DNA of 64,000 nt from an uncultured Clostridia bacterium. GTDB taxonomy: Bacteria > Bacillota > Clostridia > Christensenellales > UBA1242. Numbering within the stretch: position 1 is the stretch's first letter; every line of letters begins with the position of its first letter. The DNA is taken from the NCBI GenBank assembly GCA_934757855.1, contig CAKVLR010000002.1, positions 361,397-425,396 of the forward strand. Reading direction: 5' to 3'. The notes under the pieces are model-generated. The model was given only the letters and a program-made list of their open reading frames with translations. It did not search any database and had not been told where the DNA came from. Shown here in pieces: positions 1 to 64,000 of the stretch. A program made the position numbers and the translations under genes.

Positions 1-123
1 GAGTTTTTTGCGATTTTTACTAAGTATTATGCAATGTTTTCCATATTTTATGTAAGGAATATGTTATCAAACTATATTTTGCTGTAATGATTATGTTTTG
101 TATTCAATTATATAATTTTGTTG

Positions 124-139
124 TGTTTCACGTGAAACA
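124..139. promoter_or_regulatory. parS: parS (ParB/Spo0J binding site), perfect TGTTTCACGTGAAACA
   Basis: Exact 16-bp palindrome matching the Firmicutes parS consensus TGTTNCACGTGAAACA. Confidence 0.8.
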
Positions 140-215
140 TTAAATTATATAAGCGTTTCACTGTCTTATGCAATCGTTATAATATTAAAAGCGGCTTAAA
201 TATGTCTTATATAAA

Positions 216-230
216 TGTTCCACATGAACA
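216..230. promoter_or_regulatory. degenerate parS-like palindrome TGTTCCACATGAACA
   Basis: 15-nt palindrome related to parS but one base short and with central changes. Confidence 0.25.
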
Positions 231-295
231 TTTATACTGTTATGTAATAGTATTTAATTATGGTTGCATCGAAAACAGATAAACTCATATGCAAA

Positions 296-311
296 TATTT
301 CATGTGAAACA
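296..311. promoter_or_regulatory. parS-like site, 2 mismatches (TATTTCATGTGAAACA)
   Basis: 14/16 match to parS consensus. Confidence 0.4.
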
Positions 312-621
312 ACATCTTTAAACAACCTGCATTACTTTTATTGTGTGATTGTTTTGTGATTATTTTTAACAAATATTACTATTATACTTACTTTTACTGA
401 TTTTGTATTTTATATATAAATTTTTATTGCATTTAGTATTAGGTTTAAGGTGTTTAAAAATGTTAATTTTCTTTGTAAAAACATTCAATAATGTTTGTTT
501 TTGTAGTTGCTTTTTATAATAGACTTAAAAACGCATCGTTTTTTTGTTTATTGTTAAGAAATTATAATTTATTTAGTTTAACTTTTAATATAACTTATTG
601 CATAATACATTTTGTAAAAAA

Positions 622-637
622 TGTTTCATGTGAAACA
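622..637. promoter_or_regulatory. parS: parS-like site, 1 mismatch (TGTTTCATGTGAAACA)
   Basis: 15/16 match to parS consensus. Confidence 0.6.
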
Positions 638-1008
638 AAATATTGAATTATCGTTGTATTATTCAATCTCTATTGCTGTTTGACTGTTGTTATTTACTAA
701 ATTTATTTCAAATGACATATAATGAAAGCATTTTGTAAAAAGTATATTATAAAATTAAAATTACGCTTTATATTAATAAATAATTAATAAAAAACGATAA
801 AATGATTATGTGGTAATACATTATTTAATTTTTAATTTTATATATTATTATTAAACAATATATTTATATGCTAATCTTATCTTAATTCAAAAATTAAATG
901 CGTTTATATAAATATAGTTCGTTGCTATCAGTGCAATTTTGTTTGTTTTTAATTAAACTTTTAATTAAAATCGTGTTAATATGTATATAAATTAAAAACA
1001 AGACGCAA

Positions 1009-1024
1009 TGTTTCACGTGAAACA
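1009..1024. promoter_or_regulatory. parS: parS, perfect TGTTTCACGTGAAACA
   Basis: Exact 16-bp consensus, 20 bp downstream of the rsmG stop. Confidence 0.8.
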
Positions 1025-1043
1025 AAAACAGGCTATTTGCCTG

Positions 1044-1760
1044 CTATAATGGTTTTGTTTTAATTAAATTTTTAGGTCGCGGGTATTTTGATGGCGTTTT
1101 ATCATCTTTTTTAATGTAAATTATATTTCTTTCAAATATTTCATTGTTTAAACTTAAATTATATTTTTCTATTGAAATAATGCTAGAATTGAGTGTTTTT
1201 AATGCATTTTTTGCATTATGTAATTCATTTTCACAGTTTAACGATTTTAATGCTACGAACTCCCCGCCTGTTTTGGTATATGGTATGCAGTATTCAGCGA
1301 GTATGTTTAATGGAGCGACTGCTCTTGCTATTGTGTAATCAAATGTTTCACGTGAAACATTGTGTTCTTGTAACTCCTGGGCTCTTGAATGAATTGTTGT
1401 TATATTTTTGAGTTTTAACAGGGAAATAACAGTATTTAGAAAGTTTATTCGTTTATTAAGACTGTCAACTAGTGTAAAATTTAAATCAGGTCGCATTATT
1501 TTTAACGGTATGGCTGGAAACCCTGCTCCAGTACCTATATCGCAAATAGTTGAGTTTTGTATAAAGTATTTATAGTTCAAAACACTGTCTATAAAATGTT
1601 TTACAACAACTTCACTAAAATCGGTGATTGCTGTTAAGTTTAAAACTTTATTTGTTTCTATGAGTATTGCATAGTACTGCAAAAACTGCTCAATTTGCTC
1701 ATTTTTTAATAAAATTTCGTGTTTTTTAAATAAATCTATTAAAATTTCTCTATTTTCCAT
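1044..1760 (-). CDS. rsmG: 16S rRNA (guanine527-N7)-methyltransferase RsmG (GidB)
   Basis: 238 aa; SAM-binding motif DIGTGAGFPAIPLKI; lies downstream of and overlaps mnmG as in the conserved mnmE-mnmG-rsmG cluster. Confidence 0.92.
   Translation of the reverse strand: MENREILIDLFKKHEILLKNEQIEQFLQYYAILIETNKVLNLTAITDFSEVVVKHFIDSVLNYKYFIQNSTICDIGTGAGFPAIPLKIMRPDLNFTLVDSLNKRINFLNTVISLLKLKNITTIHSRAQELQEHNVSRETFDYTIARAVAPLNILAEYCIPYTKTGGEFVALKSLNCENELHNAKNALKTLNSSIISIEKYNLSLNNEIFERNIIYIKKDDKTPSKYPRPKNLIKTKPL
1344..1359. promoter_or_regulatory. parS: parS, perfect, embedded in rsmG coding sequence
   Basis: Exact 16-bp consensus; encodes ..NVSRETF.. within rsmG. Confidence 0.8.
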
Positions 1761-3633
1761 TGCTACTCCTATTTTTATATCTTTTTAGATAAATAGTCAA
1801 AATACTAATATCTGCTGGCGATACGCCACTGATTCTGCTTGCTTGTGCTAGATTTTGTGGTTGTACGCGCGCTAATTTCTGTTGCGCTTCAATTCGTAAG
1901 CCTTTCAGGGCGCTGTAATCTAAATCTTGCGGTATGAATATATTTTCGTTTTGTTCTTGGCTTTTGATTTGTTCTTGCTGAATATTGATATAACCCTCGT
2001 ATTTGGCTAAAATGTTTAATTGTTGCAATATTTCTTGTGAAAGGTCATCAAAAAAGTGAAATTTTGCGTTAAAATCGAAAATATCAATACTGTTTCGCTT
2101 TAAAAGTGAGCGAATGGTAATCCCACTTTTTATTGCTGGTTCGCCGTGCGATTTTAAATATTCTTGCAATTGTTGACTTGGCGATAAGACTTTGTTTAAT
2201 ATCTCCTCGCCTTTTTTAATGTCGCGTTCTTTCTTTAAAACTTTGAGATAATTTTTTCGTGTTACCAAACCAGCTTGGTATCCTAATTTGGATAATCGAA
2301 TATCGGCATTATCTTGCCTGAGTAGTAAGCGGTATTCTGCTCGTGAGGTCATCATTCTATATGGCTCGTTTGTGCCTTTTGTGACTAAATCATCGACCAA
2401 AACGCCTATATATGCATCATTTCGCTTTAAAATAAGTGGTTTTTTGCCTCTAACATACAAACTTGCATTTAAACCAGCCAAAATCCCTTGCGCTCCCGCC
2501 TCCTCGTAACCACTAGTGCCGTTTACTTGTCCAGCGAAAAATAATCCTGCAAGGCGCTTGTATTGTAGTGTAGCATCTAGGTCTGTTGAGTCAATGCAAT
2601 CGTATTCAATGGCATATGCATATCGCATTAAGTGCGCATTTTCTAAGCCTTTTATACTGTGAATAAAATCTAATTGCGAATGATACGGTAAACTGCTTGA
2701 AAGACCTTGTACATATATTTCATTGGTACTCATCGCCTCTGGTTCTAAGAAAAACTGGTGTCTATTTTTGTCTGCAAATCGTACAATTTTATCTTCGATT
2801 GAAGGACAATATCTTGGGCCTACCCCCTTAATTACTCCTTGATAGAGGGGGCTGTATTTTAGATTGGCGCGTATAATCTCGTGAGTGCGCTCGTTTGTGT
2901 AGCCCATATAGCAACTTGTTATGTTTTTTGGTAAGCGCCTAGTATTTTTGCTAAATGGCGGTAAATTCTCCTCGCCTTTTTGCTCCTCTAGCGCATCAAA
3001 ATTTATTGTGCGCCTATCCACTCTCATCGGCGTGCCTGTCTTAAAGCGTAAAATTTTTAAACCTAACCTTTGCAAACTCGCTGTAAGTTTGGTCGCGTTG
3101 GTAAATCCATTCGGTCCACTATTCCTTATATAATTGCCTGTAAGCGTACGGCTGTTTAAATAAACGCCAGTGCAAACCACTACCGCTTTTGCGTGGAACC
3201 TCTCACCCATTCCTGTTTCGATTCCCCAAAGTTTTCCTTGCTTGGTGATTATTTTGGTAACTTCACCCTGTAAAATCGTCAAATTTGGTTGATTTTCAAG
3301 AGTTGATTTCATAATCTCGTGATAACGAACTTTATCAACCTGAACGCGCAGTGAATGAACGGCTGGACCTTTTGAGCTATTTAACATTCGCTTATGCAAA
3401 GTCGCTTGGTCGGCTGTATGCCCCATTTCCCCGCCTAAGGCGTCAATTTCAAAAACCAAATGCCCTTTTGCTGTCCCGCCTATGCTTGGATTGCAAGGTA
3501 AAAAACCGATTCCATCTAGGTTGAGAGTTGTAATCAAAGTGTTTAGCCCCGTCCTAGCGCACGCCAAACTTGCCTCACAACCAGCGTGTCCCGCACCGAT
3601 GACTATCACATCATATTCTTTGTAATTTTTCAT
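1750..3633 (-). CDS. mnmG: tRNA uridine 5-carboxymethylaminomethyl modification enzyme MnmG (GidA)
   Basis: 627 aa; N-terminal FAD motif VIVIGAGHAGCEA; GidA-typical length and C-terminal domain. Confidence 0.97.
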   Translation of the reverse strand: MKNYKEYDVIVIGAGHAGCEASLACARTGLNTLITTLNLDGIGFLPCNPSIGGTAKGHLVFEIDALGGEMGHTADQATLHKRMLNSSKGPAVHSLRVQVDKVRYHEIMKSTLENQPNLTILQGEVTKIITKQGKLWGIETGMGERFHAKAVVVCTGVYLNSRTLTGNYIRNSGPNGFTNATKLTASLQRLGLKILRFKTGTPMRVDRRTINFDALEEQKGEENLPPFSKNTRRLPKNITSCYMGYTNERTHEIIRANLKYSPLYQGVIKGVGPRYCPSIEDKIVRFADKNRHQFFLEPEAMSTNEIYVQGLSSSLPYHSQLDFIHSIKGLENAHLMRYAYAIEYDCIDSTDLDATLQYKRLAGLFFAGQVNGTSGYEEAGAQGILAGLNASLYVRGKKPLILKRNDAYIGVLVDDLVTKGTNEPYRMMTSRAEYRLLLRQDNADIRLSKLGYQAGLVTRKNYLKVLKKERDIKKGEEILNKVLSPSQQLQEYLKSHGEPAIKSGITIRSLLKRNSIDIFDFNAKFHFFDDLSQEILQQLNILAKYEGYINIQQEQIKSQEQNENIFIPQDLDYSALKGLRIEAQQKLARVQPQNLAQASRISGVSPADISILTIYLKRYKNRSSNGK

Positions 3634-4665
3634 TTTATTTTCCTCGATAAATGTATATTATAATTATACCATATTTTGAATAAAATGTATAGATGTAAAA
3701 AGTATTTTTTGGTATCAAATTTAATTTTTAGATAGGTTCTATTTGTTTGCAAAAAGTATATTTATACATAAATAAAATTATTGATTATTAACTTGCAAAA
3801 AATGTGTTCAGAAAAAAATAGAGCAAAAGATTAAAATTTTTTACAAACATAAAAATTTTGAAAAAATATAAAAAAATATGAAAAAAATTAAAAAACTGAT
3901 ATATTAATTATTTTGTTGCGTTTTTTTAGTAAATATTATATAATTAAACGGTTTTTATGCGATTTGCTATTTAAAAGATTTTATAGTGAGATTTATTATA
4001 AATTGCAGACTTTTACGGTCTTTGTGATTGCATAAAAATAAATTAGTATTTATAAACATACATAGATGTAATGTTTTAATTTTTAATGTTTCTTTACGGC
4101 TGAAAATATTTTGCGGTTTGGATTTTTCTGTTGTTCGTTGCCACAGTTTTTTGAATATGGTATGTGTTTTATGGAATAAACTCTTAATAATGAAAGAGGG
4201 AATGTTAGTTATCTTATCAATCGATTACCGCAGTCGCTCTACGCACTCTTTCGTAATGCTTTGGAGTACCGCTAGGTACGGAAAGTCTGGCAGAAAAATA
4301 AGATTAATGGAATGACAAGTAATGCCAGCCAGTTGGAGCGTATTGGAGTCAGATATTCTAATTTAGAATAACAAATTTATGTTATAATAGAACGGTTAAG
4401 TAATAGCAAGTACGAAATTGTCATTGCGAGGGAGTGAAATGACCGCGGCAATCTAAAAAATAATAAGTAGATAAAAATTATATACCTCTTATCTTCGCAG
4501 GGCAGGTATTGTAATCTCTTCAAATTTTCATTTTTTCGTGCGGGAAATGTCTAAATTTGGCGAAAAGTAGTGAAAAATTGCAAATTTTTTCAAAAATTTT
4601 TAATTTGGTGCTTATTTTATTTGTGAAATTACACAAAATAAGATATAATTATAGTAAACATTTAG

Positions 4666-5985
4666 TTGATAGTTTTTAAAAATGGAGGAGTTTATGTACA
4701 AAAACAAAGAAGAAGCCCGCAGGGGGGGGGGCGCTTTAATAGCTCTAAAACAACTTGTATTTCAAGGAATAAAAAGGCATTTCTAATTGGGTTAATTTGT
4801 GCAAGTTTTGCCTTAATTTTAGGTGCAAGTTTACTTATTTTGAAGATTTTACCAAAGTTGAATGGGGTCGAAGAGCCTGGAAGGAGTTATACATTAACTA
4901 TTTCTCCTAGTGAAGGTGGTTATGCTATGTATATAAGAAACGGTGGTACTGCCTCAAAAGTAACCAGTAGTATTTATGCAAATGGTTGGGAAAATGAATC
5001 TACAACTTCTCTAACGGCGTATCCTAATTCTGGTTATCAATTTGTGAAGTGGGTATATAAGAACACAACATACACAACTGCATCTATCTATTATAATGGT
5101 GGCGGTATAAGTTTATATTTTGAAAAGACTGCTTTAATTGTGACAACTATTTCTAACGACTCCACGCAAGGCGGTGTTTCTGGAACGGGTGAGGTTACAA
5201 AAGGTCAATCTACCACAATCACTGCAACTCCAAATCGAGGGTATGCTTTTGATTGCTGGAAAAATAGTAACGGTGAGGTGATATCAACTAAGGCAAGTTA
5301 TACATTTACGCCGACTGAGGATATAACTTTAACGGCATATTTTAAGGTTGCGTATGTCACTATTCACAAAGGTGATGCTACCATTAGCGATTTTATTCAA
5401 GTTTATGATGATACAAATTTAACTCTAAAAATAGTAATTTCACCAAACGCAGGCGAGTATGTCAGTGAAATTTCTTTTGATAATTCGGTATTTTATGCGA
5501 TTGAAAGTTGGAAAGCCGAACTCTATGGCGCGTGTGCTGATGCTCTCAGTGTGACTTATTCGGTGACTAGTGGAACAAATAAATTTGGTATGTTTTTTGA
5601 TTATGTGTATGCAACGCCGAGTATAGATATTTATGTTCGTACGACAAATCAAGCCTATACCTCACTAAAAAAGCCAACTGCGGGTGGGGTGAGTAGCGTT
5701 GCGGTAACGGCTACATTAGGCGGAACGGTTACACTAGTGGGTGATGATTATGAAAGTTTAACTGAAAGCGATACAATCATTTGCTCGGCAACTCCTTGTA
5801 TGCAAGGCTACACATTTGCTGGGTGGTATTTGTCTGGTGATATGGCAAAACCTATCTCAACAAGCCTAAGTGTGCGCCTCGCAAAATCAACAATTTATGG
5901 GCAAGAATTAATCGCAAAATTTGAAAAAATCTCAACTTCAAACAACATAAATAGCGAAACCAACAACACAACTGATATACTATAA
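4666..5985 (+). CDS. membrane-anchored surface protein with Listeria-Bacteroides (Flg_new) repeats; likely phase-variable
   Basis: Repeat signatures GYQFVKW, GYAFDCW..TLTAYF and GYTFAGWY. TM helix LIGLICASFALILGASLLIL. The ORF-track TTG start (4666) has no SD. The SD GGAGG (4684-4688) plus ATG 4694 is out of frame with the gene body because of the G10 tract. Confidence 0.8.
   Translation: MIVFKNGGVYVQKQRRSPQGGGRFNSSKTTCISRNKKAFLIGLICASFALILGASLLILKILPKLNGVEEPGRSYTLTISPSEGGYAMYIRNGGTASKVTSSIYANGWENESTTSLTAYPNSGYQFVKWVYKNTTYTTASIYYNGGGISLYFEKTALIVTTISNDSTQGGVSGTGEVTKGQSTTITATPNRGYAFDCWKNSNGEVISTKASYTFTPTEDITLTAYFKVAYVTIHKGDATISDFIQVYDDTNLTLKIVISPNAGEYVSEISFDNSVFYAIESWKAELYGACADALSVTYSVTSGTNKFGMFFDYVYATPSIDIYVRTTNQAYTSLKKPTAGGVSSVAVTATLGGTVTLVGDDYESLTESDTIICSATPCMQGYTFAGWYLSGDMAKPISTSLSVRLAKSTIYGQELIAKFEKISTSNNINSETNNTTDIL
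4722..4731 (+). repeat. homopolymeric G10 tract between the SD/ATG and the gene body (slipped-strand switch candidate)
   Basis: 10 consecutive G counted directly, in an otherwise AT-rich genome. Confidence 0.9.
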
Positions 5986-6173
5986 TCAATAGCACAAATA
6001 CTCTAATTATGTGGAAATATTGTGAACTGAATATGTGTGTTTATACAGTAATAACACAAACAAGATTTTACACCATATTATGCTAAAATACTCGCAAATA
6101 AAACTATCCAAATTTTGCAAAAAATTATCTAAAAAAATATACTAAAAAATACAAGAAAAATAATCTAAAAAAG

Positions 6174-6374
6174 TTTTCCACTTTTTCTCAAACAAAACAT
6201 TCGTTTTAAACAAATGTTTTAGTAATTTAAAAAGTGCTTAACTAAGCCATATTTTAAAGTTATCCACATTAAAAAGTTGCTTTAATCAAGTGACTTTTTA
6301 ATTTTTTATACCAAAATGTGGAAAAAACTTGGAGTTTTCCACAAGTTATCCACATATTTTTCCACTTATCCACA
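6174..6374. promoter_or_regulatory. DnaA-box cluster
   Basis: Perfect TTATCCACA at 6260, 6346 and 6366. TTTTCCACA at 6335 and, on the reverse strand, at 6317-6325. Weaker TTTTCCACT at 6174 and 6358. A very AT-rich stretch follows at 6450-6520. Confidence 0.7.
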
Positions 6375-6541
6375 TTTTTAGATTTATTAAATCAAGAATA
6401 ATTATATAAAAAAATATCTAAAAAATTTTGAAAAAATATGTCGAAAATGTTTTGTTTTATATAATAATATATGATACAATATATATGTAAATTAATAATA
6501 TTTTTCGGGCAATTTGGCATAATAAAATAGAGGTATAAAAA

Positions 6542-9500
6542 ATGAACAAAAGTTTACAAATGGTAAGTTGGTTTACTGGGGTGATTTTGGGAATAGTTGT
6601 TTTGCTTTTTGGCGGATTAAATCTCACACAAAATCGCAAGGCAGTGCTAGGCTATCCGCAGTACACGACTTTTTGGCTCGATAGCGCGGTAAAATATATC
6701 GAGTCGGAGCAATCTGCTGGCACTAAACAATATCCATATTTAATCAACACACCTGAGCAGTTGGCGTACATTGCAAAGGCTGTGAACGGCGGTACGGTTG
6801 ATAATGATGGAAATGTGCAGTATCTTGATTTTAGCGGGGTATTTTTCCAACTCAACGCCGATATTGATTTGAGCGGGAGTAACTGGGTGCCTATTGGAAA
6901 CGAGGCGCACCCATTTAAAGGTGTATTTTATGGCAATGGTAAAAAAATCTCAAATATGGTGATTGACTCAACTATGATGAACGCGACCGCTGGCGGAGTT
7001 GTTGTGAATGATTTTAGACAAAGCCTAGGATTGTTTGGTTATGTTGGGTACAACGGGAGTGCTGGAGAAACTGCTTCCACAATCAATCAGTTGGTTATTG
7101 AAAATGCATACATAAACGCTTGCGAATACGCGCAATATGCGGGTACAGTTGCGGGGGTATTTGAGGGCGCAAGTTTAAATAATATCACTATCATTAGCCC
7201 TACGAGTGAAACTTCAAACGACACGACTAGCGCGGGCGCCGTGATTTATCACAATTTGACCGACGCAAGTGTAATGAGTGCGGACTTTATCGCGGGCGGT
7301 GTGGTAGGAAAGTTGGGTAACTCGACTAGCACAACCGTTGCAAACCTTAGCAATGCGAACCACGATAACGAAATTTTGACTTCTATAAAATCAACTATTT
7401 ACGACAACAACGGCTATTCAGTCGTTTTGGGTGGTTTAGTCGGTGAAAATAATGGTACTCTCAAAGAAAGTCGCCGTACTGGTGGCGAGATAAACGCGTT
7501 TATCGGTACAATCGGTGGTTTGGTCGGTGTAAATAGTGCTAGCGGGAAAATGCTAGACTGCTACAACTACGGAAACATTTTGATTGACCCACTTTTGCCA
7601 AACGGTGTGAGCGTAGATAGTGGCTTAAACAAGGCAGAAGAAACGGTCATCGGTGGTATGGCTGGTAAAAACTTTGGTAGCATTTCTATCGAGAATTTTA
7701 GTGCAATTTACGGTACTGTCGAAGGGCAAAATGTTGCGCAAGTATTCCAAACTTGCCGAGGACTAATCGGTGGTATCGCGGGAACAAGTAAAGGAACGAT
7801 TGAAAATATCACAAATTTTGCATTTGTAAAATGTACGGGCGACCAAGTGCAATATATGGGTGGTATTACCGCAATTAATGCGGGTACAATTCGTAAATGT
7901 GTAAATAAAGGCATCGTTGGTGCGGACGGAAATACTGAATTTTCAGCAAAGGCAGTCGGCGGTATCACTGGGCTAAATGATAGTGCATCAATAGGTGATG
8001 GCGCAGAGCAGTTGGGCGATGGTAAGATTTATGGTGTAGAAAACAAGGCTGACACTGGTATCAATATTAATGCGGAAAATGCGGGCGGTATCGCGGGTAT
8101 CAATGCAAGTACTGGAAATATTACCTCTTATGAGGCTGGCGTGGTGGCTGGTGTAGTGCGAAATTTAGGAAATGTGCAAGGCACATCTGCCGTTGGTGGT
8201 ATCGTTGGTAAAAATTACGGTACAGTGGAATATGTTTACAATACAACAAATATTAGTTGCGCAAGCAATGCGGACTCGGCTAGCGTGGGGGGCGTAGTTG
8301 GAATTATGAGCAAAGGCGCAATCAAAAATAGTTTCAATGTAGGACAAGTGCTTGATGGATATAATGTTGGTGGTTTTGTAGGCACAATGGAAAATAGAAC
8401 GGCAAGAATCGAAAATTGTATCAATTACGGAAGCGTAACAGGTAGCAGAGGATATGTTGGCGGTTTTGCTGGATATATCGAAGCGGGCGCGCTTAGCAAG
8501 GTAATCGCTATTTGTGATGTGACTGAAAACGGTGACTCGCCTTTGGGTATCGGTGGTGTAATCGGTGCGGTAAAATTAAGCAATGGTGCGCCTGATACAG
8601 GAGTTACGCTAGAAAACTATTTCTATTCGGAAAGCATTGCAAACTACGAAGAAGATGAATTTGGCGTAACTGATAACGGAATGATAGCAATCGGTAATAC
8701 TGACATCAACAAATGGGCAAAAATGGACAGTTACAAGATGACTTTGCCATATGTAGAAAGCAAAATGACTGGTAGTGACAGATACCGTAGCGGTTTGTAT
8801 AAGGCTGGTTCTACGGGTGCTGAAATTGAAAACACTGACTGGTACTTTAACACAGCAAATGAAACGGCAAATACATATTATTATCCTATTTTGCGTGCGT
8901 TTAGGGCTGGGGAAACAAATTCACTCAATGTCTATGGCGCAACGGCAGATGCGGTGAAACCTGAAAACGGACTCGAATACCCAAGCGAAACGATTTTTAG
9001 AGTAGAATTTAGAAACAATTATCCATACTGGAATGTAAACGCCAAAGATTACGAAGAACGCGTAATTTGTGAAGATAGATATGTAGTAAACGGACATTAT
9101 ACGGCTGAGCCAAACTCAGACCTTTACGATAAGCCAGCAGGCTTTTATATGCAATGGAAACAGACCGATATTGATATGACTACTGCTCCACAAAATTGGA
9201 GTTTTACAAATAAAGTTACTAGAAATATGCGCATATACATTGATTGGACCGAAAAAACTTATACAATTAAATATTACTTGCAACTAAATGGTGTAGGTGA
9301 ATTTGTAGAGATGACCGCGGAAGAAAGAGAGCAATTTGGACTGAGCGATTCTTCAACATATAGCCTTGACCCTAACGCAAAATCAAGTCTAAATGCGATT
9401 AATATACCTGAGCCAAAATTGTTTGGTTATTCTTTTGATGGCTGGTGGATAAGCAAGACCGCAAGCGGAATAGGTGCTACTCTTGATGAGACGGACAAAG

Positions 9501-11167
9501 TGACCGAATTTTCACGCAACGAAGTTTATGCAGAAGATATTATATATGTATATGGTAAAAAGACTGCTGAAACATACACTGTTTACCTTTACCCAGGCGT
9601 AAACAACTCAAATATTGCTATGAAATTTGTTGATGCACAAGAGGGTACGCCAAAAGTTGTGACCCTTACATATGGTGAGGCTTTTGATTTGAGCGACATT
9701 CAAGCGCAACTCGATTATGACCCAGCAGACATAACATTTAAAGGTTGGTTTAGTAACGAGGGGACGGGCGGTACACAATACACAAATACAAATTCAGTTA
9801 GTATTGGTGTGTTTAAACTAACTGGCACGGGCGCAATTCGTTGGTACGCGCAATGGACTGATTCAATGCAAAAAATCTTGTTTGTAAGTATTGATGAAAA
9901 CGGAACTGAGCAAAATTTAGGCTCAACTTCGGTGCCTTTTGGAAATATATTCACTTACGAACAATTTGTAAGCCAAAACCTCAAATATTATGTGATAGAT
10001 GAGCGCGGTGGTTATGAAATTGACAGGTGCTTTGCAGATGCAAGTTTGCTTACCTTGTTTGATTTTAATAATAACTCAATTACTGATAGAACGACAATTT
10101 ACATTACTTGGAAAAAGAAATTTTTTAGCCTTAGGCTTAACGCCGATGGTGGCGCGTTTAGTGATGATTCGACCGTTTATGTGATTAATAATATCGAATA
10201 CAAGAGTGACTTTTTGGGCGAAGTGCTAAACAATCTTGCCGATACGCAAATGCCAGCGCGCATAGGTTATAAGGTAAAGAGAGTGAATGATATTGCAATT
10301 TGGAACGAACAGCCAAACGGGCAAGGCGCGGTGATTTCTTACGCGAACAACAACTACATTATGCCTGCATATGACCTAAATATCTACATTTCTTGGGAAG
10401 TGGAAAAATACACTGTGCAGATTGTAGCAAATGGCGGTTTGTTTACGACCGAAAATGGCAGTACGCCTTCAATTAATATTGCGCTCGAATACAATACTTC
10501 ATTGAAACAAGCGCTTGACCGCTACTTTGTGGCTAATGCATTGCCTACAAACGAGGGGTACGGTTTTAGGTATTGGAGTTTGCAAAACGCAGGTATTGAT
10601 GACACGCCAGCACCAGCCTTGACCGATAGCGACAAAGTGCCATATCTTGGTACAACCGTTTATGCAACTTGGGGCAGACAATATATCGTTAAATTTAAAA
10701 AGATATTCTACGATGATGAAACATCTTGGCTAGAAATCAAAGTATTTGAAGGGGATTGTGTTAGCGAACCAGACACTTCTTCCACAGACTTTATGGTAGC
10801 GGGTATGGACTTTGTAGAATGGAAACAATATATGGGTACAATCACAAATGAAAATGGCGAAAAAGAACAAGTTTATCAAGCATATGATTGGCTCGAGCCT
10901 GTCACTAGCGACTTAATTTTAGTAGGTACTTGGACACCAAACGGTGGCAAAACGGACCCTATCGACACAAGCAATATCTTGATTATCGCAATTTCAATAA
11001 TCGCTGGTATTGTGGTGATTATGTTTGTGGTTATTTTGGCGCGTAGCCGTAAAAAAGGACTAGAAGTTTCGAATAAACGCCTACAAACCAAAAATAGCAA
11101 GGAAAAATTAGAAAAAATACGCGAAATTGAAAAACGCCGTAAAAATGACAACCCATTCGATTTCTAA
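6542..11167 (+). CDS. giant surface protein (1541 aa): N-terminal signal anchor, GLUG-type glycine-rich beta-helix repeats, Listeria-Bacteroides repeats, C-terminal TM plus basic tail
   Basis: Repeated GG(I/L/V)(A/V)G..N motifs. Later GYSFDGWW, FKGWFS and GYGFRYWS repeats. C-terminus IIAISIIAGIVVIMFVVILARSRKK. No LPXTG motif. Confidence 0.85.
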   Translation: MNKSLQMVSWFTGVILGIVVLLFGGLNLTQNRKAVLGYPQYTTFWLDSAVKYIESEQSAGTKQYPYLINTPEQLAYIAKAVNGGTVDNDGNVQYLDFSGVFFQLNADIDLSGSNWVPIGNEAHPFKGVFYGNGKKISNMVIDSTMMNATAGGVVVNDFRQSLGLFGYVGYNGSAGETASTINQLVIENAYINACEYAQYAGTVAGVFEGASLNNITIISPTSETSNDTTSAGAVIYHNLTDASVMSADFIAGGVVGKLGNSTSTTVANLSNANHDNEILTSIKSTIYDNNGYSVVLGGLVGENNGTLKESRRTGGEINAFIGTIGGLVGVNSASGKMLDCYNYGNILIDPLLPNGVSVDSGLNKAEETVIGGMAGKNFGSISIENFSAIYGTVEGQNVAQVFQTCRGLIGGIAGTSKGTIENITNFAFVKCTGDQVQYMGGITAINAGTIRKCVNKGIVGADGNTEFSAKAVGGITGLNDSASIGDGAEQLGDGKIYGVENKADTGININAENAGGIAGINASTGNITSYEAGVVAGVVRNLGNVQGTSAVGGIVGKNYGTVEYVYNTTNISCASNADSASVGGVVGIMSKGAIKNSFNVGQVLDGYNVGGFVGTMENRTARIENCINYGSVTGSRGYVGGFAGYIEAGALSKVIAICDVTENGDSPLGIGGVIGAVKLSNGAPDTGVTLENYFYSESIANYEEDEFGVTDNGMIAIGNTDINKWAKMDSYKMTLPYVESKMTGSDRYRSGLYKAGSTGAEIENTDWYFNTANETANTYYYPILRAFRAGETNSLNVYGATADAVKPENGLEYPSETIFRVEFRNNYPYWNVNAKDYEERVICEDRYVVNGHYTAEPNSDLYDKPAGFYMQWKQTDIDMTTAPQNWSFTNKVTRNMRIYIDWTEKTYTIKYYLQLNGVGEFVEMTAEEREQFGLSDSSTYSLDPNAKSSLNAINIPEPKLFGYSFDGWWISKTASGIGATLDETDKVTEFSRNEVYAEDIIYVYGKKTAETYTVYLYPGVNNSNIAMKFVDAQEGTPKVVTLTYGEAFDLSDIQAQLDYDPADITFKGWFSNEGTGGTQYTNTNSVSIGVFKLTGTGAIRWYAQWTDSMQKILFVSIDENGTEQNLGSTSVPFGNIFTYEQFVSQNLKYYVIDERGGYEIDRCFADASLLTLFDFNNNSITDRTTIYITWKKKFFSLRLNADGGAFSDDSTVYVINNIEYKSDFLGEVLNNLADTQMPARIGYKVKRVNDIAIWNEQPNGQGAVISYANNNYIMPAYDLNIYISWEVEKYTVQIVANGGLFTTENGSTPSINIALEYNTSLKQALDRYFVANALPTNEGYGFRYWSLQNAGIDDTPAPALTDSDKVPYLGTTVYATWGRQYIVKFKKIFYDDETSWLEIKVFEGDCVSEPDTSSTDFMVAGMDFVEWKQYMGTITNENGEKEQVYQAYDWLEPVTSDLILVGTWTPNGGKTDPIDTSNILIIAISIIAGIVVIMFVVILARSRKKGLEVSNKRLQTKNSKEKLEKIREIEKRRKNDNPFDF

Positions 11168-11240
11168 AATATTGAATTATTTAAAAATATACACAAAAAA
11201 TAAAATAATAAAAAAAACAATAATTTTTTCAATCAAAAAA

Positions 11241-11262
11241 ACACCCTCGCAGGGTGTTTTTT
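11241..11262 (+). terminator. rho-independent terminator
   Basis: Hairpin ACACCCT-CGC-AGGGTGT followed by a T-tract. Confidence 0.8.
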
Positions 11263-11350
11263 CTCTTGGCTGGCTCATTACTCATTGTTTTATTAGACTA
11301 ACTGTTCTGTTAGACTTTCCGCGTACCACGCTCCAAGGGGCAATCTCTAC

Positions 11351-12658
11351 CTATTTTCCTAAGCAGAATTTTGCAAAAATTTCATTTATTATGTGTTCAC
11401 TTGCTGTTGTGCCTGTGATTTCGCCCAGCGCGTCCCACGCCTGCATAAGCGTAATCGCGAGGCAGTCGAGCGGAGCAGTCTTGCTATTTGAAATAGTATC
11501 ATTTAAAGCAGATTTTGCTTTTTCAAGGCACGCAATATGTCTGCTGTTGGTAAGTAAAATATCATTATCAGCAAGGTGAGAATTGATAGTTTTATCAAAA
11601 ATAAGTTGTTTGAGTTTGTCTATATTTTGTCCAGTTTTTGCGCTAATTGTCAAATCAAAGTCAGCCGAATTTGTATTGTGCTGGTCTATTTTATTGAGAA
11701 TTTTTATGCAATTTTTGTTTTTAATTTCAGGCAAAACTTCATCAATCTTATCTTGCACCAAAACCACCAAATCGGCGGAATTTATTTCATCAAAAGCACG
11801 CTTTATGCCCGCATTTTCGACAATATCTGCGGTATCGCGAAGCCCTGCGGTATCGGTAACATTAAACAGCACTCCGTTAAATTCATAACTTTCGTTTAGC
11901 GTGTCGCGAGTCGTACCCGCAATGTCCGTTACAATCGCGCGCTCATAGCCCACAAGCGCATTTAATATGCTACTTTTACCTACATTAGGGTCGCCCGCAA
12001 GCACTACTTTTACGCCGTTTTTGATTTTTAATCCAGTTTGCGCGGTTGCAAGTTGTGTGTCAATTTTTTGTATCGTTTTCGCACAAAATTCACTTACCTT
12101 TACAGCCGTAATGTATTCAATATCGTGTTCGGGGTAGTCGAGCGCAACATTTACCTCGCATATGCAGTTGGTGAGGTCATCTTGCATTTCTTCTACAAAG
12201 CGCTTTAAATTCCCATACATTAGCCTAGACCCAGCGCGCAAAGAGGACATACTGTTTGCATTGATTATGTCGATAATTCCTTCGGCTTGACTCATATCCA
12301 TTTGCCCATTGAGTACGGCACGCTTGCTAAATTCGCCACGCTCCGCAGTCCTAGCCCCTGCACGGTTTAATGCACGCATAACCGCAACACTGAGGTAATA
12401 ACCGCCGTGAATTTGCAGTTCGACCACTTCTTCGCCCGTAAAACTTTTTGGCGCGGGGAAATAAAGCCCTAACGCATCATCGCTTACTCCATCAAATTCG
12501 ATTTTGCCAAAAATAGCCTTTCGCGGGGTAGGGGCTTTCTCTCTAAACGGCACAAAAATTTGCTTTGCAATTTCCAAAGCACGCTCGCCACTTATTCTAA
12601 TTATCGCAACTCCGCCGTTGCCTAGTGGGGTCGCAATCGCACAAATTGTATCAGCCAT
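11351..12658 (-). CDS. mnmE: tRNA modification GTPase MnmE (TrmE/ThdF)
   Basis: 435 aa; G1 motif GDPNVGKSS, DTAG, C-terminal CLGK. Confidence 0.96.
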   Translation of the reverse strand: MADTICAIATPLGNGGVAIIRISGERALEIAKQIFVPFREKAPTPRKAIFGKIEFDGVSDDALGLYFPAPKSFTGEEVVELQIHGGYYLSVAVMRALNRAGARTAERGEFSKRAVLNGQMDMSQAEGIIDIINANSMSSLRAGSRLMYGNLKRFVEEMQDDLTNCICEVNVALDYPEHDIEYITAVKVSEFCAKTIQKIDTQLATAQTGLKIKNGVKVVLAGDPNVGKSSILNALVGYERAIVTDIAGTTRDTLNESYEFNGVLFNVTDTAGLRDTADIVENAGIKRAFDEINSADLVVLVQDKIDEVLPEIKNKNCIKILNKIDQHNTNSADFDLTISAKTGQNIDKLKQLIFDKTINSHLADNDILLTNSRHIACLEKAKSALNDTISNSKTAPLDCLAITLMQAWDALGEITGTTASEHIINEIFAKFCLGK

Positions 12659-12891
12659 AATGTACTCCTTTGCTTAAATTATAAGATATTTTTGCTATTT
12701 TTTCAATAAAAATCGAAAAATAATTGAAAAATACGCCAAAAATAAAAATTCTCATCAATTTTTGCTTATATTAAATAGATAGTTGATTAATTAGATTAAA
12801 TAAATATTTATTAAATAGATATTATATTAAATCTAAAATTTTTTCTCAATATTAAAAATAAAAAAAGAGCAAAACGCTCTTTTTTTGTAAA

Positions 12892-13395
12892 CTACATTTC
12901 AATTTCTTGATTGTCGCGCCAAACAATGTGGCGTGGGGTATCAAATTTCTGTTCTTTTAGCACTTTTTTAAGTACTGTTGGACGAATGTCGTATTCATCA
13001 ATTTTGTCCAAATCTACCCACCTAAAATGCAAGTGAACGATTTTCCCTTCATCGTTTTCAGTGAAATCATAGTCGTGCAATTTTTCCTCAGGAAGGTCGC
13101 AGTTTTCTGCCAAAAAGTAATGCGCAATTTCGTGTTCGCGAGTGTCTTTGCTACCTTGGTAAAAATTCTCAATTACCGCAATCAATTTAGGGTTAGAAAT
13201 ATCGACACCCACTTCTTCTTTTGTTTCGCGAATAACCGCTTCGATAAAAGATTCGCCATAATGCAAATGCCCACCAGGGCAAGCCATATAATCAGCCTTG
13301 TCAATGTAAGAAAATAACACTTTGTTGCCGTGTTTGATGAGCACGCCAGCCCTCAATCTAAACCTGTAATTTTCGCATCTAAAATCAATGTCCAT
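12892..13395 (-). CDS. NUDIX hydrolase
   Basis: Nudix box GGHLHYGESFIEAVIRETKEEVG. Start moved to ATG 13395, which is preceded by AAAGGTGGTG; the ORF-track start at 13458 lacks an SD. Confidence 0.85.
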   Translation of the reverse strand: MDIDFRCENYRFRLRAGVLIKHGNKVLFSYIDKADYMACPGGHLHYGESFIEAVIRETKEEVGVDISNPKLIAVIENFYQGSKDTREHEIAHYFLAENCDLPEEKLHDYDFTENDEGKIVHLHFRWVDLDKIDEYDIRPTVLKKVLKEQKFDTPRHIVWRDNQEIEM

Positions 13396-13510
13396 ATTTT
13401 TCACCACCTTTAAAATAAATATAGAATTAATTATATCAAAAATAAAATTAAATTGCAAGATAAAACCCTTTTTTTATAAAATAAAATTAAAATTAAATTG
13501 TTACGCAAAT

Positions 13511-13705
13511 ATGGAAATACTCACTTCTCTCGACTCAGCCGCTCTTGACCAAGCGTGTATTGATTTGGTGTTCAATTCAAACGACAGTGGAAAAGAACAC
13601 TTTATCGAACGCGTAGAATCGCGCAACGGGCGCAGAATTTTGGAAACCGCCGAAAATCCAGGCGTAGGCTCACGCACATACACTCTAATAAATATAGATG
13701 AATAA
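13511..13705 (+). pseudogene. C-terminal remnant (~64 aa) of a DUF362-type Fe-S protein
   Basis: LTSLDSAALDQACIDLV...GKEHFIERVESRNG...GVGSRTYTLINID resembles the C-terminus of ~370-aa DUF362 proteins. The N-terminal ~300 aa are absent. Confidence 0.5.
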
Positions 13706-13708
13706 AAT

Positions 13709-13741
13709 AAAAGAACATACCTAACTTAGGTATGTTCTTTT
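13709..13741. terminator. 33-nt perfect hairpin (bidirectional terminator type), left copy
   Basis: AAAAGAACATACC-TAACTTA-GGTATGTTCTTTT. Confidence 0.75.
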
Positions 13742-14009
13742 ATTCATAAATTTCTAAATCTTCTCGCTCAAAAATAGGGTCGTCAAAAAATTCAGCAGTT
13801 GTCATATCTAAACCTTTGATAATCTGCATAACTGTTTTTAGATTGACACCTTTATTCCTTTCACCCATTAAAGATTTCATTGTGTTATGTGGCATAGCAA
13901 TATTCTTCTCTAATCTATATTGCGACATATTTTTTTCACGCAATATCGCGCTAACTCTCATTGCAACGGCTGTACTTAATTTCATATTTGCTTCCTTTGA
14001 AAATTTCAA
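13740..14009 (-). CDS. XRE-family helix-turn-helix regulator
   Basis: HTH_3-like segment REKNMSQYRLEKNIAMPHNTMKSLMGERN; the true start may be the internal ATG at 13985. Confidence 0.7.
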   Translation of the reverse strand: MKFSKEANMKLSTAVAMRVSAILREKNMSQYRLEKNIAMPHNTMKSLMGERNKGVNLKTVMQIIKGLDMTTAEFFDDPIFEREDLEIYE

Positions 14010-14135
14010 TATAATAATATCAAAAAATAATTGTTAACATAAGGACACAAATATAACCACAATGCTTGTAAAATACATAAAAATATGTTATTATGGTTGT
14101 GTTTACAACCGTAATAATAGGAGTTTGTATCAAAA

Positions 14136-14651
14136 ATGAATGATAAAATCTGTTTTATAGGTCATCGCTCATTATCTACACATAAAGTAAAAAGCAAATT
14201 ATATAAAACTATAGAACATGAAATAAAATTAGGAAATCATTTTTTTGAGGTGGGTGTTCACGGTGAGTATGATAAATTAGTTTTAGAAGTTTGTCTTGAA
14301 TTAAAAAAACACTATGAATTTATTAAAATTGACATTGTCTCTACAAGCCTTGTTTATATAAACAGATATTTAAAATGCTTGCCTAAGGGAGTTGGAACGA
14401 TAATGTATGATATAGAAGAAATACATTATAAACAAAGAATAATAGAAAGTAATAAGAAAATGGTGGATAATTGCAACACCTTAATTTGTTATGTTGATGT
14501 CACACGAAATAATAGTGGTGCTAAATTGATTTTAGATTACGCAAAAACAAAACAGATAAAAATTCTAAATCTTTATGATAAGAAAGATAACAGCATACAT
14601 AATTTAACACGACAGGAAAAAGAAGCATTTTTTGAAAATTTGAAGTATTAA
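14136..14651 (+). CDS. SLOG-fold / DUF1273 (YpsA-like) family protein
   Basis: N-terminal CFIGHR motif and a Rossmann-like alternation typical of DUF1273/SLOG proteins that are common in prophages. Recognised from memory only. Confidence 0.45.
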   Translation: MNDKICFIGHRSLSTHKVKSKLYKTIEHEIKLGNHFFEVGVHGEYDKLVLEVCLELKKHYEFIKIDIVSTSLVYINRYLKCLPKGVGTIMYDIEEIHYKQRIIESNKKMVDNCNTLICYVDVTRNNSGAKLILDYAKTKQIKILNLYDKKDNSIHNLTRQEKEAFFENLKY

Positions 14652-14656
14652 AGTTT

Positions 14657-14689
14657 AAAAGAACATACCTTAGTTAGGTATGTTCTTTT
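14657..14689. terminator. 33-nt perfect hairpin, right copy (identical stem to 13709-13741)
   Basis: AAAAGAACATACC-TTAGTTA-GGTATGTTCTTTT. Confidence 0.75.
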
Positions 14690-14824
14690 AATGTGTGTAT
14701 AATTTTCTTGTTTTATTTGTATCTTGCTAATTTTTTGCAATAGGAAAAATTGCACCAAATTTGCTTTGGGGCAAGAAGGGCAGAATTAGTAAATTTTCCC
14801 CCTACGCGCGCAAGATGCGGTCGG

Positions 14825-15031
14825 CTACTCATCGTCCATACCGATTAGAATATCTGCGGATACATTAAAGTAGAGGCAAATTTTTCTAATTTGCTGTAAA
14901 TTAGGCTCGCGTTTTCCGTTTTCCCAGTAACTAACGCACGCATTGCTTACTCCTAAAATCTTTGCGAGGCGGTTAACGGAAACACCTTTTTCTCTTCGTA
15001 AATCTTTCAAAACTTCTTTAAATTCGGACAT
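14825..15031 (-). CDS. XRE-family HTH regulator (68 aa)
   Basis: VNRLAKILGVSNACVSYWENGKREP is a canonical HTH_3 motif. Confidence 0.8.
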   Translation of the reverse strand: MSEFKEVLKDLRREKGVSVNRLAKILGVSNACVSYWENGKREPNLQQIRKICLYFNVSADILIGMDDE

Positions 15032-15263
15032 ACTACTATTAGTTTAACAAAATTTTTAAAAGAATACTTATAAAATAACTTTTGTTAACAAAAAATTTGA
15101 AAAAAAGTGCATTTTTTTGCAAAAATTGGCAAAATTAGACAAAAATTATCAAAAAATTACCAAAGTTTGGAAATTTTTTGCTTAAAAACTACTCGAATTT
15201 TTGGAAATATAGTTAAAAATTTACTAACAAAGTACCCAAAATGCATTTTAATTTTTATTTAAC

Positions 15264-15292
15264 TTGCTAAAATTTTGCAAATATTATATAAT
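15264..15292 (+). promoter_or_regulatory. sigma-A type promoter TTGCTA-17-TATAAT whose predicted TSS coincides with the rlmH ATG (leaderless)
   Basis: -35 at 15264-15269 and -10 at 15287-15292. The ATG at 15299 is 6 nt after the -10 element. No SD is present. Confidence 0.5.
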
Positions 15293-15298
15293 GAATAT

Positions 15299-15766
15299 AT
15301 GAGAAAAATTAGTTTAGTTTGTGTGGGTAATTTAAAAGAAAAATTTTGGGCTGAGGCTTTTTTAGAATACAAAAAAAGGCTGTCCAAATTTTTTGATTTC
15401 AATTTAATCGAGTTGCCTGAGGCGCGTTTGCAGAAAAACAATTCTAGCGAGATTGCGCGCGTAATAGAGGCGGAGGGCGACAAAATTTTGGAAAAGGTAA
15501 AAGGCAAGATGGTAGTTGCGCTAGCGGTGGAAGGAAAACAAATGGATAGTGTACAGTTTGCAAAATTTGTAGCCACGAATAGCGATTTGGGGGAGATTTG
15601 CTTTGTGATAGGCGGGAGTTACGGGCTAGATAATAGGGTAAAAGCGTTGGGCAAAAAAATTAGTTTCAGCGCGCTCACATTTCCGCACCAGTTGATGCGC
15701 GTAATCTTAATGGAACAACTCTACCGCGCAGGCACCATAATCAATAATATCGAGTACCACAAGTAG
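15299..15766 (+). CDS. rlmH: 23S rRNA (pseudouridine1915-N3)-methyltransferase RlmH (SPOUT)
   Basis: MRKISLVCVGNLKEKFW... aligns with RlmH N-termini; C-terminal knot region GGSYG...LTFPHQLMR. Confidence 0.9.
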   Translation: MRKISLVCVGNLKEKFWAEAFLEYKKRLSKFFDFNLIELPEARLQKNNSSEIARVIEAEGDKILEKVKGKMVVALAVEGKQMDSVQFAKFVATNSDLGEICFVIGGSYGLDNRVKALGKKISFSALTFPHQLMRVILMEQLYRAGTIINNIEYHK

Positions 15767-15774
15767 GTGAAATT

Positions 15775-16407
15775 TTGAGAGAAATCTATATCGGCAAAGT
15801 GAAAAATAACAAATGGTTTATCATACTAAAATCTGGCAAATGTTTTTATCAAAATTTTAGAGATAACGCCTTTTATAAATTAGACTTGACACTAAAAATA
15901 GGTGATTGCGTGGAAACGGAATTAATTGATAACGAACAGAGTTATTTTGGTAACCCTTATTGCAAGATTGTGCGAGTTTATAAAAGTGAAAATAGCAAGC
16001 AAAGAATGTTAAATTTGATTTGCGCTTTGCATTGTTATTTTGATAATTTATACACGCAGTCAAACGAATACGAACACCTTTACATATTCAATGAAATAAA
16101 TTTCTATCTGTATATGTATTATTCATATTTGCGAGATTATTTGCAAATTCTTGCGAACAATTTAAAAAAAGAATTAAAGATTGATATAACCAACAAATTG
16201 CAAAGTTTTCTAGCCCAAACGCTAAATTTGCTATATAATGGTGATGACCCAACATACGATTATAAAATTATCAATAAAAATTTTAAGCGAATAAAAAAGA
16301 CTTATCTAACCAAGAAATCTACCGACCTTGAAGTGCAAAATTTTGTGCACAATGAATGGCGAAAATCAACTGACAAATTTTTAAGTGAAATAGCCGAACT
16401 TATTTAA
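15775..16407 (+). CDS. hypothetical protein (210 aa)
   Basis: TTG start preceded by AGGTGA; no recognisable motif. Confidence 0.5.
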   Translation: MREIYIGKVKNNKWFIILKSGKCFYQNFRDNAFYKLDLTLKIGDCVETELIDNEQSYFGNPYCKIVRVYKSENSKQRMLNLICALHCYFDNLYTQSNEYEHLYIFNEINFYLYMYYSYLRDYLQILANNLKKELKIDITNKLQSFLAQTLNLLYNGDDPTYDYKIINKNFKRIKKTYLTKKSTDLEVQNFVHNEWRKSTDKFLSEIAELI

Positions 16408-16485
16408 AAAATTGTTAAATTGAATACAAAAAAGCAAATTTAAATAAAAATATATTAATGAGATTTTTTACTATTTACATAAAAC

Positions 16486-16621
16486 TTCCGTTATCGGCAA
16501 TAACAATATAAAAAGATACTGCAAAATTTCCGCTATCGGCAATTTTTAAATAAAAAATAGTGGATTTAGTTCCGTTATCGGCAATTTTAAGCGGTTTAAA
16601 TATTGACAAATTGCCGATAAC
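16486..16621. repeat. iteron-like array: TTCCG(T/C)TATCGGCAAT x3 direct at exact 42-bp spacing, plus one inverted copy
   Basis: Direct copies at 16486-16501, 16528-16543 and 16570-16585. Inverted ATTGCCGATAAC at 16610-16621. Confidence 0.85.
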
Positions 16622-16659
16622 AAAAAAAGCAAAAGTTTCTACACTTCTGCTTTTTAATT

Positions 16660-17142
16660 TTATACTTTCGAGGCTTTGTCGTAAATATTGTCGATTGCAA
16701 TAACTAGCGCAATGAGAAAAGGCATATCTTCTTCGTTTGCATCAAGAACAAATGAGTCCACAAACCACTTAATCTCACGCTTTATCGTGCCTATCTGTTC
16801 GCCATTGCGGTAAATTGTGGAGGTAAGTTTAAAAAAATTGCCTTCAATTTTGATTTCATCTTTGTACCCTTCCACAAAGAATGTACCCTTCAAATCGACC
16901 TTCTTTTTTACGCGTGCAATTTTTTCTTTATTTTCATCATAGATAAACGCACTGTGCGACCACCAGTTGAAAAATTTATTGCGCACCGAATACAAAACTT
17001 TGTTGTCTAGCGTGCAAATTCGTTTTTTATGCGTAATGCTAAAAAATTTGCCTTTTACCTTATATACAGGGTTTTTGTCCTCATCAACAACGGTAGAACT
17101 CCCGCGCAATGAGGCTAGTTTGTTTGTGATATATAAAATCAT
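16660..17142 (-). CDS. LURP-one-related / DUF567 (tubby C-terminal-like, YxjI-like) protein
   Basis: 160 aa; beta-rich pattern and length typical of DUF567; recognised from memory only. Confidence 0.45.
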   Translation of the reverse strand: MILYITNKLASLRGSSTVVDEDKNPVYKVKGKFFSITHKKRICTLDNKVLYSVRNKFFNWWSHSAFIYDENKEKIARVKKKVDLKGTFFVEGYKDEIKIEGNFFKLTSTIYRNGEQIGTIKREIKWFVDSFVLDANEEDMPFLIALVIAIDNIYDKASKV

Positions 17143-17233
17143 AATACACTCCTAAAATATTTTTATTTTCGGGCAAAAAATATGAAAAATAAAGGGTAAA
17201 TACTGCAAAAAATTAGATAAAAATCAGTTTATT

Positions 17234-17743
17234 TTAACCATTTATTTTCATTATTCCTATGATTGCAACAACCGCGATAACCGCAACCCAAGTAAAAATT
17301 TCCGCAATTCGCAAAATCTTCATACGCTTTTTTGCTTGTTTATCCACAAAATAACTATTTGAGATTGTATCTACATTGCAATCGCTTTCAATCGTTACCG
17401 TCTCGCCCTCATCTTTTAGTTGATTAAACTTAAAAGTAACATTATTTGTTTCGTTGAGGTCTATATCAAAAGAGCAATCAAGTACGATACATTTTTTGTC
17501 CAAACGCGGATTAAATATGCCCAAAATACTAATCAAAAAGAAGAAAAATTGCACCAAAAACCAGCATTTTCCGCTAATTTCAAGATATTTGTATATTTCA
17601 ACTTTCGCTTTCGAGTTTTCAGTATTATACGAGCAAGTAAAGCCCCCAAATTCGTTTTTCTTCAATTTTGCGGGCTTGCCATCAATCAAAACCGTTGGGT
17701 TTACGCGCGCCGTGCCGAGCAATTTTAAATTTAATGTCTTCAT
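17234..17743 (-). CDS. hypothetical membrane protein
   Basis: Two predicted TM helices (CWFLVQFFFFLISILGIF; FTWVAVIAVVAIIGI). Confidence 0.55.
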   Translation of the reverse strand: MKTLNLKLLGTARVNPTVLIDGKPAKLKKNEFGGFTCSYNTENSKAKVEIYKYLEISGKCWFLVQFFFFLISILGIFNPRLDKKCIVLDCSFDIDLNETNNVTFKFNQLKDEGETVTIESDCNVDTISNSYFVDKQAKKRMKILRIAEIFTWVAVIAVVAIIGIMKING

Positions 17744-18172
17744 TTACGCACCTGCCAAAATTGAAATAGTAGCCACCACCGCAATACCTAAAATTATGCA
17801 AGGTAGTATCAAGTGGGTCTTGTCCGCATTTTTATCAAAAGCAAGCAACACAACAGCACAAATTGCCAAAACTATGGTAATCGGCGCAACGATAGGGAAA
17901 GCGCTTGTTAGCCATTCACCGATAGAGGTAATCGCTTCGCCACCGCCCCAGAGCGCACGGAAATTCGGTTGCAACAAAATTACTCCAAGGGTCGCCATTG
18001 TGAGCGCAATCAAAATTACATAATAAAATATCACAAAGAAAAATGATAGTATGCTTGCAATCAACAACATTGCCCCAAAAGCCGATAACCACGAGCAAAT
18101 TTTGCCTAAATGCGTCCTATACATTCCCGCCAAAATCTTTGGCGGAGTGCTAAAAACTTTTTTATCTTCCAT
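17744..18172 (-). CDS. hypothetical polytopic membrane protein
   Basis: Four hydrophobic helices; abuts the downstream ORF with no gap. Confidence 0.55.
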   Translation of the reverse strand: MEDKKVFSTPPKILAGMYRTHLGKICSWLSAFGAMLLIASILSFFFVIFYYVILIALTMATLGVILLQPNFRALWGGGEAITSIGEWLTSAFPIVAPITIVLAICAVVLLAFDKNADKTHLILPCIILGIAVVATISILAGA

Positions 18173-18435
18173 AAAAACCTCTCTAAAAATTTAAAGATAA
18201 AAAATCAATCTACATTTTTATTATAACAAAATTTATACCAAAACGCAACCAAATATACCACGAAATTAAATTTAAAAAGTTTACCACTATAATATTATTT
18301 AGCATATAATAGATTGTTATAGATAATGCCAATGAGTTTTTGTGTTTTATCTTGACAAATTACATTTTTGTGGTACACTTATTTGGTAAGAAAGTTACAA
18401 ACTTATATTCAAATTTTTAAAGGATAGGTAAAATT

Positions 18436-19062
18436 ATGGAAAAGACTTCTATGTTTCAAGAAGTGCAAGCGCACACTATTGAGTGTTTAAACCAAATCGT
18501 GGTCGCAAATCACAACCGCCAACAAGAAATCAAGAGTTGGTTAGACCAAGCAATTCACAATGGTAAAATGGAATATGCTATGGCTGTGGTGGAAAATGTG
18601 CCATTAGAAAATCTTTCTACTGTGGCAAAATATTGTAGAGAAATTGAGAGCCGTGAAGAAATCGAAAGAAGAATTTTGGGCGAGGCATATCGTATGAGCG
18701 GACTCAGTGACCCAATTTTGGTTACAACCGACATTGCGTTTATTGAAGAGGACGAAACTGCACAAAAAGTAAACGGTAATGAAAATGAGGGAATTGAAGG
18801 CTTTGAAGGCGGTAGTAGCGAAGGCTTTGGAAGCGATGGTAATGATAATGGTGGAAACGATGACGATATCATTATCCTTGACCCAAAAACAGAAACCGAA
18901 ACTAAAAAATCACGCAAATCGCGCGCACGCCGTGTGCCACTAATTGTGGAAAAATTTACAGTTGATGGCTGTGAATTTACACTTAGCGCAAAACGCCCAA
19001 CTTTGGCTCAACAAAAGAAGATGAACACAGAAAAGAAAATGGACGCAGAAATGCAAAGATAA
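18436..19062 (+). CDS. hypothetical acidic protein with a low-complexity G/N/D/E segment
   Basis: SD AAAGGATAGG upstream; no known motif. Confidence 0.5.
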   Translation: MEKTSMFQEVQAHTIECLNQIVVANHNRQQEIKSWLDQAIHNGKMEYAMAVVENVPLENLSTVAKYCREIESREEIERRILGEAYRMSGLSDPILVTTDIAFIEEDETAQKVNGNENEGIEGFEGGSSEGFGSDGNDNGGNDDDIIILDPKTETETKKSRKSRARRVPLIVEKFTVDGCEFTLSAKRPTLAQQKKMNTEKKMDAEMQR

Positions 19063-19196
19063 TTTAAAAGAGCAAACCTAAATTTGGGTACAACCAAAAT
19101 CAAGGTTTGTTTTTTGTTTGTAATTTGCTTGTTGCGGGCTAGATTTTATGGTAATATAATGATTATAAATCTAATTGAACAACGGAGGTAAATTTG

Positions 19197-20219
19197 ATGA
19201 CCGAAAATGATTTGCGCGCGATTGAGAGTGCGCTAGGATATAGTTTTGATAATATTGATTTGTTGCAACAGGCTTTTGTGCGCCGTAGTTATTCGCAGGA
19301 AAATGGCGGGCAAAATAACGAAGTTTTGGAGTTTATCGGGGACAAGGCGTTAGACCTTGCGGTAATCAAGATTTTGATGCAACGCTTTGGCGAGATTACC
19401 GAGCAAAAAGAGTGTCAAGAATTGAAATTGCGCAACCCTAAATATTTTGTAACCAAACACGATGAGGGCGAGTTTACAAACATAAAGGCAGATTTGGTGA
19501 ATAGAGGCGCGCTTGCTAAGTGTATAGATAGACTGGAATTTAATCAATATTTGATTATGGGCAAGGGCGATATTGAGCAAAATGTGCAAAATAGCACGGC
19601 GGTAAAAGAGGACTTGTTTGAAGCGATTATCGGCGCGGTTGCGGTCGATTGCGATTATGATATGCAAATTATTTGCGAAGTAACAAGCAGAATGATTGAT
19701 TTCGATGGTTATTTTAGTGGAGCAGATTTTGTAGATGAAAGACCTATATTAGACCTCAAAGACTGGGCAGACAAAATCGGTTGCGGTGCGCCCGAATACA
19801 ATTTTATTGAAAAGAATGGCGAGTGCTTGTGTAGCCTAGAAATTAAATCAATAGGCTTAACCGCGTTGGGTGCTGGTAAAAATCGCGTAGATGCGCAGGC
19901 GGATTGCGCACTAAAAGCGTGTGAAATTTTGGACGACAACAAGATTTTAGCCGATGAATACGAAATAGAGGTCGGCGTGCCTGAACGCGATGAGGCAATT
20001 CAGCAGTTAAATGACTTAAAGCAAAAAAATATGATTTTTAACCTCGAATACAAGTTTGAGGAAACGGAAAACGAGGGCGATGAGCGCTGGTATTGCGTAG
20101 CAACCGCTGAAAATATCGCATACAATTACGGCGGAGATGGCAAGGCTAGCACCAAAAAAGAAGCCCAAAAAACTGCAGCCTTTGACCTTTTGCTAGGCTT
20201 AATGAAATACGATTTTTAA
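19197..20219 (+). CDS. rnc: ribonuclease III family protein with two C-terminal dsRBD-like domains
   Basis: RNase III signature NEVLEFIGDKALDL and EDLFEAIIGAV. Two dsRBD-like ends: GAGKNRVDAQADCALKACEIL and GDGKASTKKEAQKTAAFDLLLGL. ATG 19197 follows GGAGG. Confidence 0.8.
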   Translation: MTENDLRAIESALGYSFDNIDLLQQAFVRRSYSQENGGQNNEVLEFIGDKALDLAVIKILMQRFGEITEQKECQELKLRNPKYFVTKHDEGEFTNIKADLVNRGALAKCIDRLEFNQYLIMGKGDIEQNVQNSTAVKEDLFEAIIGAVAVDCDYDMQIICEVTSRMIDFDGYFSGADFVDERPILDLKDWADKIGCGAPEYNFIEKNGECLCSLEIKSIGLTALGAGKNRVDAQADCALKACEILDDNKILADEYEIEVGVPERDEAIQQLNDLKQKNMIFNLEYKFEETENEGDERWYCVATAENIAYNYGGDGKASTKKEAQKTAAFDLLLGLMKYDF

Positions 20220-20223
20220 TAAG

Positions 20224-20279
20224 AAGTGAAGCAGAAAATAAAAGACCCGTAGAGGTCTTTTATTGGTGCGAATGAAAGG
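20224..20279. repeat. direct repeat copy 1: terminator hairpin plus 16 nt of the tRNA-Leu(UAG) 3' end (displaced copy)
   Basis: 55/56-nt repeat of 20436-20490 (one 1-nt indel and one substitution); ends in TGGTGCGAATGAAAGG. Confidence 0.85.
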
Positions 20280-20352
20280 TCGTGTAGCAGGCAGGCTATG
20301 CCGTGCCTAGCGTATTAGCGAGCCGAAATAATTATAATTTAGAAAGTCGAGC

Positions 20353-20443
20353 AAGAACGGCGAGCGTCCGTTCACGGAAGTGAAGGTTACACTGCTTTTA
20401 GAGCAGTGGGAGAGTGGAACACTCTCACAAGTCCTAAGTGAAG
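20353..20443. other. tRNA-Leu-associated structured element, copy E1
   Basis: Homologous to 50691-50778. The 55-nt core is about 95% identical. Three hairpins are present, with one compensatory base-pair change between the copies. Confidence 0.7.
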
Positions 20444-20474
20444 CAAAAATAAAAGACCCGTAGAGGTCTTTGAT

Positions 20475-20557
20475 TGGTGCGAATGAAAGGACTTGAACCT
20501 TCACGGTCTCCCACTAGAACCTAAATCTAGCGCGTCTGCCAATTCCGCCACATTCGC
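20475..20557 (-). tRNA. tRNA-Leu (anticodon UAG)
   Basis: Acceptor GCGAATG/CATTCGC, anticodon loop UUUAGGU, long variable arm, T-loop GGTTCAAGTCC, encoded CCA. Confidence 0.9.
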
Positions 20558-20621
20558 ATAAATGGTATAAAAATTGTAGTTTAATATTGCTAATAACTCG
20601 CATTGTTTGCCACTTGCAATC

Positions 20622-20637
20622 GCGGGCGATGGGAATC
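20622..20637. repeat. displaced duplicate of the tRNA-Gly 3' end (16 nt)
   Basis: GCGGGCGATGGGAATC is identical to 20739-20754 inside tRNA-Gly, 117 bp away. Confidence 0.8.
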
Positions 20638-20734
20638 TCCTTGGTAGTTGTGTGCAAGCCCGCAACTGTGGGCGATTCCCCTTGTGCTATACGGATACCT
20701 AGTTACTATTCCAAATACCAACTAACTACCCGAT

Positions 20735-20808
20735 TGGAGCGGGCGATGGGAATCGAACCCACATAACCAGCTTGGAAGGCTGGCGCTCTACCACTGAGCT
20801 ACGCCCGC
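20735..20808 (-). tRNA. tRNA-Gly (anticodon UCC)
   Basis: GCGGGCGTAGCTCAGTGGTAGAGC..., anticodon loop CUUCCAA, T-arm GGGTTCGATTCCC, encoded CCA. Confidence 0.92.
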
Positions 20809-20852
20809 ATATTTGCTAAATTTTGCGCAAAATTTTTCATTTAGCAAAATTA

Positions 20853-20881
20853 ATTATACCATTAAATTGGGCGCAAGTCAA
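20853..20881 (-). promoter_or_regulatory. promoter of the tRNA-Gly/tRNA-Leu operon: TTGACT-17-TATAAT
   Basis: On the minus strand: TTGACT (20881-20876), 17-nt spacer, TATAAT (20858-20853). Confidence 0.75.
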
Positions 20882-21046
20882 CAAAAACACCTAAAATTTA
20901 ATCGCAAATTTATTTTAATTTTGTCTAATAATATGATTAAATTTTGCAAAATACCGCAACTTTTGTAGGAATTTAATGTTTAGGTGATTGCTATTGGGCA
21001 AAAATTGTGTTATAATTAGCGAAAATTTACATTAAAAAGAGATTTT

Positions 21047-21760
21047 ATGTTATCGTTAAAAAATATCAAATTTTCCGTAGAAGAAAATGAAAACAAGACA
21101 ATTTTGAGTGATTTAAGTTTCGATTTTGAGGCGGGCAAAAATTATGTTATCACGGGTGCAAACGGCTGTGGTAAATCGACTTTGGCAAAGATAATTATGG
21201 GCATTTATCCGTTAAAATCGGGCAAAATTTACTTTCAAAATCAAGATATTACCGCGCTCTCAATCACTGATCGCGCGCGTGCTGGCATTGCTTTTGCTTT
21301 TCAGCAACCCGTTCGTTTCAAAGGCTTAACCGCCCGCGATTTATTGGAGCAAGCAAGCGGTGGTACGCTCAGCACCAGTATGGCGTGCGAGTATCTCTCA
21401 AAGGTAGGTTTATGCGCTCGCGAATATCTTGACCGCGAGTTGGACAACACCTTGTCTGGTGGCGAATTAAAGCGTATTGAGATTGCGAGCGTACTGGCTA
21501 GAAATTGCCCGCTAAACATTTTTGATGAGCCAGAAGCGGGTATTGATATTTGGAGTTTTAATAATTTGGTAGATATTTTCAAAAATTCAGTTACCGCGAG
21601 CAGTACAAACATTATCATCAGCCACCAAGAAAAATTATTCGCAAGCGCAGATGAAATTTTGTTGATTGCAGATGGCAAAATCGCTTTGCATGGGACTCCG
21701 CAAGAAGTGATGCCCAAATTACACAATTTTAGCAACTGCAAAAAATTGAGGGGGGACTAA
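21047..21760 (+). CDS. sufC: Fe-S cluster assembly ATPase SufC
   Basis: Walker A GANGCGKST, ABC signature LSGGELKR, Walker B IFDEPEAGID; no TM domain. Confidence 0.88.
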   Translation: MLSLKNIKFSVEENENKTILSDLSFDFEAGKNYVITGANGCGKSTLAKIIMGIYPLKSGKIYFQNQDITALSITDRARAGIAFAFQQPVRFKGLTARDLLEQASGGTLSTSMACEYLSKVGLCAREYLDRELDNTLSGGELKRIEIASVLARNCPLNIFDEPEAGIDIWSFNNLVDIFKNSVTASSTNIIISHQEKLFASADEILLIADGKIALHGTPQEVMPKLHNFSNCKKLRGD

Positions 21761-21761
21761 T

Positions 21762-22685
21762 ATGGAAAAAATCGACAGCACACTTTTGGCTGAAATTGCC
21801 GACCTACATGGGACTCCGCAAGGCGCGTACAATATTCGTAAAAACGGGCAACTGCTTGCTAGAAATTGTGTGGCGGGTATAACTATAAATACCAAAAAAG
21901 ACAAACCTGGTATTGATATAATCATCGAGGACAATGTTCAAAACCAAAGCGTGCATATTCCGGTGATTGTGACCGAACAAGGGCTAAATGATTTGGTTTA
22001 TAATGATTTTTATATAGGCAAAAATTGTGAAGTGCTGATTGTGGCTGGGTGCGGTGTGCATAATGCAGGCACAACAAAAAGTGGACACGATGGCATACAC
22101 ACATTTTATATCGGCGAGAATAGTAAATTGCGATATGTAGAAAAGCACTTAGGCACAGGAAATAGCGGGGTAGAAAAAGTCTTAAACCCAACAACAGTGG
22201 TGCATTTAAGTAAAAACGCACAAATGAAAATGGAAACAATACAACTAGGCGGGGTATCAAGTGCGGAACGCAAGACAGTAGCGGACCTTGCCAATGATGC
22301 AGTGCTAGAAATAAACGAAAGCATACTCACGACCGACACGCAAACAGCGACTACTCAATTTAATGTAGATTTAAACGGCTTTAATTCGCGCGTAAATGTG
22401 GTGAGCCGAAGTGTAGCAAAAAATGACAGCAAGCAAGCCTTTATTTCGAGCGTGAATGGGCATAACGAGTGCTTTGGCCATGTGGAATGTGATGCGATAG
22501 TTATGGATAGGGCGCAAGTTGTTTCGACCCCGGCGCTCAAAAATACCGATGCCAATGCAAACCTTACTCACGAGGCGGCAATCGGCAAAATTGCGGGCGA
22601 ACAACTGGTAAAACTACAAACTTTGGGCTTGACAAAAGAGCAAGCAGAAAATGTAATCATAAAAGCCTTTTTGCGAAAAATTTAA
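21762..22685 (+). CDS. SufB/SufD-family Fe-S scaffold protein (short, 307 aa)
   Basis: C-terminal HEAAIGKIAGEQLVKLQTLGLTKEQAENVIIKAF, typical of the SufBD beta-helix family; starts 2 nt after sufC. Confidence 0.75.
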   Translation: MEKIDSTLLAEIADLHGTPQGAYNIRKNGQLLARNCVAGITINTKKDKPGIDIIIEDNVQNQSVHIPVIVTEQGLNDLVYNDFYIGKNCEVLIVAGCGVHNAGTTKSGHDGIHTFYIGENSKLRYVEKHLGTGNSGVEKVLNPTTVVHLSKNAQMKMETIQLGGVSSAERKTVADLANDAVLEINESILTTDTQTATTQFNVDLNGFNSRVNVVSRSVAKNDSKQAFISSVNGHNECFGHVECDAIVMDRAQVVSTPALKNTDANANLTHEAAIGKIAGEQLVKLQTLGLTKEQAENVIIKAFLRKI

Positions 22686-22894
22686 TTTTAATAATACGCA
22701 TTCAATTATTTTGAGTGCGTATTTTTTTAGAAATTTTTGCGGTAATTTATTGATATTTTTTAGTTATTTTTTAAATAAAAATTAAAATTGGCATTATTTC
22801 TTTCATTATTTGACAAATTATTAAAAATTGCTATTGATTTATGCACTTTTTTATGCTATAATTTAGCCGAAATTACAAATGAAAGGAGAAAATT

Positions 22895-23032
22895 ATGTCA
22901 AGTTGTTATGGTTCAACGTACAGGAGAAGTATAAGCCCTGAAAAATGTGCCCAAATTAAGGCAGAAATCAAAAAGGCCGAGTTAGAAGCGCAAAAAGCAA
23001 AACTTGAAAAAGAGCAAGAAATGCAACGCTAA
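22895..23032 (+). CDS. small ORF (45 aa), not in the ORF track
   Basis: GAAAGGAGAA SD 5 nt before the ATG; C-terminal K/E-rich helix. Its stop is followed immediately by the AAGGAG SD of the next gene. Confidence 0.5.
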   Translation: MSSCYGSTYRRSISPEKCAQIKAEIKKAELEAQKAKLEKEQEMQR

Positions 23033-23042
23033 GGAGTGAATT

Positions 23043-23450
23043 ATGAAAGTAGTTAGATTTACAAAAGGCTTTTTTCTTGAAGATATAGAGCAAAAATCTG
23101 CAAAACTAGCGGAAATAAAAGCCGAGCAAGAGCAAGCAAGTGTGGTGCTTGTGGGAAATGATTTGCGCATTGAAAAGAAATTTGAGAGCGTGCAAGCGGG
23201 CAAAATATTTTACTTATATATTATATCAAAATCACGCGGAATCGATGTGAAATTTTATCCATTGAGTATGCGTGGCGATTTTGAAAAGTCGGGCAAGGTA
23301 GAGGTCTATCGTGATGTTATTTGCAACGCAAACGAGGCGACAAATGCGCTTAGCAAATATGTTGTAAAAGAAAAAGACGATTTAGTGAATTTGGCTATGG
23401 ACAACTTAACTCAAAAACAGCAAAAAAACGAACTAGAAAGGACACTATAA
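23043..23450 (+). CDS. hypothetical protein (135 aa)
   Basis: Good SD; tightly linked to the flanking ORFs. Confidence 0.55.
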   Translation: MKVVRFTKGFFLEDIEQKSAKLAEIKAEQEQASVVLVGNDLRIEKKFESVQAGKIFYLYIISKSRGIDVKFYPLSMRGDFEKSGKVEVYRDVICNANEATNALSKYVVKEKDDLVNLAMDNLTQKQQKNELERTL

Positions 23451-23455
23451 ATTAA

Positions 23456-23986
23456 ATGAATGAAAGAAAAACTGAATTTTTAGCAAAATTACAAGCGTTG
23501 GAAAATAGCGAATATGAGCGCAACTGTTGGGGGTTTTTGCTAGGTGGCGAGAGTGATAAGATTGAAATCAATTTAACTATTTTTGATAAAACTGAGTCAT
23601 TTGTTGAGATATTTAAGTTTAACGCAGACAACGCATTCACTGCGGTTTTGTATCAATATGAAATATTAAATATTTTGAAAAATTCATCACTTACTGATTG
23701 TGTTGTGCGCGTGGACAAATTATCTCGCAATATTACAGAAGAATTTTGCATTCAACAAATCGAGAGCAATTACAGCGCATTGTTAAAGGGCAATATGTCG
23801 CAAATCGCGCAAGACTATCAAGAAATAGTAGAGAGTGCAGAAGAAAAGACTATTACAAATTTAAGGCAAAGCATTGCTAACAAAAAAACGCAAAATGAAA
23901 AACAAAAAGCAAGCGATGATACATTACAATATTTTTTACAAAAATCTGAAAATAGAGTAATTAAAAATTTTGAACGCGTTATGTAA
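23456..23986 (+). CDS. hypothetical protein (176 aa)
   Basis: Starts 5 nt after the previous stop; no known motif. Confidence 0.55.
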   Translation: MNERKTEFLAKLQALENSEYERNCWGFLLGGESDKIEINLTIFDKTESFVEIFKFNADNAFTAVLYQYEILNILKNSSLTDCVVRVDKLSRNITEEFCIQQIESNYSALLKGNMSQIAQDYQEIVESAEEKTITNLRQSIANKKTQNEKQKASDDTLQYFLQKSENRVIKNFERVM

Positions 23987-24127
23987 ATTTTAAAAAATAG
24001 GTAAAATGCAGTAAATACAAGTGATATTTATTGAAATTTTGCTTATTTTTCTTTTATACAAATTTGATTAAAAAGATTGTATTTTAGCGTCATATATTAT
24101 ATAATAAATATAAGGGAGGAGTTGCGT

Positions 24128-24613
24128 ATGATGTGGGTTTATATTTGGCTCGCTGTTGCGTGCGTGAGTGCGCTAATTGAAGCGTTTACAATGCAAATGG
24201 TGTCGATTTGGTTTATCGCGGGCGGAATCGTTGCATTGATTTTGTCTGCATGCGGAGTAGGTGTCGGCATACAAGTAGTTGCATTTGTCGCAGTATCGTT
24301 ACTCGCTATGCTGTGTTTGCGTAGTTTGTGTATGAAATACTTATTGCGCAAAGACACAGTCAAGACTAATGTTGATGCTTATCAAGGCAAGGAAACAAAA
24401 CTATTAAAAGCAATTACCGCCGATGAAAGTGGCGAAGTAAAATTTGCTGGCGTTGTGTGGACTGCGGTAAGCAAAAATGGCGAGGCCATTGAAAAAGATA
24501 GTTTGGTGAAAGTTTTGCGCGTTGATGGCAACAAAATGATTGTTGTTCCTGTGCTGAAAGAAACCAAACAAGACACAAATCAAGAAAGCGAAGAAACTAA
24601 AAAAGAAGATTAA
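24128..24613 (+). CDS. NfeD-family membrane protein
   Basis: Three N-terminal TM helices plus a C-terminal OB-like segment GEVKFAGVVWTAVS. GGGAGGAG SD before ATG 24128. Paired with the SPFH gene. Confidence 0.75.
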   Translation: MMWVYIWLAVACVSALIEAFTMQMVSIWFIAGGIVALILSACGVGVGIQVVAFVAVSLLAMLCLRSLCMKYLLRKDTVKTNVDAYQGKETKLLKAITADESGEVKFAGVVWTAVSKNGEAIEKDSLVKVLRVDGNKMIVVPVLKETKQDTNQESEETKKED

Positions 24614-24631
24614 TTTAAAGGAGAAAAAATT

Positions 24632-25555
24632 ATGGCAACTTGGATAATCGTATTGTTAGTGCTTGCAGTCGTTGCGTTTGTTATCTTAGGTTTTAGTATC
24701 AAAGTAGTTAGGCAATCGACCGCAATCGTAATTGAGCGTTTGGGTAAATTCCACCGCGTATTAGAAACAGGTATTCGCTTTATCGTGCCTTTTGTGGACC
24801 GCAAAGCAGGAGATGCAATCAGTCTAAAAGAACAGGTGCAAGACTTTAAACCGCAACCTGTAATCACAAAAGATAATGTTACTATGCAAATCGACACAGT
24901 GGTTTATTTTCAAGTAACAGACCCAAAAGCATACACTTATGGTGTAGAGCGCCCTATTTCAGCGATTGAAAATTTAACCGCAACTACTTTGCGTAATATC
25001 GTTGGTGAGTTGGAATTGGACGGCACACTCACATCGCGCGACACTATCAATAGCAAAATGCGTGCCGTGCTTGATGAGGCAACTGACCCATGGGGTATCA
25101 AAATCAACCGTGTAGAACTTAAAAATATTTTGCCTCCAAAAGATATTCAACAAGCAATGGAAAAACAAATGCGTGCCGAGCGTGAGCGCCGTGAAGCAAT
25201 TTTGCGCGCCGAAGGTGAAAAACGCAGTAGTATTTTGGTAGCAGAAGGTGAAAAAGAAGCAGAAGTATTGCGCGCGGAAGCAAAGCGTTTGGCTTTGATA
25301 AAAGAGGCTGAGGGTACAGCAAACGCAATCAAAATGATTGTAGATGCAAAACCAGACCAAGCCTACCTTACGCTAAAAGGTTATGAAGCACTTGCACAAG
25401 TCGCTGACGGTGAAAGCACAAAATTAATCGTGCCTACCGACATCGCAAATATTACTAGTTTGCTTGCTAGTATGAAAGAAGCGCTTACAATTCCAGAACC
25501 AGCAGAAAAGAAAACAGCAAAGTCCCAAGAAAAAACCGACCAAAAAACAAAATAG
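24632..25555 (+). CDS. SPFH/band-7 (stomatin-like) protein
   Basis: N-terminal TM, SPFH core VITKDNVTMQIDTVVYFQVTDP, coiled-coil EAILRAEGEK repeats. Confidence 0.88.
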   Translation: MATWIIVLLVLAVVAFVILGFSIKVVRQSTAIVIERLGKFHRVLETGIRFIVPFVDRKAGDAISLKEQVQDFKPQPVITKDNVTMQIDTVVYFQVTDPKAYTYGVERPISAIENLTATTLRNIVGELELDGTLTSRDTINSKMRAVLDEATDPWGIKINRVELKNILPPKDIQQAMEKQMRAERERREAILRAEGEKRSSILVAEGEKEAEVLRAEAKRLALIKEAEGTANAIKMIVDAKPDQAYLTLKGYEALAQVADGESTKLIVPTDIANITSLLASMKEALTIPEPAEKKTAKSQEKTDQKTK

Positions 25556-25635
25556 ACAAAAAATATGACTTTAAATAAAATACTTTAAAGTATAAATAAA
25601 AAAAGAACTCCGTTTTATCGAAGTTCTTTTTAATT

Positions 25636-25959
25636 TTAAGCAACGCCGTTTACAACATTTACCATTGCGTGGAAAGTGTCTGGGAAGAATTGGAAAATTA
25701 CCGCAAGCGCAATCAAAGCGTAAACCACAATTTGAATGATTAAGTTGCGTTTTATCGCAAATTCAACAAGCACAAGACCGCAAATAATCAATGGACCATA
25801 GCGCATAATCATACTAAGAATTGTCATCACAACGCTGTCGCTAGGAATAAATGTCCAGTTCGCGTTAATCGCAAAAACCACATACGCCAAGATTACCACA
25901 AACGCCAAAAGTTTGTTTAAAAAGTCAAAAACCTTGCTCAAAGACTCACCGATAGCCAT
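25636..25959 (-). CDS. small membrane protein (3 TM)
   Basis: Hydrophobic profile only. Confidence 0.5.
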   Translation of the reverse strand: MAIGESLSKVFDFLNKLLAFVVILAYVVFAINANWTFIPSDSVVMTILSMIMRYGPLIICGLVLVEFAIKRNLIIQIVVYALIALAVIFQFFPDTFHAMVNVVNGVA

Positions 25960-26116
25960 ATATTACCCTCCGTTAGTTTATAATTATATTATTATATAAA
26001 TCAATTAAAATTGCAACTTATTTTATACAATTTCGCGAAAAAGTTGATTTTTTGTCGTATTTTCACCAAATATAGCGGTCTTGCATATATAATTTTATAA
26101 ATTTTAGGAGGAAAAT

Positions 26117-26428
26117 ATGAATTTTGGCGTGCCATATAGAGGGACTCCGCAACCGCGCTCGGGGCAATATTTTACCAAAAATGAGTTGATAACAGCCGTT
26201 CGAGAAGATATAATCGGTGAGTTGGAAGCGATAAATCAATACAATGCACACATTGTTAGCACAGATAACGAACTTGCTAGGCGCGTTTGGGCGGATATTC
26301 GTGATGAAGAACGAGTACATACAGGCGAATTGATAACGCTATTAAATCAACTTAGCCCAGATGAGTTGCAAAAACTCCAACAAGGGCAGGCGGAAGTAGA
26401 AAAAATAATGCGCGAACTAGGATTGTAA
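26117..26428 (+). CDS. encapsulated-ferritin-like (EncFtn family) protein
   Basis: IGELEAINQY...IRDEERVHTGELITLL parallels the EncFtn E...ExxH di-iron motif; AGGAGG SD. Confidence 0.55.
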   Translation: MNFGVPYRGTPQPRSGQYFTKNELITAVREDIIGELEAINQYNAHIVSTDNELARRVWADIRDEERVHTGELITLLNQLSPDELQKLQQGQAEVEKIMRELGL

Positions 26429-26648
26429 ATCAAAGCATATTGATTAATTTCAATATGTTTTTTATTTGCAATTTTATTACCGATAAAAAGTAATTATTTT
26501 AAATAACATTTTATTTAATTGTGTAATCACATACCGCTATTAAACACAAATTCAAAAAGTGTCATATTTTTTCATTTTGTGCAAATAATGGCTATTTTGG
26601 TATATTTATGGTATAATTAACTAATAATTCTAGTAATTTGGGGATATA

Positions 26649-28235
26649 ATGAGTAAACAAAAAATTTTATTTTCTTATATAAAGGATAGCGAATATATAG
26701 ATTTAGTTGCCGACAGATTAGCGCAAGATTATGCTGAAAACTATACGATAAACAAACTCGATTTAGCGACAGAAGTAAACGCTAGTGCGCCTAAAAAATG
26801 GGCAACCTTTGTAGGCAACCTTAGTAAAAAGCAAAACGCAATGTGTGGCACAAGCAAGTTTTTATATAGTAGTTGTTTTTATATAAAATCTAAAAAACGA
26901 ATGAGATTTGTTTACCGAAAATTCTATAAAAAATATGTAGAAAATACAATCAAAATTTACCAGAATTTCGCCCCAGATATTATATTTAGTACGCATTATT
27001 TCACTTCATTTTGCGCACTAGAATATAAGCAAAAATTCAATCAAAATGTAAAGATTATTACCTATTGTGCAGATAAAAATGTCAACAAACTTTGGGACAA
27101 CCGCGTGCAGTTGTTTTTGGTAAATAACAAGCAGGCGTGGATTCAAGCAATCGGCAAGCGCGGATTTTGCCCAGCGTGTGTCGAAAATATTTGCGGGGGC
27201 GAGAGCGAAAAGTTTATTTTTGATGAAAACGCCATAGAGGTAAAGCAAAAGCCATACGAAATTGCCGAAAAACTTGCAAAGCAAATCACCGCGCAAGCGG
27301 ATAGGCAAGAGATATGCGTAACCGATGATTTGTACAAAAATATGCTATACGAACTCGCACTTGCGGGCAAGTTTAATAAACTCACAACTCCTACAAATTA
27401 CCAAACAGCCTTAAACCCTAAAAAATACAATTACTTCAAAAAACGCGGATTTTTCTTTAAGTGCTGGCGAGGGATATTAAAAGGCATAATCAAAATTTTG
27501 GGTCCAGTGCTAGATTTCTTTGCTTTTGGGTTAAAAATTGAGGGTCGCGAAAATCTAAAAGGTATCAAAAGCGCGGTGACATTTAGCAATCATATTCATT
27601 ATGTCGATGCATTGTGGAATTTGCAAGCACTGACACACAAAAAGAATGTCTATATCACGGGCGGTCCGCACAATATGAAAAAGGGTTTCAACGGTGAATG
27701 TTTGCTTGCGGGTGGATTTTTGCCGTTGCCAACCAACCTAAATCAAACCAAAGAATTTGATAAACTTATGGCGCAAATTGTCAAAAATGGCGGTTTTGTG
27801 CATTTTTACGCAGAGCAGTCGTTGTGGTTTCGCTATGAGCAGTCTAGGCCACTCAAAAAGGGCGCGTTTCACTATGCTAGTAAAAATAATGTGCCAGTTG
27901 TGCCTATCGTAATCCTTTTTAAAGAAAGCAAATTCCGCCGTAAGAAAAAAGTTATATTGAAAATTTGCAAGCCAATTTATCCAGATAAAAATCTTTCACA
28001 ACGCGAAAATTGCGAAATGATGCAAAAAATAGGTCAACAAGTTTACGACAAAACAATTATAGACTTTTATGGTTACGATGCGGAAACTTACGTGCACAAC
28101 AAGATAAATTTACCAAAAACGCAAAATATTATTAAATTTGAAAATAAATTAAATAATGAAAAAATCAGCGAAAATCAATCACTAAATACGCAAAAAAATG
28201 AAAGCGCAAAACAATCTAAATCAAATATATCGTAA
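26649..28235 (+). CDS. two-domain lipid-metabolism protein; C-terminal lysophospholipid acyltransferase (PlsC-like)
   Basis: HX4D motif SNHIHYVDAL; the N-terminal ~250 aa resemble a glycosyltransferase N-domain (weak). Confidence 0.65.
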   Translation: MSKQKILFSYIKDSEYIDLVADRLAQDYAENYTINKLDLATEVNASAPKKWATFVGNLSKKQNAMCGTSKFLYSSCFYIKSKKRMRFVYRKFYKKYVENTIKIYQNFAPDIIFSTHYFTSFCALEYKQKFNQNVKIITYCADKNVNKLWDNRVQLFLVNNKQAWIQAIGKRGFCPACVENICGGESEKFIFDENAIEVKQKPYEIAEKLAKQITAQADRQEICVTDDLYKNMLYELALAGKFNKLTTPTNYQTALNPKKYNYFKKRGFFFKCWRGILKGIIKILGPVLDFFAFGLKIEGRENLKGIKSAVTFSNHIHYVDALWNLQALTHKKNVYITGGPHNMKKGFNGECLLAGGFLPLPTNLNQTKEFDKLMAQIVKNGGFVHFYAEQSLWFRYEQSRPLKKGAFHYASKNNVPVVPIVILFKESKFRRKKKVILKICKPIYPDKNLSQRENCEMMQKIGQQVYDKTIIDFYGYDAETYVHNKINLPKTQNIIKFENKLNNEKISENQSLNTQKNESAKQSKSNIS

Positions 28236-28273
28236 AAGAAAATCTCACTAGTAATACTAATGAGATTTTATAT

Positions 28274-29587
28274 TTATTTTTCATTTTTTAAGTTTTTTAC
28301 AACTGCTTTTGATTTTTTCGCCTCAGCTACTTTTTCCTTTTTGGCTTCTTTTGTCTTTTGTTTTTTAGCAGTCTTTTCATCTACCGCTTTATTTTCTTTG
28401 GTCGCTTTTTGTTGTTCAGGCGCGCTTTCTTGTTTTTGTTGTGCAATTTTTTTAGCTGGCTTTTGCTCTACTTCCATTTCAGTAATTTCCTTTTTCTTGC
28501 GCTTTGGAGCAATTTCTAATTCAATTTCAGCACTAGCGGTTTTTGCTTGATTTTTCGCTACTTTTTGAGGCACGATTTGGTCTTTTTTGGCACCCTCAAT
28601 CGCGCGTTTAAGTTCTTCTTTTTCGTGCGCCAAACGCTTTTTCTTTTCCTCTTCCGTTTCTGGCGCTTTTTCTTTTGCCTTAGGCTCTTTTTCTAGTGTT
28701 TTTGCAGATTTTTCTTGCTTTAATTGTTGTTTCAATTCTTTCGCTTTTGCCTTGTTTTCAGCCTTTTCTGCTTGTTCTTTTCGCTTTTTCAAATTTTCAA
28801 TTTCTTGCTTCTTTTCACGCTCTAATCTAGCGATTTCAGCATTGCGCTTGTTTTCTACCTTCGCCTCTTTGCGGTCTTGTTTTTCTTTTAACTTTCTAAT
28901 TTTTGCCAAAAGTTTTTGCTCGGCTTTTTTGCGTTGTTCGAGGCTCACAGTCTCGACAGGTCTTATATTATTTTTATCAGTAACATTTGCACCGATTACG
29001 CTATCAAGGTTGCCTAATTCTTTGTTTAATACCTTGCGTTGCAAATCTTCTTCATATTCCACAGCGTGGGCTTGCGCGCGCAATTCAGATTTGTCTAAAT
29101 TTGGATTTTCGTTTTGCTCTTTGCGTGCCTTTTCGATTGCCTTCGCTTGCGCACTCTTTGGTGCATCTTTATAAACCTCAGTAGATTTTGAAATCTCAGC
29201 ATTTACTACATCGCGAAATTGCTCGCGGTTGGCAGGGGACACATACACAGATTTAATTTTTTCATTTTCCATATATCTAATCATTATGCGTTGGTGACTT
29301 AAAGCAAACGAAGGGCAAACGCTCTCGGCATCGGTCATTGAGATAATGTTTTGGTACTCAATCGACTTGCCGAAAATTCCACAATAAATGCATAATTCGT
29401 TGCGTGTGATTTCGTAATAAGTGCAGAAATACACGGGCGCAAAACCGATTAGTAAAATCGCTGTTAGAGTGATTGCGGGCCACCAAACGCCAGTGATAAC
29501 CCACACAACAAACATTGCCAAAGTGACAATGCTAAACATTACGAGGCTGATAAACAACCCATCACCAATTTTAGACTTAAATTTCAT
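28274..29587 (-). CDS. membrane protein with a bacterial PH-like domain and a long K/E-rich tail
   Basis: Two N-terminal TM helices, then a YdbS/DUF304-like segment, then ~300 aa of lysine/glutamate-rich low complexity. Confidence 0.6.
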   Translation of the reverse strand: MKFKSKIGDGLFISLVMFSIVTLAMFVVWVITGVWWPAITLTAILLIGFAPVYFCTYYEITRNELCIYCGIFGKSIEYQNIISMTDAESVCPSFALSHQRIMIRYMENEKIKSVYVSPANREQFRDVVNAEISKSTEVYKDAPKSAQAKAIEKARKEQNENPNLDKSELRAQAHAVEYEEDLQRKVLNKELGNLDSVIGANVTDKNNIRPVETVSLEQRKKAEQKLLAKIRKLKEKQDRKEAKVENKRNAEIARLEREKKQEIENLKKRKEQAEKAENKAKAKELKQQLKQEKSAKTLEKEPKAKEKAPETEEEKKKRLAHEKEELKRAIEGAKKDQIVPQKVAKNQAKTASAEIELEIAPKRKKKEITEMEVEQKPAKKIAQQKQESAPEQQKATKENKAVDEKTAKKQKTKEAKKEKVAEAKKSKAVVKNLKNEK

Positions 29588-29740
29588 AGAATTGCCTCCT
29601 ATTTTCTATGCCTTTATATTATTTTACAAAATCAGCAAAAAAATGTAAAGCAAAATAAAAAGAAAAAACGAAAATACGAAAAAAATACACAAAAAATGCA
29701 CCTTTAAGCAAAAGTGCATTAAATTTCAATTTTTTAAATG

Positions 29741-29992
29741 TTAAAATTTGTCGGTCGATACTTGCTCGTTTCTATTGAGTAAGTAGATTGCGCCCTGCAA
29801 ACATAGAGCCACGATGAGCCAAATTGCAGAAATTAAAACTAAAACATACACAATGATAGAACCAGCGTTTAGACCGCCAAAAATCCATTCTACAAGGTTA
29901 AAGTTAAAGATACCCACAAGACCCCAGTTGATACCGCCTAGTAACAAAATAATAAAGGCAATCCAGTTTGGAATAATTAAATTCATTTTCAT
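29741..29992 (-). CDS. DUF378-family small membrane protein
   Basis: IAFIILLLGGINWGLVGIFNFNLV motif; start set at the ATG preceded by AAGGAGGTGG. Confidence 0.7.
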   Translation of the reverse strand: MKMNLIIPNWIAFIILLLGGINWGLVGIFNFNLVEWIFGGLNAGSIIVYVLVLISAIWLIVALCLQGAIYLLNRNEQVSTDKF

Positions 29993-30103
29993 ACTTTCCA
30001 CCTCCTTTGAGATTATTTTGAGCAAATTTAATAAAAATATTTGTAAAAATAATATAAAAAATTTATAAAAAAATGGTAAAAAATAATATTTTGAACAAAA
30101 AAA

Positions 30104-30358
30104 TTAATTTTTCAAAATATCAGCGATTTTGCCTTTTATATACAACCCGTCTTTGCTAAGCCTTTGAATGGTTAGATTTTCGCCAGTGATTGCGTAATTT
30201 TTTTCGCCAATGATTATGCAAATTTTTACGCTAGAAATTTGCGAAATTGATAGATTGCCTTGAATATATACGCCATTTCCGCCATAGTTTAATATAGAAA
30301 AATTATTTTTGCTTGTTCCGCTCAAACCTAGATTTTTGATAATTTCATCTACAAACAT
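30104..30358 (-). CDS. YabP/YqfC-family protein
   Basis: Pattern ..ITGENLTIQRLSKDGLYIKGKIADI matches the YabP-family G.NL.I..L....G.L.I.G.I core; divergent from yqfD. Confidence 0.45.
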   Translation of the reverse strand: MFVDEIIKNLGLSGTSKNNFSILNYGGNGVYIQGNLSISQISSVKICIIIGEKNYAITGENLTIQRLSKDGLYIKGKIADILKN

Positions 30359-30430
30359 TTTTGCACCTTTTTTTACTATTCTATTTTTTTTAAATCAATA
30401 ATATGATATAAAAGGGAAAAGGAGGTGGTT

Positions 30431-31552
30431 ATGAAATTTTGCACGAATTTTTTGTCGGGCAGTGTAGAGTTAAAAATCAAAGGCGCAAATTTTGCAAACC
30501 TCCTAAATACAATCACGCGCGAAGAAATGTTGGTACAAAATGTATCAAAAATTGATGATACCACTATGCTACTCAAAATTCGCAAAAATTACCTTGCTAG
30601 ATTAATTGCAATATTAAATAATAAATGCTATAATTACACCATAACACGCAAAACTGGGCTTTTCCAAAATATAGGTATCGGCTTGGTCGTGGGGCTAGTT
30701 TTTTGCGGTATCGCGCTTGCAATTTTGTCTAATTTCTGCTTTGGGGTAAAAATCAATAGCGACAATGTAGTATTAGTAAAAAAAGTAGAGAAAGTGTTAT
30801 CGACCCACGATTTCTGTGTGGGTAAAATGTGGGGTAGCGTAAATTTTGAGCAAATTGAGGCAACTCTTAGGCAAGAAATTGAAGATTTAAGTTTGGTAAA
30901 TGTCACTAGAAACGGCGCGTATCTTTTTGTCAATTTTTCTAGCGCAACCCTGCCTATAACTATTGAACAAGAAAATCAGCAGGGCATTTTTTCAAATGTA
31001 AATGGCGTAATCTCGCGCGTGTTTGTGAGTAAAGGTACGGCACTCGTGGGACCAGGCGACACGGTTTCAGTAGGGCAAATGTTGATTGCTCCGTATTTTT
31101 TAGATGAAAATGAGGAGCAAGTCGCGTGTAGTGCAAAAGGGGCAGTTTTTGTCTATGTTTGGCAATCGCAAACGGTCGAGTTTAGTGAAAATTCAATCGA
31201 ATACGCGCGCACTGGCAAAACGCAAGTCAACCAAAAAGTGATGTTTGGTAACGACATTTTATCGAGTAAAGAAAACAAAATTTCTTTTGAAACATACGAA
31301 ACAGAGGAAAAAACAAAATATTTATCAAATATTTTACCTATAAAATGTATCTACACTGTTTTTTACGAAACCACACCCATAACCGTTACCAAAAAATTTG
31401 CCGATGAAGAAACGGTACTTATTTACGAAGCGAAGCAAAAAGCCCTAAAAAGTGTAAACGAAAACGAAATACTAGAAGAAAAGCATACTGTATCGCAAAT
31501 TGGAGAAAAATATTATATAACATATTATCTCAAATTGGAGGTACAAGTTTAA
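30431..31552 (+). CDS. yqfD: YqfD-like (stage IV sporulation protein family) membrane protein
   Basis: N-terminal VELKIKGANFANLLNTI...RKNYLARL, a central TM, and length typical of YqfD; GGAGG 5 nt before ATG 30431. Confidence 0.6.
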   Translation: MKFCTNFLSGSVELKIKGANFANLLNTITREEMLVQNVSKIDDTTMLLKIRKNYLARLIAILNNKCYNYTITRKTGLFQNIGIGLVVGLVFCGIALAILSNFCFGVKINSDNVVLVKKVEKVLSTHDFCVGKMWGSVNFEQIEATLRQEIEDLSLVNVTRNGAYLFVNFSSATLPITIEQENQQGIFSNVNGVISRVFVSKGTALVGPGDTVSVGQMLIAPYFLDENEEQVACSAKGAVFVYVWQSQTVEFSENSIEYARTGKTQVNQKVMFGNDILSSKENKISFETYETEEKTKYLSNILPIKCIYTVFYETTPITVTKKFADEETVLIYEAKQKALKSVNENEILEEKHTVSQIGEKYYITYYLKLEVQV

Positions 31553-31561
31553 GGAGTAAAA

Positions 31562-32056
31562 ATGGAAGTAATTTTAACCAACAAGACCAAATATATTTTG
31601 CCAAATGCAAAAATTTTAAAAAAAATAGCAAAAAGTGTATTAAAACACGAGGGCTACAAGCCAAACAAGGTGGTAGTGGGTGTATTTTATGTGGGCGAAG
31701 ATGAAATTCACCAAATCAACAAAGAATACCGCAAAAAAGACAAGCCGACTGATGTCATCACTTTCCGTTTAGTTGACAATCCAGAAAAATTGCAGTTTAC
31801 AAAAGCAAATTTTGAGTTCGACTACGATGAGGGTATGAAAGGGATTTATATCGGTGAAATCTTTATTTGTGCAGAAGTTGCGGAAGCGCAGTCGCACGAA
31901 TGGGGACATTCTACAAATCGCGAAGTTGCCGAACTTTTTGTGCACGGAATGTTGCATATTTTGGGACACGACCACGAGGAAGAGCAAGAGCGCAAAATTA
32001 TGAAAGACTGTGAGTTGGTAGAAACAAAACTTTTGGATAAATTGATAAAAAATTAA
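31562..32056 (+). CDS. ybeY: rRNA maturation endoribonuclease YbeY
   Basis: Zinc motif HGMLHILGHDH. Confidence 0.92.
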   Translation: MEVILTNKTKYILPNAKILKKIAKSVLKHEGYKPNKVVVGVFYVGEDEIHQINKEYRKKDKPTDVITFRLVDNPEKLQFTKANFEFDYDEGMKGIYIGEIFICAEVAEAQSHEWGHSTNREVAELFVHGMLHILGHDHEEEQERKIMKDCELVETKLLDKLIKN

Positions 32057-32073
32057 TATTTTAGGTGCTTTTT

Positions 32074-32457
32074 ATGGATAAAATCGTTATAGACAAGTTG
32101 ATTGAGAAAGCAAAGCAGGCGGGTGAGCGTGCTTATTGCCCGTGTAGTGAAATGCCAGTCGGCGCGTGTGTGCTGACCCGTAGCGGTATGATTTTTACTG
32201 GGTGCAATATCGAAACAACCGCACTTGCGGGCAGTATCGGCGCTATGGAAGTGGCTATCGCAAAGGCAATCAGTGAGGGTGAAAGCAATATCATCGCGAT
32301 TGCAAGTTATTGCTCAGAGAAAATGATTTTTCCTACGGGTAATGAGCGCCAGTTTTTGCGCGAGTTTACCGAAAGAGCAGAGATAATTTGCGCCACACAA
32401 GATAAAATAGAAACATTTAAAATTCAAGAATTGTTGCCGTTTTCGATGAACGATTAA
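32074..32457 (+). CDS. cytidine deaminase-fold protein with degenerate active site
   Basis: Aligns with Cdd (AY.P.S...VGA...GCNIE...SEG), but CAE is replaced by GAM and PCGxCRQ by PTGNERQ. Confidence 0.7.
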   Translation: MDKIVIDKLIEKAKQAGERAYCPCSEMPVGACVLTRSGMIFTGCNIETTALAGSIGAMEVAIAKAISEGESNIIAIASYCSEKMIFPTGNERQFLREFTERAEIICATQDKIETFKIQELLPFSMND

Positions 32458-32480
32458 ACAAGTTTTTATTTTTTAAAAAG

Positions 32481-32497
32481 TTATCCACTTTTCCACA
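32481..32497. promoter_or_regulatory. two adjacent DnaA-box-like 9-mers (TTATCCACT, TTTTCCACA)
   Basis: Read directly; 1 mismatch each to TTATCCACA. Confidence 0.4.
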
Positions 32498-32588
32498 ATG
32501 GTAAATTTGAGAAAATTCTTGTATTTTGTCATTTAATATACAAAAAATAGGCACTTAACTACTAAAATTAGCGGTTAAGTGCCTAAAT

Positions 32589-32861
32589 TTATTTAATTTT
32601 ACGAATTATGCTTTTTGCTGATTTGATAGGAATAGGGGAAATTTGTGCGGATAAATTGCGCTCTATTTTGAGTATTTTGGCAGTGCAAGTTTCATTTTTT
32701 AACCCCACAGGCACTAGTACCAAATCGCTAATTTTTAAATCTAAAATATCAAAAATATACCAGCGTATTGCACCTGCAAGAGAGCCGCCCAAAATCTCCA
32801 CTTTTGCGAAATCAGCCATTGCCAAATCGCGTATTTTTCCGCCCGCAAGGGAGTGAATCAT
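32589..32861 (-). CDS. hypothetical protein (90 aa)
   Basis: ORF only; no confident motif. Confidence 0.4.
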   Translation of the reverse strand: MIHSLAGGKIRDLAMADFAKVEILGGSLAGAIRWYIFDILDLKISDLVLVPVGLKNETCTAKILKIERNLSAQISPIPIKSAKSIIRKIK

Positions 32862-32875
32862 ATTTTGCCTCCGTT

Positions 32876-34705
32876 TTATTCTTCCGCTTCTTCAAACTGG
32901 CTGTTGTACAAATCTGCATAAAAACCATTTTGCGCCAGCAATTCTTCGTGAGTGCCTTTTTCCACAATATCACCATCACGCATTACGAGTATTAGGTCAC
33001 TATTTTTGATTGTAGATAGTCGGTGCGCAATTACAAAAGAAGTACGATTTTGTGTTAGTTTATCCATTGCTTGTTGAATTAATACCTCTGTGCGAGTGTC
33101 AACCGAACTTGTTGCTTCGTCGAGTATAAGCATAGGACTGTTTTGCACCATTGCGCGCGCAATAGTGATGAGTTGTCGCTGACCCGCGGAAATTGTAGTA
33201 TTTTCATCTAATAGTGTGTCATAGCCGTGAGGTAGTGTTCGTACAAAATGGTCTAGCCCGCACGCTTTGCTAGCCTCCACAACTTGCTCTAAGGTAACGC
33301 CTTGCTTGTCATAAGCGATATTTTCCTTAATTGTTCCATTAAATATCCAAGTATCTTGCAATACCATTGAAAATAATTCGTGTACATTTTCGCGTTTCAT
33401 ATCTTGCGTGTTTACACCATCAATAGTGATTGTACCGCTATCTACATCGTAAAAGCGCATAAGTAAGTTTACGAGAGTTGTTTTACCAGCACCCGTTGGA
33501 CCAACGATTGCCACTTTTTGACCCGCCTTGATTGAGGCAGAAAAATCTTTTATAACAGGCTTTTCAGGATTATAGCCAAAACGAATATGACTAAATTCTA
33601 CATCGCCTTTGACATTTTCAATTTTGGCAGTCTTGTGCGACTCATCAGCCATTTCTTTTTCTTCCAAAAATTCAAATACGCGTTCGCAACCAGCGCTAGC
33701 CGATTGAAGGCTAGTAAACGCTTGCGCCATTTGAGATAGTGGTTGAGTAAATAAGCGTACATAAATGATAAATGCAGAAATTACACCAAAACTAACCGTT
33801 CCGTTTACTGCTAGCACCGCGCCGACTACACACACAGCCACATAACCAAAGTTACCGATAAACATCATTATAGGCATCATAAGCCCAGATAAAAACTGAC
33901 TTTTCCACGCACTTTTGTAAAGTTCTGTGTTGTGCTTGTCAAAAGTTTCTTTGGCTTGTCTCTCGCCATTATATGCTTTTACTACATTGTGGCCAGAGAA
34001 AATTTCCTCAATATGTCCGTTCATTTTACCTAGACTTTGTTGTTGTTGAACAAAGTACTTTTGCGACTTAGACATTATGACGCCCATAATCACAAAACCA
34101 AGCAAACTTGCACCTATTGCCGTAAGCGCCATAATCCAGTTAGTGACAAACATCATAATGATTGAGCCGACAAACAAAGTTATCGCAGACACTAGGGTAG
34201 AGAGGCTGTTATTTAATGTTTGCCCAATTAAATCTACATCGTTTGTGATTCGGCTCATCACATCGCCGTGTGAGCGTGAGTCAAGGTATTTTAGAGGCAA
34301 ACGATTGATTTTTTGAGTAATATCTCTACGCATTTTGCGCGAAACTTTGTTTGTAGCGGTCGCCATAATCAAGCCTTCGATTAGATTGCAAATTGCACCC
34401 GCCACATATATAATGATTAGAAACAGCCCAACTTCCCAGATTAAATCAAGGTTTGCATCGCGTGGCATAATGCCTTGAGTGAGGTCGCCCATAGCGTTGA
34501 TTAATTCATCAGTAATTTGTTTTACATAGTCAGGACCGATTACATTTAAAATAGCCCCCAACATAGCAAGCGCGCAGGCGATACCGATTGCCCACCAGTA
34601 GGATTTGCAATATTTGAGGAGTTTGCCGATTGATTTTTTAAAGTTTTTTGGCTTTTCGCCAACATTCATAGGACCGTGAGGCTTGTTAGATTTGTGGTTA
34701 CTCAT
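32876..34705 (-). CDS. ABC exporter, fused permease-ATPase (MsbA/LmrD-like)
   Basis: Six TM helices; Walker A GPTGAGKTT, signature ISAGQRQ, Walker B LILDEATS. Confidence 0.9.
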   Translation of the reverse strand: MSNHKSNKPHGPMNVGEKPKNFKKSIGKLLKYCKSYWWAIGIACALAMLGAILNVIGPDYVKQITDELINAMGDLTQGIMPRDANLDLIWEVGLFLIIIYVAGAICNLIEGLIMATATNKVSRKMRRDITQKINRLPLKYLDSRSHGDVMSRITNDVDLIGQTLNNSLSTLVSAITLFVGSIIMMFVTNWIMALTAIGASLLGFVIMGVIMSKSQKYFVQQQQSLGKMNGHIEEIFSGHNVVKAYNGERQAKETFDKHNTELYKSAWKSQFLSGLMMPIMMFIGNFGYVAVCVVGAVLAVNGTVSFGVISAFIIYVRLFTQPLSQMAQAFTSLQSASAGCERVFEFLEEKEMADESHKTAKIENVKGDVEFSHIRFGYNPEKPVIKDFSASIKAGQKVAIVGPTGAGKTTLVNLLMRFYDVDSGTITIDGVNTQDMKRENVHELFSMVLQDTWIFNGTIKENIAYDKQGVTLEQVVEASKACGLDHFVRTLPHGYDTLLDENTTISAGQRQLITIARAMVQNSPMLILDEATSSVDTRTEVLIQQAMDKLTQNRTSFVIAHRLSTIKNSDLILVMRDGDIVEKGTHEELLAQNGFYADLYNSQFEEAEE

Positions 34706-36455
34706 TTTCTAGTTCCTCCTTTGAAAGTTGTGAAAGCGCAATTTCTTGATAAACAGGGCAAGATTTGAGCAATTCTTCGTGCGTGTCACTGCCCACCATT
34801 TTACCATTGTCTAGTACAATAATTTTGTCCGCATCTTTGATAGTACCTATTCTTTGCGCCACAATCAAAACGGTTGCATCTTTGGTGTACTTTTTGAGTG
34901 CAGAGCGCAAATTGCGGTCAGTTTTGTAGTCAAGCGCAGAGAAAGTATCATCAAAAATGTAAATTTCAGGGTCGCGACAAATTGCCCGCGCAATAGAAAT
35001 TCGTTGCTTTTGCCCGCCCGATAGGTTTGTACCGCCTTGCGAAATAGGCGAGTAATATTGATTTTCTTTCTTTTCTACAAAATCTTTTGCTTGCGCCACT
35101 TCAACCGCAGTTTTTATGTTATCATCAGGTAGTTTTGCGTTGTTTTTGTCACCATAAGCCACATTGCTTGCGATAGTTCCGCTAAACAAGACCGCTTTTT
35201 GCGGAATGTAACCGATTTTGTCGTGTAACGCATCTAATTTGTAATCACGCACATTTACGCCATCAACGGTAATTTCACCAGCGGTTGCATCGTAAAAACG
35301 CGGTACAAGATTAATTAGTGTAGATTTACCGCTACCAGTTGAGCCGATAAACGCCACCGTTTCACCTTTTTTAGCGGTAAATGAAATATTTTCCAGCACA
35401 TTTTCCTCAGCATCTGGGTACTTAAATGATACATTGTCAAATACCACTTCGCCACTCTTTCCTTCTATACCAGAAATAATTGTGCCGTCCTTGATATTTT
35501 CAGGTGTATTCATTACTTCGTTTATACGCTTGCCCGCTGTAATTGCACGCGGTAGCATAACGAAAATCATTACTATCATCATAAATGCCATAATAATTTG
35601 GATTGCGTACGAGCAGTATTCCATCATATTACCGATAACGAGTGGCCGAGCGAGAACGGCTGTATCGTTAAAGATATACGCGCTGAGTATGTAGATTGCC
35701 AAAGTAACACCGCTCATAATGAGCGTAATAAATGGAAATAACACGCTCATCATTCTAGTCACAAACATATTTGTATTTGTAAGAGTATCGTTCGTTTTGT
35801 CGAATTTCTTTTGTTGATATTCCTCGGCATTGTATGCGCGTATTACACGCACGCCTTGCAAATTTTCACGCGCGCTCGCGTTTACATCATCGGTTTGCTT
35901 TTGTAATTTGCGAAATTTAGGGAAAGTCACCAAAATTGCTATCGCAAAGAAAATCAGCATAAGTACTACTGCAATCGCGATTGAGAGTGTCCACTCCCAG
36001 TGAGTATTTGAAATTTTGCAAATTGCCCAAATCGCAAGTATAGGGGCTTTGATGATTACTTGCAAGCCCATTGCAATAGTAAGTTGAATTTGCGTAATGT
36101 CGTTTGTGCAACGGGTGATAAGACTAGGAGTGCTAAACTTGTTGATTTCTTGCATCGAAAAGCCTTGCACTTTGCCAAAAATATTTGCGCGTACGCGGTT
36201 TGAAAAGCCCGCAGATATTCTTGACGCAAAGTAGCCCGTAAAGACAGCAAGCACCGCACTACCCAAAGCACACGCAAGCATTAATGCGCCGTTTGTCCAA
36301 ATTTCAGTCATATCGCCAGTAGTGGTCGCATATTGAATGACAAGATTTAAGTATTCAGGAAGTTTGAGGTCTAAGTAAACTTGCCCAACGACTAGCACGA
36401 TACAGCAAAACAACGACACATAATCCCATTTTTGCAAAAATCGTAAAATATTCAT
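34698..36455 (-). CDS. ABC exporter, fused permease-ATPase (partner subunit)
   Basis: Walker A GSTGSGKST, signature LSGGQKQR, Walker B IFDDTFS; overlaps the downstream partner by 8 nt. Confidence 0.9.
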   Translation of the reverse strand: MNILRFLQKWDYVSLFCCIVLVVGQVYLDLKLPEYLNLVIQYATTTGDMTEIWTNGALMLACALGSAVLAVFTGYFASRISAGFSNRVRANIFGKVQGFSMQEINKFSTPSLITRCTNDITQIQLTIAMGLQVIIKAPILAIWAICKISNTHWEWTLSIAIAVVLMLIFFAIAILVTFPKFRKLQKQTDDVNASARENLQGVRVIRAYNAEEYQQKKFDKTNDTLTNTNMFVTRMMSVLFPFITLIMSGVTLAIYILSAYIFNDTAVLARPLVIGNMMEYCSYAIQIIMAFMMIVMIFVMLPRAITAGKRINEVMNTPENIKDGTIISGIEGKSGEVVFDNVSFKYPDAEENVLENISFTAKKGETVAFIGSTGSGKSTLINLVPRFYDATAGEITVDGVNVRDYKLDALHDKIGYIPQKAVLFSGTIASNVAYGDKNNAKLPDDNIKTAVEVAQAKDFVEKKENQYYSPISQGGTNLSGGQKQRISIARAICRDPEIYIFDDTFSALDYKTDRNLRSALKKYTKDATVLIVAQRIGTIKDADKIIVLDNGKMVGSDTHEELLKSCPVYQEIALSQLSKEELENE

Positions 36456-36925
36456 AAAAATTCTCCTTTTTCTTTATTTGTACTATTTGTTTGGCTCAAA
36501 CTCTCCAAATTTTGCATCATTTTCTCCAAAATTAGACTAAAATGTGCCAATTCTTCATTTGATATGTTTTTAAGTGCTTCTTCTTCAAAATCGTGTAAAT
36601 CTTTTTCCACAATGTCGCTAAATCGTGCAGATTTTTTAGTCAATACCAGTTGTTTTAACCTTGCATCACTTGCTACATTTTCGCGAATAATCAAGCCCTG
36701 CTTTTCTAGATTACTGATTATTTGCGTAGCGGTCGAGCGCCTTATACAAAACTCTTTTTCAATGTCGCGTTGAAATACTGCTTTATCCGCATTTTCGTGT
36801 AAAAAACCCAGTACGCACAACTGCAAATGCGTGGGTGATTTGCTCACACAACGATACTTTTGCATCAAAGTGCGATGAATAAGATTTTCGATTTTTCTAA
36901 ACTCAAAAAAGACACTTTTTGGCAT
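36452..36925 (-). CDS. MarR-family transcriptional regulator
   Basis: Winged-HTH FQRDIEKEFCIRRSTATQIISNLEKQGLIIR. Its TGA stop overlaps the ATG of the ABC gene (ATGA). Confidence 0.85.
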   Translation of the reverse strand: MPKSVFFEFRKIENLIHRTLMQKYRCVSKSPTHLQLCVLGFLHENADKAVFQRDIEKEFCIRRSTATQIISNLEKQGLIIRENVASDARLKQLVLTKKSARFSDIVEKDLHDFEEEALKNISNEELAHFSLILEKMMQNLESLSQTNSTNKEKGEFL

Positions 36926-37153
36926 AATTGCTCCAAATTTGTTAGTATGCTAACAATTATATTCATTTAATTTTGAAAAGTCAAGATTTTGGTCACAAAT
37001 TTTTTGCTAATTTTGTAGAAATTAGTTACCACGAAACAAAAAATACCCTCAACAAAAATTGAAAGTATTTTATGTATGATTTTTATCATTTGCTACTTTG
37101 AAAATAGTGTTAGGTAAAACAAATTGATTGAATTTTTTATAATGCTAAAAGAT

Positions 37154-37516
37154 TTATCTATTTTTGATATAATCAATATATTCATCTTTTATTGTATTGA
37201 GTTCGCTACGCAAGTTTTTGTAGTATTTGTAATTGTCGTAATTTTTCTTCGCATTAGGCAAATTGATAACCCCCAAAGCAACGGAAAAAGCTCCAAATCC
37301 AACAGCAACCATAGACATAACGCTACCATATTCGTTGTAAACAAGCCCCGCAACTCCTAGCATAGCCACCGAAAATACACTAGTCACCGCATTAGTTACT
37401 GCGATACTCTTGTGCTTTTTCTCTCTAATTTCTGCCAACTCATTTACATAGTCAATTTCCTCTAAAAATTGTCTTTGGTGGTAGTTTGCAAACTCGCTAT
37501 ATTTTTTCGCTGACAT
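37154..37516 (-). CDS. small membrane protein (2 TM)
   Basis: Hydrophobic profile only. Confidence 0.45.
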   Translation of the reverse strand: MSAKKYSEFANYHQRQFLEEIDYVNELAEIREKKHKSIAVTNAVTSVFSVAMLGVAGLVYNEYGSVMSMVAVGFGAFSVALGVINLPNAKKNYDNYKYYKNLRSELNTIKDEYIDYIKNR

Positions 37517-37654
37517 ATTTTTGCTCCTTGTATGTTTTTTTCTATAAAATAATTATAGCACACAAAACATCATTTTTCAATAGGGAAAAACAAGGTTTTT
37601 AGCGAAATTTATTGTAATTTTCAATAAAATAAAAAAGCAAATTATTTTGCTTTT

Positions 37655-39310
37655 CTATAAAATATTTGTACCGCCGTTGTCCGTTGTGTCGTTTATGTTT
37701 GCGTTAGTTATCGGCTCAAAAGTCGCCGTAATTATCGCATTTTTGATGAGGTTAAACGGAATATTTACACTAAGTTTGTTGTACGCGGAAAGGTCCGCAC
37801 CATTGCTTGCAGTCCAGCCAGTAAAATTATAGCCCGTGAATGGTACAGCGCTTAGATGAATAGTGCTTGTGTTATCATCATAGCCAATCACACGCGCCTC
37901 ACCACCACTGCTAGCCGAGATTGCCACGCCCTCAATTTTAGACCCATAACTAGGCGTTTTTAGCGTTTGTTTGGTGTTGGTTAGGTTTACAGTTATATTT
38001 GTAGTTCCATAAAGATACTCAAAACTCATCGACACGACATTTGTTTCTTCTTTTGCATAGTAGGTAATTCGGTTTGCGTTGCCCGCGCCATACAGCACAC
38101 CCTCATAATATTCGGTAGGGTAGGTCGTGTTGCCAACCGTGATGCTGTTTACATACATTCCGCTACTAGGGGTAAGGACTAAGTAATCAGTATCGCCTAT
38201 TTTTTCGTTTGAGTAAGTACCTTCACCTCCACTAAACGCGACTGTAATGGTAGGTAAGGCTTTGAAATATGCAACAAGTGTACTATCTTGTGTAATAGTA
38301 AATGAAAGAGGGTTCGCTGTTTTGCGTTCGTTGTTTAATAACCAATAATCAAAGGTATAGTTGCTTTCTGGCACCGCTTGCGCCTTTACGGTGCTATTTT
38401 TGGCATATTCAGTGGTTGTGTCTACAATTGCACCCCCACCAGTAGGTGATACACTGGTAGATAAAGTATAACCAGTAAATGTCCAATTAGCCATAGCAGT
38501 TATATCACTAGTCCAAAGCCATAAAGTTGATGAGGTTATTCGTGTACTATTTATATACCAACCATTAAAAATGTATAATTCTCTTTGTGCAGTTGGTAAA
38601 GAGGAAGATATTGTTTGATTGTATGTAACATTAATAGTATTACTGGCTCCAGTACCACCATTAAAATCAAATGATAAGCGGTAAGTTTTTGCAGTCACAC
38701 CTGAACTAATAGATAGTTTTAATACGCCTACATAAAAGTAAGTATAGATTGATGCAAACGTTTTTTTACTAAGAAGGGCGCATGAAAAACCTGAGTTTGA
38801 ACTAGTAAAGTTATTTCCCGAGCAAGTATAAGAAACTGTGGTGTAATTCGATGAGTCACTACTGTTTACATTAGCAAGTGCATTAGATAGAGCTGTTGAT
38901 TCATCGCTTGTGGTTACTTGTCCTAAGTTTCCACTTTTTGTGCCCCAAGCAAATTTTGCACTAAATGAAGTAGGGGACCAAGTGCAACCTTTTGGTGTTA
39001 AACTAAATGCTCCAGTCCATTGATAGAAGTAATAATAATTGTCCGTGCTAGATGTTGTTCCTTGCTGTTTTGTTGTAATACCTGTAATATTACAACTATC
39101 CACATAGATTCCATCATCTACATAAATATATATTTTACCATATCCAGTTTTGCTATCCTTAGTTACTGTTGTTCTCGAAGAACTAAAACTGCTCTCACTT
39201 GCCAGTGCGGGAGGAGTTTTTGGAGTTATGAGAACACATACTAGCGCTACGACACCAGCCACCAAAATTGATACAAAAATGGCTGAAATTTTGTAAATTT
39301 TTGCGTTCAT
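37655..39310 (-). CDS. membrane-anchored surface protein with Listeria-Bacteroides repeats (paralog of 4666-5985)
   Basis: N-terminal anchor ISAIFVSILVAGVVALV. Repeats FNGWYI, YTFDYWL and YNFTGW. The C-terminal tail ..TFEPITNANINDTTDNGGTNIL parallels ..KFEKISTSNNINSETNNTTDIL. Confidence 0.8.
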   Translation of the reverse strand: MNAKIYKISAIFVSILVAGVVALVCVLITPKTPPALASESSFSSSRTTVTKDSKTGYGKIYIYVDDGIYVDSCNITGITTKQQGTTSSTDNYYYFYQWTGAFSLTPKGCTWSPTSFSAKFAWGTKSGNLGQVTTSDESTALSNALANVNSSDSSNYTTVSYTCSGNNFTSSNSGFSCALLSKKTFASIYTYFYVGVLKLSISSGVTAKTYRLSFDFNGGTGASNTINVTYNQTISSSLPTAQRELYIFNGWYINSTRITSSTLWLWTSDITAMANWTFTGYTLSTSVSPTGGGAIVDTTTEYAKNSTVKAQAVPESNYTFDYWLLNNERKTANPLSFTITQDSTLVAYFKALPTITVAFSGGEGTYSNEKIGDTDYLVLTPSSGMYVNSITVGNTTYPTEYYEGVLYGAGNANRITYYAKEETNVVSMSFEYLYGTTNITVNLTNTKQTLKTPSYGSKIEGVAISASSGGEARVIGYDDNTSTIHLSAVPFTGYNFTGWTASNGADLSAYNKLSVNIPFNLIKNAIITATFEPITNANINDTTDNGGTNIL

Positions 39311-39493
39311 TTTTTAGACCTCCAAAGTCACTTTTTGATTAAATTATATTAAATATAGAGCGATAAGTCAAATATATCGACTGACATTCTATAAATTTTG
39401 AAAATTTTTTAAAATTACTGTTTCACAGTCTGCTATATTTTGTGAATTTTGTTATGTAATTATACTATAAAATTTACAAAAGGTGGAATAACT

Positions 39494-39835
39494 ATGAAAC
39501 AACAACTTAAAACATTACAACAAGAAAACCAACTTACACTTGCCGATTTAGCGGAAAGAGTGGCATATTTTAGAAACCGCGAGCAAATTAGCGCGCGCGA
39601 ACTTAGTTTATTAATAGGCAAGCACGAAAGTTATATAAATAAATTAGAAAACACCGATTTCAATTTTTCAACAAGAACATTACTCGAAATAATCAATACC
39701 CTAAATGTGCCGATTGAGGAATTTTTTGCGCCTGATTTCAAAACTTATAGAGAGGACACCGAGTTGCAAACCATTATCAAAAATCTTTCGTTAGCCCAGC
39801 GAGTTTGTCTAATTGAGTTTTTAAAAAGTAAATAG
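39494..39835 (+). CDS. XRE-family HTH regulator
   Basis: LTLADLAERVAYFRNREQISARELSLLIGKHESYINKLE; AAAGGTGG SD before ATG 39494. Confidence 0.7.
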   Translation: MKQQLKTLQQENQLTLADLAERVAYFRNREQISARELSLLIGKHESYINKLENTDFNFSTRTLLEIINTLNVPIEEFFAPDFKTYREDTELQTIIKNLSLAQRVCLIEFLKSK

Positions 39836-40078
39836 TTTTATAGTGTTCTATTATTTGCCATATATATGGCTTTTTCTTTTATATGTCTATATATAGTATA
39901 AATACAATAAATTTATTTCATTATTTTTTTACATATTTTTCGCGTATTTAATTGCTATTTTAATGTGATTTATTATATAATATGTTTAGACTGTTATTTT
40001 GAGATTTTGTTGAGATTTTTTGCTATATTTTCGTATTTAATTGCAAAAATAACAAAATATAATTAAAAAGGAGCGGTT

Positions 40079-42829
40079 ATGTCTAAAAAGATTGATGACA
40101 CCACCACCGTGCAGGTAAAGCCTATTATCAAAAAACGCGGAGGCTGTGGCTCATTTGCGATGGGATTTTTGTTTGCTTTTGTGTTTTTGATTGTATTTGT
40201 GGGCGGTACAATGCTATATTGCTACTACAATGTTACACTTACGCAAATTGAAAACATTCTAGGGGTAAAACTACCTGTTGAGGGCGAAATTCGTGACAAA
40301 GCGTTGAAAGATTTAATTGCATTAGGTATCGAATACAAAGATAGTTATACCGAAGCAACACTCGAAACTTTGGAAAATGATTTTGGGGTAAAATTGCCTG
40401 AAACTATACCAGGTACGGAGATAAAACTTGCTTGCGTTTACTCGGCAGAGGTAAACTTTTTAGGCAAAAAGCAAGCGGTGAAATCTTACCGAATACAAGA
40501 CATTGCAAATAACTTAGGTGATTTTGTAGATGTGATTTTGCCTGTACTTTACGACAATACAACCGTTGATGAAGTGCTAAAAAGTTTCAATATCACCATT
40601 CTTAATGACCTAGGATATCCAGCACTAAAAGATAAATATTATATGACTAATACAAGCACTGCAAAAAAATCTCTTGCCGAACTCACTATTAGCGAAGCGC
40701 TAGAAATTTTACCAAAGCATTTTAGTGAAGATAATTTAACTATTCAAGAAATTATCAATGCTGGTGGTTTGAGTATTATGCCTTATCCAGAAACTGGACA
40801 AAAAGATGTGTATGCAGGACTTAGAAACTTGCTCGTAACCAAAATTACGACCGACCAAATTTTGGAAAATGCAGACGGTGCATTGTTAAATGATTTACTC
40901 GATTTAACTGATTTTGATTTTGCACAAACGGAAGAATTTAACAATACCAAATTAAACAAAATGACTGATTATATAAAAACTGTGCCTTTGCACCAGTTTA
41001 TGACCGTACCTGAAACAGTTGATGAAAATAGCACCGCAAGCGACCATATTTTGTTTGCCTTGCGCAATGTAAATTACAACGACCTAAACGGCACTGAGCC
41101 TATCAAAACGGTTACTACAAAAATGAACGAAGCATATGCAGGACTTGTACTTAGCAAGATTATCGACTTTACCGACACGCCAAACCTTGACTTTTTGGCA
41201 AACACAAAATTGACCGATTTGATTGATGACCCAACAACTACTATTGATAACTTACTCGGCAGTGTCTATATCGGCAACTTTGTGACTTTGGGCAAAGTGG
41301 TAGAGGGCAACACGGATTTCTTTACAAATTCGATTTTCACACACATAAACGCCGACACAAATTTGAGCGAATTGCGCGATAGTATCGCAAATTTAAAAAT
41401 TAACCAAATTTTGACAACTGCGCAACTAAATAGCAGTACCTTGACCGATGCGCAAAAAGAAATGACTTTGCAACAACTTCTAGATTCAAACACAACCGCA
41501 ACGCTAGGCGAATTAATTTCTAGCGGACAAAGTGCCGATTTTGTAAACACATTAGGCGGGTTTATCAAAGCCCTACAAAATAGCACTAGCGCAACCTTCG
41601 TTGATGACCTCAAAACCGCAAAAATTTACGATTTAATCGGTGATGAAAATTCACCAAACGCACTCGCAAAACTCGCTGATATGGACTTGAATACTATCGC
41701 AAAAAGCGATGATATGATTGCGGTACTTGCAGAGAATTTTGGCACACTAGGTGAATTGTTAAAAACGCAAGATGATGATGGGTTTTTAGGAATAATCGGT
41801 AATGTAGCGTTTGCTGACTTGCTAGGTAGCGACCCAAGCGGGGCCATTATGGCGGAATTGAAAAAGAGTACAAAGACCCTTGCAAATGTACTAGGAATTA
41901 ATACATTTAGTAGCAAATTGATTGAATGTGTGATGACTATTCAAGTAAAAGACTTGTTTGGTAGCGACCCTGAAACCGCGTTTAAACAAGCACTCTCAAA
42001 AGAGGGTAACACAATCGGCTCAATCTTTGACTTTACCGCAACTACTGGAATGATGAAATATATCGCAAATGTTGAGTTTGCTGACCTATTAGGCGCAAAC
42101 CCAGCAGATGCAATTCTCAATGCGATTATCGGTAGCGAGGGAAGTTATACCACTTTGGGTGATTTCCTTGACAACCAAGAAACTACTGGCGTAATGAGTA
42201 TGATTTCTAGCGTAACAATGCGCGACTTATTAGGCAAAAATCCTAGCGTTACCGCTGGTAATGCGATTATGAATGCAATCGGTGGTAGCGGTAAGACTTT
42301 GGGCGATTTAATGGGAATTACTCCTACCGAGGGTATCGCAAATGTTGTGGCTGGTATGAGTCTTAGCGACCTATTCGGTGGTACTGCCAACCCAACCAAA
42401 GCGTTTAACGATTTGAAAGATAGCATATTACTTAAAGATGTGTTTACAAATATCGAAGAATTGCCACAAAATAATGTTTTACGCTTGATTTATGATGCTG
42501 ACAATAATGTAAAAGTAAGCGACATTTCTAGCAAAGTTGATGACATAAAAATTGCCGATATTTTGGGAATTAGCGAAACAAACCCAGCAACAGGCGTGTT
42601 TAGTTTGATAGGAAACTTAACCACTGAATATAACGGCAAAGCTCCAGTTACAATCGGCACTATAAATGATATGGAAATTAAGAGTGGTTTGACTATTGGT
42701 GACTTAGAAACTGCTGGAATTATCACCCTTACCGATGCGCAAAAAACAACATTAGGAACGGACATTAATTTATCTATTCAAGACTTTATTAATAAATATA
42801 TCGAGCAAAAATCACAAGCGACCCCATAA
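40079..42829 (+). CDS. large N-terminally anchored repeat protein (916 aa)
   Basis: TM FAMGFLFAFVFLIVFVGGTMLY. The C-terminal half has at least 5 tandem ~45-aa units built on (F/L)xDL(L/F)G..(D/N)P....A......G.T(L/I)G. Confidence 0.65.
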   Translation: MSKKIDDTTTVQVKPIIKKRGGCGSFAMGFLFAFVFLIVFVGGTMLYCYYNVTLTQIENILGVKLPVEGEIRDKALKDLIALGIEYKDSYTEATLETLENDFGVKLPETIPGTEIKLACVYSAEVNFLGKKQAVKSYRIQDIANNLGDFVDVILPVLYDNTTVDEVLKSFNITILNDLGYPALKDKYYMTNTSTAKKSLAELTISEALEILPKHFSEDNLTIQEIINAGGLSIMPYPETGQKDVYAGLRNLLVTKITTDQILENADGALLNDLLDLTDFDFAQTEEFNNTKLNKMTDYIKTVPLHQFMTVPETVDENSTASDHILFALRNVNYNDLNGTEPIKTVTTKMNEAYAGLVLSKIIDFTDTPNLDFLANTKLTDLIDDPTTTIDNLLGSVYIGNFVTLGKVVEGNTDFFTNSIFTHINADTNLSELRDSIANLKINQILTTAQLNSSTLTDAQKEMTLQQLLDSNTTATLGELISSGQSADFVNTLGGFIKALQNSTSATFVDDLKTAKIYDLIGDENSPNALAKLADMDLNTIAKSDDMIAVLAENFGTLGELLKTQDDDGFLGIIGNVAFADLLGSDPSGAIMAELKKSTKTLANVLGINTFSSKLIECVMTIQVKDLFGSDPETAFKQALSKEGNTIGSIFDFTATTGMMKYIANVEFADLLGANPADAILNAIIGSEGSYTTLGDFLDNQETTGVMSMISSVTMRDLLGKNPSVTAGNAIMNAIGGSGKTLGDLMGITPTEGIANVVAGMSLSDLFGGTANPTKAFNDLKDSILLKDVFTNIEELPQNNVLRLIYDADNNVKVSDISSKVDDIKIADILGISETNPATGVFSLIGNLTTEYNGKAPVTIGTINDMEIKSGLTIGDLETAGIITLTDAQKTTLGTDINLSIQDFINKYIEQKSQATP

Positions 42830-42966
42830 TTTAAACAAAAAAATTAATTAAATTTATCAAATTTTATTGCTAAAAAAATATAAAAAAAATTACCTAAAAA
42901 TTAGTGACTTAAATTTACCCGAACACTTACTCTTAAAATTTAGAGTGTTTAGAAAGGAGGAAAATT

Positions 42967-44406
42967 ATGAATGAAGAAAAAAGGGGCAGAGGTCGCCCTA
43001 GAAAAGTACTAACCGAAGAAGAATTGAATAGACCAAAGCGCCCACGAGGCAGACCTAAAAAAGAAATTACCGAAGTAAAACCCAAAAGACCTCGTGGCAG
43101 ACCTCAAAAGCCAAAACCTGATGTAATTGAATTAAAGCGCCCACGCGGTAGGCCTAAAAAAGAAGAATCTGCTATCAAACCAGTTAGTGGCAAAAAATCG
43201 GCAAAAATTAAGCAAAAAGAAGAAAAAACTGCTAAAATCAAGCAAAAAAACACCGAAAATCTGCAAAATTTCACCAAAATAGACTTTAACGATGAAAAAG
43301 AAAACCACAAAGAAGGCGATACCCAAGGGTATTTGAAATTAAAAGCAAAGGTTGCAAATATTATTGATTCTGGCGAACTTGCGCCTATTATTCCAGCAAA
43401 GCACTTAAAGGAAAACTTGTTGGAAAAACCTGAACAACCAGCAATCATTACTCCACCTTTGCAAAATAAACTTAATATCAGCCGTTCGCGTACGCCACAA
43501 TCTTTTGCACCCAAAATGGTGAGGAGGAGTTTTGAAAAAGCCCCAGAAATGCCAAATAAAGTGATAGTTATCACTGGTGCAACTAGCGGAATGGGGCTTG
43601 CAATGGCAAAAAATCTCGCTGGGCTGGGGCATATCGTAATCGGTATCGGGCGTAGATCAGGTACTTGCCGTGATGCGCGCAATGAGATTTTAGATGAATA
43701 CCCAAATGCAAATATTTATTATGTGGTGGCTGATTTGAGTCTTATGAGTCAAGTAAAAATAGTTGCAGACGAGATTGCTACCAAAGTAGCAAGCCTAAAT
43801 CGTGAATGTGTTGATGTGCTTATCCACAACGCGGGCGTAGATACCGAAAACTTTAAACTCACTTACGAAAATCGCGAGTATATGTGGGCAACAAATTACC
43901 TTTCTTGCGTAATGCTCACAAACTGTTTGCAACCTATGCTAGACCGCGCGCGTGATGCAAGAGTGATTACTTTCACCACCTCAAAGGCTTCGCGCAAAAC
44001 TAAGTTAAACTGGAAAGAAATTTCTGCAAAAAATCCAAAATTTACCCCTAAAATGTATTTGCAAACCAAACTTGCTGACCTTATGTTTGCGCTCGAATAT
44101 GACCACCGCAATGCAGACCGTACAGATTTGCACGCGTACTGCGTGGACCCAGGCACAGTAAATACAACTTTGCGTACAAAATATACTAGTGGCTTGCGAA
44201 AATTCGTGTTTAATATGAGCCGTAAACACGGTAAAACTGTCGAGCAAGGCATAGAAACTGCAATTTACCTTACATTAGCGCAAAAATTACCGCAAAATGT
44301 GGTATTTTATGCAAATAAAAAACCTGTAAACCCTAGCAAATTTGCATTAGATTCAAGTAACCGTACCGCGCTTTGGCGCATAACAGAACGCGATTTAGCA
44401 AATTAA
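42967..44406 (+). CDS. AT-hook (x4) - short-chain dehydrogenase/reductase fusion protein
   Basis: N-terminus RGRGRPRK, RPRGRPKK, RPRGRPQK, RPRGRPKK. C-terminal SDR domain with TGATSGMGLA, NAG and YLQTK. Confidence 0.8.
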   Translation: MNEEKRGRGRPRKVLTEEELNRPKRPRGRPKKEITEVKPKRPRGRPQKPKPDVIELKRPRGRPKKEESAIKPVSGKKSAKIKQKEEKTAKIKQKNTENLQNFTKIDFNDEKENHKEGDTQGYLKLKAKVANIIDSGELAPIIPAKHLKENLLEKPEQPAIITPPLQNKLNISRSRTPQSFAPKMVRRSFEKAPEMPNKVIVITGATSGMGLAMAKNLAGLGHIVIGIGRRSGTCRDARNEILDEYPNANIYYVVADLSLMSQVKIVADEIATKVASLNRECVDVLIHNAGVDTENFKLTYENREYMWATNYLSCVMLTNCLQPMLDRARDARVITFTTSKASRKTKLNWKEISAKNPKFTPKMYLQTKLADLMFALEYDHRNADRTDLHAYCVDPGTVNTTLRTKYTSGLRKFVFNMSRKHGKTVEQGIETAIYLTLAQKLPQNVVFYANKKPVNPSKFALDSSNRTALWRITERDLAN

Positions 44407-44539
44407 AAAGTATTTATTTAGTATTTATATTTTTGCTATTTAATTGATACTTAAATTATAATATTTTTCTCTATTTATATATTATTTTTCTCCAAATAAA
44501 AAATTGTTGGTAATTTCCAACAATTTTTTTGTATATTAT

Positions 44540-45520
44540 CTAACTTTCTCTTGTTTTATTTTCTATATCGGTTTGTGTGCTATCTTCGTTTGCATTTTGT
44601 TCTAACTCAATATTAGCGTTTGTGGTACTTTCATTTGTTTTATTTATCGTGAAATATACTTCATCAATGTGATTGCGTTTGTTTTTAAAATACAACATAA
44701 GGTACATTATTAGTCCAAAAATCAACGCAATACCAATTGCCAACACATACCACGCGATTCTATTTTCTTGTAAAAATACATTGCGATATATATACATATA
44801 AGGCACAGGGTCGGCAAGCGTGCAAGTCCAGATATGCGCGGTGTAGTTGCTTTGCTCAATCGAATTTATCCCATAAGCCCCCACAATTTGTTGCGTAGAA
44901 TTTGCGTTTGAATGGGTCTTATACACACTAGGATATACGCGGGCGATATTCGTTTCAATTTTGCTAAAAAGTGCCACTACTTGCGTAGTATCGCCACTAA
45001 AAAATTCATTTGCAAAACTATTCACGAGATTTTGTGTCAAAGCGGGAATAATTTGCATTTCCAACATCAAATCACTGCTATTTTCCAGTTTGCTATCCAC
45101 CAGCACCGAACGCGACACAAACAAACTTTTTTCATATTCAACAGGCTGATTTAAGATTTCCTCTACCGTTCTGCCGTAAAATTTGAGATATTCTTCTACT
45201 GTGCCAAACGAAAGCGAAATGTTGTAGCGGTTCGGGTTTTGAGTGTCTACTTGCGCCTTAAAAGTAACCCCGCTTGTACTGCGCCCCGCACTAAATGTGG
45301 TCCAGTATTCTTGCACGCCTGAGTCAATCAATTCCATTGCACGAGTCGAGTCAATGCCCACACTAGCGCAAAGAGCAGGGGTAAGCACGATTGTATAATT
45401 ATATGAGCGCGAGCCGTCCGCATAAATTGTAGTCATCTGCACCGTTTGTGCACAACCGCCAAACAACACACTTGCGCAAATAATTAGTGCAAATACAGCC
45501 AAAACAAATTGCTTTTTCAT
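44540..45520 (-). CDS. lipoprotein with a C-terminal TM segment
   Basis: Signal peptide plus lipobox VLFGGC; C-terminal helix WYVLAIGIALIFGLIMYLMLYF. Confidence 0.65.
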   Translation of the reverse strand: MKKQFVLAVFALIICASVLFGGCAQTVQMTTIYADGSRSYNYTIVLTPALCASVGIDSTRAMELIDSGVQEYWTTFSAGRSTSGVTFKAQVDTQNPNRYNISLSFGTVEEYLKFYGRTVEEILNQPVEYEKSLFVSRSVLVDSKLENSSDLMLEMQIIPALTQNLVNSFANEFFSGDTTQVVALFSKIETNIARVYPSVYKTHSNANSTQQIVGAYGINSIEQSNYTAHIWTCTLADPVPYMYIYRNVFLQENRIAWYVLAIGIALIFGLIMYLMLYFKNKRNHIDEVYFTINKTNESTTNANIELEQNANEDSTQTDIENKTRES

Positions 45521-45724
45521 TTTTTCTCCAAAATTAAAGTATATTTTAGTTTATCAAAATGTATGCATTTAGTAAAGTGTAAATGCGAAATTTCCCACCA
45601 AAACTATAAAAACGACCATAAAGTCTTGTAGTTTGAATAAAAATATAAATATTTCTCCTAAAAAGAAAAACTTTCTCCTAAAATTATTGCCTTTTTAGGA
45701 GAAAGTTAAAAGTATGGTTAATTT

Positions 45725-46768
45725 TTAGCGGTATTTGATACCCATCGCTTCCTTTACTTCTTCAAGAGTTTTATTTGCAGTTTCGCGCGCGAAATCACTA
45801 CCCTTAAACAAAATTTGCATAACTTCGCCTTTGTCTTTTGCAAATTCTTCACGCCTTGCGCGGATAGGTGCTAGAATTTCTTGCAAAATTTCATTCAAGA
45901 AGTTTTTAATCTTTACATCGCCTAAACCACCGCGCTTGTAATGGTTTTTGAGTTCATCAAGATTTGCGTATTCAGGCAAGTATCTAGTAAAATGCTCAGG
46001 TCTGCAAAACGCATCAAGGTAGGTAAATACGATATTGCCTTTTACACTGCCTTTGTCATTAATATTTATATGATTAGGGTCGGTGTACATCATTTTTACT
46101 TGTTTTTTGATTGTGTCAGCATCATCGGCAAGGTAAATGCAGTTGCCTAGACTTTTGCTCATTTTCCCGTTACCATCTACACCAGGTAAGCGCAAACAAG
46201 CAGAATTTGTAGCAAATACGCCTTTTGGCTCAACAAGTACATCAGTTTTGTATAGACCGTTAAACGAACGCACGATTTCACGCGCTTGCTCAATCATTGG
46301 CTCTTGGTCCTCACCAACTGGCACAATATTTGCCTTAAACGCGGTAATATCTGCGGTTTGGCTCACAGGGTACAACAAAAACCCAGCAGGGATACTTTTA
46401 TCAAAATTTTTTTGCTTGATTTCTGCTTTTACGGTAGGGTTGCGTTGCAGTCTTGCCACAGAAACGAGATTCATATAATAATAAGTTAGTTCGGTAAGTT
46501 CAGGGATTTGTGATTGAATAAATAGCGTTACCTTGCTAGGGTCTAGACCAACAGCAAGATAATCGAGTGCGACTTCAATTAAGTTGTTGCGTACTTTTTC
46601 GACATTATCATAGTTGTCTGTAAGCGCTTGTGAGTCAGCAATCATAACAAACATTTTGTCAAAATCGCCTTCATTCTGTATCTTTACACGGTTCATCAAC
46701 GAGCCAACAAAGTGACCTATATGTAATTTGCCGGTAGGTCGGTCGCCAGTCAAAATAATATTTTTCAT
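45725..46768 (-). CDS. trpS: tryptophan--tRNA ligase
   Basis: Class I motifs TGKLHIGH and KMSKS; 347 aa. Confidence 0.95.
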   Translation of the reverse strand: MKNIILTGDRPTGKLHIGHFVGSLMNRVKIQNEGDFDKMFVMIADSQALTDNYDNVEKVRNNLIEVALDYLAVGLDPSKVTLFIQSQIPELTELTYYYMNLVSVARLQRNPTVKAEIKQKNFDKSIPAGFLLYPVSQTADITAFKANIVPVGEDQEPMIEQAREIVRSFNGLYKTDVLVEPKGVFATNSACLRLPGVDGNGKMSKSLGNCIYLADDADTIKKQVKMMYTDPNHININDKGSVKGNIVFTYLDAFCRPEHFTRYLPEYANLDELKNHYKRGGLGDVKIKNFLNEILQEILAPIRARREEFAKDKGEVMQILFKGSDFARETANKTLEEVKEAMGIKYR

Positions 46769-46813
46769 AGTGTTATTTCCTTTATTTTATACAAGTTTTT
46801 TATTTTTTAAAAG

Positions 46814-46845
46814 TTTTCCACAATGTGTTGATTTTGTGTGGATAA
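46814..46845. promoter_or_regulatory. pair of convergent DnaA boxes upstream of trpS
   Basis: TTTTCCACA at 46814-46822 and a perfect TGTGGATAA at 46837-46845. Confidence 0.45.
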
Positions 46846-46904
46846 CTACAATTTTTTGACACTTTCTATCTAATTTTTGCAAGAATATGCCTAAAAATTA
46901 TATT

Positions 46905-47543
46905 TTAAGCAACATTTTCATTTTGTTTCCTATCTAAATTATTAAAAAATGTGTATATGTCGCTTAATTCGTGAGTTTGAAAAGTTTGAATGTTCAATTT
47001 TTGCGCAGGGAGTAGGTCATCACGGAAATTATCGCCAACTACCAGTATTTCCTCAGGGGCGACCCTTTCCGCTTCCATTATTTCTTTATAAAATACTGCT
47101 TTTGTAGGGTCGGTAGGCAAAAATTGATTAAAATAAATTTTCTTAAATATTGCGGGGTCTATGCCCCAGTGAGAAAAGTGCCTCTTGATTGCGCTAACGG
47201 GCGAATTTGACACAATGTAAAGCGTGTAGTGCTTGCTAAGATTTTTGATAAATTCAGGGTCAACAAATTTCATATTTGGGTAGTCTAGGCGGTAAATATT
47301 TTGCGAATGAAAGTCAATCAGCCCTTGCGCCGTGCCAAATTCTTTTATCATAGCCACCGCTACATCGGCTGTCATTGGATTTTTAGGGTCAATGCCGTAT
47401 TTAATCAAAAAATCGTTTCGCTCTTTTGAGGTAAGGGCGGGGAGCGCACTTTCCAAAGTGCGTTGCATATACTCAACCCAGTTTTCCCATTTTTCACCAT
47501 TGTGCAAAGTGCCGTCAAAATCAAAAATAATTACCTTAAACAT
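46905..47543 (-). CDS. HAD-superfamily hydrolase
   Basis: Motif I IIFDFDGTL; motif IV GDNFRDD. Confidence 0.8.
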   Translation of the reverse strand: MFKVIIFDFDGTLHNGEKWENWVEYMQRTLESALPALTSKERNDFLIKYGIDPKNPMTADVAVAMIKEFGTAQGLIDFHSQNIYRLDYPNMKFVDPEFIKNLSKHYTLYIVSNSPVSAIKRHFSHWGIDPAIFKKIYFNQFLPTDPTKAVFYKEIMEAERVAPEEILVVGDNFRDDLLPAQKLNIQTFQTHELSDIYTFFNNLDRKQNENVA

Positions 47544-47732
47544 AATTCGCTACCTTTATTATTTGTTTTAATTTTATCATAGTTTTTGTAGTTTTGCAAA
47601 TATTTGATTAAATTTAAGCATTATTTATAAAAAAACAAAACCCCGCAGTGCGGAGTCTTGAATTAATAGTGGTTCTTTATTAATTTTTAAATAGTAAAGT
47701 TAATCATTAGTTTTTAAAAAGTTTTTATCTAA

Positions 47733-48548
47733 TTATGCAGTTGGCATAGTAAAATCAGTGTAACCATTTGTGTCAAAGTTGATTTCATCAGTAAAGGTAC
47801 ACATAGAGCAGTTTACTGTTATAACGCCCATACTGTTATCAGTGTAAGTGTAGTTGTTGATTTGGAAACCAACCCACTTGTTGTTTTCAAACACATAGTA
47901 AAGGTCAGCAGTTTTGTCATCACCTGATGAAAGTGTAACTTTAAACTTTGTAGAGTTGTCAGTAACTGATTTCATAATAGCCTTGTCGCCAGACAATGAT
48001 GATTCAAGGTTTTTGATGTTGTCGAGGCTAAATTCTTCAGTAACAGCAGTTAAGCCAGCAACTACACCATATAAGTCAGGTCTACTTTCAAAGTCTTTTA
48101 TGCTAAACTTGTACTTACCGTTCATCTCACTACCCATATTAATGTCAGCGTAAACGGTACCAGTTATTTCAGATGTTTCTGATTTTTCACCAATCATATA
48201 AAATGTCATTGACAAAGACTCTTTACCTGATTTCCCAGTCAATTTTGTGTACATTTCGCAAGTGGTTTCATTCATTTTCATAATAGAATTAAGGCTAAAA
48301 GTGACTTTTTGTCCCTCAACATCCATCGCTAAATCCAAAGATAATTTAAAACCATTTTGAATAGATTCAGCATCGGTAGTTGCATCGTTTACATAAGCTT
48401 GCAAGTCCTCAACGCTTGATTCTTGGTTGTAATTACCAGAAACATTTACGCTAGCCTTAGAGTCCAAAGGACCACCGCAGGCAGCAAAGATTAGTGTAGC
48501 AGGTAACAACACAAGAGCCATTAAGAATGTTTTAATTTTTGTGTTCAT
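47733..48548 (-). CDS. lipoprotein
   Basis: Signal peptide plus lipobox LIFAAC. Confidence 0.7.
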   Translation of the reverse strand: MNTKIKTFLMALVLLPATLIFAACGGPLDSKASVNVSGNYNQESSVEDLQAYVNDATTDAESIQNGFKLSLDLAMDVEGQKVTFSLNSIMKMNETTCEMYTKLTGKSGKESLSMTFYMIGEKSETSEITGTVYADINMGSEMNGKYKFSIKDFESRPDLYGVVAGLTAVTEEFSLDNIKNLESSLSGDKAIMKSVTDNSTKFKVTLSSGDDKTADLYYVFENNKWVGFQINNYTYTDNSMGVITVNCSMCTFTDEINFDTNGYTDFTMPTA

Positions 48549-48956
48549 ACTTTTCTTTACTCCTTTAAATTAATATAATTTAAGTATATGAAATTTTTGA
48601 TAATTTGGCAAGCAATTTGGACATATTTTTACAAATTGTATAACATTTTTACAAAATTTGCAAAATTAATTAACCATCTATTTTTTTAAAAAACGAAACT
48701 TTGATTTTAAAAAGAACAAAAAGTACAATTACCAAGCGAAAATAAAAATAATTTAAAGGTAGAAAAAATTAAAATTATAATTGCAAATGCTTTGCGTATT
48801 TTATCACATAGTTGCAAGTTGTTAAATTTAAAAAGCAATGCAATATTTTGAAAATAAAAAATAATTTAATAAAAACACAAAAAATAGGCTAAAATTGCAC
48901 AAAAAAGCCTATTTTTTCATAATAAATATTAAATTTTATAGAAATTAGGTGGTAAA

Positions 48957-49403
48957 ATGATAAGTAGAGAAACAATGCAAATTCTCGCAAAAATAAAAAG
49001 TTTTCCTGACCTGTCCGCAAAAATTATGGGGCAAAATATCAAGGGCAACGCGTACTTTTGGGGTACAAATTATGGGGTAGTGTGCTTGTTTGATGTGTTC
49101 GGCTTGCCCGCGGGGAAATTTTTGGGGCTACATATTCACGAGGGGACTACTTGCGATAATGGCGATTTTATGAGCGCTGGCGGACACTTAAATTTAGACA
49201 ATACTCAACACCCAAACCATACGGGTGATTTGCCACCATTATACACAAATAACGGACACGCGCTAATGGCAGTGTTGATTGATAAATTCACTCTAAATGA
49301 TATAAAAAACCGTACAATAATTATTCATTCACAGCCCGATGATTTTACCTCACAGCCTAGCGGAAATTCAGGCTCGCGCCTCGCGTGCGGTGTAATTAAA
49401 TAA
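48957..49403 (+). CDS. Cu/Zn superoxide dismutase-like protein without an obvious signal peptide
   Basis: GLHIHEGTTC...GGHLN...HTGDLPPL...IIIHSQPDD...GNSGSRLACGVI. Confidence 0.8.
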   Translation: MISRETMQILAKIKSFPDLSAKIMGQNIKGNAYFWGTNYGVVCLFDVFGLPAGKFLGLHIHEGTTCDNGDFMSAGGHLNLDNTQHPNHTGDLPPLYTNNGHALMAVLIDKFTLNDIKNRTIIIHSQPDDFTSQPSGNSGSRLACGVIK

Positions 49404-49452
49404 CAAAAAACGCATTTATGGTGAAATAAATACGTTTTTTGTGTAAATAAAG

Positions 49453-50400
49453 TTACATTTGATAAATATTGTCTTTTGTCTTGTTTAGCCCTGAAACCTG
49501 AAATTGTGGCAAAAACTCTTGTTCTTTAAGATACTTTTCATCTGGGTCTATGTCCCAAAAATATCTGCTATCCCTAGATTGAAAGTTTAATGTTCCATTA
49601 CCATAGTACCAGTCATAAAATTGTTTTGCGCTGTCAAAGTGTTCAATCGCGCAACTGCACGCACGAAAAGTGTGTCTGCCTTTGCTATCGCTCTTTGTTT
49701 CGACTACATATTGCGCCATTCGCTTAGGGAAAATAAGTTGATTGTTGATATCGTTTTCATTTCTAACAAGCACGCCAGCGCCTTGGTCTGTAAATACAAC
49801 TTCGGTGTCAAAACCTAAAAATTTTAGCATATTGTGCGTGATGAGAGAAACCTCAAATTCAGATGCACATTTTTGAGCAAACATTTCACTTGTAAAAGAC
49901 TCACGCCCAGTTGTGAGGTCGTTGTATTTGGCATAATTATATGCGTGTTCATCAAGATATTTGCCGAGGTCTTTAAAGTTTAAAATACCAGTTTCTTTAA
50001 AAAGTTCTTGCTCATTTATGCGTTTATCTAATACCCTTAGTGGCTGTACATAATCCATCAAAACCCAATTTGTAAGTAAATTTAGTACATAGTTAGACAT
50101 TTTTTGTCTATCTGCTGGGTTATCGCAGTTGTAATTTTGAAACGCATCTTTCAAAATTGTTACGACTTCAGTCGCTAAATACTGAGGCATATTGTCTATA
50201 AATACACCCTTTTGGTGTGGATTTTGAAAACATCTTGCTGTTGGAGCAATGTATTGTGAGTAAGATTTTTTGATAGGCAAAACTTGTGTTTTTTCCGCAT
50301 CGCGTTCTAACTCTTTGACACGGTCTTGTACTAAACGAGGAATACTTGCAGAGTCGGTTTTTTGCAAAATTTTTAAAAAGTTAAAAAATTCATCATACAT
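49453..50400 (-). CDS. hypothetical protein (315 aa)
   Basis: Long ORF; no recognised motif. Confidence 0.5.
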   Translation of the reverse strand: MYDEFFNFLKILQKTDSASIPRLVQDRVKELERDAEKTQVLPIKKSYSQYIAPTARCFQNPHQKGVFIDNMPQYLATEVVTILKDAFQNYNCDNPADRQKMSNYVLNLLTNWVLMDYVQPLRVLDKRINEQELFKETGILNFKDLGKYLDEHAYNYAKYNDLTTGRESFTSEMFAQKCASEFEVSLITHNMLKFLGFDTEVVFTDQGAGVLVRNENDINNQLIFPKRMAQYVVETKSDSKGRHTFRACSCAIEHFDSAKQFYDWYYGNGTLNFQSRDSRYFWDIDPDEKYLKEQEFLPQFQVSGLNKTKDNIYQM

Positions 50401-50546
50401 AGTAAAATTCTCCCAAAACTTTTTCTTATATGATTATAGCATATCAATGGGAAAAATGCAATATTAATTTGTTGAATTTAAGCAAGAAAAATAAAAAATT
50501 TACTGAAAATCAGTTGACATTTTTCAAAAAATTTGGCTATGCTAAA

Positions 50547-50575
50547 TTGACTTTAATTAAGTTTTTTGTTATAAT
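50547..50575 (+). promoter_or_regulatory. tRNA-Leu(CAG) promoter TTGACT-17-(TGt)TATAAT
   Basis: -35 at 50547-50552; extended -10 at 50567-50575. Confidence 0.75.
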
Positions 50576-50584
50576 AAAAAATAT

Positions 50585-50667
50585 GCGATTGTGGCGGAAT
50601 TGGCAGACGCGCTAGGTTCAGGTCTTAGTGGGAAACCGTGAAGGTTCAAATCCTTTCAATCGCACCA
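50585..50667 (+). tRNA. tRNA-Leu (anticodon CAG)
   Basis: Acceptor GCGATTG/CAATCGC, anticodon loop UUCAGGU, long variable arm, encoded CCA. Confidence 0.9.
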
Positions 50668-50690
50668 AAAGACCCCTTGCGGGTCTTTTT
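50668..50690 (+). terminator. rho-independent terminator
   Basis: GACCC-CTTGC-GGGTC followed by TTTTT. Confidence 0.8.
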
Positions 50691-50778
50691 GATTGAAAGG
50701 ATTTGAGAGAGCGTGCGCTCTCGCACTGCTCTAAAAGCAGTGAACCTTCACTTTCGTGAACGGACGCTCGCTGTTCTT
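50691..50778. other. tRNA-Leu-associated structured element, copy E2
   Basis: 16/16 nt (50691-50706) and 9/9 nt (50743-50751) are the reverse complement of the adjacent tRNA T-arm and 3' acceptor region. A 36-nt two-hairpin insert splits them. Homologous to 20353-20443. Confidence 0.7.
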
Positions 50779-50784
50779 AAAAAA

Positions 50785-50970
50785 CGATATTGACCTAGCG
50801 GTCAATGATATTACTCACTATCGTTCGTAGTGATATTATTTACTAGCGTAAATAATGATATGATATTTGCCTTCACTGCAAACAAAGTTTGCAATATCAC
50901 TCGCTAAGCGAATATCATTGCGGAGCAATATCACTCACGCAGTGAATATCACTGAGCCGTAGGCTCAATT
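50785..50970. repeat. array of eight different short hairpins separated by GATAT (x5), then ATATC (x4), linker words
   Basis: GATAT at 50786, 50807, 50832, 50857 and 50862. ATATC at 50894, 50912, 50928 and 50946. Hairpins at 50791-50804, 50815-50833, 50838-50853, 50877-50893, 50901-50911, 50917-50929, 50931-50945 and 50953-50967. Confidence 0.8.
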
Positions 50971-50974
50971 TCAT

Positions 50975-51019
50975 TGTAAACAAAAGGAAAAGCCTCATAG
51001 GCTTTCCTTTTTTGTTTAC
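50975..51019. terminator. long hairpin with flanking A/T tracts (bidirectional terminator type)
   Basis: GTAAACAAAAGGAAAAGCC-TCAT-AGGCTTTCCTTTTTTGTTTAC. Confidence 0.7.
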
Positions 51020-51090
51020 TGAGGGACTCACGCCGTTACGCTAACCAGCCTGTTATTCTATTAGCATCGTACGGACAGCGCTTCACTATC

Positions 51091-51160
51091 GTGCCGAGGT
51101 GCTAAAAACTTGCCACTGGCAATTTTTTCAAACGCACCTGTTCGAGTCCGACGACTATCG
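51091..51160 (+). other. inverted tRNA-Leu(CAA)-derived fragment (tRNA-like, not a functional tRNA)
   Basis: GTGCCGAG (the tRNA 5' end) and TGTTCGAGTCCG (a T-arm-like sequence) flank an unrelated hairpin AGGTGC..TTGCCAGTGGCAA..GCACCT. There is no matching acceptor 3' strand. Confidence 0.35.
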
Positions 51161-51161
51161 T

Positions 51162-51196
51162 AAAACAAAAACAAGACCGTTCTATTAGTCTTGTTT
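51162..51196 (-). terminator. terminator of tRNA-Leu(CAA)
   Basis: On the minus strand: ACAAGAC-loop-GTCTTGT followed by TTTTGTTTT. Confidence 0.7.
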
Positions 51197-51201
51197 AGTA
51201 C

Positions 51202-51288
51202 TGGTGCCGAGAGAGGGACTCGAACCCTCATGGGATTGCTCCCGGCAGATTTTGAGTCTACTGCGTCTGCCAATTTCGCCATCTCGGC
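51202..51288 (-). tRNA. tRNA-Leu (anticodon CAA)
   Basis: Acceptor GCCGAGA/TCTCGGC, anticodon loop CUCAAAA, long variable arm, T-arm GAGGGTTCGAGTCCCTC, encoded CCA. Confidence 0.9.
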
Positions 51289-51304
51289 ACGAAATTATAG
51301 TTAC

Positions 51305-51333
51305 ATTATATCATATCAAAAATATTTAGGCAA
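51305..51333 (-). promoter_or_regulatory. tRNA-Leu(CAA) promoter TTGCCT-17-TATAAT
   Basis: Minus strand: -35 at 51333-51328 and -10 at 51310-51305. Confidence 0.65.
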
Positions 51334-51498
51334 GAGTTTTTGCAAAAATAATTTGAAATTCTTATTTAAAATAATAAATAGGCACTTGACTACACCTCCA
51401 AAAGTATTTTCCTTTTTTTATAGACTGCAATTTATTGCTACTTTATTTTTTTATGTTTAAAAATTTACCAAACGGGTAGCCTTTTGTTGGGGTAAATT

Positions 51499-52188
51499 AT
51501 GGCGGAATTGGTGAAGTTATTGATTTTTGCATCGGTTTCGGTTGCTTTTTTGTTTATAATTTCCAAAATTTTGGGCAAAAAACAGATAGCGCAACTTGAA
51601 TTTATTGATTATGTTATGGGGATTTCGATAGGAAGCATTGCTGCTGAAATGGCGACAGATGTTAGTGAAACGCCGTTTTATTACTATTTAATTTCGATGA
51701 CAATTTTCTTTTTGTTTGACCTGCTGATTACATTTTTGGGGCGCAAAGGGACATTTTTCAAGCACTTTTTCAAGGGCAAGCCGATAACGGTTATATATGA
51801 AGGAAAAATTGACTACAAGCAACTAAAAAAGAGCAAACTAGACATAAATGACCTTTTGGGAATGTGCCGAAACAAGGGTTATTTCGATGTAAACGACATT
51901 GCTTATGCGGTGTTAGAAAATAGCGGAGATTTGAGTGTTTTACCAAGAGGAAATGAAAAGCCAGTGGTGATTTGCGACATTACGCAAGATTTTGAGCAAG
52001 CGGAATTGCCGACTTACCTAGTGATTGATGGCAAAATTTCATTTTCTAGCCTCTCTAACTTGCAAAAAGATGTAAAGTGGCTATTCGATTCCCTAAAAAT
52101 AACAGACAAAAAGGAACTTAAAAATTTTATTTTAGTATCTTATGATGAAAAAACGCAACAATTTTCCGTACACAAAAAAGATGAATAA
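51499..52188 (+). CDS. DUF421 (YetF-like) membrane protein
   Basis: N-terminal TM region with ILGKKQIAQLEFIDYVMGISIGSIAAEM; C-terminal soluble domain. Confidence 0.75.
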   Translation: MAELVKLLIFASVSVAFLFIISKILGKKQIAQLEFIDYVMGISIGSIAAEMATDVSETPFYYYLISMTIFFLFDLLITFLGRKGTFFKHFFKGKPITVIYEGKIDYKQLKKSKLDINDLLGMCRNKGYFDVNDIAYAVLENSGDLSVLPRGNEKPVVICDITQDFEQAELPTYLVIDGKISFSSLSNLQKDVKWLFDSLKITDKKELKNFILVSYDEKTQQFSVHKKDE

Positions 52189-52340
52189 AAGCAAATTTGA
52201 TTATATAAAATAGTAATTATTTTGTGTGTTATATTAAACATTTTTACTAATTTGCAAAAAAGAAAAATTTACTTTTATCCATTTAATATTAAATTAGCAA
52301 AATTTTTGTGTTTTTTGGTCACAAAATGTCAATTTTTGTT

Positions 52341-52376
52341 GAAAAATAGCGAAAAATAGCGAAAAATAGCGAAAAA
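52341..52376 (+). repeat. 10-bp tandem repeat GAAAAATAGC x3 plus a partial fourth copy, in the adhesin promoter region
   Basis: Three perfect copies at 52341-52370, then GAAAAA. Confidence 0.9.
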
Positions 52377-52475
52377 ATTTCTAAAATTTGGTAAAATCGG
52401 CAAAAATTGCTTGCTTTTTCTTATATATAGGCGTACACTAAAACAAAAATAGGAAATGATTTTAGGTGCATAGAT

Positions 52476-55400
52476 ATGTTTAAAATTGTTTCAAAATTGA
52501 GTAAGGTTGTTGCAGTGATTGGTGCTGTTTTTCTTACTCTTTTATTTTTAAATTTTACTTTAAATTTCCATACAAAAAGTTTTGCGAGTAGTGAATTCGA
52601 AATTAACACTGCACAAGATTTGTATGATTTGGCAAATTCTGTAAACAACGGCAACAATTTTTACTTAACGGAAGTAAATTTAATGCAAGATATAGACCTA
52701 AATTTTGCGGAATGGCAGGCAATCGGTATTACAAAAGCAAAATGTTTTGCGGGTTCGTTTAATGGTAACGGGCATAAAATTTCAGGGTTATTGATTAATA
52801 ACAGTGGAAATGCAGGTTTGTTCGGAGCGCTGTGTGGAAAAGTGGAAAACTTAGTACTCGAAACAAAAATTGTATTGCGTGATTTTGGCGAAACTGCTAA
52901 AATCGGTGGTATTGCGGGGAATTTGATAAGCAAACTTATAAATGGCACAAATATCTATGGCAGTATTGTAAATTGTGCTGTATATTCAGAGGTTGCGGTT
53001 GAAGCAAAAAATTCTAAAACCACACAAGTTGGTGGGTTGGTTGGCACATATTCGAGCAACACTCGTCTAGCAGATTGCGCGGTTTATGTGCAAAATGAGT
53101 ACGATTTTATGCAAAGCAGTATGAGTTTTGGCTTACTGGCTGGAAAAAGTGGAATTTCTGCTACCGATTGCGTGTCGTACGGAAATGAAAATTTTATCAC
53201 CATTGAAAATGAAAATATAAATTCCAGCAAACTGGATTTTAATGAAAATTGGGCATTTTGCGAGAGTTGCGAGCAAATGTATCTAAAAATTGATACCTTG
53301 CACTTGCATCAAAACGATACAAAAATTATTACCCCAGAGTTGTCAAAAACTACTTACGAATATACTCAAAAGCCTTTGGAATTATCGCTAAAGCCTATCA
53401 CAAAACTCAACGAAAATGATGATATTTCGTACAAAATTGAGATAATTTCACAAAATTTAGGCGAAAATATAGCAAAAATTAGTCTTTTGGGTGCTGACAA
53501 AGATAAATACATACTATCTACCGACACAGTTAAATTTACTGTGATTGCCAAAAAAGTATATATAGTTATAAAAGCAAATTCCAGTGTGTACGGCGAACCG
53601 CTAAACGATATTGAATACACGCAAAGCGTTGATGAAAATTTGCAAATTGAATTTGGTTTGTTTCAACAAAATGAGCAAGTTGATGCATTTGATGCGGGCG
53701 AATATGATATAAAAGTTACCACTTATGATGAAAATTATAAACTCGTAATTACTGGGGCAAAATACACAATTTTACCGCGTGAAATTGCGCCCAAAACAAG
53801 TGATTTTACTTGCAATTACTCTCAACCATTTGATTTTGCTAGTATAGAACTAGAAAGTGTGCTAAATTGTGATAAAAGTGCAGTATATTGCATAAATAAT
53901 GGCACTATACCGCAAAATAAAGGCACATACCCGCTAAAAATTGCAATTAGTGGAGATAGAAGTAATAACTATTTATTGATAAACAACGAGATAAATTTAA
54001 CGATTTTACCTAAAAATATTGAGGTAATCTGGCAAGAAAGTACTTTTACCTTTAACAATGAATTTCAATACCCGTTGGCGAAAATAAACGAAAACGAAAT
54101 AACGGAAAATATAGAGTTTACCTACTCGCAATATGGCAAATTTGCTGGTGAAAATAGAGTGGTTGCAAAGAGCGAAAATGAAAATTACAATATCACAAAT
54201 TACGAAAAAACCTACACCATTTTGCCTTTACCTGTCGAGGTAATTTGGGTAAATAACACTCATATTTTTGATAATCAGCCGTTTTATCCACAATTTGAAA
54301 TAAAATTAGATTTTAAATATCAAATCAATATTATTACAAGTTCAAGCCAAAGTGAGGTGGGTGAATATACGGCGACACTCAATGTGCTGGACGCAAATAT
54401 TTTGTTAAATAATAATACTACTCAATTTACAATCACGCCATATGCGATTAATATAGTTTGGACAAAAACCGAATTTACTTTTGACAATTTACCGCACGCG
54501 CCAGAGTTTATTTTAGAACCTTTGCCTTTTGAATATGACTTAAAATTAACCAACTCCTCACCGCAAATTGATGCGGGCGAACATACTGGCATAGTTGTCT
54601 TAAATGACAAAAATTTCACAATTTTTAATGCAAAAACGCAATTTTTTATCAAAAAATACGATTTTTCGTTGATTTGGAGCGAAAATTTATTCATTTTTGA
54701 TAGTACTATGCAATGTCCAACCGTGCAAAATGATTTGCCATTTGAGTATAATTTATCTATTAATTACACACCCGCGCAAAGTGAAGTAGGTAAGCACGCG
54801 ATAGAGGCTAGCACCAAAGATACTAACATTAATTTACTAAATAAAATAGCCGAATACGAAATTTTACCATATGTTTGCGAGTTGTGTTGGAGTGATACTA
54901 CCAGCACATTCAATAACACTTGTTTCAATCCAACTTGCAGTTTTGAGTTGCCATTTGTATATGATTTAAAGATAAACTTATCCGCACCTCAAACCAACGC
55001 AGGGCAATACACTTGCACCGCAAACACAATGGACAAAAATATCAAACTCGCAAACGCCAGCACTTTGTTTACTATTAAACCCAAAACTGTTAGGCTTGCG
55101 TGGACAAATACTTATGTTTGTTATACGGGGTATGTTCAAACCCCGACTTGCGCCTACGATATTTTAGATTATGATTTTCCTATTGAGATTACGGGCGCGC
55201 AAGAAAATGTCGGCGTATATACGGTGACCGCTACCACTACCGACACAAATATAAAAATTGATAATTGTATGACTAAATTTGAAATATACAATCTAGTTTG
55301 CGAGGTGCTTTGGAGCGAAAAAGAGTTTGTTTATAATGGCAGTAAATTTTGTCCAACGCCAACTCTAAATTTGGCTGACAATATAAATAAAGCAAAAATT

Positions 55401-56135
55401 GCGCTCAAAACAAGAGGGGCATCTAGCAGTATAGGTAGCCACACGGCGGTAGCATATACGGACAATAAAAATGTCAAATTATACAACATTGCGTGCAGTT
55501 ATAAAATACTAGAAAATTCTGCTTATTTTGTTTCGCAAGAAGATGAATTAAATGTGCGTGTTAGTGGCGAATTTGTGGGCGATGTAAATATTGATTTAAC
55601 TACGATTGATGAGAAAAATATTGTACCGCGCAACTGGGAAATTTTGTGCGCAATAAAACTTGAAAATCGTTTAGAAAACAGCGAAAATTTGCAAAAATTA
55701 CTAAAAAATACACAAAAAACACTCATTTTTGATGATTTTTCAGCAAATTTGGAAGATTTGAGTGAGGAAAACGAAAATGAAACGGAATACAATTTCAACA
55801 TAAATTACTCCATAATTGTAGGTGTAAATAATCTAAAAGTGTACTTAATTACAGATAATGATTTCAACGAAATTGACTACAATATTAGCAACAAAAATTT
55901 ATCTTTTACCACAAACGATTTAGGAGTTATTTGCATAGTAAATGAAAAGCCTGATACATTTGTATCGGACTTGATTAGGTCCATTATGGGCGCTATTATT
56001 GTAGTGTGCGCGGGTACTTTTATCACAATCAAACACTTGCAAGAAAAACAACAAATTGTGTTTAAAAAAGTAGAACCGCAAACCGCCAAAAATGAAAACG
56101 AAAAAACCAAAGCCAAAAAGCAATCGAAAAAATAA
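52476..56135 (+). CDS. giant surface protein (1219 aa): signal anchor, GLUG-type region, ~10 tandem Ig-like (MBG-type) repeats, C-terminal TM plus basic tail
   Basis: N-terminal region GLFGAL..GGIAGN..GGLVG. Repeats of ~85-90 aa end in YTILP, FTITPY, FFIKKY, YEILPY and FTIKPK. C-terminus IMGAIIVVCAGTFITIKH followed by a K-rich tail. Confidence 0.8.
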   Translation: MFKIVSKLSKVVAVIGAVFLTLLFLNFTLNFHTKSFASSEFEINTAQDLYDLANSVNNGNNFYLTEVNLMQDIDLNFAEWQAIGITKAKCFAGSFNGNGHKISGLLINNSGNAGLFGALCGKVENLVLETKIVLRDFGETAKIGGIAGNLISKLINGTNIYGSIVNCAVYSEVAVEAKNSKTTQVGGLVGTYSSNTRLADCAVYVQNEYDFMQSSMSFGLLAGKSGISATDCVSYGNENFITIENENINSSKLDFNENWAFCESCEQMYLKIDTLHLHQNDTKIITPELSKTTYEYTQKPLELSLKPITKLNENDDISYKIEIISQNLGENIAKISLLGADKDKYILSTDTVKFTVIAKKVYIVIKANSSVYGEPLNDIEYTQSVDENLQIEFGLFQQNEQVDAFDAGEYDIKVTTYDENYKLVITGAKYTILPREIAPKTSDFTCNYSQPFDFASIELESVLNCDKSAVYCINNGTIPQNKGTYPLKIAISGDRSNNYLLINNEINLTILPKNIEVIWQESTFTFNNEFQYPLAKINENEITENIEFTYSQYGKFAGENRVVAKSENENYNITNYEKTYTILPLPVEVIWVNNTHIFDNQPFYPQFEIKLDFKYQINIITSSSQSEVGEYTATLNVLDANILLNNNTTQFTITPYAINIVWTKTEFTFDNLPHAPEFILEPLPFEYDLKLTNSSPQIDAGEHTGIVVLNDKNFTIFNAKTQFFIKKYDFSLIWSENLFIFDSTMQCPTVQNDLPFEYNLSINYTPAQSEVGKHAIEASTKDTNINLLNKIAEYEILPYVCELCWSDTTSTFNNTCFNPTCSFELPFVYDLKINLSAPQTNAGQYTCTANTMDKNIKLANASTLFTIKPKTVRLAWTNTYVCYTGYVQTPTCAYDILDYDFPIEITGAQENVGVYTVTATTTDTNIKIDNCMTKFEIYNLVCEVLWSEKEFVYNGSKFCPTPTLNLADNINKAKIALKTRGASSSIGSHTAVAYTDNKNVKLYNIACSYKILENSAYFVSQEDELNVRVSGEFVGDVNIDLTTIDEKNIVPRNWEILCAIKLENRLENSENLQKLLKNTQKTLIFDDFSANLEDLSEENENETEYNFNINYSIIVGVNNLKVYLITDNDFNEIDYNISNKNLSFTTNDLGVICIVNEKPDTFVSDLIRSIMGAIIVVCAGTFITIKHLQEKQQIVFKKVEPQTAKNENEKTKAKKQSKK

Positions 56136-56582
56136 AATAACAAAGAGGAGTGATACCTGTATCGTAAAATTTTTTATTAATTAATATTTTTTGGATTGCC
56201 ACGCTAACGCTCGCAATGACTTGGAGTGTGCAAGCATGCTTAAAGGGGCAATTTTTTCAATCTGCAACTTTTTGCAGAGGTGGAAGACATCAAAAAGATA
56301 AAAACGCTTCACCATAATGCAATCTTTTTTTGTTGCAATCACTTGCATATTTTTTTCATTCCAGAGATAGCAAGGTAAATATAGCCACTTCCATTGCATA
56401 GAATTATATTGTCGCCTTTTCTTAAATTTTTTTTGCTAAAATTTTACTAAAAATATTTTTAAAAATAATTTTAGTAAAATTGTATTGATTTTATATAAAA
56501 GTTATGATATATATTAAAAGTCAATTAAAATCTATGATTAATTGGCTCCCTTCCCCCAAAATAAATTTTTGGAGGTGTTAAC

Positions 56583-57233
56583 ATGTATGAATTTGTTAGC
56601 AAAAAAGAAGTGCAATCTGCAAGAAATGAAATTGAGGGTGTAATCCATAATGTGCAAGATTATTTGAGAAAAAATAATATTTTAACTTTTCAATATAATC
56701 TTGTTGGTAGTGCTAGTAAACATAGGCATCTTGTAACAAGAATTGTGGGAGGAAACCAAGGTTTTGATATGGATTATAATATTATTATTCAGTCAATCGA
56801 TGATAAATATAATAATCCTAAAAGAACTAAAATAATTCTTATGCAAACTTTTAATGAATTTCTGCCAAAAGATTTCAAGCCTTGTGAAGATTCTTCATCG
56901 GTGTTCACTATTAAAAAAGTGAATAAACAAAGCAAAAAAATTGTTTACAGTTTTGATTTTGCTATTGTCCATTATTACTATCCTGAGACAGAAGATGAGT
57001 ACTATCAAGTTGAAAGACAAGAATATATTTCTTTTAATAAAAAAGCAAATTCGTATTCTTGGGAATTAAGAAAAATTGCTTCTGACCATAGATATATGGA
57101 GCAATATATCAAACACAATAGTTTATGGAATAGATTAAGAGAAGATTATCTTAAACACAAAAATAGTGAGCCAACAAAGAAATCAAGAATAGTTTATTAT
57201 GAAACTCTCAAACGCATTTATAACAAATATTAA
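56583..57233 (+). CDS. Pol-beta-superfamily nucleotidyltransferase-like protein (216 aa)
   Basis: VGSASK...(18 aa)...FDMDYNI (GS...DxD) and a third acidic strand YSFDFAIV; GGAGG SD; AT-rich like the cas genes. Confidence 0.55.
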   Translation: MYEFVSKKEVQSARNEIEGVIHNVQDYLRKNNILTFQYNLVGSASKHRHLVTRIVGGNQGFDMDYNIIIQSIDDKYNNPKRTKIILMQTFNEFLPKDFKPCEDSSSVFTIKKVNKQSKKIVYSFDFAIVHYYYPETEDEYYQVERQEYISFNKKANSYSWELRKIASDHRYMEQYIKHNSLWNRLREDYLKHKNSEPTKKSRIVYYETLKRIYNKY

Positions 57234-57247
57234 AAAGCACTTCAAAG

Positions 57248-57278
57248 CAATAGGTTATTAACTTGCCTATTGTTTTTT
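57248..57278 (+). terminator. rho-independent terminator after the NTase gene
   Basis: CAATAGG-11 nt-CCTATTG followed by TTTTTT. Confidence 0.75.
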
Positions 57279-57333
57279 ATTTTCCCAGTTTTTTACTTTT
57301 TTGGTGATAATTGCGTACAAAATATTGAGTTTA

Positions 57334-57342
57334 TGTTATAAT
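57334..57342 (+). promoter_or_regulatory. extended -10 (TGtTATAAT), candidate cas operon promoter
   Basis: TATAAT at 57337-57342 with an upstream TG; no good -35 at 17 nt. Confidence 0.4.
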
Positions 57343-57356
57343 GCTGGTGGAGGAAA

Positions 57357-57452
57357 CAAAAAAGGTCCGCAATTAGCGCAGACCTAACATATTTCTATGT
57401 GATGAGTTTAAATTTATTTTAACTCTATCATGTAATTCAGGTGTTTCCACCT
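57357..57452 (-). ncRNA. tracrRNA: tracrRNA candidate (antisense to the cas9 5' leader)
   Basis: The minus strand reads GGUGGAAACACCUGAAUUACAUGAUAGAGUUAAAAUAAAUUUAAACUC...GGUCUGCGCUAAUUGCGGACCUUUUUU. It shares AGUUAAAAUAA with the S. pyogenes tracrRNA. It has its own promoter and an intrinsic terminator. Confidence 0.65.
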
Positions 57453-57458
57453 ATTTAA

Positions 57459-57487
57459 ATAATACATTATTTTAAAGGAGAAGTCAA
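57459..57487 (-). promoter_or_regulatory. tracrRNA promoter TTGACT-17-TATTAT
   Basis: Minus strand: -35 at 57487-57482 and -10 at 57464-57459. The predicted TSS (~57452) is at the start of the anti-repeat. Confidence 0.6.
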
Positions 57488-57491
57488 GCGA

Positions 57492-60400
57492 ATGGCAAAA
57501 GAAAAAGAGAAATTAAAGCATACTAATTATAGCATTGGACTGGATATTGGTACAAATTCAGTTGGTTGGGCTGTTGTAGATGAAAATATGAATTTGGTTA
57601 AGCGTTGTAAAAAGCACTTATGGGGTAGTCGCTTGTTTGATGAGCGCGAAACAGCAAAAAATAGGCGTATATTTCGTACTACGCGCAGAAGGTTATTGCG
57701 TAGGCGTATTCGTATCGCAATACTAAATAAATTGCTACAAGATTTTGTTGGCGACCAAAACTTTTTTGTTAGAATGGAAGAAAGTTTTTTGCAGAAAAAC
57801 GACCGCACTTTGCAAAATAAATACACACTTTTTGATGAAGAAAGTTCTTGCGACATAAAATCAAGTGATGGCAAAATTTTATATACCATAACAAAAGATG
57901 ATGATTTTTATAAATTATTTCCTACAATTTATCACTTGCGCAAAAGCATTATTGAGCATCAAGATTGGATATTTGCTCCAAAACTGGTTTATTTAGCGAT
58001 TCACCATATCTTAAAGAGTCGTGGTAACTTTATCAATGAAAGTTTGGACTCAAAAAATAGCGATGATAAAAATACCGATGAGGACCAAGAACAAGAGATA
58101 GATATAAATAAATTATTTGTTAAAATTTTGCAAGATGCTTGTGATATATATGATGTGGAATTAGAAAATATTGATGAATTTAGCGAATATAAATGGATTA
58201 GAAATCTAAGTGCACAATCGCAGGTATTTTTTGAAGTTTTGCAAAATAATGATTTAAGCAAAGAAGCAAAAATTGCGCAAATAAAACAAAAATTTAATTG
58301 TGGAAAAGATGATACAGAAATTGAATCGCTCCTAAAATTGTTACTTGGCGATTTGGCGGATATCAACAAGATATTTAAGAGTGATACCAAAGAGAAATTT
58401 AAAGTGAAATTTTCAGAGGACAATATTGATGAAAAAATATTAGCAAGTGGTGAATATTCACAATTTTTAGAAAATGCTAAAAACTTGTATTCCTTGGTAG
58501 AGTATCAGCGAATTATGCAAGGCAAAAATTATCTTTCTGATGTAATGATAGAGCGATACAATCGTTACAAACAACAATTAAAAGACTTAAAAACTGTATT
58601 TTTAGCGATTTATCCAAAACAAAATGGCAAAATGCACCCAGAATATCGCAAGTTTTTCCGTGATTTAAAAACTGTTGATGGTTATGCTTGATATACATAT
58701 TCCGTTAATTCTTGTGATGAGAAAAAATTTAAAAGTACTATTATAGGGGCAATAAAAAATAATGAGCAAAAAATAATTAGTGCGGGCATTTGTGCGGAAG
58801 ACAACCAAAGTATTGCGGAAAAAGCGAAAAAAATCTTAATTTGTCTTGGAGAGTATTCGGCAAAAGATGGAAAAGAACAACTTTATGTTGGTATAGACTT
58901 TACAGACAAAGATTTTAGGACAGAGAGTGATAGGCAAAAGCAACAAGAGTTAGGCTTTTTACAGCGCCCTCGCGTGGCTGGTAATGGTATTTTCCCAAAA
59001 CAAGCACACCAAAAAGAATTAGATATAATTCTTAAAAATCAATCAGTATATTGGGGCAATTTTTTAAACAAAAAAACTGATTTCTCAAACAACACAATTC
59101 AAGAAGATATCAAAAAATTATTCAATTTTAAAATTGACTACTATGTTGGACCATTGGGTATCAGCAAAAATGGAACAAACAATTTTGGCTGGGTGGTACG
59201 CAAAGAAGGTTTTAGTGAAATAACTCCTTTTAATTATTACGATGCTGTTGATTTTGAGAAAACTCGTAAAAATTTTATTGAGAGAATGTCTGGCAACTGC
59301 TCATATATTTTGAATAAAAAAGCGTTACCTAAAAACTCAATGTATTACTGCTATTTTAATGTACTAAATGAATTATGCAATATTAGTATTTTGATAAAAG
59401 ACAAATTAATGAAATTGCACGAGATTTCACTAAATGGAAAAAATTGCTTTGATATTATTATTGATAAATTGCTCGAGAAAAATACCTTTAAACAAAAAGA
59501 TTTATTGCATATGCTGACAGAAGAATATGATGATGTGTCTATAAGAGGTTTTTCAAATGGCGAAAAGTTAAATTCTAATTTAAAATCAATTCGCGATATG
59601 GCTAGAATATTTGAGGATAGAAAATTAAATCATTGTGAAATTATGGAATTTCTAGGCAGTGAAAAAGCAAGTATGTATGAAGATGTAATTCGTGATGTTA
59701 CTATTTTCGGCGAAAGCAAAAAAGCACTAAAAGAATCTTTGAGTAAATATCATTTGAAGGAAGATGAAAAAGAGAGAGAGAAACAAATAAACGCCATTTG
59801 TGAGTTAAATTATTCTGGTTGGGGTAATTTGAGCAAAAAATTAATTTTTGGCATTGAATCTGAGAGTAGCGGGAACAAAATTCTAAAATTAATGGAAAGC
59901 GAACATAGAAACTTTATGTCTATTTATATGGACAAGCGATACGGCTTTGATGAGCAAGTAAAAAAACTAAACGAAGTAGATAAACCTAATGTCCTTGAGC
60001 AAATTAACTCGCTTGTTTGCTCTCCTAGCGTAAAAAGAGGGGTTAACCAAGCGTATAAAATTGTGGAGGAACTAGTACAAGTTATGGGACACGCTCCGCA
60101 AAATGTATTTTTAGAGTTCGCGCGTGGTGGAGATTCTAAGAAAAAAGGTAGTGTTATTCCAAACAGACAAAAACAAATTGACAAAAAATATAAAGATGCA
60201 AAAGCATTAAAAGATGGCTTATATGAAAAATATATAAATGCTGACGGTAAATTAAATGAAAATATAAGCCTTTTATCACAAAACGATAAAGAAAATGATA
60301 AATTAAAGAATAAATTTGATAATGAAAAAGTAGTACTATATTTCTTGCAAATGGGTAGATGTATGTACAGTAATGAGATATTAGACTTAAATCATATTAG

Positions 60401-62255
60401 CGAATATGAAGTGGACCACATCGTGCCTCAGTCGATTATAGATGATAATAGTTTTGATAATAAAGTTTTGGTTAAGGTGAAAAGAAATCAACAAAAATCC
60501 AATGGAATTTTAGAGATAAAAGACTCAGAAGTAACGAAATTATGGAAAGAGTTGCGTAAAATGGGGTTGTTGACAGTTGAAAAATATGATAGATTGCTCA
60601 AATTGCAGAATGGCACTCTGCTTGATAATACTGCTGGTTTTGTTGCTAGACAATTAGTGGAAACTAGGCAAATTATAAAAAATACCGCAGAAATTTTAAA
60701 AGACTACTTCAAAGAATATAATGCTAAATCTGCTCAAATTAATGCAGAAAATCAAGCATTTGAAACTTCGGTTTATCCTGTAAAGGCTGAGATGAATAGT
60801 ATTTTTAGACAAAAATTTGGTTATCCAAAGGGCGAAGGTGGCAGGGCTATCAATGACTTTCACCACGCAAAAGATGCCTATATCACAACGGTTATGGGGA
60901 CTTATATGCTAAATCATTGGCATTTAGATGACCCTAAAATGTGGTTTGTAGCAAGGAGTAAAAAGAATGAAGATGACCCTAAATTTGAATGTTCATTTTA
61001 TCAAAACTATATCGAAGATATAAAAGCGGAACAAGACACGCTAAACCCGCAAAATACAAATAAAAGCGGTGTGATTGTTGGTTCGATGAAGAAATATCAA
61101 GACAAAAATTGGTGTGGTAGCAAATGCGAAACTCATACAAACATTACTATTAAAGATGTGCTTAATAATTTTGACCGTAACTACTACTCCGCAGATTGTT
61201 ATTATTCAAGAAAAATTGATTCAAAACCAACAGGTGCTTTTTACGACCAAACCATTTACAAAAGCGACAAGAATAAAGAAAAGTTTGGGAAAACGCGCAA
61301 TCATGAGGGTATTGCGAGTATTTCTTTGGGAAAAATCAAAAAACCAATTATGCCATATGGTGAGAAGGTAGTGCAAAAAATCAATAGAATAGACTTAGAT
61401 GTGAGTAAATATGGTGGCTATTCTTCAACTAAATATGCATATTTTATGCTAATTGAGTACAAAGATGAAAAGGGTAAAGTAATTCAGGAAATAATTGGTT
61501 GTCCATACTACATATTAAAACAATCATCGAATGATATTGAATTAGTGAATAACATAAAAAATAATTTAATAATAAAAAACCAACAAGAATATACTAATTT
61601 TAAAATTTTAAATAAACGATTACCTAAAAAAAGTGTTTTGCAAACTAATTTGTATTCAAAAGTTTCGTTAGATCGGTCTGAACAATTCAAGATTATAAAT
61701 CGCTTCAGTATCCCACGAAATAATAAAGAATTATATCATTTTATTTATTTAATTTTTAAGTATACTAAGAGCAAAGATGAATATGAGGGTAATAGAAAGA
61801 TTACAATAAATTATATTGATTATAATGCATGGCTAAAAGAAAAACAGTATCCGTTAGGTGTGAATATAGATTTAGAGAATTATATAAATGAGAATTTTGC
61901 TAATTTTTATAAGATTTTTCTTGAATATGTTAAGTCAAAACATAGACATAAGACTTCTATAATTAATATTGAAAAAGCATATGCTAAGATTTGTAATGAA
62001 ACTGATTTAGATGCGATATATCACGATACCAATACAAAAACCATACTTGAAAAGAAATTATTATTTATTGTAGGGTTATTAAATATTTCAAAGGGAGAGG
62101 CAGATTTTACATTGTTTGATTTAGCAAAAAATTGTGGACTTATTAGGATTACACAGGAAGTGGACTGGTATAACACTTACATTATTCACAATTCCATAAC
62201 TGGTATTTATTGCACAAAAGAAAAAATAATAAAAAATACACAAGAAAATAGGTAA
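57492..62255 (+). CDS. cas9: Cas9 (type II-A), 1587-codon frame interrupted by one in-frame TGA at 58689-58691 (possible pseudogene or read-through)
   Basis: RuvC-I YSIGLDIGTNSVGWAVV; Arg-rich bridge helix RRIFRTTRRRLLRRRIRI; RuvC-II VFLEFARG; HNH YEVDHIVPQS..N; RuvC-III NDFHHAKDAY. ORF-track pieces 57492-58691 and 58974-62255 are in the same frame, and 58692-58973 is open. Confidence 0.93.
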
Positions 62256-62258
62256 AAT

Positions 62259-63131
62259 ATGAGTTTTAGGACTGTTTTAATTACTCAAAAATCAAAGTTA
62301 TCATACAAAGATAACTTTTTGGTTATTCAAGGTAAAACAACAAATATGGTGCATTTAAGCGAAATTCATACTATTATTGTTGAATCTACAATGGTGCAAA
62401 TATCGGCATATCTTTTAGCTCAATTATCTGCAAACAAAATCAAATTGATTGTTTGCGATGAACGCCACAACCCTACAGCAGAAATGGTACCATATTATGC
62501 AAATTACAATACATCAAAAAGATTTTTAAATCAGGTCAAATGGAATGAGGAAAGTAAAAAAGCCCTTTGGACAAAAATAGTATCAAATAAAATACTAAAT
62601 CAGGCAAGAATTTTAAAAAATTTTGGAATAGAAAGACACAAAATGTTGCTAGGATATTTGAGTGAGGTAGAATTAAACGATGAAACAAATAGAGAGGGAC
62701 ATTCTGCAAAAGTCTATTTTAATAGTTTGTTTGGTATGGATTTTTCGCGGGACAAGGTTTGTGATATAAATATGGCATTAGATTACGGATATACTATTAT
62801 TTTATCTGCGTTTAATCGTACTATATCTAGTTTGGGTTATGCAAACCAATTAGGAATTAAACATAAAAATGAGTACAATTTCTTTAACCTAGGTTGCGAC
62901 CTTATGGAGCCGTTTCGAGTGGTTATAGATGAATTTGTGTATGAAAATCGTGAGCGAATGTTTGATTCTTCATACAAACAAGATTTGGTGCAGTTGTTAA
63001 ATAAGAATATTAATTATTGTGGCAAAAATATGATTTTAACCAATGCAATAAATATATTTGTGCTAAACGCGTTGCGCGCAATTGATGAAAATAGAATAGC
63101 GGAGTATGAAGCATATGAGTACGGAGTATAG
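62259..63131 (+). CDS. cas1: Cas1 (type II)
   Basis: Strong similarity by eye to S. pyogenes Cas1: SKLSYK.N.L, NREGHSAKVYFNSLFG.DFSRD, LDYGYT, EPFR. Confidence 0.95.
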   Translation: MSFRTVLITQKSKLSYKDNFLVIQGKTTNMVHLSEIHTIIVESTMVQISAYLLAQLSANKIKLIVCDERHNPTAEMVPYYANYNTSKRFLNQVKWNEESKKALWTKIVSNKILNQARILKNFGIERHKMLLGYLSEVELNDETNREGHSAKVYFNSLFGMDFSRDKVCDINMALDYGYTIILSAFNRTISSLGYANQLGIKHKNEYNFFNLGCDLMEPFRVVIDEFVYENRERMFDSSYKQDLVQLLNKNINYCGKNMILTNAINIFVLNALRAIDENRIAEYEAYEYGV

Positions 63132-63441
63132 ATTTATGAGATTAATTGTATTTTTCGATTTGCCTACATTTACAAAAAAAGATTTGCAAAATTACAATCA
63201 ATTTAGAAGATTTTTAATAAAAGAAGGTTTTGCAATGATGCAAGAATCTGTTTATACAAAAATTTTGCTAAACGGAACTATGGCGGGGCTTTTAAAAGAG
63301 AGAATAAAAAAGAATTCCCCTCGAAATGGGCTTATTCAACTGCTTTTAGTTACCGAAAAGCAGTTTGCAAACATTGAATTTGTATCGGGAGAGTCTAAAA
63401 GTATAATAGAAGATTCAGACAAAAGGTTTGTGGTGTATTGA
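63115..63441 (+). CDS. cas2: Cas2 (type II)
   Basis: MSTEYRFMRLIVFFDLPT...EGFAMMQESVYTKILLN...VTEKQFANI parallels S. pyogenes Cas2. The start is ambiguous (63106, 63115 or 63136). The TGA stop overlaps the csn2 ATG. Confidence 0.92.
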   Translation: MSTEYRFMRLIVFFDLPTFTKKDLQNYNQFRRFLIKEGFAMMQESVYTKILLNGTMAGLLKERIKKNSPRNGLIQLLLVTEKQFANIEFVSGESKSIIEDSDKRFVVY

Positions 63442-64000
63442 TGAAACTTGGCTTTTTTGAAATAGAAAATCCTATTGAATTTAGACAAGGTTTTGTAAGT
63501 ATATTAGAAATAGGGAACAAAACACTGCTAAGAAATGTTGTATTTGGACTTTATAAATTGTATAATGGCTTGCAAGCGGATATGTCTATCGTGATAGAAC
63601 AAAATAATACGGTTGAAGCGTTGAGTAAATTTGAGTTGGTAACTGATATTATAAATTTAGATTTATCGACTTCGCAAACAAAACTGAATAAGTACCTTTT
63701 AAATGAATTGGAAAATAATCAAGAGGAGTTTAGAGCAGTTTTTGATGAATTATTTGCTATAAAATCTAAAATTTTCAACTTTTTAGATGACATTCCTTTC
63801 GATTTGTGTTATAATGAGCCAGAAGTGCTAGATTTGATAAAAGATTTCAATTTCAAACTAGACTGCAAAAGTGAAGAGGGGCTATTAAAAGGTGTGCTAA
63901 ACTATATCAAAGCAGTAAAGTTATTGAAATTGGCGGAAATTATCATATTTGTGGACCTAAAAAAATATTTTACAGAGGCGGAATTAAAGCAAATTTATGA
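63441..64000 (+). CDS. csn2: Csn2 (type II-A marker), 3'-truncated by the window end
   Basis: Open frame from ATG 63441 to the window end (missing from the ORF track). Position after cas2 and the VTDIINLDLSTSQTKL.. segment resemble S. pyogenes Csn2. Confidence 0.75.
   Translation, partial: MKLGFFEIENPIEFRQGFVSILEIGNKTLLRNVVFGLYKLYNGLQADMSIVIEQNNTVEALSKFELVTDIINLDLSTSQTKLNKYLLNELENNQEEFRAVFDELFAIKSKIFNFLDDIPFDLCYNEPEVLDLIKDFNFKLDCKSEEGLLKGVLNYIKAVKLLKLAEIIIFVDLKKYFTEAELKQIY

Follow-up and report, generated by a model that had tools for sequence, protein, structure and literature searches.

A mirrored array between two tRNA-Leu genes

The window, by which we mean the whole 64,000-nt stretch of clostridial DNA analysed here, carries an array of short repeated words and small hairpins that lies between two tRNA-Leu genes. 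We describe the array on the minus strand, the orientation in which it best matches its relatives (nhmmer E = 7e-13 versus 1.5e-6 on the other strand). In this direction the order is a tRNA-Leu(caa) gene (51202..51288, minus strand), about 150 nt of tRNA-like debris, a long hairpin termed H0, five left-arm units, a centre and three right-arm hairpins, the last of which, H7, is followed by a T-run. The tRNA-Leu(caa) gene lies upstream of the element in the same orientation and is served by a promoter (51333-51305) and a terminator (51196-51169) of its own, the debris being located between this terminator and H0. The second tRNA gene, tRNA-Leu(cag) (50585..50667, plus strand), is convergent with the element. 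H0 (GTAAACAAAAAAGGAAAGCC / GGCTTTTCCTTTTGTTTAC; 50976..51019, minus strand) opens the element. It is terminator-like on both strands, and the bidirectional terminator that the initial annotation placed at 50975-51019 is thus real. It aligns with the H0 of the family described below and is the counterpart of a hairpin that, in relatives, follows a stop codon or the CCA end of a tRNA.

The left arm (50894..50976, minus strand), detected both as a match to the Rfam family Gut-1 (RF01706) and with a family-profile nhmmer search (E = 6.9e-13), consists on the minus strand of the words CAATGAAAT, GTGATAT, GTGATAT, ATGATAT and GTGATAT, with a hairpin after each. The first four hairpins, all on the minus strand, are H1 (50953-50967, TGAGCC/GGCTCA), H2 (50935-50945, TCAC/GTGA), H3 (50918-50928, TTGC/GCAA) and H4 (50901-50911, TCGC/GCGA). 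The fifth left-arm hairpin is the central one, TGCAAAC-AAA-GTTTGCA (50877..50893, no strand assigned; stem TGCAAAC/GTTTGCA), which stands at the H4 position of the family and is where the orientation of the words flips, as had been correctly described. Next comes the centre (50855..50876, minus strand; GTGAAGGCAAATATCATATCAT), the counterpart of a strand called 'c' in the family (GGCGAATATAATATCAC) and a block conserved with L340, a metagenomic relative. The right arm (50784..50854, minus strand), identified from the family alignment and a sub-threshold Gut-1 match on the plus strand, carries the minus-strand words ATATCAT, ATATCAC, ATATCAT and ATATCGT. Between these words, on the same strand, are the hairpins H5 (50837-50854, TATTTAC/GTAAATA), H6 (50812-50831, degenerate) and H7 (50790-50805, TTGACC/GGTCAA); read on the plus strand, this arm is a series of GATAT words each with a hairpin. 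H7 and its T-run (ATTGACCGCTAGGTCAAT ATCGTTTTTT; 50779..50806, minus strand) form the terminator-like end of the element.

We compared the array with chance expectation. Over its span (50784-50976) there are five GATAT words (starting at 50786, 50807, 50832, 50857 and 50862) followed by four ATATC words (starting at 50894, 50912, 50928 and 50946), as initially annotated. These words occur 103 and 98 times, respectively, in the 64 kb of the window, about 0.3 of each being expected per 186 nt at the window's own word frequency, and the Poisson probabilities of the two clusters are 1.6e-5 (GATAT) and 2.2e-4 (ATATC). A three-word pattern with spacers matched twice in the array, versus 0.00 matches in 100 dinucleotide shuffles of the window. 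Perfect hairpins of 4-7 bp were found in seven of the eight inter-word segments, the eighth (H6) having only ~3 bp and a loop of 12-13 nt; the earlier description of every hairpin as perfectly paired over 4-7 bp was therefore slightly overstated, holding for seven stems only. Folding of the 248-nt stretch 50775-51022 gave z-scores of -8.9 and -8.3 for the two strands, with none of 200 shuffles as good. Shuffled controls, which had been proposed as a means of refuting the array, thus fail to explain it. The array is thus confirmed as genuine and far beyond chance.

Identity of the array as Gut-1

The initial annotation saw no likeness to REP/BIME elements, attC sites or any known riboswitch, but the array does have a known counterpart: one half of it passes the RF01706 gathering threshold. 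The covariance model matched over its full length (1-77) at 50907-50976 on the minus strand, with 54.7 bits (E = 4.6e-8; gathering score 50), and relatives of the element score 51-64 bits. A second match, below the gathering score (33.4 bits), was found at 50782-50866 on the plus strand. The two matches are opposed, and the 'mirrored' array therefore represents two convergent Gut-1-like arrays. What characterizes the Gut-1 model was found in the window, namely three consecutive hairpins with GUGAAAU-like linkers, whose corresponding stems covary across 65 sequences. The identity of the array as a Gut-1-type element is secure.

Gut-1 was reported as a probable non-coding RNA without an assigned function, found only in human-gut metagenomes and in no sequenced organism (Weinberg et al. 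2010, PMC2864571). Rfam types RF01706 as 'sRNA', and our literature search found no other paper on it. The element described here resembles Gut-1 in having three or more hairpins, GUGA(A/U)AU linkers and gut-associated hosts. Several features that we report below appear neither in Rfam nor in the paper: H0, the long-range helix, the mirrored right arm, the placement near terminators and tRNA genes, the spread to many loci and the four-helix-bundle gene. The Rfam model extends only from H1 to H3 of the family element: the catalogued motif is the left arm only of a ~175-nt mirrored element. The flanks of the seed sequences of Weinberg et al. have this same mirrored layout, with GUGAUAU-hairpin arrays followed by hairpin-AUAUCAC arrays, and one seed has a tRNA and a terminator just upstream. 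One of the initial ideas for the array, a multi-hairpin RNA, agrees with the cataloguing of its known part as Gut-1 RNA.

A family of composite elements

A pattern scan of one genome per species yielded at least 120 matches. Those listed are almost all from gut or rumen Clostridia (Oscillospiraceae, Acutalibacteraceae, Christensenellaceae and Lachnospiraceae), with a few from Akkermansia. A family profile built from 11 copies retrieved 83 good non-overlapping elements, and a metagenome scan provided ~20 further full copies as well as several divergent subfamilies. Overall, there are ~100 homologous elements in other genomes, providing the conservation whose absence had been named as a refutation. 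Several 8-kb loci carry two element copies each. In viral contigs a loose three-word pattern gave mostly noise, the element itself being found only in L046.

In element orientation, the family begins with H0, strand 'a' (TTATATTCGCC) and strand 'b' (GGCGAG), with 'a' and 'b' making up H1. The left array continues with GTKNTAT, H2, GTGATAT, H3, GTGATAT and H4, then GTTTnn, after which come 'c' (GGCGAATATAA), ATATCAC, H5, ATATCAC, H6, ATATCAC, H7 and ATATCACT. Together with the beginning of the left arm, the 'c' strand makes a long-range helix, P0, which joins the two arrays in most subfamilies. The ~175-nt layout is thus a terminator-like hairpin, left units of GTGATAT plus hairpin, a long-range helix, and mirrored right units of hairpin plus ATATCAC. 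Its basic unit combines a word of 7 nt (GTGATAT) with a directly adjoining short hairpin whose closing pair is C-G, and the left and right arrays present this unit on opposite strands. The 7-8 hairpins of an element all differ from each other, their identity being specific to position within the composite. Right-arm words are nearly invariant, whereas left-arm words vary at positions 3-4. Variants of the words in one arm tend to be mirrored in the other (Fisher p about 0.004, with no correction for relatedness), and one subfamily (L324/L297) has words that are not complementary, GTGATAT versus ATATAAC.

A number of candidate explanations were rejected. A ladder fold, with left words pairing to right words, would involve position-specific pairing, which is unsupported: the words of L324/L297 are non-complementary and there is only a loose mirrored co-variation. 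For kissing loops between the arms, loop complements compared by eye fail to match within single elements, and for a promoter in the centre (a TATAAT lies inside 'c') inspection revealed no usable -35 box at the right distance. An inverton is contradicted by the 0 flipped versus 51 normal configurations of the segment bounded by 'a' and 'c'. CRISPR arrays have constant repeats of 25-40 nt and non-palindromic spacers, whereas here the constants are 7 nt long and the variable parts are palindromes; the initial annotation was right to set CRISPR arrays aside, along with attC sites and riboswitches.

L340, a relative with 35% GC, has a tRNA-Thr gene, H0, the element and a convergent tRNA gene, the same tRNA -> element <- tRNA layout as the window. 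The two share conserved blocks and differ by compensatory changes, e.g., TATTTAC/GTAAATA versus TATTTGC/GCAAATA. P0 has a duplex energy of -14.9 kcal/mol in L340 and of -18.4 kcal/mol in the main type, but of -7.1 kcal/mol in the window, whose copy also lacks a four-helix-bundle gene beside it. This copy is therefore a solo, partly degenerate one, with a decayed H6, a weak P0 and no partner gene, and is probably a passive, decaying relic. Exact-protein look-ups for two proteins of the window gave no match. The adjacent DUF421 protein has homologues of at most 76% identity on usable contigs, but these lack the synteny of the window, and no relative emerged when metagenomes were scanned at the protein level with the 315-aa neighbour; conservation was established by DNA-pattern scans instead. 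At one DUF421 homologue locus a CRISPR array stands where the element would be.

Structure under selection

RNAalifold was run on 65 sequences. Of the 36 pairs that it predicted, 24 have double compensatory changes; it selected P0 (a:c) together with H2, H3, H5, H6 and H7, with covariation. One P0 pair, for example, is AU in 29 sequences, CG in 17 and UA in 16. L252, L254, L340 and L367 retain P0 as well as the local hairpin that competes with it, H1 (a:b), despite unrelated sequences, and thus the three-way relation itself is conserved. Non-Watson-Crick pairs in the P0 core, read on the element strand, were 11 of the G-U/G-T type versus 1 of the A-C type. P0 therefore folds in the element strand, i.e., the minus strand of the window. 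Among local stem pairs (1283 Watson-Crick, 11 GU and 7 AC) the wobbles had no strand bias.

The loops of the two arms are mirrored. Left-arm loops are of the form T..C (46, with 0 G..A) and right-arm loops of the form G..A (65, with 0 T..C), about 90% of the hairpins close with a C-G pair, and triloops account for 45% of loops. Thus each arm, read on its own strand, is the same unit. C-G-closed loops of this kind match a motif described as 'mini-hairpin DNA', d(cGNAg)/d(cGNNAg), which occurs in phage N4 promoters and at sites of single-strand priming (PMC13037366). On the element strand the right-arm tetraloops are GNRA (GTAA, GCAA and GAAA). Such tetraloops also stabilise RNA, so that the loop argument is compatible with RNA too, and UUCG-type loops, a hallmark of RNA, occur in Rfam seeds from other subfamilies.

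These findings bring up a serious rival to the DNA-level reading that we prefer below, namely that the element acts as a functional non-coding RNA. It would be transcribed as a 3' trailer of the upstream tRNA, rRNA or mRNA by read-through or processing, with P0 closing a multi-branched left domain and the right arm displaying four invariant single-stranded AAUAUCACU words between clamp hairpins. Such an RNA could serve as a CsrB/RsmZ-like platform on which an RNA-binding protein assembles, either in several copies or as a multimer. The one-stranded P0 wobbles, the covariation recovered by RNAalifold, the near-invariance of right-arm words beside variable left-arm ones and the GNRA tetraloops on the element strand are all in keeping with an RNA. 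However, G-U pairs are almost absent from the about 1300 local stem pairs, and a single plus-strand RNA leaves unexplained why left-arm loops are without exception the complement of the right-loop type. The sequence evidence on an RNA role is ambiguous. The element resembles CsrB/RsmZ in its short conserved single-stranded motif repeated between or on hairpins, but the motif is another one, no promoter of its own was found for the element, its mirrored second arm has no counterpart there, and its protein partner is only guessed.

Genomic position and dispersal

We examined where copies of the element are located. The nearest upstream ORF is co-oriented with the element in 56 cases versus 16 (n = 72), within tandem gene pairs the corresponding counts are 26 versus 9, and the median gap between upstream gene and element is ~60 nt. 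For 18 of the 83 elements, the first position comes directly behind the CCA of a tRNA gene in the same orientation, and these tRNAs have varied identities; no element has a co-oriented tRNA gene on its downstream side. The tRNA association seen in the window and in L340 is hence a genuine family trait. An rRNA operon ends with one copy, and the other upstream genes include ppdK, gpmI, cysK, rplL and groEL, as well as ordinary regulators and transporters. The right end of many copies abuts a sigma-70-like promoter (e.g., ATATCAC-TTGACT-17-TATAAT), and in one subfamily the right end abuts a conserved bidirectional terminator. With a terminator upstream and a promoter at its right end, the element therefore fills the gap between the terminator of one unit and the promoter of the next, and so sits in a transcriptionally quiet gap.

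For the RNA explanation this position has two sides. The element is co-oriented with and adjoins upstream genes, some of them highly expressed (tRNAs, an rRNA operon, rplL, groEL and ppdK), and there are terminator-like ends on the same strand (H7 with its T-run in the window, H8 in subfamily A). Nonetheless, there is neither room for a promoter ahead of the element nor a conserved one, and little RNA may be made because of the terminator-like hairpin that precedes it. The quiet gap would also suit a fail-safe bidirectional transcription insulator, in which leaked polymerases would meet hairpins and then GUGAUAUU, and would pause or terminate, thus protecting the neighbours. Its placement behind very strongly transcribed units and before the next promoter, the terminator-like nature of H0, H7 and H8, and the same polarity of the first arm met from either direction are consistent with such a role. 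Yet the tract that follows the internal hairpins (AGUGAUAU) is not a U-tract, termination needs neither an invariant 7-mer nor a conserved long-range helix, and neither the linkage to a four-helix-bundle gene nor the near-identical dispersed copies would be explained. We therefore consider an insulator improbable.

Clustering of the 375 ORFs neighbouring the 83 elements revealed no enriched gene besides the four-helix bundle, no transposase, RAYT or HUH gene near any copy, and no rep, mob, par or integrase genes. This has a bearing on the initial proposal of a replication or partition locus inserted between two tRNA-Leu genes, by which a replication function of a plasmid or integrated element (a single-strand origin, ssi or partition site) would have landed there. 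In its favour, cGNAg-type mini-hairpins are found at the G4 and RSF1010 ssi sites (PMC13037366). The RSF1010 sites ssiA and ssiB lie on opposite strands, and two loops in the window read TAGCG(T), resembling the CS-6 hexamer of ssoA. However, the element occupies dozens of unrelated, ordinary chromosomal intergenic sites behind ordinary genes, replication, partition and mobilization genes being absent near the copies, and the TAGC loops are not conserved in relatives. A replicon remnant is largely refuted by these genomic contexts already, and we regard it as very improbable. Two specific forms were rejected as well: an ssoA-type single-strand origin, which would lie on a rolling-circle replicon with RSB and a CS-6 (TAGCGT) loop, given the chromosomal context, the lack of a rep gene and the restriction of TAGCG loops to the window copy; and a replication origin or terminus at the site, where GC skew has no switch and the element is multi-copy.

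The distribution of near-identical copies is informative as to how the element spreads. Of the 35 element pairs with >=90% identity, 34 have non-homologous flanks, the exception being a tandem duplication. Two copies that are 97.6% identical lie 2.7 kb apart on one contig, behind different native terminators. Such dispersal is the behaviour of a mobile or copy-pasted repeat and not of a vertically inherited single-copy RNA gene, and near-identical copies at unrelated loci are left unexplained by an RNA role. No terminal inverted repeats or target duplications were found at the boundaries of near-identical copies, and the sole inverted repeat (a/c) encloses the left arm alone; a MITE derived from a DDE transposon was rejected for want of these two features.

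A linked four-helix-bundle gene

The sole enriched neighbour encodes a four-helix-bundle protein of 116-134 aa (PF05635, E = 3e-28; TIGR02436). It matches the DGR Avd equivalog with 18 bits versus a cut-off of 80, its closest solved structure is 2RLD, with five chains, and it is absent from PADLOC. In the DNA searched, eight of nine tblastn matches to this protein were immediately downstream of an element and on the same strand. Furthermore, in all six independently sampled PF05635 homologues a full element ends 25-45 nt before the gene start, and upstream of these six element-gene loci are rplL, groEL and genes for a hexapeptide transferase, a PHP protein and a ZIP transporter, as well as mnmE. 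The gene is therefore tightly linked to full element copies. The protein family is large, with >4000 clusters of 90% identity at E < 1e-30, mostly on contigs of <2 kb, as expected for a multi-copy sequence.

Avd is a pentameric nucleic-acid-binding partner of structured RNA. The element-linked protein is in the same family as Avd and the 23S rRNA intervening-sequence proteins (PF05635, TIGR02436), but it differs from DGR Avd in that its match is far below the equivalog cut-off and that no reverse transcriptase or template/variable repeats were found in the neighbourhoods examined (called genes and Pfam matches). The literature we found on PF05635 concerns its DGR Avd link only. The linkage, together with the five chains of 2RLD, argues for the RNA explanation, in which a pentamer-forming Avd-like protein would be the candidate ligand of the platform. 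On the other hand, the promoter of the four-helix-bundle gene is downstream of the element, and the element is consequently not in that mRNA. In light of all of the above, we judge an RNA-level role to be possible rather than probable.

The promoter of this gene also relates to a further explanation. The last word, ATATCAC, touches its -35 box, as it does in other promoters with the ATATCAC-TTGACT-17-TATAAT arrangement, and the four direct ATATCAC repeats are ~22-26 bp apart. Together with the mirrored word variants in both arms, this could point to an iteron- or operator-like array of duplex DNA sites for a protein that recognises GTGATAT/ATATCAC, possibly regulating the right-end promoter, with the spacers being incidental. 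Such an array would not predict the perfect pairing of spacers through many double substitutions, nor the strand-specific loops; moreover, the spacing is not fixed and P0 covaries, with wobbles on one strand. For similar reasons, the binding sites for a dimeric DNA-binding protein that were initially envisaged fit poorly with stems that vary freely yet stay paired and with strand-asymmetric loops. We find a duplex site array quite improbable.

A possible REP/BIME-like structured DNA repeat

We tentatively favour, while standing just short of evenly divided on it, the interpretation that the element is a structured DNA repeat that works in a REP/BIME-like way, its units being recognised on opposite strands in their folded, single-stranded state. 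The palindromes would fold into stable mini-hairpins when the DNA is single-stranded, and it is then that the units would be recognised. A protein that binds the element, copies it or moves it may use the word at the foot of each hairpin as a sequence-specific handle. The need to offer one and the same unit on both strands would account for the mirror layout, and any Gut-1 RNA produced by terminator read-through would be secondary. We prefer this mode since it best explains the mirrored units and loops, the stems made of Watson-Crick pairs only, the quiet position and the dispersal.

REP/BIME elements are similar to the family in several ways. They are extragenic palindromic units with a short conserved word at the hairpin foot, occur in opposed clusters at gene 3' ends behind terminators, have many dispersed copies at unrelated loci and are presumably recognised as folded single strands. 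The differences are that REP/BIME have GTAG at the foot of an imperfect palindrome, as opposed to (R)TGATAT/GTKNTAT with perfect stems here; that they have one palindrome sequence per genome, whereas here every hairpin is different and it is the ~175-nt composite that is repeated; and that they are associated with a RAYT (Y1) transposase, while there is no RAYT among the neighbouring ORFs of our elements and the linked gene encodes a four-helix bundle. The initial statement that the array resembles neither REP/BIME, attC sites nor riboswitches is thus upheld for the latter two; REP/BIME is the closest functional analogy, short of membership.

Several observations speak against a REP/BIME-like mode. 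The transposase, RAYT and HUH genes sought near the copies were lacking, a four-helix bundle is implausible as a catalyst of movement, and neither an empty site nor a target duplication was found. Read-through RNA would fit the one-stranded P0 wobbles and the tight co-orientation with upstream genes equally well. In addition, Rfam seeds of other subfamilies have the UUCG-type loops mentioned above and the motif was judged to be RNA by Weinberg et al.

Other repeats share some of these properties. BOX, ERIC, Correia and EFAR-type (MITE-like) repeats are also modular, highly structured, non-coding and intergenic, with lengths of 100-250 nt, in some cases contain promoters or terminators, and have a mostly unexplained copying mechanism. 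The element differs from them in having constant words, variable stems and mirrored loops, in its lack of terminal inverted repeats and target duplications, and in the taxa that carry it. The ssi signals and hairpin promoters (G4 oric, RSF1010 ssiA/ssiB, ssoA and phage N4) likewise combine C-G-closed GNA/GNNA mini-hairpins with an adjacent single-stranded recognition sequence (PMC13037366), but each of them is a single site, on a replicon or phage, beside replication genes, whereas the element is chromosomal and multi-copy, with 7-9 units and no replication genes.

A bolder proposal, which we hold to be doubtful, is that the element and the PF05635 gene constitute an unrecognised self-propagating two-part module, in which the pentameric Avd-like protein would bind the units of its own element and drive copying. 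The units, four per arm and on opposite strands, would be bound as single-stranded DNA or RNA, and the complex would copy the module, as well as gene-less derivatives, to sites behind terminators and tRNA genes.

Implications

Taken alone, the window has a modest message. Its array is a repeat of an annotated class and not a new regulatory device of two tRNA-Leu genes, being a low-GC, degenerate copy that falls in a known family without an assigned function. What is new relative to the only paper on Gut-1 that we found is the full architecture, the repeat behaviour, the terminator/tRNA niche and the link to Avd-like proteins. Gut-1, an orphan since 2010, is now placed in named genomes, including those of the cultured Roseburia sp. 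AF12-17LB and Butyrivibrio crossotus. The two-part module, if true, would represent a new class of mobile or 'addictive' element and would provide the first function both for non-DGR Avd homologues and for Gut-1. The tie between Gut-1 and the very abundant PF05635 family turns the question of what Gut-1 is, and that of the orphan role of PF05635, into one testable question.

Association with four-helix-bundle genes

We found the multi-hairpin element directly upstream of genes encoding Avd-like four-helix-bundle proteins (PF05635/TIGR02436) in 8 of 9 and in 6 of 6 cases, with the linkage based on loci from other genomes and metagenomes (L128, L129, L137, L182, L184, L239, L268, L367 and L368-L383). 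The promoter of the four-helix-bundle gene itself starts at the last word of the element. At one of these loci, L367, the gene is reduced to a C-terminal remnant.

Variation in and downstream of the element

Individual elements tolerate insertions of 20-36 nt within one hairpin loop, the remainder of the element being unaltered, as seen in the left-arm hairpins H1 (L230, 2226-2332) and H4 (L234, 750-943). In Akkermansia metagenome-assembled genomes (L122, L125), arrays consist of the left arm only, with TGAAAT words and without the mirrored right arm, and up to three such arrays lie inside 1 kb. These arrays are closer to the Rfam Gut-1 consensus (GUGAAAU) than is the Clostridia type. A second conserved hairpin module, with the pattern GGGTTTGGG..CCCAA..GCRTTTG..CAAATGCGATGC..GGTTCT, was observed 20-65 nt 3' of the element in 14 of the 83 elements (including those at L231, L212, L133, L219 and L237). 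A search of Rfam with this module yielded no family at its gathering score.

CRISPR-related sequences

Inspection of translations by eye suggests that positions 57492-63441 of the window carry a type II CRISPR-Cas gene set, with a Cas9-like ORF in two pieces (57492-58691 and 58974-62255) and, after it, ORFs resembling cas1 (62259-63131) and cas2 (63106-63441). Separately, in a relative (L242) whose DUF421 protein shares 67% identity with that encoded next to the window element, a small CRISPR-like array (repeat ATTATACCATACCAAAATTTAATAGGGAACTAAAAC) occupies the intergenic stretch preceding the DUF421 gene (1900-2300), in place of the element.

tRNA-derived sequences flanking the window element

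The 3' portion of tRNA-Leu(cag) recurs as an inverted copy, with its sense on the minus strand, at 50693-50760, directly after the terminator of that tRNA gene (50670-50692). This copy reads GTGAAGGTTCA, a 33-nt insert, then TCAAATCCTTTCAATC; it and the genuine tRNA end make up a long interrupted inverted repeat with the terminator in its middle. On the other side, between the terminator-like hairpin that opens the element (H0) and the tRNA-Leu(caa) terminator, tRNA-like debris is found at 51020-51160, including a T-arm-like fragment (TGAGGGACTCACGCCG) and a plus-strand fragment (GCCGAGGTGC...GCACCTGTTCGAGTCCGAC) that contains a hairpin of its own at 51110-51122. No tRNA was called in this interval by ARAGORN. 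Since the element in relatives begins directly after a tRNA CCA end, this debris may be a decayed tRNA gene.

Follow-up and report, generated by a model that had tools for sequence, protein, structure and literature searches.

In a type II-A CRISPR-Cas locus (cas9-cas1-cas2-csn2-array) of an uncultured gut Firmicute we identified what is very probably its tracrRNA gene, beside the start of cas9 and on the opposite strand. This tracrRNA is ordinary in its class and in its position, the strand opposite to cas9, upstream of the gene, being the usual place for type II-A tracrRNAs (Chylinski 2013, PMC3737331). Its atypical points are a short anti-repeat, a 5′ hairpin that caps it and an antisense location within the probable leader of cas9.

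The type II-A locus and its array

The window, by which we mean the whole stretch of DNA that was analysed (64 kb), carries the following cas genes:

57492–62255, plus strand: cas9, 1587 codons with a premature TGA; Pfam Cas9_REC, HNH_4, Cas9_RuvC and Cas9_PI
62259–63131, plus strand: cas1, PF01867
63106–63441, plus strand: cas2, PF09827, terminating in TGA
63441–64000, plus strand: csn2, PF09711, running off the window

The cas9 ATG lies at 57492–57494, and the solved structures nearest to the encoded protein are SpCas9-like (E about 1e-113). In an exact-sequence look-up Cas1 was matched; the Cas2 product gave no match, probably reflecting a different start-codon call. A search of the 64-kb window for a CRISPR array found none. 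The same contig in the public assembly (L001) is identical to the window in gene content and extends beyond csn2, and there an array begins about 167 nt past the window end. It consists of 9 repeats GTTTTAGTATCATGTAATTCTAATAGGAACAATAAC, 36 nt each, with spacers of 30 nt (L001 11909–12473), so that cas9, cas1, cas2 and csn2 are followed by an array of 36-nt repeats, as expected for type II-A.

The motif ATGAATTTGAG adjoins the first repeat at the leader end and degenerate repeats are found at the opposite end of the array, which together assign the crRNA to the plus strand and the RNA that pairs with it to the minus strand. In some relatives, inspection by eye revealed -10-like hexamers (TAATAT) at the 3′ ends of the repeats, as in the promoters-in-repeats of Neisseria; these hexamers are not conserved.

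A minus-strand transcription unit upstream of cas9

The region between the start of cas9 and position 57357 contains the elements of a complete minus-strand transcription unit:

57482–57487, minus strand: tracrRNA promoter -35 element TTGACT, between the cas9 Shine-Dalgarno core and the ATG
57477–57481, plus strand: cas9 Shine-Dalgarno core GGAGA, read from the sequence
57459–57464, minus strand: tracrRNA promoter -10 element TATTAT, with a 17-nt spacer to the -35
57357–57452, minus strand: predicted tracrRNA of about 96 nt, its start placed 7 nt past the -10 and its 3′ end within the U-tract
57357–57385, minus strand: intrinsic terminator from the terminator scan, a 9-bp stem-loop AGGTCTGCGCTAATTGCGGACCT (57385–57363) followed by TTTTTT (57362–57357)

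The promoter TTGACT-17-TATTAT (57487–57459) scores 10/12 and is the joint best promoter-like site in the 2-kb region 56500–58500. The predicted start, on the minus strand, lies 40 nt upstream of the cas9 ATG. In the same region the terminator is the single terminator-like site, with a mean of 0.6 in shuffled sequence. The 96-nt RNA, which contains GAUAGAGUUAAAAUAAAUUUAAACUC, folds at −27.3 kcal/mol (z = −5.1), a value equalled by none of 200 shuffles. It ends, as tracrRNAs do, in 3′ hairpins of which the last is the intrinsic terminator, an arrangement kept with different sequences in the relatives described below. The start site, the RNA ends and any processing are predictions from these signals.

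An earlier sequence-only reading of the window had proposed a minus-strand tracrRNA with its own promoter and terminator. The scans, the fold and the pairing with the repeat bear this out, and each sequence feature listed in that reading was found at the position given there or 1–2 nt from it. One detail needs correction: the -35 had been described as overlapping both the Shine-Dalgarno sequence and the ATG of cas9, and at 57482–57487 it actually abuts the Shine-Dalgarno core with no overlap of the ATG.

The same reading recognized in AGUUAAAAUAA a motif common to the S. pyogenes tracrRNA, and this core is indeed in register with the consensus of the Rfam tracrRNA model, in which the lower-stem sequence UUAAAAU is also present. 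In the covariance-model check that it had suggested, the Rfam model RF02348 aligned full-length to exactly 57357–57452, but its score of 14.5 bits (E = 3–10) did not reach the gathering score of 70, and several unrelated Rfam families score similarly on this AT-rich stretch. RF02348 appears to be narrow, its 5′ half consisting of an S. pyogenes-type repeat-loop-anti-repeat hairpin.

Structure of the RNA and pairing with the repeat

From its 5′ end, the predicted RNA is organized as follows, upstream of the terminator:

57439–57452, minus strand: 5′-terminal hairpin AGGUG-GAAA-CACCU, 5 bp with a GNRA tetraloop, abutting the anti-repeat (fold and relatives)
57426–57438, minus strand: anti-repeat upper stem GAAUUACAUGAUA, pairing over 13 bp with repeat nt 8–20 UAUCAUGUAAUUC (repeat pairing)
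57423–57425, minus strand: bulge GAG on the tracrRNA side, without a repeat partner (duplex fold)
57416–57422, minus strand: anti-repeat lower stem UUAAAAU, pairing with repeat nt 1–7 GUUUUAG over 7 bp, two of them G-U pairs (duplex fold)
57401–57415, minus strand: linker or nexus-equivalent AAAUUUAAACUCAUC, with no clear G-C nexus hairpin
57387–57400, minus strand: hairpin 2, ACAUA-GAAA-UAUGU (fold)

The anti-repeat (57438–57416, 23 nt) is complementary to nt 1–20 of the repeat of its own locus, and repeat nt 21–36 are unpaired with the tracrRNA. It lies next to cas9, in the orientation needed for antiparallel pairing with the array transcript, and is the sole copy in the locus outside the array; in the 64-kb window, the pattern GAATTACATGATA-N(0-5)-YTAAAAY occurs once versus 0.00 expected.

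Comparison with the real repeat had been named beforehand as the test on which the idea of a tracrRNA could fail. The array repeat proved complementary to the anti-repeat and the idea survived it, albeit with changes in extent. The 3′ boundary of the anti-repeat had been put at 57416, which is exactly right, but a length of 36 nt (57451–57416) had been assigned to it, and 57452–57439 is instead the conserved 5′ hairpin. Likewise, the repeat that had been predicted agrees with nt 1–20 of the real one (GTTTTA...TATCATGTAATTC) apart from an indel of 3 nt, which is the bulge, whereas the 16 nt at its 3′ end (AGGTGTTTCCACC...) are unrelated to the real TAATAGGAACAATAAC.

There is no stable hairpin within AAAUUUAAACUCAUC, and the first hairpin begins 16 nt past the lower stem. 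In the free RNA the linker folds back onto the bulge and the lower stem (GAGUU/AACUC), forming a competing hairpin. Its sequence varies among relatives without clear covariation, and a clear nexus, AAGGUUUUAACCUU, is found in the distant relative L016.

We propose that the near-consensus sigma-70-type promoter would drive a minus-strand RNA of about 96 nt, from 57452 to the terminator at 57385–57357, whose anti-repeat would pair with the first 20 nt of each repeat through a 7-bp lower stem, the GAG bulge and a 13-bp upper stem. By analogy with known systems, Cas9 would bind this duplex, a host nuclease (RNase III in characterised type II-A systems) would process it and the complex would cleave DNA. 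Because the upper stem does not reach the length known from characterised systems, processing by RNase III is not assured. The 5′ hairpin may stand in for the distal half of the repeat:anti-repeat helix, which would leave repeat nt 21–36 unpaired and free to vary, and it might also stack on the duplex and protect the 5′ end of the RNA.

Conservation among related loci

We compared 11 distinct loci (10 besides this one), with Cas9 identity down to 33–38% over the compared region; these loci are phylogenetically related, so that counts across them overstate their independence. Eight loci make up a closer set, and L014, L015 and L016 are more distant.

All 11 loci have the -35 core TTGAC in an equivalent position next to the start codon of cas9. 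Seven of the eight close loci also have a -10 that passes the scan threshold, with its end at an identical offset, 17 nt past the -35; in the eighth, L004, the hexamer at this position is TAATCT, which falls short of that threshold. The G+C-rich terminator hairpin is a different one in every relative, but in each a T-run comes after it, exclusively on the minus strand, and unrelated hairpins occupy the position of hairpin 2 (e.g. CCGCA-UUUG-UGCGG in L004).

The core of the anti-repeat is nearly invariant in the eight closer loci, L008 being without its first G. Repeat nt 1–20 are invariant in those closer loci that retain an array, and the 13–16 nt at the 3′ end of the repeat are variable. Repeat and anti-repeat vary too little among these eight for covariation to be assessed, and the more distant L014 and L015 were needed for this. 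Both carry compensatory changes (in L014, repeat C20U with G to A in the tracrRNA), which indicates ongoing selection for pairing with the repeat. In most loci the bulge reads GAG, with GCG in L014.

The 5′ hairpin is conserved as a structure: across the eight loci 100% of the cells are paired, against 9–55% in slid controls, and two of its five pairs show two-sided changes. A different hairpin is found at this position in L014 (7 bp, ACUA loop) and in L015 (5 bp, GCAA loop), and L016 has a 23-bp upper stem in its place, a hint that the hairpin may accompany short anti-repeats. A metagenome scan with a 25-nt core of the tracrRNA recovered one locus only, identical to L002.

The predicted cas9 leader and its probable promoter

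Three plus-strand elements bear on the transcription of cas9:

57248–57283, plus strand: terminator-like hairpin CAATAGG-(11 nt)-CCTATTG with a T-run, after an upstream 216-aa ORF (sequence reading)
57334–57342, plus strand: probable cas9 promoter, an extended -10 TGTTATAAT with a weak -35 CGTACA at a 17-nt spacer (conservation)
57349–57491, plus strand: predicted cas9 5′ leader (about 143 nt), complementary without a mismatch to the full tracrRNA (from the position of the promoter)

The first of these implies a need for a separate cas9 promoter; with a loop longer than 8 nt, it was not reported by the terminator scan. A distal candidate is conserved: seven of the eight close loci have TGNTANNNT upstream of the tracrRNA terminator at a distance of 25 nt or less, for a background of 0.0023 per nt, and it would start cas9 at about 57349. 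Given that the tracrRNA -35 is conserved beside the cas9 start and that most loci have a plus-strand -10-like element on the far side of the terminator, the leader of cas9 probably runs antisense to the full length of the tracrRNA. The sequence-only reading had likewise drawn the leader from the extended -10 at 57334–57342, and the conservation of this element, together with the lack of conservation of a proximal alternative, favours its view.

That alternative, in which the tracrRNA is genuine but cas9 starts at a proximal, back-to-back promoter (-10 at about 57458–57463), divergent as in S. pyogenes, is unlikely but deserves serious consideration. If it were true, there would be no antisense leader and any coupling would be limited to competition between promoters. 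The window does contain a weak plus-strand candidate (TTCAGG-16-AATAAT, 8/12) that ends 29 nt before the ATG, similar ones occur in L009 (TTCAGA-16-TAAAAT, 9/12) and L012 (8/12), and AT-rich -10 boxes look alike on either strand. However, such a candidate scores in only three of the eight loci, none being found at a relaxed threshold in L004, L002, L005, L006 and L008, and its -35 falls inside the invariant anti-repeat and hairpin, so that this element is not judgeable alone. The distal extended -10, on the other hand, keeps a fixed position within otherwise unalignable sequence in the seven loci that carry it and has no other gene to serve.

A much less probable reading, to which we give very little credence, dispenses with a functional minus-strand RNA altogether: the feature would be either an unexpressed relic, namely a degenerate orphan repeat upstream of cas9, or a plus-strand cis-regulatory leader of that gene. 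Read on the plus strand, 57416–57438 resembles the repeat with a 3-nt insertion; tracrRNA anti-repeats are indeed thought to be derived from repeats (Chylinski 2013, PMC3737331), and the predicted plus-strand leader folds better than shuffles (z = −2.7). The fold of the minus strand is nevertheless far more significant (z = −5.1), and it is on this strand only that a hairpin followed by a T-run is found in every locus and on this strand that the near-consensus promoter holds its conserved position. Moreover, the downstream hairpins covary as minus-strand terminators, and the compensatory changes in L014 and L015 link the anti-repeat to the array repeat.

A long-range pairing within the leader, between GGTGGAGGAAACA (57346–57358) and TGTTTCCACC (57442–57451), had also been put forward in the sequence-only reading. 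Both segments are present and a 7-bp core of the pairing appears in the minimum-free-energy fold, but it is not conserved: four loci (L005, L006, L009 and L012) have no 5′ partner, and elsewhere 5–7 bp form without compensatory change, so we rejected it. The sequence GGAAACA can also be explained simply as complementary to UGUUUCC, the U-rich tail behind the terminator.

If cas9 is transcribed from the distal promoter, as we favour, the cas9 and tracrRNA promoters would be convergent, with about 100 bp between them, and the leader of cas9 an exact antisense of the tracrRNA. The expression of cas9 should then respond to the activity of the tracrRNA promoter, through collision of polymerases and cleavage of the leader:tracrRNA duplex. 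The geometry of a convergent pair agrees with the sequences and the conservation of these predicted promoters, and any regulatory coupling of tracrRNA and cas9 is inferred from this geometry. We suggest tentatively, as a possibility that is less likely than not, that the nested promoters constitute a conserved autoregulatory module in the gut Firmicute type II-A systems of this clade, with the GNRA hairpin as a built-in cap. Were this so, convergent transcription and cleavage of the leader:tracrRNA duplex would set the ratio of Cas9 to tracrRNA without the natural single-guide mechanism of S. pyogenes, and the hairpin cap could alter how, or whether, RNase III matures crRNAs.

Comparison with known systems

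The S. pyogenes tracrRNA spans, in its anti-repeat, nearly the whole repeat. The tracrRNA described here resembles the short form of that RNA in being encoded upstream of cas9 on the opposite strand, in its duplex, where 3 nt that bulge from the tracrRNA separate a lower stem GUUUUAG:UUAAAAU from the upper stem, in the AGUUAAAAUAA motif and in 3′ hairpins that lead to an intrinsic terminator. The loci also share an SpCas9-like Cas9, Csn2 and the leader-end motif ATTTGAG. In contrast to S. pyogenes, the anti-repeat is here limited to repeat nt 1–20, a conserved 5′ hairpin caps the upper stem, no G-C nexus hairpin comes straight after the lower stem, and the Rfam tracrRNA model scores below threshold. 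In addition, the intergenic space of S. pyogenes holds the cas9 promoter, whereas a tracrRNA start 40 nt from the ATG leaves no room for one to fit between.

Autorepression of cas9 by a tracrRNA is common in type II-A ‘branch 1’ loci (34/80; Workman et al., bioRxiv 10.1101/2020.05.21.102756), and the present gene, adjoining the cas9 promoter region, shares with the long-form natural single guide of that study an interlocking with this region and thus a possible route to cas control. Nonetheless, we rejected the idea that it is itself such a long-form autorepressor as extremely improbable: of the three published hallmarks (a guide match, a repeat mimic and a PAM beside the target) the first two are absent. 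In the 350 nt preceding the tracrRNA start (57453–57800) the minus strand has no GTTTTA or GTCTTA mimic, and the best match of this stretch to the cas9 promoter region, the low-complexity AACAAAAAAG, is 10 nt long, short of the 11 nt required. In addition, an anti-repeat rather than a repeat mimic comes after the 5′ hairpin, and with a start 40 nt from the ATG a long form would begin inside the cas9 coding sequence. Any coupling at our locus would therefore differ from that of the natural single guide in operating via convergent transcription and sense/antisense pairing, not via binding of Cas9 to DNA.

Convergent, overlapping promoter pairs with cis-antisense RNAs are known from prgQ/prgX of the Enterococcus plasmid pCF10 and from pR/pL of phage 186, and for this facing-promoter arrangement both transcriptional interference and antisense RNA effects are established. 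Our locus is similar in its predicted facing promoters, about 100 bp apart, and a predicted complete overlap of the transcripts. It differs in that one partner is a functional guide-RNA cofactor instead of a dedicated regulator. [quoted passage not shown] Our literature searches for the repeat and anti-repeat sequences returned no match, and those for a tracrRNA with convergent or antisense regulation of cas9 returned nothing relevant.

A premature stop codon in cas9

The cas9 gene of this genome contains an in-frame TGA at 58689–58691, which corresponds to codon 400. The same codon specifies Arg (CGC, CGT or AGA) in seven of seven relatives, and a truncated Cas9 product is present on three contigs. 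Recoding of TGA, either by a Mollicute-type code or as Gly, was considered and rejected, since cas2 ends in TGA, which indicates that this codon is a stop in the genome, and the relatives have Arg. The TGA at codon 400 is a nonsense mutation, and interference is therefore probably disabled in this genome. The tracrRNA may be a still-intact part of an inactivated system.

Significance

If the convergent arrangement is regulatory, it would represent a second and mechanistically different way in which a tracrRNA controls the expression of cas9. Otherwise, the tracrRNA gene is an ordinary part of an ordinary CRISPR locus, whose nuclease gene has probably been knocked out in this genome. Our analysis provides a validated tracrRNA and repeat for an uncharacterised clade of unusually large (about 1430–1590 aa) SpCas9-like proteins from uncultured gut bacteria, and such a pair is what the design of single-guide RNAs for this clade needs. 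The natural 5′ hairpin shows, in this respect, that the upper stem can stop after 13 bp.

A tracrRNA gene inside the probable cas9 leader

We read both strands of 57230-57500 for sequence elements, and the features of this region and its surroundings are as follows.

Sequence features (window coordinates)
52476-56135: ORF of 1219 aa just upstream of the CRISPR locus, no Pfam or PADLOC match
56583-57233: ORF of 216 aa just upstream of the CRISPR locus, no Pfam or PADLOC match
57334-57342, plus strand: TGTTATAAT, read from the sequence
57487-57459, minus strand: predicted tracrRNA promoter TTGACT-17-TATTAT, from a consensus scan (10/12 matches)
57385-57363, minus strand: 9-bp stem-loop followed by TTTTTT, the only terminator-like site in the 2 kb examined
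57477-57494, plus strand: cas9 Shine-Dalgarno sequence and ATG, read from the sequence
57492-62255, plus strand: cas9, from Pfam

The predicted ends of the minus-strand RNA delimit a tracrRNA of 96 nt, from a start at 57452, about 7 nt past the -10, to the U-tract at 57357. It folds into three hairpins at -27.3 kcal/mol (z-score -5.1), and none of 200 shuffled sequences folded equally well. The sequence read, the consensus scan and the fold all bear out the promoter, terminator and RNA proposed by the sequence-only reading. Only its placement of the -35 over the cas9 ATG was mistaken, as the hexamer (57482-57487) sits between the Shine-Dalgarno core and the ATG. In the covariance-model search that it had recommended, the Rfam tracrRNA model aligns over its full length to exactly 57357-57452, placing AGUUAAAAUAA and the two 3' hairpins in register, but it reaches only 14.5 bits, where the gathering score is 70, and does not outscore several unrelated families. 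A search with the public model alone would thus have missed this tracrRNA.

The array repeat and a short anti-repeat

No CRISPR array lies within the 64-kb window. An exact look-up of the Cas1 product retrieved the same contig from a public assembly (L001; window coordinate = L001 + 52258) with 2.9 kb of further sequence. There, csn2 is directly followed by the motif ATGAATTTGAG and by an array of nine identical 36-nt repeats, GTTTTAGTATCATGTAATTCTAATAGGAACAATAAC, separated by 30-nt spacers. Comparison of this repeat with the anti-repeat, the check proposed beforehand, revealed complementarity over repeat nt 1-20. Repeat nt 1-7 (GUUUUAG) pair with UUAAAAU of the tracrRNA (57422-57416) in a lower stem and nt 8-20 (UAUCAUGUAAUUC) with GAAUUACAUGAUA (57438-57426) in an upper stem, leaving GAG (57425-57423) as an unpaired bulge on the tracrRNA side. 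This gapped pattern occurs once in the 64-kb window, with 0.00 occurrences expected, and the 13-nt upper-stem sequence is found in L001 only at the tracrRNA site and in the nine repeats. The repeat had been predicted correctly over its first 20 nt, with the bulge as a 3-nt insertion; the remaining 16 nt were wrong, and the tracrRNA holds no complement to repeat nt 21-36.

A genome-collection scan with Cas1, a Cas9 homology search and look-ups of selected matches yielded eleven distinct loci including the window, with Cas9 identity down to 33-38% over the region compared. The relatives are from metagenome-assembled genomes of the gut that bear the label Christensenella or Clostridia. Among the eight closer loci, the anti-repeat core hardly varies, apart from a missing first G in L008. 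Where an array is retained, repeat nt 1-20 show no variation, while the 3' 13-16 nt vary freely, the pattern expected if pairing is limited to nt 1-20. Two of the more distant loci, L014 and L015, carry compensatory changes in repeat and anti-repeat, such as repeat C20U with G to A in the tracrRNA. Each locus carries a G+C-rich hairpin of its own, and only on the minus strand does a T-run come after it.

A hairpin caps the anti-repeat

A 36-nt anti-repeat starting at 57451 had been proposed. Instead, the first 14 nt of the RNA (57452-57439) fold as AGGUG-GAAA-CACCU, a GNRA-tetraloop hairpin of 5 bp directly abutting the upper stem. All cells of this hairpin (100%) are paired in the eight closer loci, compared with 9-55% for slid controls, and two of its five pairs show two-sided changes (G-C to A-U; A-U to G-C or G-U). 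At the same position, the hairpin of L014 is a different one (7 bp, ACUA loop) and that of L015 has 5 bp and a GCAA loop; L016, another distant locus, lacks an abutting hairpin and instead has an upper stem of 23 bp together with a clear nexus hairpin. This comparison suggests that the 5' hairpin stands in for the distal portion of the repeat:anti-repeat duplex.

Probable facing promoters

In all eleven loci the minus strand carries TTGAC no more than about 10 nt upstream of the cas9 start codon. Among the eight closer ones, a scoring -10 follows at 17-nt spacing in seven, and the hairpin starts 6-7 nt past the -10 position in all eight. The tracrRNA promoter thus takes up the whole 40-nt gap from the tracrRNA start to the cas9 ATG. 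On the plus strand, TGNTANNNT (background 0.0023 per nt window-wide) is found no more than 25 nt upstream of the tracrRNA terminator in seven of these eight loci, in otherwise unalignable sequence; in the eighth, L012, that spot holds TAAAAT, and TGCTATAAT occurs about 55 nt further upstream. Only three of the eight have a proximal plus-strand promoter that reaches a relaxed threshold. The upstream gene is followed by a terminator-like hairpin and T-run (57248-57283). The best reading of these elements is that cas9 transcription would start at about 57349, giving a leader of about 143 nt exactly antisense to the tracrRNA; the two promoters would face each other at a distance of about 100 bp.

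The long-range leader pairing GGAAACA/UGUUUCC, also proposed from the sequence, is present in the minimum-free-energy fold of this leader, yet it is not conserved. L005, L006, L009 and L012 lack its 5' partner; elsewhere the pairing spans 5 to 7 bp without compensation, and GGAAACA is also the complement of the U-rich tail after the tracrRNA terminator.

Decay of cas9 and related loci

Downstream of cas9, whose product has SpCas9-like proteins as its nearest solved structures, lie cas1, cas2 and the start of csn2, all with Pfam support. cas9 contains one in-frame TGA (58689-58691, codon 400), a position at which seven of seven relatives have an Arg codon (CGC, CGT or AGA) within the motif NYARYT. 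A variant genetic code is ruled out, as cas2 ends in TGA and all seven relatives have Arg. A one-off assembly error is unlikely since a 1093-aa C-terminal Cas9 fragment is on record from three contigs. By these comparisons, the TGA is a nonsense mutation. Array and tracrRNA are intact despite it; interference is probably non-functional in this genome because cas9 is truncated at codon 400. In a second, independent instance within the clade, cas9 of the related locus L008 (5371-9987 and 11880-12500) has also decayed: it has an in-frame TAG at codon 188, and no array follows csn2, but L008 retains both promoters and the tracrRNA, with a slightly shortened anti-repeat.

Cas1 of L002, a closer relative, is 89% identical to that of the window, and the tracrRNA core is unchanged. 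The Cas9 product P0003 (L011), which lies upstream of a leader region identical to that of L002, is only about 47% identical over the C-terminal 1187 residues. Compared with the adaptation genes and the guide RNA scaffold, Cas9 appears to diverge, or to be exchanged, much faster. In L005, arrays of a different 33-nt repeat, TCTCACCCCCACGCGGGGTGAGTGAATTGAAAC, flank the whole type II-A module (the tracrRNA up to and including the module's own array) on both sides (1-769, 8264-8564); it looks as if the module had been inserted into arrays of another CRISPR type or lay between them. L014 (1999-8686) comprises cas9, tracrRNA and a short array whose repeats are slightly degenerate, has no cas1, cas2 or csn2, and directly adjoins a phage-type integrase and several HTH genes; it is possibly located on a mobile element. 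Elsewhere in the window, a Gut-1 RNA (Rfam RF01706, 54.7 bits; 50907-50976, minus strand) lies between tRNA genes (region 50585-51288), and the second of the tandem 18-25-nt repeats at 50804-50953 overlaps it.

Proposed working and comparison with known systems

Beyond the sequence elements, their pairing potential and the evolutionary constraint on both, the later steps of the proposed mechanism are drawn from type II-A homology. The tracrRNA would pair with pre-crRNA repeat nt 1-20; by analogy, Cas9 would bind the bulged duplex, a host nuclease would cut the RNA, and the mature complex would cleave DNA next to a PAM. The 5' hairpin is probably stacked on the 13-bp upper stem as a continuous helix of about 18 bp. 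In Firmicutes, 5' stem-loops protect RNA 5' ends from 5'-exonuclease, and the hairpin may shield this end likewise. With facing promoters, cas9 transcription should respond to tracrRNA promoter activity, and the cas9 mRNA could pair with the tracrRNA over 96 nt, forming an RNase III substrate. That this coupling, through facing promoters and leader pairing, is a selected regulatory function seems to us a tentative and rather doubtful proposition.

A position upstream of cas9 is usual for type II-A tracrRNAs (Chylinski 2013, PMC3737331), and gut metatranscriptomes have shown tracrRNAs transcribed antisense to predicted cas9 mRNA (bioRxiv 10.1101/2020.03.31.018887). The locus lacks a long-form natural single guide of the S. 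pyogenes type (Workman et al., bioRxiv 10.1101/2020.05.21.102756): the search for it found neither a GTTTTA mimic nor a match of at least 11 nt to the cas9 promoter region. We found no papers with the repeat or anti-repeat sequence and none on convergent-promoter coupling of tracrRNA and cas9, which is weak evidence of absence given incomplete literature coverage. This tracrRNA is a known kind of RNA that varies in two respects: its anti-repeat is short and capped, and it is predicted to nest inside the cas9 leader.

Follow-up and report, generated by a model that had tools for sequence, protein, structure and literature searches.

Organisation of the CRISPR-Cas locus

The window, i.e., the whole 64-kb stretch of DNA analysed here, belongs to an uncultured gut Clostridia bacterium and carries a CRISPR-Cas locus towards its 3' end. 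On the plus strand, an interrupted cas9 frame (57492-62255) is followed by cas1 (62259-63131; 290 aa, intact, PF01867), cas2 (63136-63441; 101 aa, PF09827) and csn2 (63441-64000; PF09711). The cas2 gene ends in a TGA which overlaps the ATG of csn2 by 1 nt (TGATG), and csn2 runs past the end of the window; contig L001, which is identical to the window, shows its full length of 228 aa. Beyond the window, after csn2 and at the equivalent of approximately positions 64167-64731, lies the CRISPR array, which was read from L001 and L085, both of them identical contigs. It consists of nine identical 36-nt repeats (GTTTTAGTATCATGTAATTCTAATAGGAACAATAAC) and eight spacers. None of the spacers matched the 64-kb window at up to six mismatches, so that no self-targeting spacer which might account for selection for Cas9 loss was seen there, and exact protospacers for three spacers were absent from IMG/VR.

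A tracrRNA gene was found on the minus strand at 57355-57452, the 5' end of which is predicted. Its anti-repeat (GAATTACATGATAGAGTTAAAAT, approximately 57438-57416) partially matches the CRISPR repeat, and the gene ends in an intrinsic terminator with a stem at 57385-57363 followed by a T-run. A promoter/terminator scan also predicted a promoter-like TTGACT-17-TATTAT at 57487-57459, and the tracrRNA region is conserved in a sister allele (L090). The first-pass annotation, which was made from the window sequence, described cas1, cas2, csn2 and the tracrRNA as intact and pointed to an array downstream of csn2; all of these were recovered, with cas1 and cas2 complete in the window and csn2 complete in L001.

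The domains of cas9, the position of cas1, cas2 and csn2 3' of it, and an array accompanied by an anti-repeat tracrRNA together identify the locus as type II-A. It resembles those of S. pyogenes and S. thermophilus CRISPR3 in gene order (tracrRNA on the opposite strand, cas9, cas1, cas2, csn2, array), in its 36-nt repeats starting GTTTTAG and 30-nt spacers, and in the RuvC and HNH catalytic motifs. However, it differs from both in an insertion of approximately 70 aa in REC after the motif NYARYT, an expanded RuvC-III/PI region, and the stop which interrupts cas9. The approximately 1190 intact downstream codons, the catalytic residues, the tracrRNA and the identical-repeat array would also fit a gene that is still in use.

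The interrupted cas9 frame

The whole cas9 frame (57492-62255, plus strand) translates into 1587 sense codons with one internal stop, a TGA at 58689-58691 (codon 400; context GTT GAT GGT TAT GCT TGA TAT ACA). This agrees with the first-pass annotation, which had read the ORFs 57492-58691 and 58974-62255 as lying in one frame, with a stop-free gap of 282 nt between them and the TGA as the only lesion. The two ORFs encode 399 and 1093 aa, respectively. The assembled protein of 1587 aa is, as also noted there, far longer than is typical, exceeding the 1368 aa of SpCas9 by approximately 220 aa.

Codons 1-399 (57492-58688) encode RuvC-I (IGLDIGTNSVGW, including Asp18), the bridge helix and the first part of the REC lobe, with a Pfam match to Cas9_REC and a phmmer match to solved Cas9 structures at E=1e-55. 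Codons 401-1587 and the TAA stop (58692-62255) have Pfam matches to HNH_4, Cas9_RuvC and Cas9_PI, and encode the clade-specific REC insertion, the remainder of REC, RuvC-II, HNH (DHIVPQS), RuvC-III (NDFHHAKDAY) and a long PI domain. This part is free of further stops and frameshifts. Pfam, phmmer (E-values of 1e-46 to 1e-63 for the window cas9 against solved structures) and motifs in the translation place the full set of RuvC-I/II/III, HNH, REC and PI domains across the two ORFs.

Ancestry of the stop codon

The first-pass annotation placed the stop at a conserved glycine and derived it by a GGA to TGA change. The underlying alignment is real, as DGYA[TGA]Y does line up with DGYAGY of the SpCas9-like protein of solved structure 9vj8, although the column is variable among solved Cas9 proteins, being Gly in 9vj8 and His in 9jwk. 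Within the same Cas9 clade, however, the residue is Arg in six of six relatives, so that neither the glycine nor the GGA codon can be maintained and the stop descends from a codon for Arg (CGN). Five of these relatives (P0001, P0002, P0122, P0123 and P0124) carry the motif NYARYT and encode its Arg with CGC, AGG or AGA. The sixth is P0267, the 1582-aa product of L090, which was recovered through the 90%-identity protein cluster holding the window cas9. This protein is intact and 91% identical to that of the window; its gene shares 94.6% nucleotide identity with the window cas9 and has CGC at codon 400. Sequence comparison with these relatives thus demonstrates both the Arg ancestry of the stop codon and the existence of an intact sister allele.

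A TGA where a close relative keeps the sense codon CGC is the pattern of a nonsense pseudogene. The simplest path, and a likely one, would be a synonymous change from CGC to CGA followed by a C to T transition from CGA to TGA.

Lesions in related alleles

Broken cas9 genes were also found elsewhere in the clade, which is what the first-pass annotation had said would indicate a plain pseudogene. The sister haplotype L091/L092 has a 1-nt deletion in cas9, the frame of L087 is interrupted once, by a TAG at codon 188, L004 combines a frameshift with a TAG, and L003 carries frameshifts. As read from these alleles, the lesions of the other clade members differ and are independent.

A similar history has been described in Mycoplasma gallisepticum, in which point mutations that gave rise to stops or to a frameshift have inactivated cas9 on at least four occasions (PMC11893278). 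Its truncated MgCas9 forms V1-V4 (PMC11893278) share with the present locus the stops arising by point mutation, including in the REC lobe, a type II-A locus that is still recognisable with its array kept, recurrent and independent inactivation within one lineage, and the coexistence of intact and broken alleles. By contrast, the window stop is a TGA derived from an Arg codon, and its host is an uncultured gut Clostridia bacterium known from metagenome assemblies alone.

Age of the lesion

There was no sign of relaxed constraint in cas9 when it was compared with the intact L090 by dN/dS and a relative-rate test. The dN/dS ratio was 0.29 overall (0.26 for the part before the stop and 0.30 for the part after it), and cas1 and cas2 gave 0.03 and 0.025, respectively. 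Derived amino-acid changes were balanced between the two lineages: strict polarisation gave 12 vs 12, and loose polarisation 34 vs 32. Furthermore, 5.9% of single-nucleotide changes in cas9 would create a stop and no further stops were seen, which limits neutral evolution since the event to at most about 0.014 substitutions per site. By these estimates the lesion is recent. The tracrRNA, cas1, cas2, csn2 and array would be undecayed because the inactivation is young.

Interpretation of the stop codon

Taken together, the window cas9 is very probably a recent nonsense pseudogene, with Arg400 changed to a stop. Under the standard code translation would end after 399 residues, giving a product with RuvC-I, the bridge helix and part of REC, and without most of REC, RuvC-II/III, HNH and PI. 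No functional Cas9 would then be expected beyond a trace from ordinary near-cognate read-through of UGA, and we infer from the sequence a loss of Cas9 function. Its fixation could be due to drift, or to selection against the cost of Cas9 or against autoimmunity. Nonsense mutation is an ordinary and well-documented route by which bacteria lose Cas9. Of the three explanations that the first-pass annotation left side by side, recent inactivation is the one supported.

Were the TGA a sequencing or assembly error, the true codon would be a sense codon and cas9 would be intact; one base, T for C, would suffice if that codon were CGA. The same allele is present with no mismatches over 4764 nt in a MEGAHIT contig from ENA (L001, k141) and in a Logan contig (L002), so that at least two assemblers or pipelines call the same base, and an NCBI record holds the same two ORF products. 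This agreement makes an artefact of a single assembly unlikely, although all three may derive from one sample, and L001, L002 and the window, which are identical wherever they overlap, might share one read set. The site also lies outside any homopolymer, and consensus substitution errors are rare in Illumina assemblies, all of which leaves an error very unlikely. Pattern scans of JGI metagenomes across the TGA site, both specific for the window haplotype and tolerant of L090, gave no match, and no relative of the window cas9 was found among GTDB representative genomes. The host itself was placed by its MnmG, but no more finely than Clostridia, the best hit having 65% identity.

A second reading is that UGA is a sense codon in this host, for Gly, Trp or Sec. 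It draws on the Gly found at this column in SpCas9-like proteins and on the rarity of TGA as a terminator, which the first-pass annotation had taken as a hint of recoding. The scarcity is numerically correct (2 of 52 genes in the window), and, as had been noted, the two genes concerned, the marR-like one and cas2, each have a TGA stop that overlaps the next ATG. However, it is not unusual against low-GC Clostridia relatives, in which 45 of 422 stops (10.7%; 32 loci) are TGA, the difference not being significant (binomial P=0.074). Nor does the hint gain support from the coding sequences, since no other in-frame TGA occurs in the 17,046 codons of the 52 other window genes, in which the use of TGG (128 codons) and GGN (999 codons) is normal; the window thus lacks the numerous UGAs, in frame and at conserved Trp or Gly positions, that mark a reassigned code. 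TGA terminates cas2, and the same 1-nt overlap with csn2 recurs in L003, the one relative checked. In close relatives the codon-400 column is Arg, never Gly, Trp or Cys, and across homologues it is Arg, Gly or His rather than the Cys/Sec of a selenoprotein; the sequence after the codon has no SECIS-like fold (folding of 58680-58770 was not stronger than that of shuffled sequences, z=+0.77), and Rfam gave no recoding element near the TGA. The 64-kb window contains no tRNA with anticodon UCA, its full set of tRNAs being Leu(TAG), Gly(TCC), Leu(CAG) and Leu(CAA). The host also falls in Clostridia, a group outside the lineages known to have reassigned UGA and one for which the Codetta survey does not list such a reassignment (PMC8629427). 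The in-frame TGA at an SpCas9-like Gly column superficially recalls the UGA=Gly code of Absconditabacteria and Gracilibacteria (table 25), but having Arg instead of Gly at the column removes this suggestive tie. The two cases differ in that the clade has Arg at this column, a single TGA stands in approximately 17,000 codons, TGA terminates genes, the host is in Clostridia, and no tRNA-Gly(UCA) was seen in the window. Recoding is therefore extremely unlikely, and within the 64 kb examined it is effectively refuted.

Alternatively, near-cognate tRNA-Trp or a suppressor may read the UGA at a rate that is low and yet of use to the cell, such that a small dose of full-length Cas9 is tolerated or selected. 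UGA is the leakiest stop in Firmicutes, and low-level UGA read-through by tRNA-Trp has reportedly been observed in Bacillus subtilis (Lovett et al. 1991); by analogy, such read-through of the cas9 UGA could yield some full-length protein. The intact downstream codons, catalytic motifs, tracrRNA and array, and the lack of an excess of derived changes in the window lineage, would agree with this, although recency accounts equally well for the integrity of the gene. The cas9 stop, moreover, is in the UGAU context, which terminates efficiently, while UGAC and UGAA are leaky; there is no stimulatory structure 3' of it, and the residue inserted on read-through would most likely be Trp, at a position that is invariantly Arg in the clade. 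Nor is the stop itself conserved, since the intact sister allele encodes Arg, and the frameshifts and TAG in other clade members fit decay and not regulation. We consider useful read-through very improbable. Its stronger form, in which the UGA is tolerated and nonsense alleles are reversible 'dimmer' states of reduced full-length Cas9, with recurrent switching (the TGA of the window, the TAG of L087) in place of decay, is very improbable too; if it were true, one C<->T change would bring the Arg back.

It is likewise hardly credible that the locus encodes a natural split Cas9, in which the guide RNA would bring together the 399-aa N-terminal piece and a C-terminal piece made by re-initiation to give a working enzyme. 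Cas9 has been engineered in split form, and the approximately 95 codons that would be lost correspond largely to the clade-specific insertion, which is absent from SpCas9. However, in all relatives both the insertion and the sequence on either side of it are conserved, and the intact sister allele encodes an undivided protein. After the TGA, the GTG at 58974 is the first start codon in frame; it has no Shine-Dalgarno motif upstream and no in-frame ATG, GTG or TTG in the 94 codons 5' of it, and the split enzyme was rejected for this missing start signal.

Implications for annotation and Cas9 diversity

With the nonsense pseudogene as the preferred reading, the finding is of use mainly to annotation, and the two ORFs are best annotated as one cas9 pseudogene (Arg400 to stop), and neither as two genes nor as evidence of an alternative code. 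The several differently broken alleles in the clade add one more natural case of recurrent Cas9 loss, a phenomenon already documented. Among uncultured gut Clostridia, P0267 (1582 aa), P0122 and P0124 mark out a clade of type II-A Cas9 proteins of unusual length. Along with the repeat and tracrRNA recovered here, this clade could hold some modest interest for the mining of Cas9 proteins.

cas9 and its type II-A locus

The cas9 frame of the window spans 57492-62255 and contains 1587 sense codons, with TGA at 58689-58691 as the sole internal stop. The ORF listing and the translation bear out the first-pass annotation on this point: the ORFs at 57492-58691 (399 aa) and 58974-62255 (1093 aa) share one frame, no stop occurs in the 282 nt separating them, and the codons around the lesion read GTT GAT GGT TAT GCT TGA TAT ACA. 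Judged from its sequence the product is clearly a Cas9, with both halves matching solved Cas9 structures in phmmer (N-terminal, E=1e-55; C-terminal, 6e-63) and the catalytic motifs present in the translation (RuvC-I Asp, HNH DHIVPQS and RuvC-III NDFHHAKDAY).

The other components, previously described as intact, were all located, i.e., cas1 (62259-63131), cas2 (63136-63441), csn2 (from 63441, running past the window end) and, on the minus strand, a tracrRNA (about 57452-57355) with a promoter-like site, anti-repeat and intrinsic terminator. The array that was to be looked for downstream of csn2 is present in contigs that match the window at every base and extend past its end; it lies directly 3' of csn2, just outside the window, with eight spacers of 30-31 nt between nine identical 36-nt repeats. 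All parts of a type II-A system are present, and one stop interrupts the cas9 frame.

The exact 399-aa and 1093-aa products were found in an NCBI record (426-kb contig), in ENA assembly ERZ27286917 (135-kb MEGAHIT contig, L001/L085) and in a Logan assembly of ERR7738273 (L002). L001 and L002 agree with the window at every base over 12.5 kb and 7.8 kb, respectively. The TGA was thus called by more than one assembler, from samples that are possibly not independent.

The length of 1587 aa, which had been singled out as atypical, is real and is close to that of the intact sister allele (1582 aa); clade relatives reach 1430-1538 aa. As the representative search also returned other Cas9 proteins of 1500-1560 aa, this length is unusual but not unprecedented. 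The extra residues fall in expanded RuvC-III and PI regions and in a clade-specific REC-lobe insertion, about 70 aa long and immediately following the NYARYT motif (58734-58973, cas9 codons about 415-494). This insertion is kept in P0001, P0002, P0122, P0123 and P0267, whereas SpCas9-like structures and the more distant P0124 do not have it.

Ancestral residue at codon 400

The stop had been placed at a conserved glycine, one GGA to TGA substitution away. The window motif does align with DGYAGY in the SpCas9-like structure 9vj8, but the column is variable among solved Cas9 structures (His in 9jwk). All five clade relatives aligned with the window Cas9 (alignment A1; P0001 and P0002 from a word-indexed search, P0122, P0123 and P0124 from an exhaustive representative search) have Arg there, encoded by CGC, AGG or AGA, within an invariant Y-A-R-Y-T motif. 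Furthermore, the 90%-identity cluster containing both window ORFs includes P0267, the uninterrupted sister allele, whose gene (L090, Logan SRR19415686; 94.6% nucleotide and 91% amino acid identity to the window) is followed by cas1, cas2 and csn2 and has CGC (Arg) at the TGA position. Arg throughout the clade and CGC in L090 rule out GGA to TGA; the lesion is Arg400 to stop, for which the simplest path would be a synonymous CGC to CGA change followed by a C to T transition.

Recoding or loss of function

Recoding of UGA had been raised alongside inactivation, with the scarcity of TGA terminators as a hint. This scarcity stands (2 of 52 stops in the window), but it is the low-GC expectation, since Clostridia relatives (32 loci, GC below 0.37) use TGA at 45 of 422 stops (binomial P 0.074). 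When only TAA and TAG were treated as stops, no real window gene besides cas9 gained an internal TGA, and 53 greedy-selected ORFs (17,046 codons) contained 128 TGG, 999 GGN and no in-frame TGA. The marR-like gene and cas2 both end in TGA, which in cas2 overlaps the csn2 ATG by one base; the cas2/csn2 junction of the relative L003 likewise has TGA. The window encodes the tRNAs Leu(TAG), Gly(TCC), Leu(CAG) and Leu(CAA). Folding of the 90-nt stretch that includes and follows the TGA was not better than that of shuffled sequences (z=+0.77), and an Rfam search at the site gave no match. By its MnmG the organism falls among Clostridia MAGs from gut and rumen, all uncultured and several labelled Christensenella-like (best match 65% identity), and the UGA reassignments of the Codetta survey are limited to Mycoplasmatales/Entomoplasmatales, insect endosymbionts and Absconditabacteria/Gracilibacteria (PMC8629427). 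For the sequence available, both genome-wide reassignment and selenocysteine are therefore rejected. Low levels of UGA read-through are known in Firmicutes, and residual read-through by tRNA-Trp is possible; however, UGA-U is not a leaky stop context and Trp would stand in for an invariant Arg. Re-initiation is unlikely because the first in-frame start after the stop, GTG at 58974, has no Shine-Dalgarno motif.

The window cas9 is thus very probably an ordinary, recent nonsense pseudogene from a new lineage of long type II-A Cas9 proteins. Translation would end at codon 399, and the fragment, lacking REC2/3, RuvC-II/III, HNH and PI, would have no interference activity. Drift, relief from the cost of Cas9 and escape from self-targeting are candidate causes of the allele's persistence; the spacers gave no match to the window, and three spacers gave none in IMG/VR.

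Age of the lesion

Relative to L090, cas9 as a whole has a dN/dS of 0.29 (Nei-Gojobori, dS=0.13), with 0.26 before the stop (codons 1-399) and 0.30 after it (codons 401-1587), and the same method gives 0.03 for cas1, 0.025 for cas2 and 0.17 for csn2. Derived amino-acid changes, polarised by three outgroups, number 12 in the window lineage and 12 in the intact L090 lineage (34 and 32, respectively, under looser polarisation). Stop-creating changes make up 5.9% of all single-nucleotide changes in cas9 and the 1187 codons downstream of the TGA contain no further stop, so neutral evolution since the lesion is capped at about 0.014 substitutions per site (P(0)=0.05), roughly a fifth of the lineage branch. 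Even dN/dS across the stop, balanced changes and intact downstream codons support the very recent inactivation that was among the original options. The nonsense mutation is young, and this accounts for the flawless look of the rest of the locus.

Other lesions in the clade

Further lesions in sister genomes had been named at first pass as a sign of a plain pseudogene, and other clade members do carry lesions, at sites of their own. L091/L092, which represents a third haplotype of this gene (18 SNPs over about 1.2 kb; L091:106-1285, L092:106-1177), has lost 1 nt from an A-run at window-equivalent 58283, giving the frameshifted 280-aa P0266, a tentative lesion given low coverage and two assemblies possibly from the same Hadza data. 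L087 (4371-8987) has a lone in-frame TAG at codon 188 of an otherwise open 1538-codon frame, with cas1, cas2 and csn2 called at normal lengths; L004 (399-5104) has a frameshift and a TAG; and L003 (1-4416), an old JGI assembly with possible sequencing errors, has two cas9 frameshifts and a split cas1. L090, L086 (P0122, 1475 aa) and L088/L089 (P0124, 1430 aa, NCBI GCA_949287445.1) are intact. Counting the window's own TGA, five of the eight haplotypes seen in this clade are disrupted, each at a different position, and three are intact.

These scattered, independent lesions suggest recurrent cas9 loss, with the caveat that L003 and L091/L092 may hold sequencing errors. CRISPR immunity has known costs, with which such loss is consistent. 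The pattern resembles that documented for cas9 of Mycoplasma gallisepticum: following a host shift, MgCas9 was truncated at least four times by a point mutation or frameshift (PMC11893278).

Other observations

In a different Cas9 clade, outside the window, dozens of N-terminal products of about 576 aa (e.g., P0069, P0070) occur on long contigs, P0069 on 29 of them (longest 62 kb); these may be another truncated or split cas9 that is widespread. Going upstream, the window and L090 cease to be similar about 224 nt before the cas9 start (window about 57270; L090 about 1-70), just past the tracrRNA terminator, so the CRISPR-Cas island has a different left flank in each of the two haplotypes. Two plus-strand ORFs directly precede the tracrRNA and cas9, 52476-56135 (1219 aa) and 56583-57233 (216 aa), and match no Pfam family at E<=0.001, as is also the case for the plus-strand ORFs at 6542-11167 (1541 aa) and 40079-42829 (916 aa). 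A Gut-1 RNA (RF01706; 54.7 bits, gathering score 50) lies on the minus strand at 50907-50976, flanked by two tRNA-Leu genes.
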